Assembly (NCBI GenBank): GCA_051530055.1
Contig: CM121341.1
Span: 13,556,784 to 13,620,783 of the forward strand
Source: Neoechinorhynchus agilis
Taxonomy: Eukaryota > Animalia > Acanthocephala
Length of the DNA stretch: 64,000 nucleotides
Direction: 5' to 3'
Part shown: positions 1 to 64,000 of the stretch, piece after piece
How positions within the stretch are numbered: position 1 is the first letter of the stretch
Layout: each line of letters opens with the position of its first letter
Position numbers and translations under genes: made by a program
The notes under the pieces: model-generated
Told to the model about the DNA's origin: nothing
Databases searched by the model: none
What the model saw: only the letters and a program-made list of their open reading frames with translations

Positions 1-1
1 A

Positions 2-1075
2 CGAGGGAGACCACCAAAAAAAGTGGTGGCACGTGGACCTGCTAGTGGAGAAGTGGGCGACAAACTTTTGGGTACATTGGAGGCTGAAGAACATCAATTG
101 GACGATGACGTTAATCAGCATACAGTTATCAAAAAAAGGCGAGGAAGGCCACCTAAAAATTGTGGTGAACTGATATCGGAAAGAGATACCCGGAAATTGA
201 ATGCGAATATTGGTAACGATTTGGGAGGAGCCATGATCAAATTAGATAAGCTCAAACGAGGGCGACCGCCTAAGAGGTATCTAGAGCCGAATAACGAATC
301 AAATCCTTTGGAGAATAATGATGTGAGCATTTCCTTAAAGAGAGGACGTGGACGGCCTCCTAAGAAAACAACTGCGCCTGTGGTTGGTTCTGATTTGTCT
401 TCTACGCAGAAGAGCGACCTAGTGGACAATGAATTAAAAGTTGAGATGACTGAACAGCACATCGATTCTGATGCTGTTAAAAATGCTTTAACGAAAAGGA
501 AGCGTGGGCGTCCTCCGAAAAGGAGCATATCCGCAAGTGCTCAAGTCCAACTTGGAGATGATGCCAAGGAAAAGCAAGGCTTAGAACTCAATGCTCCCTT
601 AAAGATTACACCCGGTCTATCACTTAAAAAGGAATTAATGGAGGAGACTGTAGCTAATGAATTGGCTGTCGATATGAGTGCTCCTGATGTTTATCCTGAA
701 GATTTTAAAAAGGGAGCTAGTGACGATTTGTGTATAAGATCCGATGTTTCAATAAAGAAGAGACGCGGTCAACCTCCAAAGAACGTACAAAACTCGAATG
801 ACGACGAAGTATCTTCGGTGCCGGAGCTGAGTGATAAGCACGCTTTAAATCAGGATGCTGACAAAAATGATCGAAATATTATTGAAGTCGAGCATTCGAT
901 CAGATCGTTGGCGACAGGAATAACACTTGATGCTTCACCTCAAAATGTTTGCGGAAATCAAGATATCGCAAACAGTCCGGTGCATCAAATGGGAAATGAG
1001 CAAGAATGCGTGATTTTAAGACCTAAGTTAATGATGAAGAAAGGAGCTGAGATGAGCAACAGTGGTCGTCACTAA
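2..1075 (+). CDS. Multi-AT-hook DNA-binding protein, 5' end outside the window
   Basis: Frame is open from base 2 (CGA GGG AGA CCA CCA AAA AAA = RGRPPKK). Five canonical RGRPPK hooks plus one degenerate RGQPPK, separated by acidic low-complexity linkers; stop TAA at 1073-1075. Confidence 0.8.
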   Translation, partial: RGRPPKKVVARGPASGEVGDKLLGTLEAEEHQLDDDVNQHTVIKKRRGRPPKNCGELISERDTRKLNANIGNDLGGAMIKLDKLKRGRPPKRYLEPNNESNPLENNDVSISLKRGRGRPPKKTTAPVVGSDLSSTQKSDLVDNELKVEMTEQHIDSDAVKNALTKRKRGRPPKRSISASAQVQLGDDAKEKQGLELNAPLKITPGLSLKKELMEETVANELAVDMSAPDVYPEDFKKGASDDLCIRSDVSIKKRRGQPPKNVQNSNDDEVSSVPELSDKHALNQDADKNDRNIIEVEHSIRSLATGITLDASPQNVCGNQDIANSPVHQMGNEQECVILRPKLMMKKGAEMSNSGRH

Positions 1076-1617
1076 TCAATAATTAATATCGATTTGCATC
1101 AGTATTTTTGGAGTTGAGCCTTTTATTAGGCTCTGATGTTTCTTTGGTATTAATAAAATACTATTTTGCATAGGTGCGCAACGGTCCATTTGTCCAAAGA
1201 GCGAAGTCTCCTTACGCATTCTGTTCATATTTATTTCCTAAGATCCCTGAGATATTTAAACAAATGTAAAATATAAAGACCCAAGATTAAAAAATCCTGA
1301 TAAATTTATACACGGATATCTTTTATGCCTGAATCAGTTCCAGGCAAGCCAAGTAGAATGTTATTGGCACTTTGCATTATATTCTTGTTCTTAATTTTTT
1401 GGGTTTAATGGTAAATGCGATAATAAGTAGATTTTTTCTAAGGTTAAAGTAGAAATTTTCGTACAAAATTCAAATCTTAAAGTAAAAAATAGTTTTCAGG
1501 CGCTAATTTCGCCATTCTTAGTCTACACAAAATAATTCCTATAAAAAATTTAAGGATGCGAATCATTACAGAGGAGTTATTTCTCTTCCATCTTTATATC
1601 ATATTTTCGACAGACTT

Positions 1618-2478
1618 TTAACGTCCATCGTATCTTCGTTTTGGCCACCTCCCTTCATCCATATTAATGGCATCCGTGGATTCATCTGGCAGCGCTGGAG
1701 TGCACCCATTCGATGTTGGTATTATTGGAATAGTGTCAACTTGCCCTTGATAATCGATCGATTGGACAAATGAATCTACAGGAACTGAATTCGTAATCGG
1801 TGAAGAGTAGTAGCAAATCTGCTCCGGTTGTGTACTCCAATCGATAAATTGCCGTTCTGAAATTTGACTGTCGTCGTACCATTCACTGGATTGCATAAAT
1901 GCAGCGCTGGACGCAATGGGATATTGTTGGCATCGTGCTATTTGATAGCCAGGCCAAAAGTAATCATCTATGAATTGTTCCTGTGGATACTGTGAACCTT
2001 GAAGCATTGGCTCATTCGAATGTGTTTGCTGCTGATCATAAAGCTGCTCAGAATTAAAATTTGATTCATTCCGTACTTTTCTTCTTGGGTCGTAACCAAT
2101 AGCCGGCTCGAATTGCTTTGGATTTATTTCCCAAAAACTACTTCGTCCCTCTTTGTTCGGCACTTTCAGAAATGTTTCACCGATGGACAAATTATGGCGT
2201 ACACAGTTCTATTTTTCCCAGTAAATCAAAAATTTATTACGATTTTTTCTTACCTGCCATCCTCTCCGTTCCTCTTCCCCTGACCGCTGTCGGAAATATT
2301 CGACGTTGTCAATGAACCACTGGTAGATTTGTAGTAATGTTAACCGCTTTTCTGGACTGCTCTGTATCGCTTTGGCGATCAAATCCGCATAGGAACCTTC
2401 ACCCCATGCATTAGCTCTCGAGTATGAACGCCTTTTGCAAAGTATTCGTCTTAGTTCACATGTCGGTTGCTCGGGCAT
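1618..2478 (-). CDS. FoxO: FoxO-like forkhead transcription factor, paralogue A; exons 2478-2254 and 2208-1618
   Basis: FoxO-type NAWG..SYADLI..AIQSSPEKRLTL.QIY.W. A 45-nt GT-AG intron (2253-2209) joins GWQ to NCVRHNLSIGETFLKVPNKEGRSSFWEINP, at the intron position conserved in FoxO genes (WK|NSIRH). An upstream exon is possible because an AG precedes the ATG. Confidence 0.85.
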
Positions 2479-3322
2479 ATCTAAAAAACAAAATATAAAA
2501 CTAGAATTTAAAACGATGTATAAATTAGACAGTTTTAGGATTTCTAATTGCCAAGCAGGAAATATTTGCGATTTATTGCGAAAACTTCATCATTTTAGGA
2601 TTTATAACGTATTGAAGTATTTTGTATCATGACGGAAGGCTTTTTCACAATTTCTATATCAATAAACAAGATTCCAATTTGCACGTGCCTACGATCCTTT
2701 AAAATTTTCGTGTTTTCGAAACTGTTTGCTACATAACACGGTCAAGTATTTCCGATGTATTAATGCGCAGTTTATTAACCTATAATTAAAAATGAATAAT
2801 CATCATTAATTGCCGAGTTGTATCATATTTAGTGAATTACGCAATAAAAAGCAAATGTGCCGCTTTCGTCTTCTTATTGGCTAGCGGTCAATTAATCTGC
2901 CGCGCAGAATAGACGATCAAATATGATAAGTTTTCTGCAAGAGCTTTTTCCTATCTCTTTTTAGGGTGCAACACGAAAGCAAACATATTGTATAAGTGCG
3001 CTCTCACGTTTCCCAGCAGATTAATTGATCCATATTCCGAATAGTTTCGAGATTCTAATTGTTAAGAATTGTTATATTCGTCATAGATAAGCTAGTATTT
3101 TCTTATTAAAACACTTTTTATTTTAAAATTCACCAAGCAAAAGTTTTGAATTTTATTTTAAATGATTCTCAGACAACTTTATTTCTTTGTTATAATTTAG
3201 AAGTTGATGCCAGGAGTTTTGTGATATAAATGACGTTGATAAAGCGAGACTGCTTTTCAAGTTAGTAAGAGATACCAATCTAAGAAGCCTTGGCTAAAAT
3301 CTTTTGTAAATATAATCTGGAA

Positions 3323-3853
3323 TTCAGGTAATTACATATCTTCCTCGGATTTTGGCATGAGGCCACGGCATGAAGCCACACCGATCTCTTACAGCAGAAA
3401 AGTGATTGTATTACTTAGACTATGATGCATACGGCATACGAGTTTTTACATCCCTCCGGATTCTCAAATACCTCCAGGATGCGGGGATCATCAGTGATTG
3501 GCGGTAACGGATTCGAACATGTTGACCCTAACTGAGATCTGGAGCATTAGTCCTCTTGACCACCTCGACACAACTGCGGAATGTACAAACCCGCCCAGTA
3601 CTAATACTTCGGGTGAGTATTTTTAATTCTAAAATGATACTGACTAGTCGGGTATTTTTGATTCAGGTTACTGCATCCCTTCCTCGGCTTTTGGCATAGG
3701 GTCACGGCATGAAGCCACCGATCTCTTACATGTGATTCTATTACTTCTCTGATGTAAGAGATCGGTGTGGCTTCATGCCGTGGCCTTGTGCCAAAAGCCG
3801 AAGAAGGGATGTAATAAACTGAATCAAAAATACCCGACTTGCCAGTAACATTT
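3323..3853. repeat. Composite foldback repeat: about 100-bp inverted arms (3631-3731 and 3752-3853) plus a third partial arm near 3323-3395
   Basis: GGCATGAAGCCAC(A)CCGATCTCTTACA occurs twice forward and once inverted. The arm core AGATCGGTG(T)GGCT...GTGCC is shared with the repeats at 38.9, 48.0 and 58.2 kb. Confidence 0.8.
3499..3577 (-). pseudogene. Degenerate tRNA-like segment (Pol III A and B boxes) inside the repeat; SINE-type head
   Basis: Minus strand reads GCAGTTG-TGTCGAGGTGGTCAAG (A-box-like) ... GTTCGAATCC (B box) ... CGCCA. No clean anticodon arm. The 3' part is homologous to 39063-39111. Confidence 0.6.
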
Positions 3854-4409
3854 AAGGATAATCTGCAATTGTTAAAAATTAATTTCCTTCGCTGTTCATG
3901 TTTACCATGAAGAAAATGCAAATTTGATTTTAGACGAAACTCTGCAAAAACTGATGCAAGATTTGTGTCAAACATTGACTGCACCAAAAGGTTTTGGAAA
4001 TGAACGAAATTGATAATGCACATATGCATTTTTCAACGAATTCCTTTCAAAAATGCGACCCCCGAATAGTCTAAGCAACCGAATTCAAGATTTCTTTTAT
4101 ATGAAAAAGTAAACAACTCATTAAAGAAACACGAAATGGATGCTGAGAATACTTTTATAGCGATCTCTCAAATCAACAAGTCTTTCAAAATAGCTGATAA
4201 ATTAAAAACTCAAACACGCGCGAGAACGTTTGCCATAAAACTTTTTGGGCTTGTTTTCTTGATCCTAAATGTCCGTTTTAGCCTGAATAACAAGCTCATG
4301 CAACTCGAATTGAATTCGGTTTCCTTTAGCAATTACTCCGTATATTTGACGAACTTTGCTTTTCCTTGATGAAACGTCAACCTAAGAAAATTTGATCATT
4401 GTGCTTACA

Positions 4410-4967
4410 TTAAGATTTAAAAATTACTCTGCAAATGAGAGTCGATTTCCTAATGAAGTATTCAATAGGCTTTATAAGAACACAAATGTCGAAACATCTA
4501 CTTAACCGAGAAACGGTTAGATGAGTATCCATGGATGTTTGCCACCCGATAATCAGACCGATGCCTTCAACGCGTTTCAGCCAATCGATCACCCGCAAAT
4601 ACAAATCAGATGTGCGAATTCCAATTGCACTGAACAATGCCATATTGTCTACTAAATACAGAGAAGTTTCGTGAGCATCATCCTTTCTAATTTCCTCGTC
4701 GAATTCGTCAATCTCTTCAAAAAGCGAGAGATTGCAGAGCCGCAAAACGTTCAACTTTGTCAACAATCGTCGGTAGAATTGATTGGAATGCTGAAGGCAC
4801 AAGAGTTTCACTTTTGTTTCCTGTTTTATCAGAAGGGATGCTATTATTATTACGGTGCGGCATGTATCCGCCGCTCCAGAAGTAACCAGAGTAGCCCTCG
4901 CTGTTTCATCGAGGCCTCTGAACAGTCGAATGAAATCCACATTCGAGTTCAATGAAGGATGAATCAT
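4410..4967 (-). CDS. Possible Elongator subunit 6-like protein; 3' end probably spliced further
   Basis: ORF of about 185 aa from the ATG at 4967. LLCLQHSNQFYRRLLTKLNV resembles the ELP6 segment VSF.QSF.HY....KLG, and LYLVDNM and FDICVLIKPI fit a RecA-like strand pattern. Similarity is weak and recalled from memory. Confidence 0.45.
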   Translation of the reverse strand: MIHPSLNSNVDFIRLFRGLDETARATLVTSGAADTCRTVIIIASLLIKQETKVKLLCLQHSNQFYRRLLTKLNVLRLCNLSLFEEIDEFDEEIRKDDAHETSLYLVDNMALFSAIGIRTSDLYLRVIDWLKRVEGIGLIIGWQTSMDTHLTVSRLSRCFDICVLIKPIEYFIRKSTLICRVIFKS

Positions 4968-5080
4968 CTTGTGTGGCGATAGTCGACAATTCTCGCGAAG
5001 AGACAATCTTAATAGTTCGAAAGAAGTGCAACAGCGGACTTTCAATAGCGATTGTTGACGCATTCAAAAGACTTATCGTT

Positions 5081-5254
5081 TTGGAATTATTGCTTAGGTC
5101 TACACCCGGTAAATGATTATTTACTAAAGACGTTCTGCGAGCCTCGTCGGTTTCATCATCATCAGTTTGTTTGTTAGATGGACCCGACGAGGTTCGCAGA
5201 ACGTCTTTAATAAAAAAATCATTTACCGGGTGTAGACCTAAGCAATAATTCCAA
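5081..5254. mobile_element. 174-bp foldback (MITE-like) element, family 2
   Basis: Arms of about 70 bp, TTGGAATTATTGCTTAGGTCTACACCCGGTAAATGA...CCTCGTCGG and its reverse complement, with a loop of about 33 nt. A second copy lies at 40733-40841, and homology extends about 40 bp beyond one arm. Confidence 0.85.
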
Positions 5255-5477
5255 TCATATTTCCCGGTACCTCACGTATCGACACCTATCGTTTTAAATT
5301 GAATTTATTAAAGCATGAAAGTGGTTTCTGTGTTTTCATTTGCAAGGGGAAAATATCGCTTATTGAAGACTATTTCAAAATCGTGAAAAATCAGCTGAAC
5401 AGTCGAGGAAAAATAACGAACGATGCGTAAATTTGCGCCGTTGAATTCCCAAATTTTTGAAAAATTTTGGTGGCTTG

Positions 5478-5550
5478 CGCCCGATGTGGGGCTCGAACCC
5501 ACGACCTTGGGATTAAAAGTCCCACGCTCTACCGATTGAGCTAACCGGGC
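5478..5550 (-). tRNA. tRNA-Lys(UUU): tRNA-Lys, anticodon UUU
   Basis: GCCCGGTTAGCTCAATCGGTAGAGCGTGGGA-CTTTTAA-TCCCAAGGTCGTGGGTTCGAGCCCCACATCGGGCG: 73-nt cloverleaf, anticodon stem TGGGA/TCCCA, downstream T-run terminator. Confidence 0.97.
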
Positions 5551-6942
5551 TGCGGAATGTTGTCGATCTTATGAATTAGGAAATACTACTTCACGTTGTT
5601 GTTAGAAAGCTCTACTTAAAATATTGTTATTTTCAAGTGAGTGTTATAATTTAATCCTAAATAGGACTTTTTCAAATGATAAATTATGAACTAAGCATTG
5701 CATTCATACAGATCGTTGGCACTTTTAAAGGCGAAACTAAATCCAAGTTTCAGTCTTCAATTAGCAATACATCGGAATTTGATTAATTTAAAAAATCTCA
5801 TATCATTCATGAGTGGCCGTTATTCGCATGTATATCAATGAAAAATTTTCAATATTTTTTTCATCGCAGCTCATAAAGAAGTAAAAATACTTTTAGGATT
5901 AGCTTATTTTCTTTTATAGAAAGAATCTTACGTAAAATCGCAATTAAAAGAACAAAAATTTAAAATAGGACAAAAAAATTTATTATTATAATTTAGCAAA
6001 CAAAAATACGGTCAAAATAAATTACAAAAGAAAGATTTCGAACAGTGGTAATATTTTCGGAATATAAATTTTTGTTTTTATTTCTGCAACGAATAGGAGC
6101 AAACATTTTCATTCTACCAAAAAAATACATAATCGAATTGGAAATTTCAAAATTATTTTTATGAAAACTATCACAATTAAAAAAATTAATTAAGCAAAAC
6201 CATAGCGTTAACAACTATTATTAACCGGGGAATTTAAATTAAATTAGAAGATCCAATATGCATTGTCCCATTTTAAGTATTAGCTAAAAATGAAATCAAT
6301 TGAAAAAAGAAAAAGTGCATTTTGTAATTTTTCAAACCTTTAACTGCGATATTTTGCGGACGGTGGTAATTGCGCGTTTTGTGCTTTATTATTGTAAAAC
6401 CCTAACAAAAATTTCGATTAAAAAAATATATTTAATGAAAAACGTACAAGGCTTCGATCACATTATACAACGACAATCAAAAGGATGAAATCAATGGAAA
6501 GTTTTTTCAATTATAAATTATATTGCAAGTCAGCATACGGCATTGAATTTGTGATCTCGATTAACCATGATCAATATAAAATCGCGGATGGTACAGCTGT
6601 ATTCTATTATCATTCACTTTCATCTTTATTGCTTCGAAACAACGCTTGTTTTAATTGGTCGCTTGCTCATTAACTCCTCAAAATCACCTTGATGAGAATC
6701 TCATGCTCGCTTTGTGATCAATCCAAGGCAAAAGGCACTCACCTATAATTTTCCAGTTCAGCGTAACAGATTGATAAGCAAAACGCTATTTACGAATGCA
6801 ATTGGATTAAAAAATATTTACCATTTACGAAGCGAATGAGGAACTCATCATTTTTATGAGATAATAAGAATATTACTAGAATACCTCTTAATGGTCAGAA
6901 ACGTTCAGTTGTGTACAATACGTTCGGTTATTTTTTACTGCA

Positions 6943-9238
6943 ATGCAGCCATTTCAACGACCTCCCTTAAAAAGAATAATATGCAAAAGGCCAACGTACA
7001 AGAGAATGAACGCCTGGGGTCCGGGGACATATGCTGACATGATTGCACAAGCAATTCAGAGCAGTAGGGACCAACGACTAACGTTAAGCGAAATATATGA
7101 GTGGATTGGTACCAATGTTGATTATTTTAGGCAGCGTTCAGGAGAAAAAGAGCGTGAAGGCTGGCAGGTAAGGCGTTTTCACAAATTGAAATCTTGTAAC
7201 AATTTTTCTTCGAGTCTAGAACTCAATTCGACATAATCTTTCGATCGGCAATACCTTCTTAAAGATAGCAAATAAAAACGGTAAAGGCAGTCATTGGATC
7301 CTGAATCCAGAGCGATTTGAGCTCGATATAGGCGCTCATCAAGAAAAAAGACCGCGCTTGGCAAGTAATGAGCCGAATGTTCAAAACAACACAAGTAACA
7401 ATCATGGAGTCTGTAGTGCACATGCAAATAGATATCAACAAGGACAATTCGTTAATCCTGTTCAAATTACTGGAAGCTTCCAGCAACCATGCAACCAAGC
7501 CAATCAACAAGCTATCGGAGACCCAGCACAGAACTGTCCTAATCCACTAACAACATATTTGTCCATGCAAAGCAATCGAGAACAATGCACATCTATACAA
7601 CAAGCCGGATATTATCAAGGATTAATGCAACCTCCCCAGCAAACGCCTCCGTTAAATAACCCCGTTCAGAATAGTGGATATTATCGACAAACGATGCAAT
7701 TAACAAGAATTCCAAATCCAGCAATGCAATACACGCTCAGGCATCCTGCTGATTGGAACCAGATAATGGCGCAACCAGTTTTGGGAATGCCAAATAATAC
7801 ACAAATTGGTGGCTACCAACAAAATATGCAACAGGCTCAGGTTCCAGCAACGTGGAACAATCCGATGCAATATACGAATATGCTACCGAACATGTCTAAC
7901 CTGCAAACATTACAACCTGTAAACAATTTTACACCACTTTATAATACGATGGAGATTTCGAATAACCAACAAATTATGCAGAGTGATCCACAAGTTAATT
8001 CAAGTGCGTATAGTATGATATCTCAACCAATAGCACGAAACGCTCAAAATATGACGATGGAAAATTTGGCAACATTTCCATATATGGAACAAACGACATA
8101 TAATCAGCCCTTGAATAATCCACCAATGTTTGGAGGCGGACAAAATGAACATGAAATTGAACCTAATGAGCAAGCTCAGAATATGGCAATGGGATATTCT
8201 GTCACATTTCCATACATGGAACAAACGACATACAATGAGCAGATGAATAATCTACCAATGTTTGCAAACGGGCGAAATGAAGTTGAGATTGAACCTAATC
8301 AACATGCTCAACACATGACGGTATTAAATTCTGCCACATTTCCTTATATTGAGCAAACTATATACAATCAACCCTTGAACAACCAACCAATGTTTGAAAG
8401 CGGACAAAATGAACATGAGATTGAACCTAATGAAGGAGATCAAAATATAACGATGGGAAATTCGGCCACATTTCCTTATATAGAACAAACTACATATAAT
8501 CAGTCCTTGAATAATCCATCAATGTTTGGGAGCGGACAAAATGAACATGAGATTGAGCCTAATAGGCAAGCTCAAAATATGACGATGGGAAATTCGGCCA
8601 CATTTCCATATATGGAACAAACGACATACAATGAGCAGATGAATAATCTACCAATGTTTGAAAACGGGCGAAATGAACCTGAGATTGAGCCTTATGAGCA
8701 AGCTCAAAATATGACGATAGGAAATTCGGCCACATTTTCTTATATTGAGCAAACTATATACAATCAACCCTTGAACAACCAACCAATGTTTGAAAGCGGA
8801 CAAAATGAACATGAGATTGAACCTAATGAAGGAGATCAAAATATAACGATGGGAAATTCGGCCACATTTCCTTATATAGAACAAACTACATATAATCAGC
8901 CCTTGAATAATCCATCAATGTTTGGGAGCGGACAAAATGAACATGAGATTGAGCCTAATAGGCAAGCTCAAAATATGACGATGGGAAATTCGGCCACATT
9001 TCCATATATGGAACATACGAGAACGCAGATGCTTACTTCATCAATGCGAGGAAATGTGCGAAATGAACATGAGATTGAACTTATTGAACAATCTCAAATG
9101 TCTCAGCCAATTAGCGACAGTTCTTTGGAAACAGATTCTGTTGATGATGATAAAGGTTCTGAATTAACTGAAGATGGAGACTCATATGAACGATCAATCG
9201 ATACTGTGGAATCTTCTGGTACAGATTGTGGAACGTGA
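6943..9238 (+). CDS. FoxO: FoxO-like forkhead transcription factor, paralogue B, with a long Q/N/M/P-rich repeat tail; exons 6943-7167 and 7220-9238 (alternative end at 9312 via a 50-nt intron)
   Basis: NAWGPGTYADMIAQAIQSSRDQRLTLSEIYEW. A 52-nt GT-AG intron (7168-7219) gives GWQ|NSIRHNLSIGNTFLKIANKNGKGSHWILNPE, in frame with the 626-aa ORF that starts at 7358. Confidence 0.85.
8042..9015 (+). repeat. In-frame coding tandem repeat, 132 bp (44 aa), about 7.3 units
   Basis: ACATTTCC recurs at 8072 and 8204, a 132-bp period. Unit consensus MGNSATFPYMEQTTYNQPLNNxPMFxxGQNEHEIEPNxQAQNMT. Confidence 0.95.
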
Positions 9239-9714
9239 CAAAACACATCGCTCGAATCGCGCTTACAGAATTCACATTATCCAAACGAACCCGTAAGAGA
9301 TTGCGCTACTGATCATACAGTGCAATTCAGATCGCATGAACAGCACATTGGACCGGATGTGGATATTCATCAAACACAATCAGATGCGAATAATTTTCCG
9401 CGATCATTACAAGTGGGATCGATACAACAAGAAATGGAAGAGTCAACAGCACACCAACAACACAAACACGAACAACAACAATTTCATAATCAAAAAGGTG
9501 ATTACCGTGAAATATTTTCCGGTAGGATGACCTCACCGCGTAATATAATTTTCCCAGACTATAAAGATTACTAAATTATTCGACCCATTTAAAATTCGAA
9601 AACTGAAATCAGTGCTATGCTTCGAGAAAGTGTTTCTGATAAGTTGTTCAAAATTTTGATATAATAAAGCAATTTAAATTTTTTATTGCCGAAATAAAAT
9701 CTATTCGCTCTTCA

Positions 9715-9875
9715 GTCGAACCGCGCCGCCATCTCAACTCTCTTTATCAATGGCCAGTAATGGAGCATTCCTTGGGGAAATCTTCAGCTTTCGAGATTGA
9801 ATAACGACGACGTTCCCAAGGAATGCTCATTTACTGGCATTGATAAAGAGAGTTGAGATGGCGGCGCGGTTCGAC
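9715..9875. repeat. 161-bp near-perfect inverted repeat (foldback or MITE-like)
   Basis: GTCGAACCGCGCCGCCATCTCAACTCTCTTTATCAATG...CATTCCTTGGG is mirrored by CCCAAGGAATG...CATTGATAAAGAGAGTTGAGATGGCGGCGCGGTTCGAC; arms about 64 bp. Confidence 0.9.
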
Positions 9876-11661
9876 TACCGAAAGACTTAAAACAGAATTT
9901 ACTCTTGGGATCGTTTAGGACCTTAGAGGATGAAGAACCAAAAGTATGGAAAGTCCAGCTTGTATTTTCCACCTTTGATGTATATTTTGCGAAGTGCGCC
10001 AACAAAACAACTGTACTGAGGACGAACAGAAAATCACTAAAGTTAAACAGTTTAACAAGCATCACAAGCTAAACGCTTTCACTACCTCGCATAATCTTGC
10101 TTCATTGAGTTATATTTTTAGAATGGTAAGGAATGATTTTGACTTTTAAAATTTTTGTTACCCTGTTAAAAAAGTGTTGATGCTAAACGTTAGTAATCGT
10201 GATTCATATGTTCCTTTTGGTCTTCTGTTCCGATCAGTTCCTTTTGTGGCACGGTTTGCGATGCCAACTGAAATCGATGACCTGATTAGCTTTGAAGCAC
10301 AGATTGAGGAGCGGCAGATAATCCAATGATTTGTCTCGCGTCACCTTAATCCCTTCAGTAGGATCCATAGAATTCAAGCTCTTCTCAATTCCATCCCGCT
10401 TCGATGTCGCTACTTTAACACGCTTCACATCTCCATGCGCCTTTGTAGATTCCTGGAGAAACCGTCGGCGAAAGTTCGAAAATAAAGATTTTTCTTTATC
10501 CTTACCATTCCGCACAAATGTTCATTTAAAACAAAAACTTGAACCCCGGAAAAAGTGTTAATCCTAATCGTTAGTAATCTTTAATCATATCTTCTTTTTG
10601 ATCTTCTTTTCTGATCATTTCGTTGGATTGTATAGTTCGCGTGTCCATAGATATCTCGAGGCAAATTATGTAATATTTATTATGACAGAGTGCCCACATT
10701 TAAAATTTGAAACCTAACTGCAAATTCATCGCTTTTATAAAGGAAATAAATACTATATACAAGACGCGCGACCATCCGCGGACTTAAAACATCCCATAAA
10801 AACAGCTTCAATGGATTCTTGATGCGCGCCAGTCGCTGCGAAATCACAATACGATAGCTATGTTCTTCAAAGAATCTGAAATATTTATTTTAAACTTTAA
10901 TATTCAGTTTTACAATGATTATCCTTGAAGAAATGCTGATAAATATACAGTTTTCCATCTTTTGATTAAATGTTATCAATAAGAACACGATTGTCATCGA
11001 TGGGGTTTTGCCGTTAAAATTTCTTTAGTTTTTGTCCAAGAATAATTAGTCTGCAAAATTTAAAAATCGAGGAATCGTCCGGGTGAGCCGACGAAAATCA
11101 GTTTGTACATGTTTTTTTGTTAATATTCTTAGAAGGTTAAAAAATTGATAATTGATTTCTGAATTTTGAAATGTGACTCGTTTGCTAAAGATTTGCCGTT
11201 TTAGCGTTGAATAAAAAAATATGAAGGTTTTGAAGTAGTTAATTTACAAAATAAGTTCATATTCTCGTATTAAATTTATTTGAATTGTTATTCAAAATCA
11301 TCGGATTCTGGCAAATTTTATTTTTTTACATTTTTGATGATTTCTCACTTTAAAAGTAGAAATATTATTTGATTGGTCGCATTGAACGGTTCCATCATAC
11401 AAACCTTGTTTAAGATTTTATTAAAAATCTAAGAGATCGTCGTTGAGCCTTGTGGCGTTTTTTTTGTAGTTTAATGGAATAAAGTGATTTTGTAACATAC
11501 CGTCCTGTGTCAGCAGCGTTCTGCTTTAAACAATATAGGTAAGATTCAATTATTAATGTTATCACGAACCACTGATCGAGCTCAGTATATTGAATTTCCG
11601 ATCTTCTGTGCAGCTCACCAACACTTAAATCAAAAACCGTTCTAGATTGGTGTTCCTAATT

Positions 11662-12459
11662 ATGCTGACAACGCCGTGGTCGTCAACGAAACTCGTGACG
11701 CGCGTTTACACTTCAATATCGAAATTAACAAAAGTTCATGACTTTCCAGTCGAAATTCGAAATCGAAATCCAAGGTACGAGCTTTTTTAGATGACTCCAT
11801 ATCAAATATTTCGTATAGAAACTTAGAATTTCTCGGGTTTGCCCACAAACGCCAAGGTTGGCAGCTTCAATGTCCACCCAAAGATTTCTACCACCAGTTA
11901 GTATTTTGGGTCTTTAAATTTTCACTTCGTTTCTTATAGGGCTGTTCTTTGCTCAAGTTCACGGCATACCATTGGTAAAATAGTCCACGCGTCTGGCTAC
12001 GTGGCCGTAAAGGCTTCAACCACAGAGCATTGCATTCGGAAGCATTTAACCAGTACCAAAGACGTTTGCACCGCATTTAACATTGGACGAATACTCGCGT
12101 GGAGAGCACGACGTGCTGGAATAATCAATGTGTGTCATGCAGTGTCGCATTTCCTCAAGCAGTCAGAGCGAATGAATTGGTTTTTTAAAGGACTCGAAAG
12201 CGAGAGCATGAAGTTTTCAGAAGCAGTTTGGATCGAGGGACAATACGACTTTGAAGGAGTTGATTATGACAATGCTGATAATTGGAGCGGTAATGAAAGC
12301 GAATCTGTTGATGGGTTCGCAAAACGAGACATGGATTTGATTGACGTCGAAACAGAATTTTTGAAATCTAGAATGAAGCTGAGGTACAAACAGCAGTCAA
12401 GACCGGACAAGATTAATCCAGCAGGGAAATCAGCCGATGCGGTTTGGATAACGAAATGA
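11662..12459 (+). CDS. MRPL18: Mitochondrial ribosomal protein L18 (uL18m); introns 11775-11818 and 11897-11939
   Basis: Spliced translation RNRNPRNLEFLGFAHKRQGW...VAVKASTTEHCIRKHLTSTKDV..AFNIGRILAWRARRAGI matches uL18m motifs (NPRNLE, ASTxEW.I.K.L.S, IG.VLA.R...AGI). The introns are 44 and 43 nt, both GT-AG. Confidence 0.88.
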
Positions 12460-12527
12460 AAATATGTTTTTGTCATTCTCGATCTAAATTCTAAAGTTTT
12501 CCGTAAAGGTTTTTCAGGAAAATTCCA

Positions 12528-15500
12528 TTTATAATAATAATAACACGTTTTTTATTACATACACAAACAAGCACGGGAACCATGTATCTTAGGATTCGTA
12601 ACTCGGAAGAGCTGCAACTCGCCGCATGTCCAAGTCTCTCCTCCGATTCAGGCCGTAGACTCATGGGTTGATTGTGCGATGGCAAAAAATGATTTTTATA
12701 TAGTGTGGTGCGCGGGAGAGGCGGATTGAATCTGTTCGGGCATCGTGTATTTCGGACGGGTTCCCTTGGCGAGATGAACGGGAGAAATTTAGATGGAAGG
12801 GAACGCAGGGAGGTAATGTATTTATCGAAGATTTTGGAAAGGTGTTCTTCGATTGGTGGGAGGTCCTTGGAGCAGATTTTGGAGGCTCGTTTATTTAGGG
12901 AGGAAAGCAAGCGCAGTTGATGGGTGGATAAATTGCAAAAGGTTGGGTATGCATATGAGATTGCTGGGACCACAACAGACCAATAGAAATGTGCTAGATC
13001 ACGTGGGCTGACTCCGAGGAAACGCAAGCGTTTGATTAAATGCAATTTAGCAGTGGCTTTTGCTACGACGCCATTAATGTGCATGTCCCATTTGAGGTTG
13101 TGTTGGAAGATTGGGCCCAGAATGTGAAGCGATGTGACGCGTTGGATATCGAGAGGGAGCGGTGGAATATCAGTCCTAGGTTTTTTAAGCGACGGAATAA
13201 GTTCAAATGATTTGGAGAAATTAATTGAGAGTTGATGGGTACGTGAGACTGAGCGAGAGCGATGGAGGAGCATGGGTTATAATGGTTAGGCCGTCCGCAT
13301 AAAAGAAATATTTAGCGGACGTTGAGAGGGGTGTAAGGTCGTTGAGGAGGATATCGAAAAGTAAGGGCGATAGTACTGCTCCTTGTTGCACACTGCAATG
13401 TATGGGAAGCTTCGTTGAGCAGGTATTGCCGCATTGAAAATATTGCGACCGGTTCGCGAGGAAAGAAGTGAGCCAGCTTATTTGCCAGGGTAAGAAGCCA
13501 AACTTCTCGCATGCCATAACGAGAAGATCGTGATCTACAGAGTCAAAGGCCTTGGCAAGATACACCTGGATGAGCGACAAACGAAAGACGGTTCTTGGTC
13601 AAGATTGCACAGAATCGAATCGTAAATGCCCAAGAGGGCGCCGGTACAACAGAATCCTGGTCGGAAGCCGAATTTGTCAGACGAAATGTTTTGTAAAAAG
13701 ATGGGGAGGATGCGAGTTTTGAAACATTTTTCAATAATTTTAGAAAACGGCGAGAGTAGAGATATAGGGCGAAAGGAAGTCAGAGAAACGGGTTTCCTCG
13801 CCTTAGGGATAGGAATGACGCGAGCAGTCTTCAGGCAATCTGGAAAAATCCCCGTTTCAAAGCTAGAATTGATGATATGAGCTAGAGGCTCAAAGATCAA
13901 GGAAATGATGATGCGAATGGCCCAGATGGGAATCGGAGCGTTAGGGGATGATGTACGTGGTAGTTTTTTGAGGAGTAGGAGAACCTCAAGAGAGGAGACG
14001 CGTGAATGAGGAACGCAGGTCATATGGTTGCGATCGTCGCAGGGGCGTACGACGCTTGTGTCAGTGGAAGATTTGGGAGGGCACATGGTAGCGTTCATGG
14101 AGTTGAGGGTGTTTTCGAGCTGACATTTATGCAGATTGGCGAAAGGCTGAGATCTGTGAAGGCCTATGGCATTTTTGATCTCGCTCCACCAGGAACGATT
14201 AGGGGATGGCGGTAGTTTGGAAAAAATAAGGGTTTTGCCAGCGTGAAGAAGACGCTCAGTGAATCTCTTGTGGAGTTCTGGGTAATCGGGATGTCGGGAA
14301 TGAAATGATTTTTTCACCTAGTCTTGCAGTGATTTTAGTAAAGGTGAAAACCATGGTGGATCACGATTCGACATACGAATCATTTTCCGAGTGAAAGACA
14401 GTATTTTGCAATGCCGCCATGGTTTTAGACGGGTCGTTGCTGTATATAGAACTTCAGATTCCGGGTAGGGCATCACTTACCTTGTTGAAGAAGGAGCGAG
14501 AGTGATGCTCACGTTTATCCCAGACCGGGAAAGGGTCGGAGGATTGTCGTTTCGGAGGAACAAATAGTCTAAGGAGGATGGTGCAGTGATCCGAGGTCGC
14601 GACGGGTGGGAGTTGAATGGGAGCGGAATATTTGGCTATATTGGTAAAGATTTTATCTAGTTTGGATGAACCACGCGAGGGGAAGTTTACTAGTTGTAAG
14701 AGATCAGAGAGTGACGGTGGAGCAGGGAGACGGTTGAAGTCTCCTAGAATCATGAAGTGTTGAGAATTTAACGATAGTTTGTCATTAATTAAGGTATCGA
14801 TTTGTTCAGATGTTGCGGTGGGAGTTGAGGCAGGGGGACGATAAACACCGGCGACGGTCATTTCACGGCTGCCGTTACGAAGAGAGAGAGAGTTGAAGGT
14901 GAACCCATTCGAGATGTTCTGATATAAAATAGTGACGGGTGGAGATGTTGTATGGTAAGGAGGACTTCAAGTAAATAGAGACGCCTCCTCCAGAACGATC
15001 ATCTCTAGTTAGGTGAAATGAGGAGAATCCGGGGATGATGGCAGTGTTCTTATTAAATTGGGAGCCAGGTTTCCGTAATGACGAGAATGTCGGCTTTGGT
15101 GGCCGTAGCGACTATGGACAGCTCGTCGAGTTTTGGTAGGATGCTACGAATATTGGTGTATATGATTGTCGGGAACGGCTGTTTAAGTGGGGTGCTCAGC
15201 AAGGAAATGGGTTGGGCGGGCGAGGTGGGTGCAAAATCGGGTGGCGTTGTGGTTGACTGTTCATTTAGGGTGAAAGTGGATTGTTCAAGGCTGACCGAAA
15301 TTTTTTGGGTTTGCCCACCGACAGAGTGAAAGTGAGTTAAGTTAGGTATGGCTGCGGTGTCTTTGTTTTAGTAACTGAGCTGGGTTTCTGTGGTGACCAG
15401 TATGTCTGAGGTGTGACGATTTTCTGATAAGGGATGGAAAACAGTTGTATGTCTAATTTCTGCCAAGGAACGGCGGATTCCTTTGGAGGTATCCAAAAAT

Positions 15501-16660
15501 TTACGGCAGGAGAAGGCGTGTGTTGAACGGACGATAACTTATTGACTGTCGGGCTGGAAATATCCGGTAAGGGAGGGGTGATTTTAGTAAAAGAAAGCGT
15601 TTAGAGATGTCGGCAGAGGCAGTGTCACGAAGGTGAAAGCTAACTTTTAGAAGGCGTGGACGAGAGTCAGATGGATTATTTGATGGGATGCGGTAAACAG
15701 ATAGGAAATTCAGGAAGAGATCGTGGGATGGATTATATTTATTATGTTTGTGTTGGGCGTGGCCAGGGAGAAGGCCAGATGTGTTAGGAACAGCCCTCGA
15801 TTTGTTAGGCTGACGATTTTGTGGTGCGCCAGAAGATTTCGGTGAGGGAGGTGTTATCTCCGGTAAAATATGCTGAGAGGGAGGCTGAAGGGTAGACTTG
15901 ATTGAGAAACGAGCGTAGTCTTGAAGAGAAAGAATTCGACGAGCGGGATAAGGAGCTGCGCGGAGGGTGGATGTGAGGGAGGTAATATGAGTCTGAACCG
16001 GAGGTTTGAGAATCGGGATTAAGTTAGGTCTAGGACCCAGAGACGATTTATCATTTCCGGATGTGGTTGACATGTTTGGGTTGTCACAAGATAGTTGGGT
16101 GATTATCCTTCATGGTTTTCGGGCGTCGGTGGAGTTTTACGTAGCGAAAGAAGTTGGGAAGTTGGTTACTTTTTTGAGGTTTTAAGACTTGAAAGATACT
16201 TTAGTGTATTCGTTGAGAGCGAAGGTTAATGCTAGGAAGATTATGTCTGGGTTAATTTTGGAGGGGTGTTGGTGGAAACATGCGATGATGTTTTTTATGT
16301 GGGTAGATTCGAAAAGGAAGTTGAGAAGTAAGAAGTTTGTATCTCCTGTTAAATAAGAGCGATGCTATGAGTGCTGAGTTGAAAGTTACTTTAAGAAGAC
16401 ATGGACATGGATTAATGGAATTATTGAAAAAAAAGTGCACGACAGTTGTTGGGAAGGAAATGCATAATGCAAGTCGGGGAAAATGAGTTGAGTGATACGA
16501 TGAATATTGTGACGGTGATGTGCATCAGAGACCAAGTGGTCGGCAACAGGGGTTTTCGGTATACCAGTAATAAAAATGGTGCGGTCGCATTCAGATCGGC
16601 GAGGGATGATAGGCGAAAAGGGCGGAGAATGCGTCGTAGGGTTGATTACATGCGTTAGTA
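12528..16660 (-). mobile_element. Near full-length, frameshifted non-LTR retrotransposon of the L2/CR1 group (ORF1-like region, APE endonuclease, RT)
   Basis: APE motifs VAGVYRPP, ILGDFN, LDKIFTN, SDH (14454-14861). RT motifs FRPISLL, FGFRPG, AFDSVDH, QGAVLSPLLF, YADG, LKWDMHIN. Several frame switches. AATAAA followed by a (TTA)4 tail at the 3' end. The 5' boundary is approximate. Confidence 0.9.
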
Positions 16661-17695
16661 TTGAGATCTACTTCACATTCATAAAGTAATTTGCTCTTCC
16701 TTTTGTTCTTCTTTCTGTTCGTTTTGGTGCTTCTTCGACCTTTTGCTCAACCGCAACCATCTTAGTATTTACTGGGGTTGAATCGCTTTTCCTATCGCTA
16801 CCTTTTATTAAAGTCTTAGTATCGTACCCCTTCACAGTGATTTTAAAATCAACACGTGATCTTGTTTGTCATTTTGATCTTGGTCTTAGCGTTGTTTAAG
16901 TGTTCAATACACGATGAAGTAGTGATAATTAATAACGGTGACTCGATGATACCATAGAGCATCTTGGGCCCAAATGCAATGAAAAAACCAAATTCAAATA
17001 AAATCGAATGGCGTAAGTAAAACTGCACAATGTTTTCCAGCGTTATTGACAAACATTCACTAAAATTCTCACTTAACCAAAAAATTTAGCTGATTTGCAC
17101 ATAGTCCAATCTTTAGTAGAACTTTGTTTAAATTTATTAGATTAAAGAACTACTTCAATATGTAATTATTAAAATTAGAGAAACAGGATTAAGATTTCCG
17201 TGCATGTTTTCTTGAAAAGAAACGGTGAAACAATGCCGAGATTAACGAGTGTACCCTACAAAATAATGAGATTATTTTCCACGAAATAAAGGGAACATAA
17301 GACAACTCACATAGAATGATTTTCAATTTTTGCATAATGAACGGAACCACCGCACAAATTTCATTAGTTCTGATAAACTTAATTTTTCTTTTTATTTGAA
17401 ACTATAAGAAATCGTTTTATTTAATGAGGCACAAAGCTCAATCAACAGAATGCATAATCAGATGATTCTTATACGCAAAGCCAGTCTTCGTAAGTTCATT
17501 TATTTTCAGCGAATTAAACACCGATTAATATTTTGCGCTATTAAAAGAGAAACAGAGTGTGAATTCTTTAATGAGATACGAATTAAAAACTTTTTTCTAC
17601 TATAAATGAGAAGAATCCAATTTTTAATTACATAACCAATAAGATTAGTAGGCTTAAATCATTTCATTAAAACAACAACATATTTCGCCGAATTA

Positions 17696-18108
17696 CTACT
17701 TAAAATAAAAATTTATGGCTTTTTGTGAAATCAAAGTGTTTAGTGCGAGTTTTGAATGAAGGATAACAATATCCTTACGGAAAATATCGCACTGACAAAA
17801 GTGGAAAAACTTTTTTTCGTTATTTGACGTTTTAAATCTTGAATTAAAAATCTGGACATTTTTGAGCAACCAACTCGCTTCAAACGATAACACCAATCAT
17901 ACAAATACTTACATTTTCGTATATTGAACATGACAGGAGAGCGATTTTTTGACGTCTCCTTGATGTACTTTCTAATATGCGCTATATCTCCGAAAGAGTA
18001 TGAAGTGTGAACAAATATTCGGGCGTAGAATTCACATTCCTGTGTCGCTCCCACGATATTCCGGTGTTTTTCCGCTTTATAGCGATTTTGTCTCTGGGAT
18101 AGTCTCAT
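17696..18108 (-). CDS. Putative spliced orphan gene, head-to-head with PP1; may continue toward 16.8 kb
   Basis: ATG at 18108. A strong donor (AAAT|GTAAGT) and a 35-nt GT-AG intron join the first ORF in frame to the 17696-17896 ORF. No recognisable domain. Confidence 0.35.
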
Positions 18109-18157
18109 ATCCTTAACTTTACTGATTTGTATTTCCCCGTCACCCCCAAGAATATAA

Positions 18158-19779
<1,622 letters not shown>

Positions 19780-21199
19780 CGAGGCGACCTGTCTGTGTGC
19801 AAGGGTACTGCTCCACCACAAAAACACTTATCGTCTCAAACATAAGCACCACCTATTCATGCGCACGCACACACATAAAAAACATGAAACGGACAAGAGA
19901 TCTAATGAACGCCAGTAGAAAACACGAATTTTTATTAAACGTGCGTCTCGTTTCGATACAAAACACGATCCTAATATAGGTGGCGGGCAGATTTTCTTTT
20001 TTTGAATTTTTGGAAAATATGTAATTTTTTGGGATGTCATGCCCGTTGGAATATGCTCACCAAATCCCGAACGATTTTCTATCTATGGTTTTAAAAGTTC
20101 TTCAGTTCCGATGAGAACACTCAGGGAGTCAACCTTTTTGAACATTATGCGGTAATTTGGAAAATTCGCACAGAATCCAAATTTTATGTTAAAAATAAAT
20201 TTTTCTATTCGCGGAACTTTGTTGTTTTCGTCTTTTTCTGACATACTAAATTGTCTATGCAACGCATATTAAAATAAGCCAAACTCTCAGTTTTTGATGA
20301 TATGAAAATTTTTTGTAAAAGGGTTCCTTAATTGCAACTATATCTGAAATAATATTTAAAATCCCACATGGACAAAAATGAAACATTTCTTTACCTACCT
20401 GACCGCATGACGAATTTTAATCAGTCTGAATCCATTGCTTCACATAGCTAGCAGAAAAGTAGGGATGCAAGCGGTCGAGATTTTATGAAGTTCACAATTG
20501 TAATCACATGATAATCCAGAACAGACATCAAATTTTACGGCAAAGATTTGAAGGTAAGCGCTTCATTATTGATCATACAGTGAACTAATACATTTGGATT
20601 TTCTTGACGCATGAGAATGACGAATCCATTTCCTTGCATCTGAGGTTAGTGCAAACGCTGACACAGTTTTTTCACTGCAGTTTTAAGAGCAAAATGTTTT
20701 CGTTAACCACATTGAAAATATCTTCGCCTTTGGTCTAATTTTGTAAGACTTTACAAAATAAGAATGGACACGTTTTCATTCTTTAGGAAACGAATAAAAG
20801 CTAGCAGTTTGGCTTTCTCGTGGCGTTCAACATCTCGTGGTGCCGGAATCTTACAAACAATCAAAACGTTTATCTACCCTACTACCACAATTTTACCCCC
20901 AATTCCTTTCGCTGCAAAATCCTCTCGGATATCATGGTCCGAAATGAACCAACCCAATCTTTCGTAATCCCAATTCATTCCATCCTTCCCAAAACTTCGC
21001 TCTTCCCTCTGATCCTTTTTCCATACGGGCCAATCTTCTCTTATATCATAACCCGAAATGAACCGGAGAAAAGGCCCAAGCTCTCCTGTACACAATAACC
21101 GTCAATCCCCACCCGAACAAAGCTTTTAAACCGACCGAACCCATAATCTACACCAAAATCAACAACCGCATTTATTGAACAAATCTGAACCCGAGTTTT

Positions 21200-22170
21200 C
21201 ATGAGGATCCAAAGGTACATGGGTTTTATTCTTTGTTAACTAACAGATAAACGTCTTATTATAACGTCGGGGGATTCATCAACGTAAAGAGACCACTTCT
21301 TCGTTAGACCCCCAAAGTGTTCGCAGATTGGATCCTGTAGAAATAACGATAAGTCTTCAACTCGGCGCTTTTTAGCGGCATTTGCTAAAGCACCATGAAA
21401 ATGCAGACGGGGGAATTATTTTGATTGCTTTTAAACTGATTGCAGGATGTTGCTGATTGAAATCAAAAACACATCCAGGTGTTTTCTACGGATCGTCTTC
21501 AGTTGACGAACCGAATAAGAGCTAACAGCTGGGTTTTGCCGCTAATGTCTGTGGATTCACCAATTGAAGAGACCAAACAGAGACAATTCAACGTCAAGTA
21601 TGCCAAAGTGCTCGCAGATTCAATCTTGTAAATCCAAGGAAGCTTCAACAGCTATTGCTAAAATTTGTGCAATGACTGATTCAGCCTCTTTATGTGATTA
21701 TCTTGCGTTTTGCTAACAACTGAATAACCCTATAACTTGCAATCAATCGCTTTTCTGACAGCTTTAGATAGATCATAAGTGTCTTAGCTTGTTTATTTTG
21801 TTGAGCTCTGATGATTTCGAAGTATTCCTTAGGTTGTTCTTTTGTTGCTGAATGTTTTATTTCCAAGTGTCTCTTCAAGTTGCTTGGAACAAGCGCGTCA
21901 TTCGACAGATCTGAATTGAAAATCAGATAAAATAATAATAATAATGGAACATCTATACATTTCGCACGGTTTAAATCACATCCGATGTAATTTTCTTTGT
22001 ACCTTGGTTTTGTTCCTTCCTTTTCATTTAGCTCTTTCGCAGTTTCATTCTTGCTAACGTACTTATGTTTGAAGATTGAATTATTCATATAGGTTGTTTT
22101 TTGGCGTAGAAATAAAATGATTTTATTTTTAAAATCCAATATTTCGGCACAATCTTGTGCCTTTATCAAG
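21200..22170 (-). mobile_element. hAT (Buster/ZBED5-like) transposase remnant
   Basis: ALVPSNLKRHLEIKH...EYF...ASYRVIQLLAKRK is typical of ZBED5/FAM200-type transposases. Stops follow downstream. Segment 22071-22170 is repeated at 39960-40047. Boundaries are approximate. Confidence 0.7.
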
Positions 22171-22424
22171 GTATAAAAATTACGTGGGGATGGATCAATA
22201 TTCACTGTTCTAAGATTGAGCCTAAAGTCCGCCTTATTCCCTTTAACCGTTTTCACCTGGCAGATGAATATGGCCTCCAAAATTACACGATCACATTTTG
22301 TTTCACTGCGTGCCAAAATGATGGCGTTGTCAATGTCCATGACGTGGCCTAGTATTCTTTTTCATTTGTTTACTTCATTTCTTGTGTAAACTTTAATCAT
22401 AAATGTCTTGAAATCATTCACACC

Positions 22425-22560
22425 ACCGCTCTGGATCACTCAGCTGCCGTCCTGGTGCAACGGTCGAAAGGACGGATGCAGCGTTCCCTCGTTGCACAGC
22501 CGGACTTATGTTTTGTAGGAGGAATGCTCCTGCCCTCTGATCACCAGTGATTCGTCTCAA
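22425..22560 (-). mobile_element. 3' tip of a CRE-like RLE retrotransposon
   Basis: The reverse complement matches 56090-56195 (GCAGGAGCATTCCTCCTACAAAA...CCAGGACGGCA...GTGATCCAGAGCGG). Confidence 0.7.
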
Positions 22561-23039
22561 TGGTCAATAAGTACATGCTCGGTCTAAGTCCGTTGCTGGA
22601 ACGATGTTTTTGGAAATGAATAACGCTCATTAATAATTTGTTATTCGCGTAGCGTTCTGAAGACCTTATTGAATCTCAAATATTTGTAGAAACTTCCGCG
22701 GCACACAGTTTGAGAAACACTTGTTCAATCGATGATCCCGTCAATAAACACTATTCGTTAAAAGTGGCCAAGAATTCAATATGGCAAAATGTAAAATTTT
22801 AGGAATAAAGAGTATAAAATAGTTTTTCCTAAAAAATCAATAGTTAATAATAACACATTTTGATTTTTTGACTCACAAAGAAGCGGACCCACGTACATTG
22901 GGGTCCTCATAAACACTCCAGTTCTGATTGAAAAATGAAACGGGCTATTGAATTTGGGGTGGATTACGAGTCCGGGCTTGTGGCAAGGTGTTTATTGCTT
23001 GCAGGAGAGCTTGTAAGGTTTGTCTTTCCTCCGATTCAT

Positions 23040-23290
23040 TTCAGGTTATGATATCCGAGAAGATTGAGCAGTGCTGAAAAAGGAGCGTAGATGTAGGGAG
23101 GCGCGAAGTATTGGAGGGTGAAACGAATTAGTATTACGAGTGGTGTGCTCATGTGAAAAGGAGGCGATATGTGAAAGAAATTGTGGTGGTAGGGTTGAGA
23201 GGCGTTTTGATTGTTTAATGAAAATAGCATCAAGGCATTCGGTGAGAGGGGGAAAGTAAGTTGTTCAAATTTTAGTTTAATGTCTCGAGA
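23040..23290 (-). mobile_element. 3' fragment of an L2/CR1-group LINE
   Basis: GGTTGAGAGGCGTTTTGATTGTTT...GGTGAG.GGGGGAA is shared with the LINE remnant at 54.8 kb, and both show the same G-rich plus-strand skew. Confidence 0.55.
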
Positions 23291-23499
23291 TTTTTATGGA
23301 AATTTTTTGTTGTTGTTTCTTAAAAGTACATTATCCCATCCATTAAAAGGCACTTTCAAGTACACCCATTAATAAACGAGCTGTACAAATTGGAACGAAT
23401 GATTCAAAATACACGTAATGCTCATGTACCAAATTAAAACCTAGTCAGTTACAAATAAGTATTTTGGCATTTTTTCGACGAGAAAAAATCATTAGCGTT

Positions 23500-25930
23500 T
23501 ACTTTTGCTTTCCAAATCTGCTAACTTTTGTCGTGATATGGAGTTGTAACCAAACAACCTCGAAGGGCACACTATGCCAGAATCGGTGCACCACACTTCC
23601 TAAACCAATCGTCAATACAGGAGGGGGACTGGTAAGCGAAGGCTCCTCGTCCATCGAGAGCAACGCTCTCAGCCGTGCGAAATTGGCAGGAGACCCATCG
23701 CGAGTATGGGTCCTACAGTTAGCCCCACATATTGTTAGTAAAGCCAACTTCTCTTGACGGCTCCGCAGAACGGGAGCAACCACCTTCACCATGTTCACCG
23801 AATTAGCAAACTCCATTTTAGAGATCGGATTGACCATGCCCGAAGTTATCAAGTTGTATTCCCGGTCCTCACATGTTATACCATCCAGGCAATGAAGTAC
23901 ATTCTGAGTGACTTCCTTGAAGACGCGCACAAAGCGTTCGTCTTTAGCCGGAGGGGGAGCTATCGTGTACACCGTCCGCCAGTCTGATGTAGTTTGCAGA
24001 TCAACCACCCTCGATCGGCACTTGGAAACCACAACCAATTTGTGAGAGTCAGTTTCTGTTGTGCACGACCCGTGTACACGATATGATTCGGGTCTCGAAT
24101 GTCTTTAAGTGCCTCCTCCGACTTCATGTCTACGTTGAGTATCGGAACTGCTTCCGGATCAGCTGGAGTTAAGCCAATCATAGACTCAAAGTCGATCCCC
24201 CTACCGACAACAACACAGACGTGACAAGAGGACACTGTACGAAAGACTAAATGATTTTCCTCAAGGGTGCGCATTTCGTAGATACATCCTGAACCAGTGA
24301 TTTTCTCTATATTCGCTTGATAGTTAGTGGGTCGATAAGTCAAAGAGATCGGATTGCCGTTGAGCGCGTGCATAAGGGCGTCCTACTCCCTGGCAAAGGC
24401 CTCGGAATGACCACTCTGAACAGCAAGAGAGGTGGAGATGTAAGCTTTGAAAAAGAAGCTCACATTTTGCCTGCCGTCCTCAAATTGGCTGCCTCCGAAA
24501 CCCAACCCGAGGAGCAATACTCCCGGAAACGCATGTTGCGCATCGCCTGGAGAAGGGCAGAACGGCGAGCCATCCGCCACTCACCCTTCTCCACCATCTG
24601 AGCATCAGCCGACAACGCTTCCAGCTCATGACCAGGACAGCACAAAGGTATTGCTTCCGCAGATGCAGGGCCTGCACCAACGCCCGCAACATGGGAGGAT
24701 TATCTATATGGGCATAATACAGCCCAGTCTTTTGCTGGAATTACCAGTACGCGGACATTGTTGCGAACTTTGTCATCAAATGAAAAGGCTTGCCGCGTCA
24801 AGTCAGGGCCAACGTCCCTTCTATCGCATTCCTCTTCATTGCGTACAAAGGCTTCGATGTCTCGAGGGCATAGTCAGCGCAGAGCGAAATCGTCGAAGGT
24901 TTTAGAAATCTGGCACCCGGTTTAGAATTGATCACTCTAGACCGGCTGAGTCTTCTATGAAGCTGCATTTTTGGTTCTAATGTGGAAAATGAAATCGACC
25001 ATCTACTCCCGAACATCACGATGCTGTGCGATAGAGTCCGGGAACTTTCGTCACACGAGGCTCTATTCCTGATCAAGAATACCCTCTTTATCCCAAAACT
25101 ACTTTATAAACTGCGTACGGCTTCCTTCTCCAAACACTTCGATAAGTTAAAGAAACTCGATGACATTGTGAAGGCGTGTCTTGAGCACATTTTAAATATC
25201 CAGCTATCAGACGAGGCCTGGCGACAAGCTACATTGCCTGTATCGTCTGGGGGCTTGGGTATTCGAAAAACAGTAGATTTTTAGGATCATTCGAAGGGAG
25301 TCGGGATCTGGTAAAACGTATATTGAGACCTATGTTCTGTTTAGCGGATGAATTTTTAGTGGTAGTCCAGGAATGGTGGGAGAAGATGGGTTACAACCAC
25401 GTTCCCGTGAATGGCCTAAAGCAGTCTATGTGGGATACACCTTTAGTCGCCCGAGCTCATAGTTCTCTAATTTCGGGCTCTCGCGACCAGGTCGACCGGG
25501 CTAGATTGCTGGCAGTCTCAGAATCGGGAGCATGGTTAGAAGCCCTACCCATTGCATCCGTGGGAACACTCCTCGTAGACGAAGCAGTTCGGATCGGAGT
25601 GTCCCTCAGATTAAGTCTACCGATTTATGTCGAACATCATTGCCGGTGTGGAATGATCGTGGATCCACCGGGGAGACATGGTCTTGTTTGCAACAAATCA
25701 GGGGGTCGTTTCTCACGGCATGCTGAGCTGAACGACGTAATTTCGCGTGCCCTAAATATGGTGAACGTCCCAAATATTTTAGAGCCAAGCAACCTGTGCC
25801 GACGCCAAAACATTGGTCTCGCGATCCAAAGAGGAAACGCAGCGAGTGTGGTCGCGACCACTGAGGGGAGAGCGATGCCTCTTCTTCGTGTACGGTGGTG
25901 ATTGTTTTAACGTTTTGTTGTTGTGTGTGT
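23500..25930 (+). mobile_element. Degenerate CRE-clade-like non-LTR retrotransposon (RT, zinc knuckle, restriction-like endonuclease)
   Basis: GTASGSAGVKP, ATLPVSSGGLGIR, RARLLAVSESGAWLEALP, CRCG...HGLVCNKSGGRFSRHAELND, QNIGLAIQRGNAASV. Multiple stops and frameshifts. Confidence 0.85.
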
Positions 25931-28707
25931 AACAAAAAGTGTATAAAATAAACTGAAATTATTGGAAAATAAAATTATCAAACTGAGCATACAAGGAAAA
26001 TGTCGCGCGTTTTTATCAATGCGTTATTATAAACTGAAATAACTGATCAGCATTCATGCGAAAACTTCGTTTAGACAATAAAAGAGAAAAAATTATAGTT
26101 TTTGTCTCTTGGTTAGGATATAATTAAAATCTCTTTGTGATACACCACGACATAACGGCTTGTTCCATTATTTGAAATAGTAGCAGGGTACTCAATTTAC
26201 TATTTAACGACGATTTGGAAAACCATTAATTCTCAAATTATATTTGCGTTTTTCATAATTATTGTATGGACGTGTTTTTCATGAAATCCTCATTGAAGGT
26301 AAACTCGAATTGTCTAAATTTCACGAACTTTAATAAAATTTTAGTGCCAACATTAATAAAAAAAGAGATAAATTTATCACAATATCCCATTTTTACAAAC
26401 TCGGGTAAAAAAATTCTGCTCAGAATTCAAAGTATTTTAAAGTTAAGCACGACGTAGATTGAGGAAATTTATGATAAAAGAATGATTTTGTTTCAACGAC
26501 AAAAACTACATGAAAGGTCTGCAAATCAAAAATTACGCTTGTAATAAAGATCTATGTGATCATTAAAAAATCACAATAATTGCACAAGGTTCATGACATT
26601 CCGATTTAGCATGACGGCCAGCCTTAGTGCATATGAAGAGATTCCTAGTGCGGTAACCAGTCGGCTAGAAACTAATTCTATACAACGATCCAATTGTCGA
26701 AATGGAGCTCTTAGAAGTTCGGGTTAGTAGACAAAAACAAGTGTGAGATCTACGGGGTTAGTAAATTTGCATAAATTCTTAAAATATACCGAGAACCGTA
26801 ACGGTATTCGTTTCTAAATGGGTCACGGACCATAACATATAGCTAAGTATCACACTTAAATGAAAGATGAGTTTAGGGAACCAAGAATCCACAAACAAAT
26901 GGAGATTTAATTTTGACTAATGCGCTATCGAGACCGATTGGTTTAAAATAAGAGCAGCACATCAGGAAATAAATGAAAGTTGTTGACTAATGAGCTTTTC
27001 ATTAAAATTACTTTGTTATAAACCTTAATTTATCCCTTTAAACGTATTAAACGTTTGCAAATATACAATAGATTTTTCAATTTGTAAAGCGTTGGATAGT
27101 TTCACGAGCAATATTGTTACATTTCCAATACTGTGGTCAACCTTAAAAACTTCGTGCGCATCTTTGTAAGAAAAGCGTTTCATACAAATTGTTTTTTTAA
27201 AGACGACCGGATCATCTTGAGACCCTCAATCTTTAAATCACTTTTAGGATAGCCAGTAATTAAGGATGCAACGATGGTTGAAACCTAATTTTATAGCGGG
27301 AGGATACCGAATGCAAATTATAATGTAAACCATATTATTTGTAAAATGCAGTTTTGAAAAAGCTTTCTATTGCTCATCATTTATTGAATTTTTTAAAGAT
27401 GTCGCTATTTATTGCTGTTAGTAAAATACTGCAATGCTCAATTCAAAAACAGATTTTTCGAGCCTTGATGTATCTAAATGAAATATTCTTATGTTTCTGT
27501 AAAAGCGGTTCTTGTTGTTTTATTAGAAAAACTGTAAAACCAAAATGATCGGCAGAAACTGATTAACCCTTTTTATTGCCTCGAAAACGCGTACACGTTG
27601 TAAACTATGTAGAGCTGTCGCTGGAAAACTTTTGCCTTAATTTCAATTAAGTTAATCTTTGAATGTGCGATTTATTTCAACGATTTTTAAGTTTCACTCG
27701 CTTTGCTTTATAGTGAAAATTCAAAAAGACTTGTATTGGAATATAAAAGGTAAGCCTAATTTTCGCTTTGAAAGCTTTGTTGGATTCGTCGCAACTTTCA
27801 AAGAAAGGTGTTTATTGACGAGATCAACGATATCGCAGAGCACAGGAGGTTTTCCTTCGTGAGTTAAAGCAGGACTCACGTTTCAAAGAACATCAAAAGA
27901 GCATCGATTTTCGCTAAGAATCTTTCACTGTGAAAAACAGCTAAGTAACTTTCAATTTGATCTCGAAACAATTTATAGTAAGTTTCGGCAGCAGGCCAAA
28001 CCCATAAGGAGTACAGTGTCCATTTGGACGCTTCAGAGGGCACCCGAAAAATAAAGAAAATTTATATATAAATCGATTAAGATTTATGAAAATATTTGTT
28101 TTAATTCTTAGGATCGGAAGATGGATTTGTTATCCCGAACAATCAAATTTCAAAAGGAAATGAGTTCGTATCTGTAAAAACCAATTTTCGCATTCATGCA
28201 AAAGGTTTTCTAACCTTAGCTTTCCATTTCCACAAGACACAATATAGTATAAAATTCGCAAACTAACAATTTAGGGTCTCAGAATTTTTATGCAAAAGTT
28301 TTATTTCTTAAAAAACGCATTATCTTATCCATTAGAAAACACTTTAAAGTACATGCATTAATAAACGAGCTATGTCAATTTTAACAAATTATTAAAAATA
28401 CGTGTTATGTTCCTGCTGCAGTTTGAAATCGAATCAACGACAAATAAGTATGTTTGCATTTTTTTTATTTCGACCAGAAAAACGATAATGCTTTTAATAG
28501 AAAATCTTACTGGACAGAATTCAAAGCTGTTTAAGTTAAATTCAACGTGGGCGGGATAAATCAATTACTGTTTTATGGTTTCGGATTCATGGTTAAGGAA
28601 TGATTTGATTCTAAGCACTAAAACTACCCACTGCGTTACCTCCTTCATTCGTATCAGACATTGTCACTAAGATTATTAACACTTTAAACCATTTTCAAGT
28701 TTCTGTG

Positions 28708-29170
28708 TCATTTGAAGTCATCTTTACGAAACCATAACTGTCCTTCGAGTTCTTCGGCACAATCATCACAAAACCAAGCAGCGTTGGCTTCGGCTCTCAA
28801 GGCTTCTACCGCTATATTGGTTAATCCAGAGCAAGATAAATGGTATGCTGATCTACAAGGTCCTTCACACCGTATTAAGACGGTTTCGTTTGGTATGAAA
28901 TGCCGACAGTCTTTGCAGTACATACTGGATTGGTTTTCGAAATGAATCGCCTCGATTTTATTATTAGCGGTAATGGTGTACGGCGACCGATAAGAGTCTG
29001 TTTCGTATGGGATATCCTCTTCGTTGTCTGCACTTGAATATTCTGCATCTTTCTCAGAAGGATTACTTGGCGAGAAAAGATTGTCAGGCAAATCCATTCC
29101 ATTGTCCATGTCTAAAAGATTGAGAAAGTACCGCAAACCTACTCATCGACCAACCTTCTTTTTGTGACAT
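28708..29170 (-). CDS. Small PHD-finger protein resembling Pygopus; probable 43-nt intron after MSQKE
   Basis: C4HC3 finger CKDC...CEGPC..YHLSC.GLT..A...LRAEANAAWFCDDC, close to the Pygo PHD (CEASC..FHRIC.GMTE.AY.LLTAEASAVWGCDTC). The N-terminal DNLFSPSNPSEKD resembles the Pygo DHLVASNPFEDD motif. Confidence 0.6.
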
Positions 29171-30482
29171 TTATTTTTCACCAAATTTTTTGTGTGTATT
29201 TTTAAACACTTGGTCGATCAAGCTGCTAGTAATTTGGTTGAGGGGTGCGTAAGTTTAGAGTTTTATTTTAATAGCTGGTTGACAAGCAAAAGCTCACTAA
29301 AAGGTCCATTTCAAAAAGGATTGTCTAAAAGAAGTCAAATAGACGTCATAAAACTATCGTTATTGGTGTTTTCGGGCTACCGCGATTTGTAGTAAGAGAA
29401 AATTTAGAATTTTTGGTGTTGAAACTTCATATAATTTCAAATGCATGGCGCATTTATGCATTTTTGTCTTTTCACAAAAATGAGCAAATTGATATCCAAA
29501 GATGAATTTATTTGAAATTACAATAGCAATAGCGCATCCTCTTGTTCGGCGCAGACGACGTTCAACTTGCAAAAAATATGCAAAAAGCGAACTCAGTTGT
29601 TCAATGAATATGTTTCAATATAAGCATGAAAGATGACTATATAATCAGTTGGAATTGTCTTAAGAAAATTCCGTTGAACTAAGATACCAACAAAAGTTGA
29701 AGAGTACACCTTAGATTGCCGTTTAGATTTTCTTGAAGAGTTACGATGCGAATCACCCACAGCCTGTTCTATCTTATACGCGACGACATTATTGTTAGCA
29801 TTTCGGAAGTAAAACAATTATGGTACGTCGCAATATCCAATAAGTCTTAATAGTGTTTTATGTCTAGACCATAGCAGAAATTCTAGACGCCGTTCGTCTT
29901 CATAACATGCGAATATCGAGGACTATTAACATAAGGATACTTGAAGACGCTACATGGAATGTAAACAAATTTATAAATCATCAGTGTTCGCCTAACGCTA
30001 ATGATATGGGACTTGGGCGCAATGAAATACTCATTTATATGATAAAAAAAGTGTTATCATCGACGTAAGACTTTTAGCGATGACTATAACAGGGAAAACA
30101 GAATGACATTTTTTATAAAGGTGAAAGATTACTTGCTTGGCGAACAGCTTGAAAAATGATAGTATGTTAAACCGAAGTTTGCGCTAGTGAACAATCCGAA
30201 ATTTTTTAAAATTACCAACGATTTACTTTGAACACATTATTCAGATAAATAGGTTTTTGTTTCTTTTCAAATAATCAAACAAAATTTCAAATTTTATTTG
30301 TTGTGTGAATTTCACCAAAAAAGCAGCGCGAGAAAATGAAGACATGCACTCGCACGTTCAATAAAAATCACGTGCAAGGGTTTTAGTGGGGTTGCAGCGA
30401 ACATATGGCATCCAAAATCGCTACTACTTTAGTTTGAGTTCCACCAAATCTTCATCCTCTCACTCAAACGCTTCTTGTAAAT

Positions 30483-31148
30483 CTAAGACGAGGTGGTTGC
30501 CGCCGACCCTTCCGCAACACTCTCAGGAACTTGCTCAGTTTCTGGAGTCGCAGTAAACATTGGCGTCAGCATTGCTCGCACAACTTCATCCATAACGCAT
30601 CCACGTATAAACTCATCACGATTAATGCGATTGTCATGATCCTTATCGAGATGTTGCATTATGAAGTCTACTCTTTTCTTTGGATCGTTCGCACCAGTGC
30701 GATCTTCCTTTCCCATTAAATCATATATGGCCGTTAATATCTTGACCATCTCTTTTTTTTCAACATATCCGTTTTTGTTCACGTCGTATATATCAAATGC
30801 CATCTTAAGTTTATCCTCAAGGCGACCATTGGAAGTGATAGATAGTGCAACCAGGAATTCCACAAAGTCGATGTAACCAGAATTATCAGTATCAAATGTA
30901 TGAAAGACGTGAGATACAAACTTTTCAGGCTTGGCAGCAGCGTCGCCAGTCGTGCTTCCATAACACAGCTTGTATGCTTCGAGCAACTTCTTCTTATCAA
31001 GACGTCCATTGGGACAATCAGTAAGGAACGCCTTATGCCATTGACGAATACGATTCTCATCGTAGAGCGTGTTGTTCAAAAGAAGCTGAACGTCGTCGTT
31101 GGTGAGCACACTGGCATCTTCCTTGGATTTTGTTGATTTGCCACCCAT
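30483..31148 (-). CDS. Neuronal calcium sensor family EF-hand protein (neurocalcin/hippocalcin-like), intronless CDS
   Basis: N-myristoylation motif MGGKST, inactive EF1 containing CPNG, and EF loops DTDNSGYIDFVE, DVNKNGYVEKKE and DKDHDNRINRDE. Confidence 0.93.
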   Translation of the reverse strand: MGGKSTKSKEDASVLTNDDVQLLLNNTLYDENRIRQWHKAFLTDCPNGRLDKKKLLEAYKLCYGSTTGDAAAKPEKFVSHVFHTFDTDNSGYIDFVEFLVALSITSNGRLEDKLKMAFDIYDVNKNGYVEKKEMVKILTAIYDLMGKEDRTGANDPKKRVDFIMQHLDKDHDNRINRDEFIRGCVMDEVVRAMLTPMFTATPETEQVPESVAEGSAATTSS

Positions 31149-34100
31149 TTAGAACTAAGTATATCTTCAACAAAAGGATTGAAAGATTTTAGGAGTAGAT
31201 AGAGAAATTTATAGGAGGTTGTGAATTTCCTGAGAAACGAGGGGGCGTTTTAAGCGAATTCGTGTAAAGTGAATTGGCGTGAGTACGTGCTTTAGTACAA
31301 CATTTAAATGACGAAAAAGGGCATATAATGGAGAGAAAAACTTGTAAGCTTTCGACATATCAATCCCTGGCACTCTCTAAAGTCCATTCGATTTGACTTT
31401 TGAACGATTAATGAGACCTGTATTATCGTAATTTCTTTAATAAAATCAAAAGCGATCCAGTATTACAGATAGGGCTTTTGTACGTAAAAGGATAGTAGAT
31501 GTTTAAATTCATACTTTATCCTACATTCAGACAGCAATATGTGGACGAATCAGGAAATTGAACGGAATATTTGTATCGTTAATAAAAAATAATTGCACCG
31601 TCGGAACGAGAATGCCATACATTCCCGATAGGGACAATTTGCAGCAATGGGCATTTAAGAAACCGCGATCCTCAGTGAATATGAAGAAGCAGAGAGAACG
31701 AATGCAATGCCGCGTTTCGATCCTTAAATAGTATTTCTAGCGTTCCATTCCAGCCGTTTTACATCCAACAACAGCAGGGCAGTCTCTTTGTCTCCTGAAA
31801 ATCTTTATGGAATGATAACGTATGTGTGTATGTGTTCGCTATGCATTCTAAGAGCTTTGTATGTAGCTGGTAATCGATTGCTACTGAGCAGGAAAAGGCG
31901 GGACGCAATAGTGTTACTCAGAAGCAGCCAATGTCTCCCCTCCAAGCGCATGTCAAATAATCGTCGCAGTTTCTCCACTACTGTCGCTCGGGAACGACAG
32001 TGCTTCTGCTGTTCTTAGTGGCGGCAGTTGTTCCTCAGCGGTCCTACACATCGGTGTAGAAATAGAAATAAGGCACACACGGAGATATAGTCTCTTTGTT
32101 TTTGTGGCAAATATTTCCTAGACAAATAGTGTATATGTTGCCCGTCTAAGGTAAACCATGATTGTAGAGGCGATAAGGTGAAAATAACGGGTCTTGTCCT
32201 TTTAATCAGACAAGAAAACGTGATGAATTGTAGATAACCGGGTTTCCAGTCACCCAGATTAATGGGGCGGTGAGAGCTTCAAAAATTCGAATGATCTCAA
32301 TTGAGTCCTAAAATGACGAATTTGATACAAAATAGATGCCCATTTTTAATAGGAGAATAAAGTGTACACTAAGGTTGAGCAGGAACTATCACAGGGAAAA
32401 AACATAACAACAAACAACAAAGGAGCCGTGCACGGAATCTTGTCACAGCTATAAGATTACATTTTAAATAACAGTGAAATGCATTTAACTGAATCCAGCC
32501 GGAAAATTTAATACAATATTAATTTTTAGAACAATAACTTGCTCGGTGCCGGAATCTAGTGTAAAGGTCGTTATTTCCGATTAGAATTTATTTTTGTCCC
32601 ACGCAGTTGTTGCTCACGATTTAACATTTTTCCAAGAAAACGGAGCAGCTATCAATGACATTTGGAGGAAATGCTCAACTCGTGAGAGCTACCAAGATAA
32701 ATTATATAGAATAAATAGAATAGGACGCCAAGCCATCAAAAATAATCAATTATTCTACGAGGTTAAAATAATCGCTAAAACGATTCAAAATACAGTAAGA
32801 TGACAGCTTAGAGCGTTAATCTCACTTTAAAGAAGAATAACCGTGTTTGTTTGATGGAACTGAGAAATTGAGGTCTTTTAAAGGAGATAAAGTTTTACAC
32901 ATTTAGTTAAGAGACAATTAATTAGTTTACAGCAAAGAAATACAATATAAAATCTTTGGGGGAGCATAATCCCGGCAATAACCTTCCAACACAATGGAGG
33001 GAAATAAAGCTAATTTTAGCTTGAAACTTCCAGCCAGCGATGTGTTTAAGATCAACGCTAAAATCATGGAAAAAACGTAGTACAGCGCAGAGGTTCGAGC
33101 GGATAATTGGTCCCCGATCTTCGGGTTTGGCGACACTCCAGCGTAAAACCTTAATGTGAAAAACATATTTTCAGATGACTGATGAGGTGAGGTTACTTCG
33201 TTCGAAATATCTCCAATAAATCAAATATGCTATCAGCGGGGGAATATGTTCACCAAAAGTATACTTTGATTAACCCGAAGGATTTTCTATCGATGAAAAA
33301 CAATATTTTTGGTTCTACAATAACACGTTTATGCTATTTTCATCTTCGCTCAAATCAATAGAACGACGTGAGACATAACGATGGTTCGGATTTGTGGATT
33401 CCATTCAAGGTTTTTAAAAAAGCGAGATATCGAACGCATTTAAAGAACAACACATTCTGTTTCTCGCAATTTCAATCATAACGCGTTCCATTGTTTAACG
33501 AAATTGAAGTATCCAATGCGAACACAGAAACGAGTAGTATAAAGAAGCGCGGGAATATATCCATAACGACGCGCGTCGTGGCCTTAATGGCATCCTCTCC
33601 GTATGATGCCGTGTTTTTACCATAGAGGAAGTATCTCTAAGCTGTCGCTTTGGCATCAGTGAAAACTTTAAATTGCGAGAAGGTAAGAGGTTGCAAGTGC
33701 AAAAACGCTTCCTCCTTGAGGTTTTTAGACGTTGCTTCGGTTTCACCAAAGGCGTTATGTGAACGTAGTTCAACATTAGCACAAGTTTGCATTGAGCACG
33801 CGCGTGGTTTGTATGTGAGTTAGAATTGCGTCTTATAATGGTTATCCTGCCACTTAAGAAGAGTGAAGTATTCGACCGTAGCTCAGGTCGAATATCGGTC
33901 AAAGTGCTACAAAAATTGTGCATTCGAAAATTTAAGATTTTCTTTTACAAACGTTGAGATCGTTAGTTTCTGTGTGTTCACTTAAATATCAAATATCGTG
34001 TGACTTTTTCATTAAATATTCATTGCAATTCCTTCAAAATATATCTATTGTGCAACTTAGGAAGTACACGAGTTCCCTCAAGGACTCTGAGATCCACACT

Positions 34101-35142
34101 AATTTCCATTATTACTTTTTCAAACGAAAGTTATAAAAAGCTCGATAAAACTTACGTTTGAGCATAGGTCAAAACTTTGAAGCTACACGAATCTTAAAAA
34201 TGATTTCTGCCGTTGATTCTTAAGCTTCATTAAATATGAGTACAAGCACTTTTTCCATCGCGGAATAGTTGTTTCGCTTACTAACGTGTTTTTCGGCATG
34301 CAGACTTACGAATTGAAACGTGACTCTTAATTATGCGATATGAGAGACACTCACTGTATATCACTGAGACTATTGTCTCCTTCGGCAAACCCATTATCCG
34401 TTGATTTTAATAGGCATTCCGTTTTCACACTAATTCTATTGAAAATTCGTTTCTGTACTTCGGAGCGAGTACTCGACTTGGATTCTAATAACCACTTCAA
34501 GCGAAATCGAATATTGACTTATAATTAAATTGTTCACTCGACCAACCGTACTAATCCTTGAGTTCTGATCAATGCTTTTCGAGATATTTATTTTTCAAGA
34601 TCTTCGTCTTCAAACCTTTGGAAAATAATAGACAATTTAATCAATAATCACAACCTAAAAGTGTTTCTTATTCCGTTTTACATGAATCATTACAGAATTG
34701 GAACCTTCAAAATATGAAATTCAAGATTATTTGTTCATGTTTCTCAACGTCGCCACTAAAAAATCAACTAGTAGTGCCTCATCGTTTTGTTTCATTCAAG
34801 CAATATTTTTGACTATGCCAACAATTGTTTAATCTAAATCTTTTTAGCTGAAAAGAGCTGTAGTCCATATTTAGATACCATCAATATATGGGGATAATTT
34901 TTTAAAAGTAAATGACAGAAAATTACTCCAGTCCTGGTGTTTGTTTAATAGTAAAAACTAAGAATGTTGTAACTCCTATCCGATTTCGGGGAATGATTAC
35001 AAGGCTTTTCTAGAGAGGCAATTCGACCGTTAAGAAGCGAGTTCAGAATAAAAGCATCTTTAAGACTTTAATTTGATTATCGGAATGCTACTATTTAAAA
35101 AGTCAAATTAATCTTTTTGTGGAAAGTATATAAACGTTTTAG

Positions 35143-37839
35143 ATGCCTAAAATCTTAGTCATCTGTGATCAATTGCCGATAAAGGTTGAACAATACGATT
35201 CAAACACTGATTCACCACATGAAAAGTTCAAAATCGATCGAACAAGTGCTGGTCCAGCTGTTCCATTTCGAAGTCTTCATGATTATGATGTCGTATTTAT
35301 TGGTTCCATAAACATTATGGTGGAAGACGAAGACGATCAAAAGCAATTGGCAGACCTTTTGGCACACGAAAAGATGATGCCTGTATTTTTGACTCAATCG
35401 GAATATCAAGCATTCCACAATGGATTCGCTAAGCGGACAATTTGGCCTCATTTTCACTACTTTACTCAGATAACCACATACACTGACTCAAAATACGAAG
35501 AATATTACGGATTTAATCGCCGTTTTTACGATGTAATCCTCCGTAACTGCATAAACGATGACCAAGCTCAGTACATCTGGATTCACGACTACCATTTTCT
35601 ACTTTTGCCGAAAATGCTAAGAAAAAAAATAGACCACGTTGGAATCGGATTTTTCCTTCATATTCCATTTCCATCCTACGAAGTGTTCAGAACTCTTCCA
35701 TGGAGGAAAGATCTCCTTTTCGGCATACTCGGTGCTGATTACGTTGCTTTTAATACAAACGCATACCTTGAACACTTCCTTGAAACGGTGAAACAAATAT
35801 GTGGAATACGGTCGGTCAACAGTCGAATTCCAATAGGGAATCGAGTTGTTTCAGTCGGTTTCTATCCCATGGGTATTGATTATGATCTCTACGCTGGACT
35901 CGATAAATCCATAAACAATCACTGACATTTTGATTTCAATAGAACGCGAGGTCTTAAAGTGAATATCGAGATCAATGTCATGTGAAGTACAACCATGCTG
36001 TCTTGGTCCTGATTGGAGTCTAAGCGGTTTAAACGAAAATGGTGCTAGGACAATCCTATCGATCCAAAGTCTCGATTACACAAAGGGAATAAAGCAACAA
36101 TTGAAAGCTTATCAACATTTCCTTGAAGAGTTTCCTCAATATAAAGGACTGATAACTCTCGTTCTGATTGTATTGCCCGCTGTTCATTTTATTTCCGAAT
36201 ATAAGAGCCTTAAAGAGGATATCGAAATTACCGTGACTAAAGTTAATTCTAAAGTTGGCGGTGTTCATTGGTCGGCTATTCATTACATAACAAGACCCTT
36301 CGATATTTCTGAGATAATTACTTTGTATCGAGAAACTGACATTTGTCTTTGTATGCCATTGCGCGATGGCATCAATTTAAGAGCTAAGGAGTTTGTAGCG
36401 TCGAAGCATGAAATGAATCGTGGAGTTCTCATACTAAGTGAAATGAGTGGGTCAGCTGAACAGATGGAGGATGCGTTGGTTGTAAATCCAAACGATAGAA
36501 CCGAAACGGCTAACGCTTTTTTCAATGCAGTTCAGATGAGCGAAGATGAACAGATTACGAAACTGAGAGCTTTGCAAGAAAATGTGAGACTCTATGATGC
36601 CCACAAATGGGCTTCCATGATTATGAGGGGATTGCAAGAAGCAATAGATAATAATAAAACAAATAAATCGTTTCAGCTGACAAATGAATCGATTCTCCAA
36701 GAAATGGTTGAGAATTTCAAGCGTGCACATAGGCGGTTGCTACTTCTGAAATACGATGGAACTTTGGTGGCACTCAGTAGAAATCCTGACGACGGCAGTC
36801 CCGATATGTGGCTAAAATCCAATCTGAGGAAACTTTGTAGTGATCCCAGAAATCAAGTAGTCGTTGTCAGCGGTACGCTCACGGTAATCACATGTCGCAA
36901 TCTGAAATAACGTGTCAGAATTATTATTATACCTATAAAAGTATCACATAGAATCTCATTTTATAGCAAAACCGGTTGGGTTTTGTACTTATTCTTTGAC
37001 AAACAATTTTATGAACTAATATGAAAGTTATCATCGAAATAGAAATATATTTCTTTAGTTAAATACAGTTGAGTGTCACTTTGCTCATTCTCATAATATT
37101 CACTGGGTTGCAATTTTTTTATTACAGCTAACCGTAAGGCGCTATAATCGATGAAATATTGATATTATTTATTTAATAACTTTTGTGATTGTTGTGACTT
37201 AGAGACAAGAGCACATTGAATGAATGGCTCGGTTCTGAACCTAACCTCGACTTGGCCGGCGAGGACGGCGTTTGGATTAGGGTAGAAGACGTTTGGAATT
37301 GTGCTGTTAATAATACAGACTACGTGGACGTTGAAAAATGGAAAGAGGAAGTGAGGGAGCTCCTTGAGAAGCTATGTTCATCTACTCCAGGAACCCGGAT
37401 TGAAGAACGGGCCTTCGCACTTTTATGGCACTATCGTGGAGTGGAACGAGATTCGGTGAATATGCGGTTGCGAAATTTTGATTCAAAATTGAAACGCCTA
37501 GCAAAAAAGTACGACCTTCAATGCGTGAGAGGAAACAACTTAATAGAGATTCGACCCAGTAGTATTAAAAAAGGACATGCTGCGATAAAGTGGTTAAGGG
37601 CGCTGAATGCTAAAGAAGCCGCTAATGCAATTACGGGACTCCAGTGGGATTTTATTTTGGCTATAGGAGACGACTCGACTGATGAGGACACCTTTGAGGT
37701 TGTAAATGCGGCTGACCGAACTGCTTATACGGTTAAAGTTGGCGGGTTTGGTGGCGGTGAGCACACTGCTGCTCGGTTTGCACTTTCTAACGTTGCGCGA
37801 GTTCGGTGTGTGATTGAGACGCTTATTAATTCGGGTTAG
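35143..37839 (+). CDS. Fused trehalose-6-phosphate synthase (GT20)/phosphatase (HAD-IIB) of bacterial type, spliced, with catalytic residues substituted
   Basis: WIHDYH, GFFLHIPFPSYEVFRTLPWR, PMGIDY, LDYTKGI, LRDGINLRAKE, ILSEMSG, NPND, YDGTL, TPG..IEE...L.WHYR, GDDSTDEDTF, YTVKVG. Coding blocks 35143-~35896, ~36020-36872 and ~37205-37839; the junctions are only partly resolved. Confidence 0.9.
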
Positions 37840-38919
37840 GGAGAATCGATTGAATAAGATATCTGTTGAATGATAGTTATCGACACGTCTGGATGTAATG
37901 ATTCAAAATGGATTCTTTAATGCCAGGAAAAGCTTCAGGCGAAACCCAGATAATCACATTTAAAATATTGATTTTTTAAAGTGAGCTGACAAATTTTGTC
38001 TATTTCAAAACTTTGTAGTAATTAAAATGAATGATGCCGCAGCAAATGATTTCATTCAAAATCAGCTATCTTGAAAATAACAAAGATATCGTTGATTTAA
38101 AAACCCCTCATCCTCACGATGACGAAGGAGGATCATAGCCAATAGGTGTAAACGGAGAAGAGGGTGGCATACGACCACCCATTGTTTTAAGGATCCTATT
38201 ATCCTTTGTTGAGAGAGAGCAATTGCTCTCAAATTTTGGGTCACGCCCAAATAATGGCACGTTTTATTTGAACCAGGGAAAATACAAGCCAAAGAACCAT
38301 GAACCTCAGATATCTAGTGAAACTTCTATGGATTTCTAGGGATTATTTGTGTTTTTAATGTTTCATCTTTGCTGCCCCAAAACGTTGAGTTGTTAGGTTG
38401 TTGTTTTCCGCTCCTTCATCCAAAACGATTCGCAGATATCGCCCAACAATAAGAGTTCCTTCCAAAGTCAAAATCATTAATCGATAACCGAGAAGAATAT
38501 TTATCCTATCCTACAAAATCATGGCCGTTCACAATCAAATTTTCTAGCTATGGGCGTTTTCTTTCCAAAACGACGGTATTTAAAAGATTGATAATCTGAC
38601 TTACTACGCTGGAGCGATGAGAATATATTTGACCAGCTATAACCGGTTGGCAAACCTTCGATACTTCTCGAAGTCGAAGCTTCTAAACGGTATTTACGCA
38701 TTCTTATCAGTATCCTAGAAACTCCAATGTCTTGTATTGATGTTCAATTGCCGGATCAAATTTATCTTAAACTCCAGAAAATTGGGTTAACCAATATCGA
38801 TAGCGACGGTGGAGCAATCCACATAAATACGCGATCAATTGTGTACTGAATCATCATGTGCCTTTTAATTAGTTTGAAATTCGTTTTTTTATTAAAGTCG
38901 GGTAGTGCACAATTTGATT

Positions 38920-39290
38920 ATATCTTTGTGCTCGCCGATCTGGGCCAGGGAAGCGCTTGAAATAACCTAAAACCCTTAACAATACGGTTATGAGTTTGTA
39001 CATCATTCCAGATCCTCAGATACCTCCAGGAGGTGGGTCTCATATGTAAGTTTCCTCCAGGAACTAGCTCCCGATCCCAGTTTGGGTCAAAGAGTTCGAA
39101 TCCGTTACCGCTGATGACGTACAACCAAAGGGGACGAATTACCGATGAAGGGAGGAAACTGAGGTCTGAGGATCCATAAGGATGTTCAAACTCATAACCG
39201 TGTGGTTCAGGATATTAAGTGATTTTATGCGCTTCCCTGACCTAGATCGGTGGGCTGTGTGCCCAAGGAAAATTATCAGCTATGTAGCCA
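38920..39290. mobile_element. Foldback element, family 1: about 110-bp inverted arms enclosing a tRNA-derived segment
   Basis: Left arm CCGATCTGGGCCAGGGAAGCGC...ACGGTTATGAGTTTG.ACATC...GATCCTCAGA mirrors the right arm TCTGAGGATC...GATGTTCAAACTCATAACCGT...GCGCTTCCCTGACCTAGATCGG. The centre contains GTTCGAATCCGTTACCGC. Confidence 0.85.
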
Positions 39291-40065
39291 CACAAAGTTA
39301 CTGGAAAGTTACCGGCTGGCCAGACTTTAAAAATATGTTTAAATGATGCCACTGGTGCCAACAATGCTATTTATTTACTCCTCCAATCATTTTTCACTGT
39401 GCGGAATTAGATCAGACGTCGTGAAAATGCCCAAATGTGAACAAGAAACGATACGCAAATTGCAAAAGACAGCGGGTGTCTTTCCATAGGGATCGTCCGG
39501 AATTCAAAAAGTACTGAGCGTGAGCACAAAACACAAAAAAACCAATGGACACAAAGCAATACCGTTCATCGAGGGCAATCGTCTGTTCTTACGCCTTTTT
39601 CCTCCAGGAACACTACGTTATCCAATTCAATATACCCTAAGCAAAATATCAACTTTTTACCTTAGACCACGAGGAACGGCGTTTGTAGGAAGTTTGTAAT
39701 AGACAACTCACAATAATGAAAACACGATTTACAGAGGCAACTATGATTTTTGAGAGAAAATTAAACGCTCTGATTGGAAATCTGGTGAATCTACCCTACT
39801 GCCATTTCAATGTTCACACTGAAGCTTTTAAGCTAAATCTACCCCAAGCCGAATCTTTTCTGTTGAATGTGTATGAAAGTTTTTATCAGTCGATTTCGAT
39901 AGGCTATTGAATTTACCAGGAACAACAAACAGTTTACCTTTTGATGCGCGGATCTTTGAGTAAAGATTGTATACTTTCCATAACTGTATCTGGCGTAAAA
40001 ATTAAAAGAATTTTTTGATTCCAATATTTCGGCACAATCTTGTGCCAACACTTAAACAACCTTGA

Positions 40066-40540
40066 TTAAGGCATCAAAGGAATACACCTGCTCTTGAGTC
40101 TTCGGTTGCCTCTATCAATTTCTTCGAGACATCCTGGAGCAGAGAGAGTGTCGAGCTGCCGAGCGCTCCATACGTCTCTACCCCAAAGGGGACAAAATAA
40201 TGAGCCCTCGATAACTGAATATATTTCCGTATTTTCCTCCCTTCCGCTGCACTGGCGGCACCACTGGCAATTTCGAGGGAGTAGCGGATGTTGCTGGCTG
40301 CGAGGGTGTCCACACACGTGGCGTCCCAGAGAAGGCATTTGCCCTCCCGCCACGGGAAGACCGAAATTCCATCGGGCCTACGGCCGTCTAGTCGACAAAG
40401 GTGGGCGGGTTCCAGGATGTTCGGGAAGTTCGCCGTTCTCAACGCCCGAGAAATTGCGTTATTGATTTCAGATTGGCGTGAGAACCTTCCTCCTGACCTT
40501 CTGCATACGAGACCGTGTCGCCCGAAAGCATCAACCAAAG
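40066..40540 (-). mobile_element. CRE-like retrotransposon endonuclease fragment, 5'-truncated
   Basis: HGLVCRRSGGRFSRQ, EPAHLCRLDGRRPDG, PWREGKCLLWDATC, AEGRKIRKY, FVPFGVETYG. Confidence 0.85.
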
Positions 40541-40732
40541 ACCTACATCGACAGACTATTTCCTACGAAAAAAAAGATCGAAATATAAGTTACCAATGTA
40601 CTGAAGTGACCGAATCCTTGGCGTGGGTCTCATCGACGTTTTTTTCGAAAAATGGTTATCAAATAAGATTCGAACATTTTGAATATGAAACTATTTTTAA
40701 AATGTCGATATGTGAGGTACCAAGGAATGTGA

Positions 40733-40841
40733 TTGGAATTATTATTTAACCCGGTAAATGAATATTTATTAAAGACGTTTCGAACTTAACGTCTTTAATA
40801 AATAATCATTTACCGGGTGTAGACCTATACAATAATTCCAA
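40733..40841. mobile_element. Shorter copy of foldback family 2, inverted relative to the copy at 5081-5254
   Basis: TTGGAATTATT...CCCGGTAAATGA...TAAAGACGTT and AACGTCTTTA...TCATTTACCGGG...AATAATTCCAA. The left flank is the reverse complement of the right flank of the 5.2-kb copy. Confidence 0.85.
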
Positions 40842-41336
40842 AACTATTTTTGTTTCTGGGTGTTTTTGATCTTCTTTATGGAAAGAAGCACAGAACCACA
40901 CTGAACATGTTTTCTAAACAAACCATGAGGAAGAAAGCTGTATTGTCAATAAAGCATGATTTCGCGAACCTCGGCTTCCCTTATGATTTTACACTTCCTT
41001 TGATCGTTGCTTAGCTCCTTTGATGAAAGAAAAAAGAGTTTAGGGTAAGCGAGCATCTTGTATGATTCATTGAGCCAGCGCTTCCAAGTTCTAGTTGGTT
41101 TAAGTAAACCAAAGAATTTGAATTTGCATTTAATCTAGCTTTGAAGCTATATTTTGTCAGACGTTGCCATTCGGAACGTAATTGACTTTTGCTACGTTCG
41201 CAGCTTTCCTAGTTTAGAAAAAGTTCTTGCACCCAACTACTTTGCTGTTCTGAGAAATATTGTGCTTTTCGCTCTTCGACGTACAAAAGATTGCAGTTTC
41301 ATTAGGTGCTTAGTTTTAGACGATTGGGATTTAAAA

Positions 41337-43896
41337 ATGACGAACGAAGAAGCTATTTCTAAGGACGAACTCGCTTTAAAGCTTAAATTAATGAATTTGA
41401 AATACGACGAGGTAGTGCGATTTCGTGCACAAAAGTTCTTTTCTGAGACTACTCGGTTGTAGGAGAAACGAAAAGTAGATGAAATAAGGATAAAACACTG
41501 CGATCTGAAGAAAGAAAATATAAAATTAATTGTAAGTATTAATTCATTTCGGTTTAATTTATTTTTGTCGTTAAATTAGGAACAAGTGGAAGTGTACGAA
41601 AATCAAATGAGATTCGGTGAATTTAAAACCGAACGCGCAAATGGGTATAGTGATTTGGTAAAGACTTTAAAGGCAGAATTGGAAGCTTATAAAAAACTTT
41701 CTGAACAAGTAGGATTTCTAGACGGTTGATTTAGCCTTAGCAAAATGAAGATAAAAGTTGTTTAGATTTAGCGAGGAGCAGCGATGCGTCCGATGTGAAA
41801 ACCGATTGCATCGATCTATATCGGAAAAGTCCGTTCAGACTGATAATTGCAGCGGATGTACCAAACGTGTTACCAGTTTCATTTTCCGGTGTTGTCACTG
41901 ATGAAGTCTTGTTTGAAAAGCAAGCAAAATTAAGCTTTCCATAAATATTAGGACAAAATCTACCCGGCATAGTTGTTATTGTTGTATATTAATTTAATCA
42001 AATTTACGTAAAATCACTAATTTGATGGTCTAAAATCTTGCATTCGGGTTACCTATGCTCATAATACCTCGCTTCGAAATTGCGACGTTTCTACAAACTT
42101 TTAACGTATAAAAATTTTCAGACCTAGATGCTTTTATAAGAGTAGCCCGGTGGCAAAAATTCCACATAAAATCTAATTTTTATTGGCGAATAAATTGTCA
42201 AATTTAAATATCCACAAATAAGTCTTCTTTTATTCAAAAAATTACCTCTCGTTTGTCCAACGAAAATATCTATGAAGAAACTGAATTCACTAGACGAAAA
42301 CAATTTAAGTTTAAAAAGCAATAATAAAAAATCGTGTCCCATTTTTTATTCATTGTCAGCAATTACTTCACAAATGTTTATGCAATCAAAGTTTTTAGAG
42401 TAGATAAATACTAAGTGTGAATGCGTAATATTTTTCAATGCATATGCCGAATTTTTTTAGGTTTATTGTAATATCATTGTTCTTGATACAAAGATAAGCC
42501 AAACGATTATGATGGCCCGTTTTTCGTCGAAATCGACATTAATGAGTTGAAGTTTAGATTGTAATATCTTATTACGATTAAAAAAATAATTATCGTTTAT
42601 ACCATATACAAATAAGATTGCATCGCAATATCCAAATATTCAATTCTCAGATATGTAAAAGACCTCAATGCGCATTAAAGGTAAATTCCTTAGATTTGCA
42701 GGCACTCTGGACTGTTTCGCGTTATAGCCGGCCTATTCACTAATATACGAATTTTTAAACCAATTTATCGAGTGCACGAGTATCAGCAGTGTTGCGGATG
42801 TCCTTGAAATGAACGGCGATTACTTTAAGGACGAAATTAGCTACTATATAAAACCAGATTCATGCGAGTGCTTATACGAAAACATCGTGATTGAAATATG
42901 TCGTATATATGTTCAATGGACGCCGAGAGGTGATGAATCCAGCGAACGAAGAGCAATATTGTTCTTTACACAAATTCTTGGATTCTTAGAAGGCGAGTCC
43001 GGACAAACGGGGTACTTTATGTTATCCTGAGAGCTATGTTCACCTTTGGCAATAAGAAAAAAATATCATCACAAGTGGAATCAATTAGCTTCGGAAGTGG
43101 GGAGTGTAATCACACTGTAGTCTTGTTAAGTTACTAGAGGATTAATGGTAGAAAGTGAGGCACTAATCGCATTGTATTCTTGAACAGTTACTTTTATTAG
43201 TTGGCAATACGAAAATCGTTTTTCGCCATTTCTCGATCTTAAATAAGACTGCTGATTTTTGGATAGTACCCAACGAATTCCACTTTCATAGAAATTCGAC
43301 TTTAAATCGACATCAACAATTGAGCTGTAAGGGTGTTTGATAGCTTCTAGAAAGTATAACATTCATCGTTTGTTTGCTAAAATTTAACATTAGGAACCAA
43401 AAAGATTCTTATTTGATAAATTTCTTTACCTTCCTCGCAGGTGGAAAAGGACGAATAATGGAATCTGATTGCTCGATCGAATACCCACTTCAATTGCTGA
43501 TCCTTTCACTTCAATCGTTGGTCCAAACCACACCTACCGAATATGAACCCAATGACCTTTTACGACTTTCTCGCGAATGCAGTGGACGTGCAATGAAATA
43601 CAGACTAAAAGTTAAGGATTTGGAAATGCAACTTGAATTAAAAGAGGAAATGACGAACCAATTACAATCCAGAGTTTCGGACCATGTGAATGATATTAAA
43701 TTGCTATCAGTAAGTGTTCATCCCATTTTTTTACGATGCCACTTTAATATAAAATTGGTAGGAACAACTAAGTAATTGTAGAATGAAATACGAGGAGCAA
43801 ATGACGCTGATGAGCGATCACCTGACGGAAATGGTATCAAGAGTTTCTGATCAGATGAATGAAATCGATAGATTGAAAAATCAGCTAAGATTGTAA
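41337..43896 (+). CDS. PPP1R21: PPP1R21 (FERRY Fy-2/KLRAQ)-like coiled-coil protein, multi-exon; middle exons uncertain
   Basis: The 52-nt intron 43710-43761 gives DIKLLSEQLSNCRMKYEEQMTLMSDHLTEMVSRVSDQMNEIDRLK, matching the PPP1R21 C-terminus as recalled (NISRLQDEL..TKRSYEDQLSMMSDHL.SMNE.LSKQREEIDTLK). The N-terminal coiled-coil exons are joined by GT-AG introns of about 48-57 nt. Confidence 0.65.
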
Positions 43897-44096
43897 TCAT
43901 GTGTATGGCTATGCGGTTCCGGTAAAATGGATAGATGTGATCATCGCTATTAGCTGCCCTGCGGAATGACAGCTTCACTATCATAGTCTGCAATCTGAAT
44001 TTCAATCGAATTTCAAAATGCACTCCGGGCACGCTATGAATAAAGCCACTGGCCACTTATTTACCACAAGACCAAGCATTGTCGCACCACAACACA

Positions 44097-47000
44097 TCAA
44101 GGACGGTCACCAAAAAGTTTATCCGTTTCCTTTTTGATAGTTTGAGCCTCCTTGATGATTTCTTCGAGTTCCTTAGTGTAGGTATTAACGAGGTTACTGG
44201 TGAACCGCGCTCTATTGATATGATCATATCCCATTCCGCCCAGTGACTGGAATCGTTTACTGAGGATTTGGCACATTTGTATAACAGAATCAGACCAGCA
44301 TTTTGATTTAGGAAGCGTTTGTACAGGATCGATGTCTTTTAGGCTTTCACAGAATTTAAGATTGTTTCCGGTTGAAATGAACGTTAAGCCACCACCGACG
44401 AATTCAGCACCTTTATTTGATTTCAAAGACAACTTAAATGCATGTCGAAGGCGGTCATAGAGGCCATCATATATTGTACCATACGCTGAATGTGGATCTA
44501 ATGCAAACGGCTTTCTTTAAAGATCATTATCGAAAACGTTTGCCTCTGTATGATAGTTCTAGATTCCGTTAGAAGCCTTACAAGAGCGTATGAAACATTT
44601 CTTTTCTCTCTAAAAGTCCTCTGATGGCAATCAAAAAAAGCGACTATTCCATTTTCACCCATGAACAAACTCTGTATTATCATCAGACTGAGAGCCTTTT
44701 GAAGACGGTCGATAATTTTAAGAATATCATCGGGCGAGTACTTGCAAAGTAGCACACTGGTGAGATGTATAACATCAAACACGAATCTTTGTTCACGCAC
44801 TTTTCCAAATGAACGTTCATTTCCTACAGAAATCCGTGTTAGTCTTCTACACAGATGGGAGTATATTTTTTTGACGAGAGCCTCGTCCAAATGTGAATAA
44901 AGGACACACTCACAGAATAGAATAGCGTCGTGTTCAGTGGGTCGCGATGAGAATAGTTTTTGAAACATTGGTATGATCAAGCCCTCTGTTGATGGCATTT
45001 GGATTTGGGAATTAGGAAGAGAAGCTTGCTGAGCTAAAGCACATAATGTTGTCACACAAGCACCGCGATTAGCTGCAACGTCCATCAGGGAACCGCAAAT
45101 TTTTTGTTGTCGTTTTGTCAATTCAATATCCACTCCCAAAACACGAGTGGCAAGAAGAGCCAAAAGTTGAAGCGAATACGGCACAAAGTCAACTATGTCT
45201 TCGTCGATTATTTTTAACAAAAGCAAAACCAAGTCAGTAAGGTTCGTGATGTGATCGCTGTATGAACCGACGATTAGCGCTAAAATCTCGAATGCGTAAT
45301 GATTGAACAATGGCTTTCGAATGTTCGTTATACTGTTCTCAATGAGAGCCGTCATACTCGCAGTGATTCGAACGTGGAGCATTTGAGTGGCCGGTAGTTC
45401 CGTTTGACAGGTGACGCTGCATCGAAGTAAAGCTTTGAGTGCGTACTCGTTAGCAGATAAACTCTTGAGAAATTTTTGGAATTGCAGGAATACGTAAAAA
45501 CACAAATCAAATATTGCTACTACAAAGCAATGAGCATTTTTTGAAATTGCCACCAAAAGTGCGCGACTCGTTGATTAAAAGAAAAAATGTTTTAAAGAGT
45601 AGGACTAAGGTGCGGTTTTTGGGTATGATCAAGATTAACATTTCCGAAGAACGGTTAGCGCCAAAATTAATTATTTAAGCCCTATTTTCGGTTTAATTAA
45701 AGTCAAAATCAAGAGTTCATCCTTTATCAGGTTTCCGTTCGCTTGCGCAAATTAGCGCCACCACGAGATCAGATAAGAATGGGCTAATCTCGTCCACAGT
45801 GAAAAGGACCTTTTCAGTTGTCTCAAGAGGCGATGAAGTCATCGCCAACAGACGTTCAAGAGTATGGCACGCCGCAGCCGAGAGAGCGTAAGAAACAGAA
45901 ACCGAACTGACGTTGGGACTTATGAGCCGGATCAAATAAGGCATTGATTCAAGGAGAAGTGGTTTTCCAAGGATATATCTGAATTCGGCCAGATATTTCA
46001 TAGCATCCATTTTAAGAATAGGATTTGGATCCACGGAGCATTCCGTGACCAAATGGGTCTTTAGAGATTCTGTGAAAAATCTAGGGATATCGATTGATGT
46101 TGATGCGCGCACTACTCCATGTTTGGCAGTTTGTCCCCTTCGTGCAATACAAATCACAAGAAAGGTGGCAACGTCTTTTTGTTTCCAATTGACAGAAGAT
46201 TGATTGTATTCAGTGAGAAGAGCCTCAACGTACTGACCAAAGACTCCAATGACCTGTGCCTCCATTTTATGACAAAAAGCATCAATGAGTCTAGCAGCAC
46301 AACCTCGTATAGAATCAGTGTCAGTTGCTGAAGACATCTCGAATTCCTTTTTGATTAAATCTTCAACGTTTTCATCTAAAAGATCTTCGTCCCGTGGCAC
46401 AATACATGGGATTATGACGTTCTCGCAGATATTCCTTAATGCTCCTTCCTCACTCATTGCAGCAGCAAATGTATCATAGGCGGCAACATCGGTTAAGAAT
46501 TTCAGAGCTGCGCAAATCATCTGCTCATGAATGCTGCTCATAAATTCATTCAAAATCACCGTCGCATTTGATAAGGCCTTCCATACAGCATCTATACATG
46601 CGCGGGCGTATTGGATAAATTCCTGGTAGTTACGGACCAATAAGCCGGCACAATTGCATGTTGCGATTAAGGCCTCTTCTATTTCGTCAATATTGTCAAG
46701 ATTTGAATTCGGGTTAAGACCCAGCACGACCAGAAATCCTTTAGAGTATGTATCGAGGTTATCCTCGACGTGGTCTAGTGCAAAGACTCGAGAACAATTT
46801 TAGGCTAACAATTATAAAAAGTATTTTGGCGATATGCGATCCAGCAGCTTCCTGTTGCAGCGAATCAGCGCGGCGATCCAACGCGGCAATGCCGCGGCCA
46901 TCAAGGAAGCTGCCGAACAAACATAACATTTGAAGAAAACGAAACTATATTGACAGGATAGAATATTTTTGCGAGCAATGGAAAACTAAGAAAACCTGAG

Positions 47001-47910
47001 ATATCCATTTTTAGCAGCCAGTGACGTCATTTTATCATGTACACATTCAAAAACTATCGAAATTTCAATCCGACTTTTAAAGGATTGCTCGTAGATCAAC
47101 AAGCAAAGATAGATCCCGAACCCACAGGAGCCAATTTTGCGAAAATACCGAAATTGAATAAATTAATTCGATTATAAAAGTAAATGCCACTTCTTTAAGA
47201 AAACACCAATATCGAATTATTGATTCTCGAATCGTGCTTACAAGGTCTTGTGAAACCAAACTTTGCAAAATATCCATGCAAAGCGTAACGAAATTTAGTA
47301 GCTTTACATCCGCGCCTTGTCCTGTCGCGCTCAATTGCTCAATACATTTTTGATACATTTCGAGAAACTTCGGGGCGAAAGTATCGATTACAAGTCGAAT
47401 TTCACTCCAAACCTCTTCACATCTTTCAGCGCTTCTATATTTTCGAAATACATTGTCAAGAATGCTAAAAACGGCCACTGGGTCATTTGTTATTTGTTCA
47501 CTAAGTTCCTGGATCATATTGGGCCACTCAATTGGAAAGTCCGCAGACGCAATCAAAGATAAGCATACAATCAACTGATTTTGACTTGGGCTAGAAACTT
47601 GATCCAAAAGCTTGATAAGGGCTTTTCTAATAGATTCCTTTTGATCGGAACCAATCACCCCTGTAACGTCGTCCTCGCGAATTCCCTGCCATGATCGATT
47701 TACGTAATTTTTTAGGCAAATGGCGGCAGCCAAGCCAACGTTATCGCTTTTTTCGGCAATTACCTTAAGCAAATGGATACCATAGTCCGGCAGCAATTCG
47801 GCTTCCTTCAATGCATCGGTTGCTTGTTTAACGAAAACGGGATTACCGGATATTGAAAGAGCCAATTGTTCGCTAATCGCCTCTTGTTCAGCTTGCGAAC
47901 GAGTAATCAT
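44097..47910 (-). CDS. CSE1L: Exportin-2 (CAS/Cse1), multi-exon; the start may lie at about 47954
   Basis: IBN_N motif AAAICLKNYVNRSW, DFPIEWPNM, TDTDSIRGCA, NWKQKDVATFL...RGQTAKHGV, LKMDAMKY..FR, NEYALKALLR. Confidence 0.9.
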
Positions 47911-48022
47911 CTACAGGAGCAACGGATTATTAACTGAGAATCTGAAATCGACATAACGAAGACACGAATGCAAACCGAAAGAATACCAACTGGAAATGAG
48001 CAGCGAAAAATAATTTATTCTA

Positions 48023-48195
48023 TGTATAATTGTGGCCTTTTTTCAAGGCTGATTATTTTACCTTGGGCGCACAGCCCGCCGATTTGAGTCGAGGGAGACG
48101 GCCTCTAACCCAAGAAGACGGTCCTCGACCCAGATCGGTGGGCTGTGTGCCCAAGGAAAAATTATCAGCCGTGAAAAAAAAGCCACAATTATACA
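48023..48195. mobile_element. 173-bp mini foldback element, family 1 termini
   Basis: Arms of about 72 bp: TGTATAATTGTGGC...GGCTGATTATTTTACCTTGGGCGCACAGCCCGCCGAT..GTCGAGG and CCTCGAC..ATCGGTGGGCTGTGTGCCCAAGG...ATCAGCC...GCCACAATTATACA. Confidence 0.88.
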
Positions 48196-49154
48196 CAAAA
48201 AAATTAACCGGCCAGTCAGACTTCAAAAAATCCTTTTTGTACAACTTGATTATAACTAAATGTTCTGCGACTCACATTAACATTCAATCTGCACAAAAAT
48301 TGTAGCAACAGAGCTTTCAACCAACCGCGACTGTAATGGTATCATCAAACCAATAGCCGGTAATGCGGATTGAACAATGGGTTAAATATTTTGTGTTTCT
48401 TTTCGCTGTTGGTATGAAAAACACGAATATTTCTTATTCTCATCGATTTTCATTGTAAAAAAAGATTTTATATTACCATAAAACATTGTGAACGCTATCG
48501 ATTTCACAATCATTTGACCAAAAAAATTTAACCACCAAAGGTACATCCGAAATAAATTAATGATTTAATAAATTCCTTCAATTTTTCCGCCAGAAGCCAG
48601 ACTCAAGGAACTACCAGGAATCAAAATGCAATTAACCTTATTATGGGTCGATAAAGTTATGAGCAACGTAAATGCTCGTGCAAGGGGAAGGAGAATTGAT
48701 TTTACCTCTAATTTTTGTTTAATAGTTGTTTCCAAGTTCTAAACTCGAGTTTTAACGCAATTCGTTTTAGGTATCTCAAACAGATTTTGCTGTTGCTTTT
48801 TATCATGGGTTAGTTCTCGAGTAAATGTGCAGAACAATAATTTTATCGTCAACTTTTTTTAAATTGTTTTTCCAAGTCCGAAACCCAAGTTTGAACACAA
48901 TTTATTTTACGTTTTTCAAACAAATTTATTGTCGATTGTTTTTTAACATGGGTAAAGTCGAAGGAAAATAGTTTTGTGTCCAATTTTTTAATATCTAATC
49001 CGAAGTTTATACAGATTTAATTTTACATTTCTCAAACAAATTTTGTTGTTTCTTTTTTGTTGTGAGTAAATGCCCAATCGAATGCGAAGGAAAAAAATTT
49101 TAATTTTTTTTAAATCATATCGTTTAGTATTTACGTTCAATTTTTATTTCGGTT

Positions 49155-49680
49155 GGCAATCAGGCGGAAGATACTCACAACACGCCGAAGTGAACGCAAT
49201 TCTTAGCCGTGTCCTGAATACTGTGAATACGCCCAACATCTTAGATCCGAGCAATCTTTGCCGACTCGATGGCCGTATACCGGATGGTGTCACAGTATTC
49301 CCGTGGTGAGAAGGAAAATGCCTTCTCTGGGACGCCATGTGTGTGGACGGACACCCTCGCAGTAAGCAACATTCCGTACTCTCTCGAAATCCCTGAAGGT
49401 GCAGCCAGTGCAGCGGAAGGGAGGAAAATATAGAGAATTAGCAAGGACCCACTATTTTGTCCCCTCCGGAGTAGAGACGTATGGAGCGCTTGGTAGCTCG
49501 GCACTCACTCTGCTCAAGGATCTCTCGAAGAAATTGAGAGAAACGACCGGCGATGCACGAGCAGGTGTATTCCTGCGACAAAATATCCCGCTCGCAGTAC
49601 AACGAGGCAATGCTGCTAGCGTGATAGCGACAGCCGAAGAAGGAGAGAAGCTCCAATTCTGCGGACGGTGGTGATTGCAC
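49155..49680 (+). mobile_element. CRE-like retrotransposon endonuclease and 3' end, 5'-truncated and degenerate
   Basis: SGGRYSQHAEVN, DPSNLCRLDGRIPDG, FVPSGVETYGALG, RAGVFLRQNIPLAVQRGNAASV. Same 3' end (CGGTGGTGATTG) as the copy at 25.9 kb. Confidence 0.85.
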
Positions 49681-50049
49681 GTTTTGTACTTTAACAATTA
49701 AAATTCTAAATTTTTACAGTTTAATGAAATTATTGCTATCACTAATGAGGGCGAGTTTCGATGACAAAACGTTGTAAACCGATACCAATGGGATTGTTTT
49801 CATTCTCTTGCCTGTTAATCCACCAAAAGACGCGTGATTTCAAACTTTGGGATCCTACAATATATCATATATATTTAAATTCAGTAACGGCACATCTACT
49901 CAAGCTTTAGAATTTTCCTATTCAACTTATTGCATCAAAAGTGTCGATATTTTTTTTATAGAGAACACGATACTCTGCGCGTGCCAAAGTAACCAATGTA
50001 TTCGATTCCACAATTAAGGTTTTCATCGCAGGGCCATGATAATACGAAA

Positions 50050-51130
50050 AATTTACTCCAGGAGATGCTCGTCTCATATCGTCGTCTCCCCCTTGCGAGC
50101 GAAATTTCCAAAGCGTCACTCGCATGGTGTTTCACGGCCGTCGAAAGCTTTACTCCTTGACCTGGGTGGAACCTTGAGTGGTGTTTGACCCAGGGAGGCC
50201 GCGTTTGGGTTCAATGCGTTTCGTATATGCTCATAAATACGTACGAGGAAAGGACTCGCCGTCTTCCCAATGTAGACGACCGGAATGTATTGTGCGCATT
50301 GGGCAAAGGTTGTCTCGTGGACGTCATTAATCCTCGTGCAAAGCGGCCTTTCTCGAGACGTCCGATCTTGGACATTGCTACCCGCATGCTTGCACATGAG
50401 GCACGAAATCTGGCACTGTGGTGTTTCGTTGTGGCGGGTCTCCTGTGTACTAATTGAACCCCTAGATATGTCTCTTTAAAGAGTCTCTTGGTGTCGCTCG
50501 TGAATTCCGTGCTTACAAATGGGATCCTGAGGATCGTTAAGGAATCTTTATTCTTTTCCTTCTTCCTCGAACGTGCGCCAGTCAATTGCGTTCGGCGTTG
50601 AAGCCTCTCAATTTCCTGATCCCCATAACCGTTTTACACGAAAATTCCGTTTACATCATTAACCGCGCTCCTTATAGCCTGCGACGAAGATGAGCAAAGC
50701 CTTGCGTTCTTATGCATCGCAGTGTAGGTCGCTTGCTTTATCACCCAAGGATCATGAAAATCTGGATGCATGACTAGGGCCTTCTTGCAAGGTTTATAAT
50801 ACCACTCAAATGTGCTTGTATCATTAACCTTAATCCGCCAAGTTGTCCCTCGTCACTCTTGAACTGCGCAATTGTGTCCATTGTATTGAGCTTCTGTTCC
50901 AATTCATCTAGTTCAGACGTCTCCCTGTAGGACAGTAGATCGTCGTCCACATATCTCAGGTAAATACGTTTTTCGGCGACGTGTGGAAAAAGCGTACTGC
51001 CTCTCCAGATCGTCCAGCCACAAAATGGCCAACACCGAAACCCCCTTGGATTCATGCAATTTCTCCATACATGAAGAGATCGCATTTGAGGTGGCCACAC
51101 AACTTATAGTGCAGAATTGTAGTTTGCAAA
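50050..51130 (-). mobile_element. Penelope-like element remnant (RT plus GIY-YIG endonuclease)
   Basis: SVLAILWLDDLE and YLRYVDD (RT), followed by VYIGKT..F.VRIYEH (GIY-YIG). Stops and frameshifts are present. Confidence 0.75.
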
Positions 51131-54116
51131 GAAATGACATTGTACATCGATGATACGGCCGCTGTTATTAGTGAGTGCGGCTACATCGCATCAACAGCAA
51201 GTTTATCATCGTTGTCAAAATTTTTTATATAAATGCCTACCTCAAATGAGGTTCAGAAAGACTAAGTTGACTTTAAACTTCCATTCCACTTTTGGGAAAC
51301 GTAAGTTAATAGAAGTTTACAAATAATATAACAAGCCCGATGAATTGGCTATACATTCACTACAAATTTAAGCATTAAAGACGATACGAAGAAATTCAAG
51401 AAGATTTTAAAAGTGGCAGAGGAAAACTCGGCATTAAAAATAAATATGTTAAATCCATCTGAAACTTATGGACTATATCGGTCCTCGTTTTTACTCCAGA
51501 GGCCGCCAACATTACATATGTACCTTTCTCATAGCTCTAAGCAAACTCCCCACCACTAGGCACACACAAACGACTCTACCCTCAAAGTATACAGGTGGTG
51601 TAACATATTAGGACCATGACAATGACTAACAGATAACTGCCGATTTAAAGTATACACGCAACTAAGAATGTCGCGCCTAACTAAAAATGGTAAAATCAAA
51701 GTTAAATATTGATCAGAAAAACTATAACAAAGTTTGCTAAACTTGAAAATATTTCCGGCGGATCGAATCTGTTATTGCTTTGCCAATATTCTCGCACCTT
51801 AATGCTATCTATTTATTATTAAACACGGCATACGAAAATTACGTTTCATCATTGTACAATTATTTCTTTCCTGTATAAGGGCAGAGTATATGGGATATCT
51901 CGATATCCTCATACCCTTTCCGCAACTTACCAAATAACGAAATGATTTCTCCCTTTGCCAGCACTGTCCATTCAACCGGCGAAATTTCCATGTTGAGAAA
52001 AACAGAATTAAAAATAACAAAATAATTGTCACCGTCATTTATATTGCATTGATCGTTTTGGCGTCCCCACTGATAAACTATCCTATTAGCTTGTTTATTT
52101 CCATTGCCATTTCGTGATCTAAAACTATTATTTGATCATTGAAGTTACTATTTTCCGGTTATTCTTTCTTAGTTTGTGACATCTTTTTAGCCTCGCGGCT
52201 ATATTCCTTTGGAGCCTTTCGGCTGACTTGCACACAACGGAGGCGCTTAGCCGCACTCGAAGGAACGGGGCCAATCCCCTTTGGGGCCGATGGGTAATCT
52301 CAATCCTGACCCCACCTCTTCCAGCAACCTCGCACACCCGTGAAACCCAGCGACCGGTGGCGTTGAACCTTCGACATATCAAGTGCATTATGAACGCGCA
52401 CACCACACTGCCACTGGGCCTATTTTATTTCCACACCATCACGCAGAATCGGTAAAAAATACGATATTTACAACAAAAATACGAATATGAAAGGGCACAT
52501 AACGTCTTTTGTTCTACTGTTATTTAATAAATTTAAAGCCTTTTATACCGGTGGTCCCTAAGAAACAGTGTCCCGGAAATAAACGTTCTTTAAACAGCAA
52601 TCAAAGGCTGCTCATAACCTCCAATTCGGAGGACCATTTGATGATACCTTTTGCTTTTACAACTAAAACATTGAGAGACGTGCTGAAAGATTTCTATTCG
52701 CTAGTCGAAGGACAATCTAGTACGAAAACTCGTTGCGATTTGCTGTGAATCATACCCTATGTAAAATTGTATTATCCTTTGCACCCGCTGTTTTATTTAG
52801 CTGGATAAAAATTGATACAGGTTTATTAACCGTTAATTGTGCGTCAGCTAAAATATACGAATGCGCAATCTCGGTACTAGTCTTAATGAAACAACTTACG
52901 AAGATATTGAGAGCAAAAAGTAAGACTTGACCGCATCGTTTGGTGAAGAATCAGTTTGGAAGTACAGCACGAAAATGTGACCTGTACTGAATCGAATTTT
53001 TAAAACGAAGAACGGTGGAAATAATTTTTTTATGAGAAATCGATTTATTCTATTCACACGTTGTACAAATTAAAACAAAGAAAATATAAATACTTTTTGA
53101 CAATTTATGTCACACAATTACAAAAAGGTGTTATGATAAAACTCGAGAGTGTCTATATTTTCTCTAAAGTATTTAAAAGTCCTTACTTTTAATATTGATT
53201 TTAATTGTCTTAAAATGATCACTGTTCGTGTAGAGCAGCAACAAATTGAGCTCTGCTTTACCGTCGCAAAAAATGAAATTTACACTTTTGATCGTAATAA
53301 CATTCTATACAGTAGTTCTGAACCAGTGTGATGCATAGATGAGTCAATTACTTTAAGTCTTTTCAACTAAATGCAAGAAGCTATTTAGTCAGACATGAAT
53401 CAACGAACGCAGCATGCTTTAAACACATAAAAGGGAGTCTCACAAATCCGATTTGAGCAACATTTTTTGACGAAAATATTTTGCCAGGAGCTAATGATCA
53501 TGAAAGGTACTTATTATGCGGTTTGTACGATTTACGATTCTGACTTCAATACTTTGAAAAGCATCGATTCTGTTGACTTTGTTGATTCACTTACAAAGTA
53601 AGTTCGGTAATTTGTTGTTCAATAACGGATGTACATAAGTGATTAGCTGTCCAAAATCAGTGTCCAGCTGGGTTTCTTTCCCAAACTCACTCCAACGTGC
53701 AACGGAGTACGGACTCCCGTTATTTGCTGTAAGTGAAAACACAGAGAAAAAACAGAGACATATATAAGATCTTTAAGGCTTTACTAGTAGAAATGGTAAA
53801 CCTATTACATGCAGTAACTTTGAAGTTACTGGAGTGCGGTGTGATGGCAATACTACTTTGTTTGGCCAATCATGCTTTTCGGACGACCTTTTGTGTAGTA
53901 GGTTATACCGATTTGTGCTGTTACATTTACGATGACTCTTTAAGGACGAGCCGAATGTCCTGGTAATACACGTCCAGTACCTTTGATAGTCCGTTGTGCA
54001 AATAAGGAGACCGAAAGATCTTGCTGTGAGTTATCCAAAAGTTATCTTTAAATAGGAAACTCGTCTTAAAATAGGCACTGAATTAGATCCATATGATCCA
54101 CATAATTGTACAAGGT

Positions 54117-54504
54117 TCGATCATTCTCCTGGGATCGTGTGTGAAGGCAACACGAGTGCCACAGGTGATCGCTGCTTTGCTGCCGACCAATTTTGTCGTA
54201 GGTAACATGTTCAAAAAATGAAAATAGCTATTAACTGTTCATAGCGTTGACTACGAATGTGAACAGAAACAATTATCGAACGGCTGTAATCGTACCATCG
54301 GTACTTTTGGGTCTTTTGGGTCTTGTTGGACTTCTCGCAGGAGCTGCAAGTCTCATTCCACTTTTGGCGTCCGCCAGAAGTCCACGGAGAGCGCCAGTAT
54401 ACCGAGGATATAGACCAAGATATCGTGCTCGCCTTCCACCCAGGCCTGTCCCACAGTATGTGCCGGGAGCCCCAGTTGGGCCCGGTTCTGTACCAAGACC
54501 ATAA
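54117..54504 (+). CDS. Small spliced orphan protein: hydrophobic segments followed by an Arg/Pro/Tyr-rich tail; 5' exons unresolved
   Basis: A 43-nt GT-AG intron (54202-54244) joins SIILLGSCVKATRVPQVIAALLPTNFVV to the 54247 ORF (...VLLGLLGLVGLLAGAASLIPLL-ASARSPRRAPVYRGYRPRYRARLPPRP...). Confidence 0.5.
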
Positions 54505-54649
54505 ACTCGAAGAAAGGATTATTAATCTTAAAGAATAAAAAGGGCTTCGGTTGCGTGACGAAGAAATGGTATCGGTTACTCGGATAACAACAGGTAAACT
54601 TTAGCTTAGGTTGATTTAGTATTGGAAAGTATTATGAATAATGAATGAT

Positions 54650-55480
54650 TCCTGCTACTTGACATTTACAGCGACAAGAAAGTTTGCACGCGATCGGACT
54701 CTTCGACAGTTCAGGGAAGCTAAAAAGGCGATTTTGATTGCGACTGATGTTACAAGTAGTGGTTTAGTTGAGTTTAATGGTAGTACTTTTCGGGCCGGTT
54801 GAGAGGCGTTTTGATTGTTTCTTGAATTTTTTATAAAGCCATTAGGTGAGCGGGGGAAGATCAACTGTGCAAATTTGAGAGGCTCCTCTATGAAACTTTT
54901 CAGGGTAATGGGTTTGTGATTCGGGCAGGTTGAAAAAGACTCGACAACCTTCATGAAGCTGTAGTAAAATTTGGAGAGAGAATGGGGGAAGGAATTCCTA
55001 AATGGCGGAAGCGTTTGAGGAGGTTAATTAGAGGTAAGAAGGTGATTGAGTGAAGAGAGTGAGATCGTTAACATTAAAAAGTTTAGAGTGAGGGGCGAGA
55101 GGTTTAATTTCGTTTAAGAAAATATGAAGAAGGGTTATCAAGGATGTAGCCCGGCAATGAATGTATTTTTGGCGATTGTGAAGATAAGAGATCAGCTAGT
55201 GGATCTGCCACGAATTTATACCGAAATCGGAGCAGGCCATGAGGAGTAGTGAATGGTCTAAGGAGTCGAATGCTCTCGCCAAGTCCATTTGAATGAGACG
55301 GGTGGTGTGACAGGGATTATTGTCGAGGTTGCGTAGGAGCGTGGAGTAAATGCAAAGTAGGGCATCCGTTGCCGAAAATTTGGGTTGAAAGCCAAATTGC
55401 AGGGGCGATAGTTTGTTGATGAAAAGTGCAAAAATACAAGTTATGAAACATTTTTCGACAGCCACACTGATGACACCAAT
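54650..55480 (-). mobile_element. Internally deleted L2/CR1-group LINE remnant
   Basis: QFGFQPKFSATDAL...QMDLARAFDSLDHSLL (RT), followed by a 3' region shared with the 23.1-kb fragment. Confidence 0.75.
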
Positions 55481-55499
55481 GCCACCACCCACTAGCTTC

Positions 55500-56195
55500 G
55501 CAAATTGTTACTCAATGTCTCTCGACAGCATGCGAGCTACGTAATGGGCGTGTACAGAAGGCTGAGTACCGCCGAAAGTCAAATCGGCCGCTTGCTGGAC
55601 GCTCGCAGACGGAGATGTCAGAGGAGCAGTTCGTCTTTTATCATTAATGACTGTCTCGCCAAAGATAACGAAGAAACTTTATGAACTCTTTGTTAAAAAC
55701 ATCCGAGTGACGGCGGTCGGCAATATTTCGAAGTATTCTTGTTCTTCGATCCAATCCCAGATTTTTTATCATGCAAATCAGAATTGAAGATGGAAATCTC
55801 CTCATTTGCGTCGTGCCCTGATTACTGTGAATGCTCCCAATATCCTAGAACCGAACAATTTTTGCCGACTTGATGGTCGTAGTCCGGACGGTGTCACACT
55901 AAGGAAAAGTGACTCCTCTAGAGCTGTTAAACCGGGCGAGCAGCAACCGCAGCTGCGGACTGCAAAAAGACAAAATACAGGGACTTGAATCGAAATCATT
56001 ATTTCTTTCCCTTTAGCGTCGAGACACTTCGCGCAAGTTCTCGTCAAACAATTGACGAAGCGACTGAGAAAAATCACTGGCGATCCAAATGCAGGAGCAT
56101 TCCTCCTACAAAATATATGCCGGGCTCTTCAACGGGGAAACACTGCATTTGTCTTCTCGACCAGGACGGCACCTAAGTGATCCAGAGCGGCGACG
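55500..56195 (+). mobile_element. Internally deleted CRE-like derivative (5' ORF piece fused to the endonuclease and 3' end)
   Basis: GDVRGAVRL-like 5' piece; NAPNILEP..CRLDGRSPDG; AGAFLLQNI..ALQRGN. The 3' end matches 22425-22560. Confidence 0.7.
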
Positions 56196-56303
56196 TGAAT
56201 GTTGGTAATCCAGAAAAAGTTTTCTTATTTAAAAAGCTTTGTTCTTGAATTTTTTATTAAATTCATAAAAGCCATTGATTTATTACACTAACGATTTCCA
56301 TGA

Positions 56304-57929
56304 CTATTCTCGGTCCACATACTCAGGATCAAATTTATGGAGCCGTACCATACCATCCTCGCCACCACTTGCAAATCCAATTCCTTCAGGATGAAAACGA
56401 ACACTATTGACAGGACCAAAGTGACCTTTAATGCGTCCAAATTCATTTCCGTAAATTAGGTGAAATAACCTAGCATCAAACTTTCCTTCTTTTAAGGTGG
56501 TCGTTGTGACTTCACTTGCTTCTTGTCCACCTCCGAGCATGACGTGATTTTTTAGAGGCGATATCGAAGCTGAATTTACAGGCTTATCTGTTCGATAAAC
56601 ATTTGCTTCTTCGAGTGTTTCCATGTTTATTAGACAAGCAGTACGGTCCTTCGAAGCAGTAATCAAAAAAATCATATCGTTGTCCATTTGAAGGTCGGTT
56701 ATTATGCCATTGTGGATTTTTTCTTCTCGAATATTAGCTTGCCTGGAAAACTTCGGTTAATACAGGACAAAATAGGGATCCATAAGGGGTAAGGAATTGA
56801 AAGTATTGAGATTTTTTTTGGTTGATCACTGCCAAAAATTTACGTATTGTTAGACGATTTCGGAAAAATAAAATTTCTATTTACTTCAAATAAAAATTTC
56901 AGCATCTATGGACTTTATTATTTTTAAAGGGAAATAGTCATTATTGAATTGGAACAGACTGAACACATCGATCAAGTGGTGAATGCTGTATACGAACTTC
57001 GAAATTTATACTTATCGAAACGTGTCATTTGTGAATCGTATTGGATTAAGGCTGCAAAAAAACGAGCATTATTCTGTGAATTTCTTAGACAATGAACGCC
57101 ATTGTTTAGGTTGTTTTTGATAATCCTATAATCTCTTGACTAGTTGTATGGATAAACTTAATAATATATAAAAGCACAATTAACAACTCACTGATTTTAA
57201 GCTACTGAAATTTAAATACTGCAAAGAGATTGCAGCGTGGAATTTAATATTTTTAAGGCGAAAACCATAGTCGTTATAGAAACGAATTGAGTTTTTAAAA
57301 AATCGACACTTATTTTTAAGGACCAAAATCTAAAAAAGGGAAATGTAGATTACAGAAAATCATTTTCCAAGTAATCAATTAACATTATTTCCAGCGTCAC
57401 CAGCTCTCAGATCCCATTGTCTCATGGACCCGTCATGATGTGCAGTAATAAGAGATCGATCCAAAGTCCCCCAAAGAGAACAATTAACTTTTGCGATGTC
57501 TGAAGCAAGTGTAGCTTCCCAGGAATTTTCCGATCGTGGCGTACGGACGTCCATGATTCCTAATCGGCACTCATATCCCATCATACGGTCAGTACTATAG
57601 GCAACAAGATTGCCACAGTAACTGAAAGAACAAGAACGAACCGAAGATTCACATTCGGTCGTGTGAAGTCGACGACCGGTCTCCACATCGTAAAGAATAA
57701 GAGATGGAGCAGCGGTGGCTGATGTAAGATATCGACTGCTATAATCCACGTCAAATGACCAAACTGCGGCTACTCTATCCATGTCGTAGGTACCGAGCCT
57801 TTCACCACTAATCGTGTACCAAACCGATATTATTCCATCTTTACTTGAAGAAAATGTCAAATCACCATCAGAATTATATGCCACTTTTGTAATTGGCCTC
57901 GTATGGCCCCTAAGACATATGGGTCGCAT
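56304..57929 (-). CDS. EIF3I: Translation initiation factor eIF3 subunit I (WD40); two exons with an intron of about 56740-57404
   Basis: MRPICLRGHTRPITKV.YN.DGDL, GERLGTY, ITASKD.TA.L, YRTDKPVNSA.ISP, LGGGQEA..VTTT, FEARF-like KFDARLFH, GHFGPVNSV.FHP.G..FASGGEDG.VRLH.FD. Confidence 0.95.
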
Positions 57930-58084
57930 TTTTTCGAAAAGGAGTTTGCGTGAAAATATCAGATGTTTGTGTTTCTTTCGTGCTTATTACGTCACCTTAC
58001 CTTTCCGTTGTAATTATGAAAATTAAATGCATTGTTAATCGATTTGAATGTTTACAAACGTAAGACGAAGCGTTTCTGTGTCAA

Positions 58085-58315
58085 GGTAAAAGAGTTCAAA
58101 GCGACAATTGTTGAAGACGCTTAATAAAGGAGGGGACGATATACCGATGAAGGAAAGAAACTCACTGACTAGTCCAGCCTCCTTGAGGTCTCTGAGGATC
58201 CATAAGGATGTTCAAACTCATAAGCGTGTGGTTCAGGATATTAAGTGATTTTATGCGCTTCCCTGACCTAGGTCGGTGGGTTCTATACAAAAAGAAAATA
58301 ATCAGCCGTGAAAAA
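58085..58315 (+). mobile_element. Single-arm copy of foldback family 1
   Basis: CTGAGGATCCATAAGGATGTTCAAACTCATAA.CGTGTGGTTCAGGATATTAAGTGATTTTATGCGCTTCCCTGACCTAG.TCGGTGGG is almost identical to 39166-39255. The spacer GGGGACGA..TACCGATGAAGG is also shared. Confidence 0.85.
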
Positions 58316-60593
58316 ACCAACACATAGATGCTGAAAAAGAGTTATTATTATTTCCAACCCTACAAGCTTAAGAATATTGCTCAGTGGCACGGGTTGCGTA
58401 CGGTTTAAAATCCATTAGTGGTCACATTTCGCCTTCGCGATTTTATTCGTGAAAAGTACCTTTTAGATAATGTGGAATTTGCGCCATAGAAAAGGTATCC
58501 TTATACTTTTAGAAAGTTGTTTGAAATTTGGTAGCTGTCTAATAATTTAAAATTCATTTTTCAGCTTGATACCAATTTTTGTAGGGGTTTCGAAACCTCA
58601 CTTTAGTGCAAATCGACCATAATAAAGTATTGTTATTATTAGATGTAGGAAATTCGTTCGTTCATTTTAGGTCACATAATGAAATAAAAAAATGCCATAG
58701 ATGCAAATCTTTTAAATCACATAAAATCATTTTTTTCATAATCCAAAACTAGCGCCCATATATTTTTTTGATGAAAATCTAGAGAAAGTGGTGTAAAAGT
58801 TTGATAGTTATCCAATACCTTAAAGAAATGAGAATATAATTTTTAGTTTGACGTCAATTTTAAAAACTTTGTAATTTGTGGGTTTCGATAGAAATCTGAT
58901 TTTTTAATATCCTTTATCAGTCTCTAGTTGATTTTGGCCAATAATTGGAAAGGTTTTTAAATTTAAATAATGTAATTTAAATTTTACTAACTACGCCATT
59001 CTAAGTTTGAATATTAATACTCAGTGAGGATATTTTAGCTCATATGCTCGAGATCTTAAAATGAAATTTCATTTATAAACTTCGAATTTGGTGCCACATT
59101 GTGTGATTCCGCGTCGTTTAAGTTTTTTCTTCGATGCTAAAAATTCAAATCACCTCGATTTAGTATGGTATCTGAGACTCCTCTAAAGATTCTGTACCTG
59201 TACTTTGATATGGCTGCCAATTTTTTAATCTGATTTAAAAAAAATTAGAAATCTCATTTTTTAATTAATTACATATTCGTTTTCACATTTCTGAGTTAAT
59301 GCCCGAAAAATTGAAATCTTTAGTCGATATCTTTTGTTATCCCCTTTGGTATTGACTTATCATCCGTAAGATTCAATGGCAATCTTACGATGGTTGAAAT
59401 GCTAGAATATCCATCGTCATCGCACGATTGATGTAAATAGGTATTGTTTGGCATCGTAGTATCGTTCGATGTGCTAAGCTTTAATAGATTTCTAGCATTT
59501 TCCGGTTCTAGGTGAATAAATGATAGGAAACAGTTGAGCATGCGGTCAATCCAATAGTCAATATCTATCACTAAATAGTCTTTTTCGTTTTCCGATCTGG
59601 GTTGCATAAATATGAGATTTCTATCTGAGTAACACGGGGTCCTTCTACCGTTTCCGTGGAAACGGAATTTGGGAATACTGACAAACTTACTGCTAAGGAC
59701 CGACCGAAACTGTTTTAAAATCTTGCTCGACGCGAATTGTATGCAAAGCTATAACTCCAATGAATCGTAGTGGTGCCTTTTTGAAATAGATTCTTGAAAA
59801 TAAAATTCATTTTACTTGCGGTCGAATCAAACAAAGAATGGTATTCTTCATAGTTTTGATTCGCTATATAACTCCTATGAGAAATTTCCTATACGATTAC
59901 AAGCCTGTTCGCTGAGCGAAATGTTGCCTTTTCAATGAACGATTGTAATTCGCATCAATTTAGCATTGAGAAATGGGCAAAAACTACATCTAACTCCAAA
60001 TTCAACGTTAAAGAATAAATAAAGGAAAATCCGCATAGAGTTGTTTATTTCTTTTACAATTCAAATATTCTCAAATGGCTGCCTATAAAACCCAGAAATC
60101 TAAAATCGATACCGCAATCTAATTTGAAAAACCACTTTAAAACTGCGATTTTCTCCTATCTTTTAAAGCTACAAAAAACAAAATTTGTAATCTTTCAAAT
60201 ATATTTCCAAGAAAGTTTTCCTTCCTGCTTGTCTTCCTTAACAATAAAACTTTGCGCCATTAAAAAGTATGCTTTCTTCGAAAATAACAGCAATTTAATG
60301 AGATTGACTCGATCAATGCATATTTTTATGTCAATATTCCTATGGTATTGCAGGTGTACCTCTTACAAAAATGGCCAATTTCGCCAAAGCACAGTTCCAC
60401 CGACACTAGTTTATAGCCGATTCTCCGGATATAAACTTAGATCTCTTTTTGCTGTCATGGTTGTTATTGCCAGACGAACATTAAAGTGTTCTTTAGGGTA
60501 GAGCACCGAATAGCATCGTAAAAGAGTAAGAGTAATCTAGTTACTATTTGAGTGTACTTGAGAATGTCTTCGCTTACTAGTTCCGCTCGTTAA

Positions 60594-62077
60594 ATGTCTC
60601 CATTTAGTAACGACAATATTACTTCTCAAGTATCATCAAGTATTGGATGTCCTGTTCCAGTCCATTTCTCCAATCTCACATTACATCAAACAGCTACCGG
60701 GACAACGGCAGGTGACTTCACAAACACAGCAGTGGCACTATATGCTTTGAGCTACGTCGTAGCTCTACCAGCCTTCCTTGCGCACCTATATTTCCTTTCA
60801 TTCGTTGGCTACAATAAGAACGTTAGATTCACGTCTATCTTCTGGATATTGAACTATTCCGCCACAGATGCAATCGTTGCCACATTTTTCCTTCTCTTCT
60901 TTCCAATCAAAGTATACGTCGAATGCACCGATCAATCGAAAGCGCTTATGCTAAATGGGAACCAAATATTGAATTTTTTAGTTCCCAATTAGATTTAAAA
61001 TTGCTTTTGCGATAACCGGAAATTATATTCTCACTTCGATGACCGTAGTACAAAACTATCTCTTAGCTACGATGAGCCTTACAAGATACTTTTGTGTGAC
61101 AAAAAATTGGGTTCCGAGCAAGAGAATGAACATTGCTCTGTGTATACTCATCTATGGTATTCCTGCCCTTTTGCTATCACCGTTCATTGAAGATACGATC
61201 AATTGGTTTGGCAGTGAGAATAATATTTTTGATGAGCTTAAATTCGCGGAAAAACTTTTATTGTACGAGCAACTCTCTCGAAGAGTTATGCGAATGATGA
61301 TCAGCAACTAAAATAACGAAAACTTTTTTAGATTTAATATAAATATTCTTATCATGAAGGAAAAGTTGAAATCAATTTAAAAAACTTTAAAGGAGATTTT
61401 GCTAAAATCGAAAAAGTAAAATGTGAGCAGATAGTATTGAACTCGGTGATTATTTACCTAATCGAACTTTCCGTTTCGATCCATAACTCGGACGGCAATT
61501 ACAAAGCAGAGAGAGATTATCAAGATAAAATTCATTTTTTAAAAGTCAATTTTCCCACGTTTGCCATTTACGTCGAAACGAGTCTTCTCAAAGTCAAAAT
61601 AGCCAGAATTATTTTGGTGTCTCTCACTCTTTCTTTCAACCAAAAAACCATGAATGTATCTACTAAATTTGATGCTTCGTCGGTGAATCGCTACGGCATA
61701 GCCAAAGCGATGGCCCAAGTACTTCTCTGCATTCTGTTGCCCTTTTCAACATCGATCATAAGTAGTGTTTTGTTGATTCTGCACGTTCGTCGATGTGGTA
61801 TAAACGCAAAATCTACAAAGAAAACGCATTTAAAGATTACAAAGAAGTTGCTGATTTTGTATGCCATATTCGGTGTATTTTGGATTCCATCTTTCGCTCA
61901 ATTATTTATGAATAAGATAAACCTGACACTTCTGCTACTTATAATGCTCGGAATGTCTATCTCATGTCTCAGCGATTCAGTAATCATTCTTCAACTTGAC
62001 AATCGATTTAAATCAATAGCCTTGCAACCAATCAAACATTTATTCGGTAACTCAAACGGATCGCCCAGCAATACTGC

Positions 62078-62090
<13 letters not shown>
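60594..62090 (+). CDS. Divergent class A (rhodopsin-like) 7TM receptor, multi-exon
   Basis: Seven hydrophobic segments across three ORFs. TM2 LNYSATD, TM3 end MSLTRYFCV (DRY-like), TM6 FWIP, TM7 ending LQLDNRFK. Exon boundaries were not fully resolved. Confidence 0.75.
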
Positions 62091-63436
<1,346 letters not shown>

Positions 63437-63499
63437 CGTCTAAAAACACTCAAAATTCTGCAAAAAGGACATTGGTCCACCCCATTATCTTTTCTTAAA

Positions 63500-63671
63500 T
63501 ATGTGGAAGTGGGGAAAAATTATATATCAAAGAATCACTTTAATTGAAACATTTCGTCCACTCGAATATTCCTTCGGAAACCGTAATTTACTTAACAAAT
63601 CCAGTGTGATTGGACGAAATATTTCAATTAAAGTGATTCTTTGATATATAATTTCCCCCCACTTCCACATA
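63500..63671. repeat. 172-bp near-perfect inverted repeat upstream of DIMT1
   Basis: 61-bp arms, TATGTGGAAGTGGGG..AAATTATATATCAAAGAATCACTTTAATTGAAA.ATTTCGTCCA and its reverse complement, around a 50-nt loop. Confidence 0.9.
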
Positions 63672-64000
63672 CTCATGGCTGTTATCTTTAACTCTTAAAA
63701 GCATTTGCGAATTTTAACACGTGCATTCTTTCATATTCAATACGCATCAATCACAATGAAACGTACTATTCACGCCCCAGTCGAATGCCGCAATGCCTGC
63801 ATCTCGTTTTGAGAGTTCGCTTTCTCGTTCGTTCCAGCTTGGAAGTTGAGAATATTAAGTCAAATGCGTTCACATCGATGCTTTCCCCACTTTTATTCAC
63901 AAATGAAGATGGCGGCGGAATTACGAAAGCGAACTTTATTTTATAGAGGATCTTCAATCAATTTGTTTTTTATTGAAATGCAAAGGAAAATAGTTTTTAC

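Follow-up and report, generated by a model that had tools for sequence, protein, structure and literature searches.

We found that a trehalose-6-phosphate synthase/phosphatase (TPS-TPP) gene at positions 35143-37870 (plus strand) of a 64,000-nt window of the Neoechinorhynchus agilis (Acanthocephala) genome, the whole stretch of DNA analyzed here, encodes an expressed and apparently functional paralog of 764 residues in which neither half is likely to be catalytic. We give a probability of about 0.6 to this reading, in which the protein would have a non-catalytic part in the trehalose machinery, as a subunit, a regulator or a module for ligand binding. In both yeast (Tsl1/Tps3) and plants (class II TPS), TPS-TPP paralogs that do not catalyze have a central regulatory role. 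Our literature search found no description of such a paralog in an animal and nothing on the trehalose genes of acanthocephalans. The same design would here have originated independently, by way of a bacterial gene transferred into an animal parasite.

A single mature mRNA form was recovered in the RNA contigs of all four runs, composed of a 21-nt non-genomic leader, three exons (Table 1) and a poly(A) tail, with a spliced ORF of 764 codons that is free of stops. Word depth in the RNA contigs of the four runs was 90-390 over the transcript versus 0-3 in its flanks; these runs bear the label 'RNA?', and depth derived from contigs is a poor gauge of expression. Only one sequence variant was seen in the contigs of this gene, and it was synonymous. 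The leader, ATATTTAAAAACTTACAAGCA, was read in runs X1 and X4 at the loose 5' end that precedes 35143; it is absent from the window sequence and is probably added by spliced-leader trans-splicing. The three ORF blocks reported in the initial annotation are indeed stop-free, but the true coding exons differ from these raw blocks. The public model of the gene (P0001) is truncated, with the N-terminal 256 residues missing and one junction wrong, and the structure given here corrects it.

Table 1. Features of the TPS-TPP gene, in window coordinates.
Feature	Position	Strand	Description
3' acceptor (ttttag)	35137..35142	+	abuts ATG; 21-nt non-genomic leader joins here
Exon 1	35143..35911	+	start codon and N-terminal Rossmann half of GT20 (TPS) domain
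Exon 1 residues	Gln10 35170-35172; His92 35416-35418	+	also AGP loop, FAK, AFNT
Intron 1	35912..35987	+	76 nt, 33% GC, TA..AG ends, 2-nt TA ambiguity
Exon 2	35988..36873	+	C-terminal half of GT20, linker and start of TPP domain
Exon 2 residues	Ser284 36068-36070; Val322 36182-36184; Lys511 36749-36751	+	also Lys289; PLRDGINLRAKE; Lys511 lies in motif I KYDGT
Intron 2	36874..37199	+	326 nt, 29% GC, TA..CT ends, 2-nt TA ambiguity
Exon 3	37200..37870	+	remainder of TPP domain; coding part to 37839
Exon 3 residues	Asp574 of GEDG 37264-37266	+	also Gly552/Arg553 at junction (completes SGR); Lys676 of motif III; GDDSTDED
Stop TAG	37837-37839	+	poly(A) added near 37870 (A25 loose end after 37870, run X2)

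Neither intron has GT-AG ends, and both are flanked by TA and form hairpins. The joint that removes intron 1 (35911 to 35988) was present in all four runs, with zero depth inside the intron, whose ends pair as a hairpin and which contains the TGA that terminates the first raw ORF block. Intron 2 was also spliced out in all four runs and carries terminal inverted repeats, TCACGGTAATCACA and TGTGATTGTTGTGA; about 3% of the RNA retains it (unspliced contigs had a depth of 5-14 versus about 300). No further copies of either intron were found within the window. The phosphatase motif SGR had been described as broken at this intron, which proved wrong: the mRNA joins 36873 to 37200, reads VVVSGRDKSTL and has the motif whole. 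These joints prove at the RNA level that the N. agilis genome removes TA-flanked hairpin introns lacking GT-AG, and introns of this kind are missed by standard gene predictors.

In the TPS half, the Pfam profile Glyco_transf_20 (PF00982) matched ORF blocks 1 and 2 with 200.4 and 185.7 bits against a cut-off of 32.5; of the 473 profile positions, these matches span 3-249 and 273-472. Residues were mapped by alignment to C. albicans Tps1, E. coli OtsA and the phosphatase domains of fungal Tps2, together with a family alignment of 312 sequences, and every residue scored as lost was 95-99% conserved among the 311 fused TPS-TPP relatives. Near-invariant columns (at least 95% conserved) were changed at 22 of about 96 in this gene and at 2 in the active paralog P0157 (Fisher p ~1e-5); for substitutions at conserved TPS columns, the gene ranked second-highest of the 312 sequences. 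The equivalents of OtsA Arg9, Tyr76 and Arg300 are replaced by Gln10 (SNR to CDQ; Arg in 305/311 relatives), His92 (Tyr in 302/311) and Val322 (PSR to PAV; Arg in 309/311), and the G6P phosphate-binding trio required of a competent OtsA/Tps1-type TPS is lacking. Such an enzyme also needs an Arg-Lys pair on the UDP beta-phosphate and the glycine loop. Here the Arg262 equivalent is Ser284 (DRLDY to QSLDY; Arg in 310/311) beside a retained partner, Lys289 (the Lys267 equivalent), and the loop GGL has become AGP, with the first Gly (OtsA Gly21 equivalent) changed to Ala and Leu to Pro. Other changes were FSN to FAK, GFHT to AFNT and GMNLV to GINLR (Met363 to Ile, Val to Arg). In CaTps1, R280/K285 contact the UDP beta-phosphate and Y89 and R318 the G6P phosphate, and the Y89F single mutant had no detectable activity in vitro (PMC5527307). 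Besides HDYH and FLHIPFP, the donor-sugar/ribose contacts His148, Asp383 and Glu391 (equivalents of His154, Asp361 and Glu369) are kept. It is unlikely that the TPS half is a sugar-phosphate sensor, because the entire phosphate-binding triad is lost, whereas some residual nucleotide-sugar binding or an altered reaction is possible because the donor-site residues (His154, Lys267, Asp361 and Glu369 equivalents) remain.

The TPP half resembles an HAD phosphatase deprived of its nucleophile. Its Trehalose_PPase profile match (PF02358, Pfam) spans ORF blocks 2 and 3 (33.2 and 114.3 bits), and it aligns with the phosphatase domain of A. fumigatus Tps2 (5DXL) at E 7e-33. Catalysis by HAD phosphatases proceeds via an aspartyl-phosphate intermediate, which Lys is incapable of forming. 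The motif I nucleophilic Asp (DxDG[TS]) that marks a competent HAD phosphatase, present in 305 of 311 relatives, is here Lys511 (DYDGT to KYDGT, codon AAA), and Lys occurs at this position in none of the 311 relatives. AEHG is changed to GEDG (His to Asp574), and motifs II-IV (SGR, Lys676 and GDDSTDED) are kept. This half is 49% identical to that of P0157, compared with 47% between two active orthologs. Ligand binding, if any remains, is more likely to reside in the TPP half than in the TPS half.

These alignments, the family counts and the spliced ORF bear out the view of the initial annotation that both domains are degenerate within an intact frame, including the changes at SNR, Tyr76, DRLDY (codon AGT), PSR, GMNLV, DYDGT and AEHG and the retention of the structural motifs HDY, FLHIP, KG and GDD..DE. 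Its altered glycine loop is also real, although the reading 'GPA' was one residue out of register and should be AGP. The proposal of a double pseudoenzyme stands insofar as both domains lack near-invariant residues; its retention as a sugar-phosphate sensor or scaffold is suggested by analogy, and sensing by the TPS half looks unlikely.

The gene has relatives of several kinds. The genome search suggested initially did reveal an active paralog: ACOME3_002138, on the same chromosome, has all catalytic residues in both halves, and P. laevis also has an active/active type (GJ496_002947). Paralogs with a dead TPS and intact TPP motifs occur in both acanthocephalan genomes (ACOME3_002177 of N. agilis, again on the same chromosome, and GJ496_008704 of P. 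laevis), and P. laevis additionally has one with an intact TPS and a dead TPP (GJ496_010909). In a tree built without arthropod or nematode TPS, the gene was sister to P0157+P0002 (support 100/99), and the acanthocephalan clade (100/99) was sister to the Haliscomenobacter/Lewinella group (96/93); the P0139/P0389 clade sat on a long stem with a placement supported at only 83/64, and a single origin of the two acanthocephalan lineages is possible. The nesting within Bacteroidota agrees with the bacterial origin suggested initially, and the tree supports horizontal acquisition of the gene from Bacteroidota. Its integration as an animal gene is seen in its location on a 19.4-Mb chromosome and in its introns, 5' leader and poly(A). 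Pan-metazoan ancestry was rejected on a single ground, that TPS of the pan-metazoan kind were missing from the best matches. The bacterial bifunctional TPS/TPP proteins (Haliscomenobacter, Lewinella, Hymenobacter; Cytophaga hutchinsonii type) share the two-domain architecture and the length (~725 aa), at 38-43% identity, but retain all catalytic residues. Trehalose genes of foreign origin are also found in other animals, some of them related to acanthocephalans: they have been reported in bdelloid rotifers and tardigrades, the bdelloid TPS genes clustering with non-metazoan eukaryotes, lacking a TPP domain and retaining active-site residues (PMC4498783, PMC8277472; neither paper treats acanthocephalans).

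Whether such a protein is maintained or is decaying was judged from ORF retention and the substitution pattern; synonymous sites are saturated because the nearest paralog is only 47% identical. The least probable of the explanations considered is that of a transcribed pseudogene in early decay, with catalysis lost, the frame open by chance and the transcript representing noise or a regulatory RNA. This would fit the long terminal branch (1.37, compared with 0.16 for the sister P0157), the relaxed constraint at conserved sites (20% changed versus 1% in P0157) and the absence of any ortholog in a 1.84-billion representative library and a 5.8-billion cluster search. However, none of 300 neutral simulations remained stop-free at the observed amino-acid change of 23%, and only 2% did so at 10% change, less than half of that observed. 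Substitutions on this branch still shun conserved sites: their share is 20% where conservation is 95% or more and climbs to 50% where it falls below 40%. The TPP half, in turn, shows the degree of conservation seen in active orthologs. Lack of expression, together with dN/dS near 1, had been named as the mark of a plain pseudogene, yet the gene is transcribed into an abundant, leader-capped and polyadenylated mRNA from which both introns are precisely excised. Because no simulation stayed open and conserved sites are still avoided, the gene is, on this sequence-based reckoning, most likely a pseudoenzyme under selection and not a decaying pseudogene.

A selected protein could still be an enzyme. 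It is improbable, in our estimate, that the GT20 half became a glycosyltransferase with a new acceptor (for example, a non-phosphorylated sugar or polyol) or donor, giving a new product. The retained donor-sugar/ribose contacts and Lys267 equivalent, the clustering of losses on the acceptor-phosphate triad and the existence of GT20 members that use other substrates, such as VldE, itself among the PDB matches, are all consistent with this idea. On the other hand, the leaving-group-stabilizing Arg262 equivalent, so widely conserved in the family, is gone, the glycine loop, GFHT and Met363 are altered as well, and a new substrate would not rescue the HAD half, which has no nucleophile. A slow but real isozyme, in which Lys511 and Asp513 would support slow hydrolysis or His92 would stand in for Tyr, appears more doubtful still. 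Three other family members have His at the Tyr76 position, in six the nucleophile is replaced by Asn or Glu, and HAD motifs II-IV are intact; but the chemistry of Lys excludes the aspartyl-phosphate intermediate, and several substrate-binding or near-invariant TPS residues are altered jointly, of which the Tyr76 equivalent, the one tested singly, abolishes Tps1 activity in vitro when mutated.

We favor the non-catalytic reading. The gene, which the tree places as a fast-evolving sister of the active ACOME3_002138, would have originated when that lineage was duplicated and would since have changed ~3-4 times faster, mainly in its TPS half, with the TPP half no faster than in active orthologs. 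The TPS half would be inactive with all three G6P-phosphate side chains and the UDP leaving-group Arg gone and the glycine loop altered, and the TPP half would have kept its HAD fold and motifs II-IV and lost hydrolysis through the Asp to Lys change. The parallel with plant class II TPS and with Tsl1/Tps3 suggests that the protein may serve as a scaffold or sensor, acting beside ACOME3_002138 and ACOME3_002177 as Tsl1/Tps3 do beside Tps1/Tps2. The likeness to Tsl1/Tps3, drawn from general knowledge of these proteins and not from their aligned sequences, is that they too are paralogs of catalytic subunits with GT20-like and TPP-like regions, both non-catalytic, and that TPS-active and TPP-active paralogs co-occur with them, as the two ACOME3 genes do in this genome. 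In contrast, the acanthocephalan gene comes independently from a Bacteroidota-type bifunctional gene duplicated within an animal, its HAD motifs II-IV are perfect with the nucleophile alone replaced, and complex formation is suggested by analogy only.

The phosphatase motifs of plant class II TPS are reported to be conserved, whereas here the nucleophile is Lys; lineage and origin differ too, and a SnRK1-like partner is not in evidence. What is shared is a fused TPS-TPP that is kept and expressed: according to three reports, plant proteins of the AtTPS5-11 type have undetectable activity and are retained and expressed as regulators (PMC12478316, PMC12589705, 10.1101/2025.08.17.670254). The N-terminal pseudo-TPS of fungal Tps2 (PDB 5DXF), whose structure is solved, has a GT20 fold in which the substrate-binding residues are degenerate; both halves of our TPS domain matched it (E 1.7e-29 and 3.1e-21), and long fungal GT20 proteins in the alignment set were changed at overlapping positions (Arg9, His154, Arg262 and Arg300 equivalents). 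The Tps2 phosphatase is active, however, and the P0139/P0389 paralogs fit the Tps2 pattern better than this gene.

A more ambitious and rather unlikely extension is that acanthocephalans rebuilt a yeast-like multi-subunit trehalose synthase from one Bacteroidota bifunctional gene, gained by horizontal transfer, by means of duplication and complementary domain death. The four types would then be active/active, TPS-dead/TPP-intact (an old lineage, present in both classes), TPS-intact/TPP-dead and dead/dead, the last being a regulatory subunit in which Lys replaces the Mg-binding nucleophile of an otherwise almost intact HAD pocket that might bind T6P without turnover. A half-dead paralog set of this kind offers a natural setting in which to test the evolution of complexes of this sort. 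To our knowledge, vertebrate hosts do not synthesize trehalose, which makes the pathway a potential target for drugs against acanthocephalan infections in fish farms; for such a use it matters to know which paralogs catalyze. The mix of active, half-dead and dead paralogs also recalls yeast Tps1/Tps2/Tsl1.

All four RNA runs whose contigs were aligned to window 34600-38400 agreed on the transcript structure of ACOME3_003187 (see table). RNA depth was only 0-3 in the flanks compared with 90-390 over the exons, intron 1 had no coverage, intron 2 was retained at ~3% of depth, and an A25 tail followed 37870. The transcript is thus processed like a normal mRNA. Its spliced CDS of 2295 nt (764 codons plus stop) contained no internal stop, in agreement with the intact reading frame proposed in the initial annotation. 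The SGR motif, which that annotation considered broken at the intron, is intact, because the second joint translates as VVVSG/RDKSTL. The sole variant in the transcript was a synonymous C>A at window 36223 (ATC to ATA, Ile), present in one of the four runs. The public model KAL7676937.1 ("hypothetical protein ACOME3_003187", NCBI, N. agilis) is identical to the ORF2-ORF3 product of this gene. It has 512 aa, and because its start codon is the ATG of ORF block 2, it omits exon 1 and its 256 residues; its exon 2-exon 3 junction is a forced GT-AG pair reading VSGTLT/STLNEW, which places TLT instead of RDK beside HAD motif II.

Transcript features and replaced residues of ACOME3_003187 (conservation among 311 fused TPS-TPP relatives)
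Feature	Position	Strand	Evidence
Exon 1	35143-35911	+	RNA contigs, depth 90-390
Intron 1	35912-35987	+	joint 35911>35988, 76 nt skipped, 4/4 runs
Exon 2	35988-36873	+	RNA contigs, depth 90-390
Intron 2	36874-37199	+	joint 36873>37200, 326 nt skipped, 4/4 runs
Exon 3	37200-37870	+	RNA contigs, depth 90-390
OtsA Arg9 equivalent	Gln10		R in 305/311
Glycine loop (GGL)	Ala36 / Pro38		G in 305/311, L in 301/311
OtsA Tyr76 equivalent	His92		Y in 302/311
Asn of FSN	Lys97		N in 307/311
His of GFHT	Asn204		at least 95% conserved
OtsA Arg262 equivalent	Ser284		R in 310/311
OtsA Arg300 equivalent	Val322		R in 309/311
Met and Val of GMNLV	Ile385 / Arg388		M in 303/311, V in 291/311
HAD nucleophile Asp	Lys511		D in 305/311, K in 0/311
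His of AEHG	Asp574		H in 297/311

Pfam matches of the protein were Glyco_transf_20 and Trehalose_PPase. Alignments to solved structures and, using MAFFT, to 311 fused TPS-TPP proteins fixed the residue changes and bore out the suggested loss of residues in both trehalose-enzyme domains; we take the Asn204 site to be the OtsA Gln185 position. Retained residues included His148, Lys289, Asp383, Glu391, the SGR motif, Lys676 and GDDSTDED. Of ~96 columns conserved at 95% or more, 22 were changed (19/71 in the TPS half and 3/25 in the TPP half), compared with 2 in the active N. agilis paralogue ACOME3_002138 (Fisher p ~1e-5). HAD phosphatases require the Asp nucleophile to form their phospho-enzyme intermediate. 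As for the synthase, in C. albicans Tps1 the G6P phosphate is held by Y89 and R318 and the UDP beta-phosphate by R280/K285, and Y89F alone makes activity undetectable (PMC5527307). Because the equivalents of Y89, R318 and R280 and the HAD nucleophile are replaced, both halves are, judging from the alignments, very probably inactive.

Such losses could reflect either a decaying pseudogene or a maintained pseudoenzyme. Among columns where ACOME3_002138, the P. laevis TPS-TPP protein P0003 and the bacterial consensus agree, the share changed in ACOME3_003187 rose from 20% where conservation was 95% or more, by way of 24%, 34% and 46%, to 50% where it was below 40%, and that of ACOME3_002138 from 1% to 51% over the same bins. 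Constraint is therefore relaxed relative to the active paralogue, yet follows the family pattern. When random substitutions were introduced into the CDS up to the observed proportion of changed residues, the neutral sequences carried 9.8 stop codons on average and none of 300 runs was stop-free; even at 10% change only 2% were. Besides, the TPP half shared 49% identity with ACOME3_002138 (47% between the two active orthologues) and the TPS half 46% (61% between the active orthologues), which places the acceleration in the TPS half; the TPP fold is maintained no less tightly than in genuine enzymes. Frame and fold signature are maintained, and the mRNA, the conservation-graded substitutions and the simulations support the pseudoenzyme originally proposed. 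No orthologue was found in a library of 1.84 billion representatives or a search of 5.8 billion clusters.

The top matches of KAL7676937.1 and P0003 beyond acanthocephalans were Bacteroidota "bifunctional TPS/TPP" proteins of ~725 aa, those named being from Haliscomenobacter hydrossis, Lewinella/Neolewinella, Hymenobacter, Reichenbachiella and Ekhidna. In an IQ-TREE analysis (37 rows, 730 columns, LG+C20 PMSF model), ACOME3_003187, ACOME3_002138, the partial sequence P0002 and P. laevis GJ496_010909 and GJ496_002947 formed a clade (100/99) sister to the Haliscomenobacter/Lewinella group (96/93). Both nested in a larger group whose named members were all from Bacteroidota; fungal sequences fell outside it, and Mastigamoeba elsewhere among probably bacterial sequences. 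This placement supports the bacterial origin suggested earlier. The gene lies on a 19.4-Mb contig of this eoacanthocephalan, near ORFs for animal genes (CSE1/exportin, a PP1-type phosphatase and an EF-hand protein). In contrast, bdelloid rotifer TPS genes have a eukaryotic source and lack the TPP domain (PMC8277472, PMC4498783). A literature search found no paper on trehalose genes in acanthocephalans.

ACOME3_003187 was sister (100/99) to ACOME3_002138 plus P0002, with an end branch of 1.37 versus 0.16 for ACOME3_002138. The latter gene (2563 nt), 4.52 Mb upstream on the same chromosome, is the active paralogue sought in this genome. A second, very divergent lineage (100/100), old and common to both species, comprised P. 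laevis GJ496_008704 and N. agilis ACOME3_002177; here the TPS half is dead and the TPP motifs are intact. Conversely, in P. laevis GJ496_010909 the TPS half is intact and the TPP half is degenerate (DYDKS, TFR, AEDG, GDDLRDQE). By their motifs, the acanthocephalan paralogues form a set with complementary dead halves.

A protein-coding mRNA exists, residues required for both reactions are replaced and catalytic paralogues coexist; the protein probably works without catalysis, as a partner or regulator of trehalose enzymes or as a ligand-binding module, and the sensor or scaffold role put forward in the initial annotation is a candidate. Sensing via the TPS half is unlikely, since its G6P/T6P phosphate site is lost, although damage to the nucleotide-sugar site is only partial. 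In the TPP half, all motifs persist except the nucleophile and one cap His. Non-hydrolytic T6P binding there is plausible, if speculative, because a phosphate could still be bound by the Lys at the Mg/phosphate position. By analogy, the working mode would resemble that of yeast Tsl1/Tps3 and plant class II TPS, although the protein does not descend from either: it is an independently evolved non-catalytic TPS-TPP paralogue of bacterial ancestry in an animal.

Both introns, although excised exactly in the RNA of all four runs, lack GT-AG ends (possible ends are TA..AG and TA..CT), are flanked on both sides by the same 2-nt TA, and are AT-rich with inverted repeats a few bases inside the ends, so that folding into a hairpin brings the ends together. 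They resemble MITE-like transposon insertions that are removed by an atypical splicing rule, or they may be excised at the DNA level. Comparable are the non-conventional introns of euglenids and the non-canonical introns of Fritillaria; a literature search found no paper on unusual introns in acanthocephalans. ACOME3_002138 carries a 123-nt in-frame insertion (L001:4402-4524) whose ends form a strong hairpin (GGAAAATGGTGAAAATTTGCA / TGCAAATCTTTACCATTTTCC), and the annotated ACOME3_002177 protein an in-frame ALLV...NP insertion. Both are missing in all relatives and probably represent introns of this unusual class that went unrecognised; their sites differ from those in ACOME3_003187, which places their gain after the duplication. 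In DIMT1 (window 62684-63036, - strand), an insertion after VANVPY likewise has no GT-AG borders; its termini can pair with each other (TGCAGG...TTGTCAA / TTGACAA...CCTGCA) and a 2-nt direct repeat at its borders would restore the reading frame. This putative intron has the architecture of the two TPS introns.

In two runs, a 21-nt leader, ATATTTAAAAACTTACAAGCA, was joined to the transcript at a ttttag acceptor that immediately precedes the ATG at 35143 (window 35122-35145). It is absent from the window, hence non-genomic here, and is probably a trans-spliced leader; we know of none reported in acanthocephalans. For bdelloid rotifers, a 23-nt trans-spliced leader is mentioned as cited work in PMC1925144. 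Elsewhere in the window, an ORF at 13538-14317 (- strand), with the FoxO genes on one side and the phosphatase gene on the other, had a weak reverse-transcriptase match (RVT_1, under the Pfam cut-off) and is probably a retroelement remnant.

What the first reader, a model, noticed from the sequence alone, without database searches (positions are those of the whole stretch)
35143..37839. Bacterial-type fused TPS-TPP gene domesticated with spliceosomal introns
Seen: a GT20 plus HAD fusion among ordinary animal genes, with a GT-AG intron of about 330 nt and host-like base composition. Known: the motifs FPSYEVFRxLPWR, ILSEMxG, NPND, TPGxxIEE..WHYR, DFILAIGDDxTDEDxF and YTVKVG match prokaryotic (Bacteroidetes-like) bifunctional TPSP proteins rather than insect Tps1 (FPPWDIFRLFPW, SPFAGA) or fungal and plant enzymes (SEFAG). 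Horizontally acquired trehalose genes have been reported in desiccation-tolerant tardigrades and rotifers. Inference: an old horizontal transfer.
Basis: partly seen in the sequence, partly recalled or inferred. Interest (0 to 1): 0.8.

Follow-up and report, generated by a model that had tools for sequence, protein, structure and literature searches.

The report
Bacterial trehalose gene in thorny-headed worm
A fused trehalose synthase-phosphatase gene that thorny-headed worms took long ago from Bacteroidota bacteria sits in this animal chromosome. This copy is expressed and kept intact, has lost its catalytic residues, and carries two newly gained introns that lack the usual GT-AG ends.

Summary
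The window is from chromosome CM121341.1 of the acanthocephalan Neoechinorhynchus agilis. At 35143-37839 (+) lies one GT20 + trehalose-phosphatase gene (764 aa). The published annotation splits it into two models.

The horizontal transfer holds. Four acanthocephalan TPS-TPP genes form one clade (100/100). That clade is sister to Saprospiria-type Bacteroidota (100/100) and lies far from the arthropod or 'pan-metazoan' clade. Forcing it together with that clade is rejected (p-AU 2e-6). The gene lies among animal genes, has host-like GC, and has relatives in Pomphorhynchus laevis.

- **Introns.** RNA-like contigs from four runs show two introns, 35912-35987 (76 nt) and 36874-37199 (326 nt). Neither is GT-AG. 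Both have TA repeated at each boundary and ends that base-pair. Earlier agents of this scan reported this intron class elsewhere in this genome. The mRNA also carries a 5' leader not encoded in the window, and a poly(A) tail.
- **Catalysis.** This copy has lost key residues (E. coli OtsA R9, Y76, R262 and R300, and the phosphatase nucleophile Asp). Its paralogue ACOME3_002138 keeps them all. The reading frame is clearly under selection, so this is a pseudoenzyme, not a pseudogene.

I found no paper that reports this transfer.

The parts
35138..35142 (+). Splice acceptor (TTTAG) ending exactly at the start codon. This is where a 5' leader not encoded in the window is joined.
   Evidence: Contigs of all four runs begin at 35143. 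X3 and X4 carry 21 extra 5' letters that are absent from the window even with 3 mismatches allowed.
35143..35911 (+). Exon 1: N-terminal half of the GT20 (trehalose-6-P synthase-like) domain, starting at the ATG at 35143.
   Evidence: Pfam GT20 E 6e-59. RNA-like contigs cover 35143-35911. Published as a separate 260-aa gene model.
35912..35987 (+). Intron 1, 76 nt, non-GT-AG. The possible registers are TA..AG, AA..GT and AA..TA. TA is repeated at both boundaries and the ends pair.
   Evidence: Joint 35911>35988 in all four runs. Fold and end-duplex energy -14.7 kcal/mol, against a random mean of -6.3; 24 of 2000 random pairs are as low.
35988..36873 (+). Exon 2: C-terminal half of GT20, the linker, and the start of the phosphatase domain with KYDGT in place of DYDGT.
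   Evidence: Pfam, PDB alignments, RNA-like contigs.
36874..37199 (+). Intron 2, 326 nt, non-GT-AG. The possible registers are TA..CT, AC..TT and CG..TA. TA is repeated at both boundaries, and a 14-bp terminal stem forms (TCACGGTAATCACA with TGTGATTGTTGTGA). It splits the Gly-Arg codons of the SGR motif.
   Evidence: Joint 36873>37200 in four runs at depth 108-349, against an intron-retaining contig at depth 5-14. End duplex -15.5 kcal/mol; 14 of 2000 random pairs are as low. The junction restores VVVVSGRDK.
37200..37839 (+). Exon 3: rest of the trehalose-phosphatase-like HAD domain, with stop codon TAG at 37837-37839.
   Evidence: Pfam Trehalose_PPase E 3e-32. RNA-like contigs.
37840..37870 (+). 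Short 3' UTR, ending at the poly(A) addition site at about 37870 (one contig runs to 37875).
   Evidence: Loose end of 25 A behind 37870 in X1. Contigs end at 37840-37875.

Best explanation
This is one gene of Neoechinorhynchus agilis, published as ACOME3_003187 plus the neighbouring 260-aa model. It encodes a 764-aa fused TPS-TPP protein.

Origin (shown by phylogeny): its ancestor was a bifunctional trehalose-6-phosphate synthase/phosphatase of a Saprospiria-like Bacteroidota bacterium. It was transferred once into the acanthocephalan lineage before Eoacanthocephala and Palaeacanthocephala split. It then duplicated.

Domestication (shown): the gene sits on a 19.4-Mb chromosome among animal genes. 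It is transcribed, its mRNA begins with a short leader not encoded in the window, joined at an AG|ATG acceptor, and it is polyadenylated.

Introns (removal from the transcripts shown; origin inferred): after the N. agilis-specific duplication this copy gained two introns. These are cut out exactly in the RNA contigs, yet lack GT-AG ends. Each has a TA direct repeat at its boundaries and base-paired ends, which is the signature of a TA-targeting foldback insertion.

Function (inferred): this copy has replaced the arginines that hold the phosphates of glucose-6-P and UDP-glucose, part of the glycine loop, and the phosphatase nucleophile. It therefore most likely makes no trehalose. Its frame has been kept by selection, so it most likely acts as a non-catalytic partner or sugar-binding regulator of the active paralogue ACOME3_002138. 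Yeast Tsl1/Tps3 and plant class II TPS proteins work in that way.
For: - **Identity.** P0001 is KAL7676937.1 of N. agilis, on a contig of 19,375,080 bases.
- **Nearest relatives.** After the acanthocephalan proteins, every top hit among 5.8 billion proteins is a Bacteroidota bifunctional TPS/TPP at 38-46% identity. The best named genomes are Phaeodactylibacter and Saprospiraceae.
- **Careful ML tree** (LG+C20+F+G4 PMSF, 43 rows). Acanthocephalan clade 100/100. Sister to Saprospiria-type sequences 100/100. Nested in Bacteroidota 100/98. Arthropod clade separate 100/100.
- **Other trees.** The same placement appears in an 84-row quick tree, a 52-row focused tree (97*), and separate TPS (98*) and TPP (97*) trees.
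- **AU test.** Joining the acanthocephalan and pan-metazoan clades costs 89.6 lnL; p 2e-6.
- **Similarity scores.** Best bacterial hit 556 bits (40% identity), best arthropod hit 308 bits (29%).
- **Intron history.** P. laevis GJ496_002947 is intronless, and the paralogue lacks both of this gene's introns.
- **Transcript.** Joints, leader, poly(A) tail, and no contigs just outside the gene.
- **Lost residues.** The query keeps 68 of 86 near-invariant columns; the paralogue keeps 83. The changes include R10Q, G36A, Y92H, R284S, R322V and D511K.
- **Selection.** 25-33 stop codons are expected under neutral drift and none is seen. Codon-position distances are 0.39/0.30/0.64.
Against: - Loss of catalysis is inferred from sequence only; no assay was done.
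- The runs are labelled 'RNA?' by guess. All four come from one study. No DNA run of the same worms was laid, so an insertion polymorphism at the DNA level is not formally excluded. The 2-5% intron-retaining contig in all four samples argues for pre-mRNA.
- Neither intron has other copies in the window, so the transposon origin is inferred from the TA repeat and the stem alone.
- Nothing shows an interaction with the paralogue.
- The trees lack named fungal, plant, nematode, bdelloid and tardigrade sequences. The AU test used LG+G4, because the test under the mixture model did not finish.
- Rotifer genomes could not be searched, so the transfer could be older than the acanthocephalans.
Confidence: 0.8

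Rival explanations
1. [quoted passage not shown] On this view, its likeness to bacteria comes from long-branch effects.
For: The monogonont rotifer Brachionus carries a pan-metazoan TPS-TPP (PMC8277472). The query has a long branch, about 1.0 changes per site.
Against: The slowly evolving paralogue (branch 0.29) and P. laevis GJ496_002947 (0.47) give the same placement. Support is 100/100 under a site-heterogeneous model. The AU test gives p 2e-6. The signature motifs match Bacteroidota, not arthropods. The score gap is 248-346 bits.
Confidence: 0.03
2. It is bacterial contamination or a chimeric assembly, not part of the worm genome.
For: The closest non-acanthocephalan relatives are all bacterial.
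Against: - It lies 13.6 Mb into a 19.4-Mb chromosome-scale contig, with animal genes on both sides (nearest called genes about 3.5-4 kb away).
- GC content is host-like.
- Two introns are removed in the RNA contigs, and the transcript has a 5' leader and a poly(A) tail.
- It is only 38-40% identical to any bacterium.
- Related genes exist in a separately assembled acanthocephalan, P. laevis.
Confidence: 0.01
3. This copy is a still-transcribed pseudogene that is decaying after duplication and has no function.
For: It has lost residues needed for both activities. Its branch is three times longer than the paralogue's.
Against: The frame is open over 764 codons where neutral drift would give 25-33 stops (0 of 300 simulations had none). 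Second codon positions change least. Both introns are removed in frame. Most structural motifs are kept: 68 of 86 near-invariant columns. The spliced contigs have high word depth in four samples.
Confidence: 0.08
4. This copy is still an active enzyme with altered chemistry, for example a different sugar acceptor or donor, or a phosphatase that uses another nucleophile.
For: The equivalents of H154, K267, D361 and E369 are kept. So are HAD motifs II-IV (SGR, GDDSTDED).
Against: All three phosphate-binding arginines (equivalents of R9, R262, R300) and Y76 are replaced. The HAD nucleophile Asp is replaced by Lys; in established HAD chemistry this Asp forms the phospho-enzyme intermediate. These columns are 95-100% conserved across 80 bacterial and animal sequences.
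Confidence: 0.08

Closest known systems
Bifunctional TPS/TPP (OtsA-OtsB fusion) of Bacteroidota, Saprospiria type (Phaeodactylibacter, Saprospiraceae, Lewinella, Haliscomenobacter)
   Same: Same GT20 + HAD phosphatase architecture and similar length (about 725 aa against 764). It is the sister group in all trees. Motif states are shared: FPSYE.FR.LPWR, LSEMAG, NPxD, GDDxTDEDxF.
   Different: Only 38-40% identical. Now an animal nuclear gene with introns, a 5' leader and a poly(A) tail. Catalytic arginines and the phosphatase nucleophile are replaced.
TPS-TPP of the tardigrade Ramazzottius varieornatus, reported as a transfer from a Solitalea-like sphingobacterium (Hara et al. 2021, PMC8277472)
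   Same: A Bacteroidota fused TPS-TPP gene captured by an animal lineage.
   Different: The recipient is Acanthocephala, a gut parasite and not an anhydrobiote. The donor lineage appears different, Saprospiria-like rather than Sphingobacteriia. The tardigrade sequence was not in my trees, so independence is inferred from the donor clades only.
[quoted passage not shown]
   Same: Same two-domain architecture and the same pathway.
   Different: 29-31% identity. A separate clade at 100/100, and monophyly is rejected. The motifs differ: FPPWDIFRLFPW, LSPFAG, NPYE, YNGCCN.
Bdelloid rotifer TPS genes (Hespeels et al. 2015, PMC4498783)
   Same: Trehalose-synthesis genes of foreign origin within the rotifer-acanthocephalan group.
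   Different: The bdelloid genes lack a TPP domain and group with plant, fungal and protist proteins, not with Bacteroidota. They are therefore a different acquisition. Bdelloid sequences were not placed in my trees.
Non-catalytic TPS-TPP paralogues: yeast Tsl1/Tps3 and plant class II TPS (named from my own knowledge)
   Same: Full-length TPS-like plus TPP-like proteins that have lost catalytic residues but are kept by selection, next to an active paralogue.
   Different: An independent origin, inside a transferred gene family. No complex or regulatory role has been shown here.
Hairpin-closed non-canonical introns with boundary direct repeats: Amoebophrya introner elements (PMC7789003). Non-canonical introns of Fritillaria and other tunicates (PMC13326754).
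   Same: No GT-AG ends, a short direct repeat overlapping both boundaries, inverted repeats that pair the intron ends, and exact removal from RNA.
   Different: Here the direct repeat is the 2-nt TA, against 3-5 nt in Amoebophrya. No repeated family copies were found in this window. The host is an animal of the rotifer-acanthocephalan group.

Membership tests
GT20 trehalose-6-phosphate synthase (OtsA/Tps1) | Pfam PF00982 match above the gathering score over the full domain | tested here: met
   200.4 and 185.7 bits against a cut-off of 32.5, covering profile positions 3-249 and 273-472.
GT20 trehalose-6-phosphate synthase (OtsA/Tps1) | Substrate-binding and catalytic residues (E. coli OtsA R9, G21/G22, Y76, H154, R262, K267, R300, D361, E369) | tested here: not met
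   R9>Q, G21>A (and the next L>P), Y76>H, R262>S, R300>V. H154, K267, D361 and E369 are kept. E. coli numbering follows the literature, from my own knowledge, and was mapped through the PDB alignment.
HAD-type trehalose-6-phosphate phosphatase (PF02358) | Pfam match above the gathering score | tested here: met
   33.3 and 112.1 bits against a cut-off of 27. Aligns to solved fungal Tps2 phosphatase domains at E 8e-33.
HAD-type trehalose-6-phosphate phosphatase (PF02358) | Motif I DxDGT with the nucleophile aspartate | tested here: not met
   KYDGT instead of DYDGT. That column is 99% Asp in 80 other sequences.
HAD-type trehalose-6-phosphate phosphatase (PF02358) | Motifs II and IV (SGR, GDDxTDED) | tested here: met
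   VVVVSGR, which is read correctly only with the RNA-defined junction, and GDDSTDEDTF.
Bacteroidota (Saprospiria-type) bifunctional TPS-TPP lineage | Falls inside or sister to that clade in ML trees, for both domains | tested here: met
   100/100 for the full length. TPS 98* and TPP 97*. 97* in the focused tree.
Pan-metazoan TPS-TPP (arthropod Tps1 type) | Monophyly with arthropod sequences | tested here: not met
   The AU test rejects it: p 2e-6, delta lnL 89.6. The motifs differ.
Horizontally transferred gene fixed in an animal genome | Physical linkage to host genes, host-type mRNA processing, and presence in related host species | tested here: met
   Neighbours on a 19.4-Mb contig. Introns, 5' leader and poly(A) tail. 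Related genes in P. laevis, plus an unnamed fragment 70% identical to the paralogue.
Hairpin-closed non-GT-AG introns (the class noted by earlier agents in this genome; Amoebophrya-like) | Exact removal from RNA with no GT-AG, GC-AG or AT-AC ends in any allowed register | tested here: met
   Joints 35911>35988 and 36873>37200, each with a 2-nt ambiguity, in four runs.
Hairpin-closed non-GT-AG introns (the class noted by earlier agents in this genome; Amoebophrya-like) | Direct repeat across both boundaries, and ends that base-pair | tested here: met
   TA at both boundaries of both introns. End duplexes of -14.7 and -15.5 kcal/mol; 24 and 14 of 2000 random pairs are as low.
Hairpin-closed non-GT-AG introns (the class noted by earlier agents in this genome; Amoebophrya-like) | The insert stays in the DNA of the same animals, so removal happens in RNA and is not a DNA excision or polymorphism | not tested
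   Indirect support: an intron-2-retaining contig at 2-5% depth in all four samples.
Transposon-derived introns (MITE or introner families) | Other copies of the same element elsewhere | tested here: not met
   No matches longer than 16 nt to either intron in the 64-kb window or in the paralogue locus. The whole genome could not be searched.
Spliced-leader trans-spliced mRNA | A leader not encoded nearby, joined at a 3' splice acceptor; the same leader on unrelated mRNAs | tested here: inconclusive
   A 21-nt leader is joined at TTTAG|ATG and is absent from the window. Whether other mRNAs carry it was not tested here. Earlier notes report leaders on other genes.

The most novel reading that the evidence does not exclude
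A gene that arrived without introns from a bacterium gives a clean time zero. The P. laevis relative GJ496_002947 is intronless, and the sister paralogue lacks both inserts. So the two TA-flanked, hairpin-closed, non-GT-AG introns of this copy must be gains made in the N. agilis lineage after the duplication. On this reading the class arises from TA-targeting foldback insertions into coding sequence, which the worm then removes exactly at the RNA level. That would be a datable case of intron birth by insertion in an animal. On the same reading, the transferred family has split into active, half-active and fully non-catalytic members that work together.
Probability: 0.45. Interest if true: 0.75.

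Novelty: new member of a known kind. Interest (0 to 1): 0.6.

Why it matters
- **A third origin in one animal group.** Within rotifers plus acanthocephalans, trehalose-synthesis genes would now have three separate origins. Brachionus has the pan-metazoan type. Bdelloids have a type derived from other eukaryotes. Acanthocephalans have a type derived from Bacteroidota.
- **It weakens a published link.** Hara et al. 2021 tie captured TPS-TPP genes to desiccation tolerance. The recipient here is a gut parasite.
- **A genetic basis for old biochemistry.** Classical work, which I recall and could not cite from the library, found trehalose in acanthocephalans. These genes offer a basis for it.
- **A possible drug target.** The active paralogues are bacterial-type enzymes with no vertebrate counterpart. 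That is of interest for parasites that are aquaculture pests.
- **Annotation.** The published N. agilis gene models miss non-canonical introns. Here that gave a split gene and a wrong junction inside the SGR motif.
- **Intron evolution.** Transferred genes can serve as natural markers for dating intron gain.

Tried and rejected
- **GT-AG reading of the first gap.** GT at 35873 and AG at 35969 give 97 nt, in phase. Rejected because it would delete the conserved GIDYDxYA block, and the RNA contigs show a different joint.
- **Annotated GT-AG intron 36884-37209.** Rejected by the RNA contigs, and because it destroys the SGR motif.
- **AU test under the mixture model on 84 rows.** It did not finish in three runs. 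Replaced by 37 rows under LG+G4.
- **Naming metagenomic relatives.** The listing of cluster members mostly returned no organism names. Organisms came from the search for related loci instead.
- **The protein-atlas search.** It gave only family-level neighbours and nothing on origin.
- **Other copies of the introns.** None were found in the window or in the paralogue locus.
- **Literature.** Searches found no paper on acanthocephalan trehalose genes as transfers, and no open paper on trehalose in Moniliformis.
- **dN/dS between the paralogues.** Not attempted, because third positions are saturated (p-distance 0.64). A neutral stop-codon simulation was used instead.
- **Structure prediction.** Not run. 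The Pfam and PDB alignments already cover both domains.
Full report
**What is there**

Three + strand ORF pieces lie at 35143-35925, 35975-36910 and 37216-37839. In order, they carry the N-terminal half of Pfam Glyco_transf_20 (E 6e-59), then its C-terminal half (E 2e-54) with the start of Trehalose_PPase, and then the rest of Trehalose_PPase (E 3e-32). An exhaustive HMMER search found an identical 512-aa protein. This is KAL7676937.1, 'hypothetical protein ACOME3_003187' of Neoechinorhynchus agilis, on a contig of 19,375,080 bases. The locus is chromosome CM121341.1 of assembly GCA_051530055.1. There the published annotation calls two genes, a 260-aa GT20 fragment (my exon 1) and the 512-aa protein. 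The called neighbours are animal genes: a Pygopus-type PHD protein, an EF-hand protein, PPP1R21 and exportin CSE1.

**The transcript**

Four public runs from one study hold 92-93% of the sampled words of the stretch. When laid on 34700-38300, their contigs cover 35143 to about 37870. Just outside that range there are no contigs, and further out only a few at very low depth. One contig ends in 25 A behind 37870. Two contigs carry 21 extra letters in front of 35143, which follows a TTTAG acceptor. I therefore treat the runs as RNA. That leader is not in the window, even with three mismatches allowed.

Two joints appear in all four runs: 35911>35988 (skipping 76 nt) and 36873>37200 (skipping 326 nt). 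Each has a 2-nt ambiguity. No allowed register gives GT-AG, GC-AG or AT-AC ends.

- Both introns have TA at each boundary.
- Both have ends that pair: -14.7 and -15.5 kcal/mol, against a mean of -6.3 (sd 3.0) for random pairs of 25-mers from the window. Only 24 and 14 of 2000 random pairs are as low.
- An intron-2-retaining contig is present in every sample at depth 5-14, against 108-349 for the joined form. That looks like pre-mRNA.

Joining the exons gives an uninterrupted 2295-nt CDS of 764 codons. The real second junction reads VVVVSG|RDKSTLNEW, which restores the family's invariant SGR motif. The annotated GT-AG intron (36884-37209, also 326 nt) gives SGTLTSTLNEW instead.

Earlier agents of this scan described this intron class on other DNA of the same genome. 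I used that as a lead and tested it here on this gene. The anatomy matches the hairpin-plus-direct-repeat introns of Amoebophrya (PMC7789003).

**Origin**

- **Database hits.** With the 512-aa protein as query, the best hit is a paralogue on the same chromosome, 4.55 Mb away (ACOME3_002138, 831 aa, 45% identity). All the next hits are Bacteroidota bifunctional TPS/TPP at 37-41% identity. With the paralogue as query, P. laevis GJ496_002947 comes first (48%). Then come more than 100 bacterial or metagenomic proteins at 43-46%, among them Lewinella, Neolewinella and Haliscomenobacter-type proteins.
- **Named genomes.** A scan of one genome per prokaryotic species put Phaeodactylibacter and Saprospiraceae on top.
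- **Arthropod comparison set.** Arthropod Tps1 proteins were fetched through the ostracod protein P0082.
- **Careful ML tree** (LG+C20+F+G4 PMSF, 43 rows). The four acanthocephalan proteins form a clade (100/100). It is sister to six Saprospiria-type sequences (100/100). Both lie inside a Bacteroidota clade (100/98). The arthropod group is a separate clade (100/100).
- **Other trees.** An 84-row tree, a 52-row focused tree, and separate TPS and TPP trees agree.
- **AU test.** Forcing the acanthocephalans together with the pan-metazoan clade costs 89.6 log-likelihood units; p-AU 2e-6 (LG+G4, 37 rows).
- **Scores.** At a fixed database size, the best bacterial hit scores 556 bits and the best arthropod hit 308. 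This gives an alien-index-like value of about 256.
- **Direction.** The acanthocephalan clade is nested several nodes deep among bacteria, so the transfer went from bacterium to animal.
- **Timing.** The gene is present in both N. agilis (Eoacanthocephala) and P. laevis (Palaeacanthocephala), so the transfer predates their split. In the TPP tree a third P. laevis gene (GJ496_008704) joins the same group. An unnamed UniParc fragment is 70% identical to the paralogue.
- **Composition.** GC is host-like: CDS 41.6%, GC3 38.3%, window 38.7%.

**Intron history**

P. laevis GJ496_002947 is a single exon. The body of GJ496_010909 is also one exon. The N. agilis paralogue has only one annotated 67-nt intron, at a different place (residue 650). 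The two N. agilis copies are sisters (100/97). Both introns of this gene were therefore gained after that duplication. At the intron-2 site the spliced codons read GGT|AGA, and the relatives have no TA there. Neither intron has other copies in the window.

**Is this copy an enzyme?**

I took the 86 alignment columns that are at least 93% conserved among 80 bacterial, arthropod and other TPS-TPP sequences.

| Protein | Conserved columns kept (of 86) |
|---|---|
| This copy (ACOME3_003187) | 68 |
| N. agilis paralogue (ACOME3_002138) | 83 |
| P. laevis GJ496_002947 | 81 |

The losses in this copy include R10Q, G36A, L38P, Y92H, R284S and R322V. Through the PDB alignments these map to E. coli OtsA R9, the glycine loop, Y76, R262 and R300. 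The loss D511K removes the HAD nucleophile, giving KYDGT for DYDGT. The equivalents of H154, K267, D361 and E369 remain, and so do the SGR and GDDSTDED motifs.

The frame is nonetheless under selection. Neutral mutation of the paralogue CDS to half or three quarters of the observed divergence gives 25-33 stop codons. None of 300 runs had zero stops. Codon-position distances are 0.39/0.30/0.64.

I conclude that this is an expressed, selected, non-catalytic TPS-TPP paralogue. A regulatory or scaffolding role beside the intact paralogue is my inference, by analogy with yeast Tsl1/Tps3 and plant class II TPS (from my own knowledge). The P. laevis paralogues show complementary decay. GJ496_010909 keeps the TPS motifs and has degenerate TPP motifs. 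GJ496_008704 is the reverse.

**What is known**

- Hara et al. 2021 describe the pan-metazoan clade (which includes Brachionus), bdelloid TPS genes of eukaryotic origin, and a Ramazzottius TPS-TPP close to a sphingobacterium (PMC8277472).
- Hespeels et al. 2015 describe the bdelloid case (PMC4498783).
- The P. laevis genome paper counts 1,729 transfer candidates but does not mention trehalose (PMC7310846).
- The N. agilis transcriptome paper mentions none of trehalose, transfer, introns or trans-splicing (PMC12690905).
- A P. laevis expression study lists 'Trehalose-6-phosphate synthase 1' without comment on its origin (PMC9153150).

As far as the held library shows, this transfer has not been reported.

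**Limits**

- The runs are contigs, come from one study, and are labelled RNA only by guess.
- No DNA run was laid.
- The trees lack named fungal, plant, nematode, bdelloid and tardigrade sequences.
- Rotifer genomes could not be searched.
- No biochemical test was possible.

Noticed in passing
window 35143 (5' end of the mRNA): The 21-nt leader on contigs X3 and X4 (ATATTTAAAAACTTACAAGCA) shares the core AACTTAC-AAG with the 23-nt rotifer spliced leader GGCTTATTACAACTTACCAAGAG (PMC3795323, Table 1). The acanthocephalan leader may be homologous to the rotifer one.
   Followed up: partly
window about 44097-45355 and 45717-47839 (- strand): Exportin-2/CSE1 is annotated as two adjacent genes on the same strand, CAS_CSE1 (361 aa) and IBN_N/Cse1 (616 aa). 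This may be another gene model broken by a non-canonical intron.
   Followed up: no
L083:6001-8337, L084:11835-14057, and protein P0139 (P. laevis): The three P. laevis TPS-TPP genes show complementary decay. GJ496_002947 is intact and intronless. GJ496_010909 has intact TPS motifs and degenerate TPP motifs (DYDKSL, TTFR). GJ496_008704 has degenerate TPS motifs and intact TPP motifs.
   Followed up: partly
L082:9953-10019 (N. agilis paralogue ACOME3_002138): The paralogue's single annotated 67-nt GT-AG intron also has pairing ends (-12.8 kcal/mol). Its true boundaries were not checked against RNA.
   Followed up: no
L084:6001-6296: The annotated 57-residue N-terminal extension of P. laevis GJ496_010909 comes from exons 5.5 kb upstream. 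It precedes an internal Met that aligns with the bacterial start (MTRIIIVSNRLP), so it may be an annotation artefact.
   Followed up: no
protein P0002 (UniParc UPI00079FA69A, 361 aa): An unnamed fragment, 70% identical to the intact N. agilis paralogue and with all catalytic motifs. It is probably from a third acanthocephalan species.
   Followed up: partly
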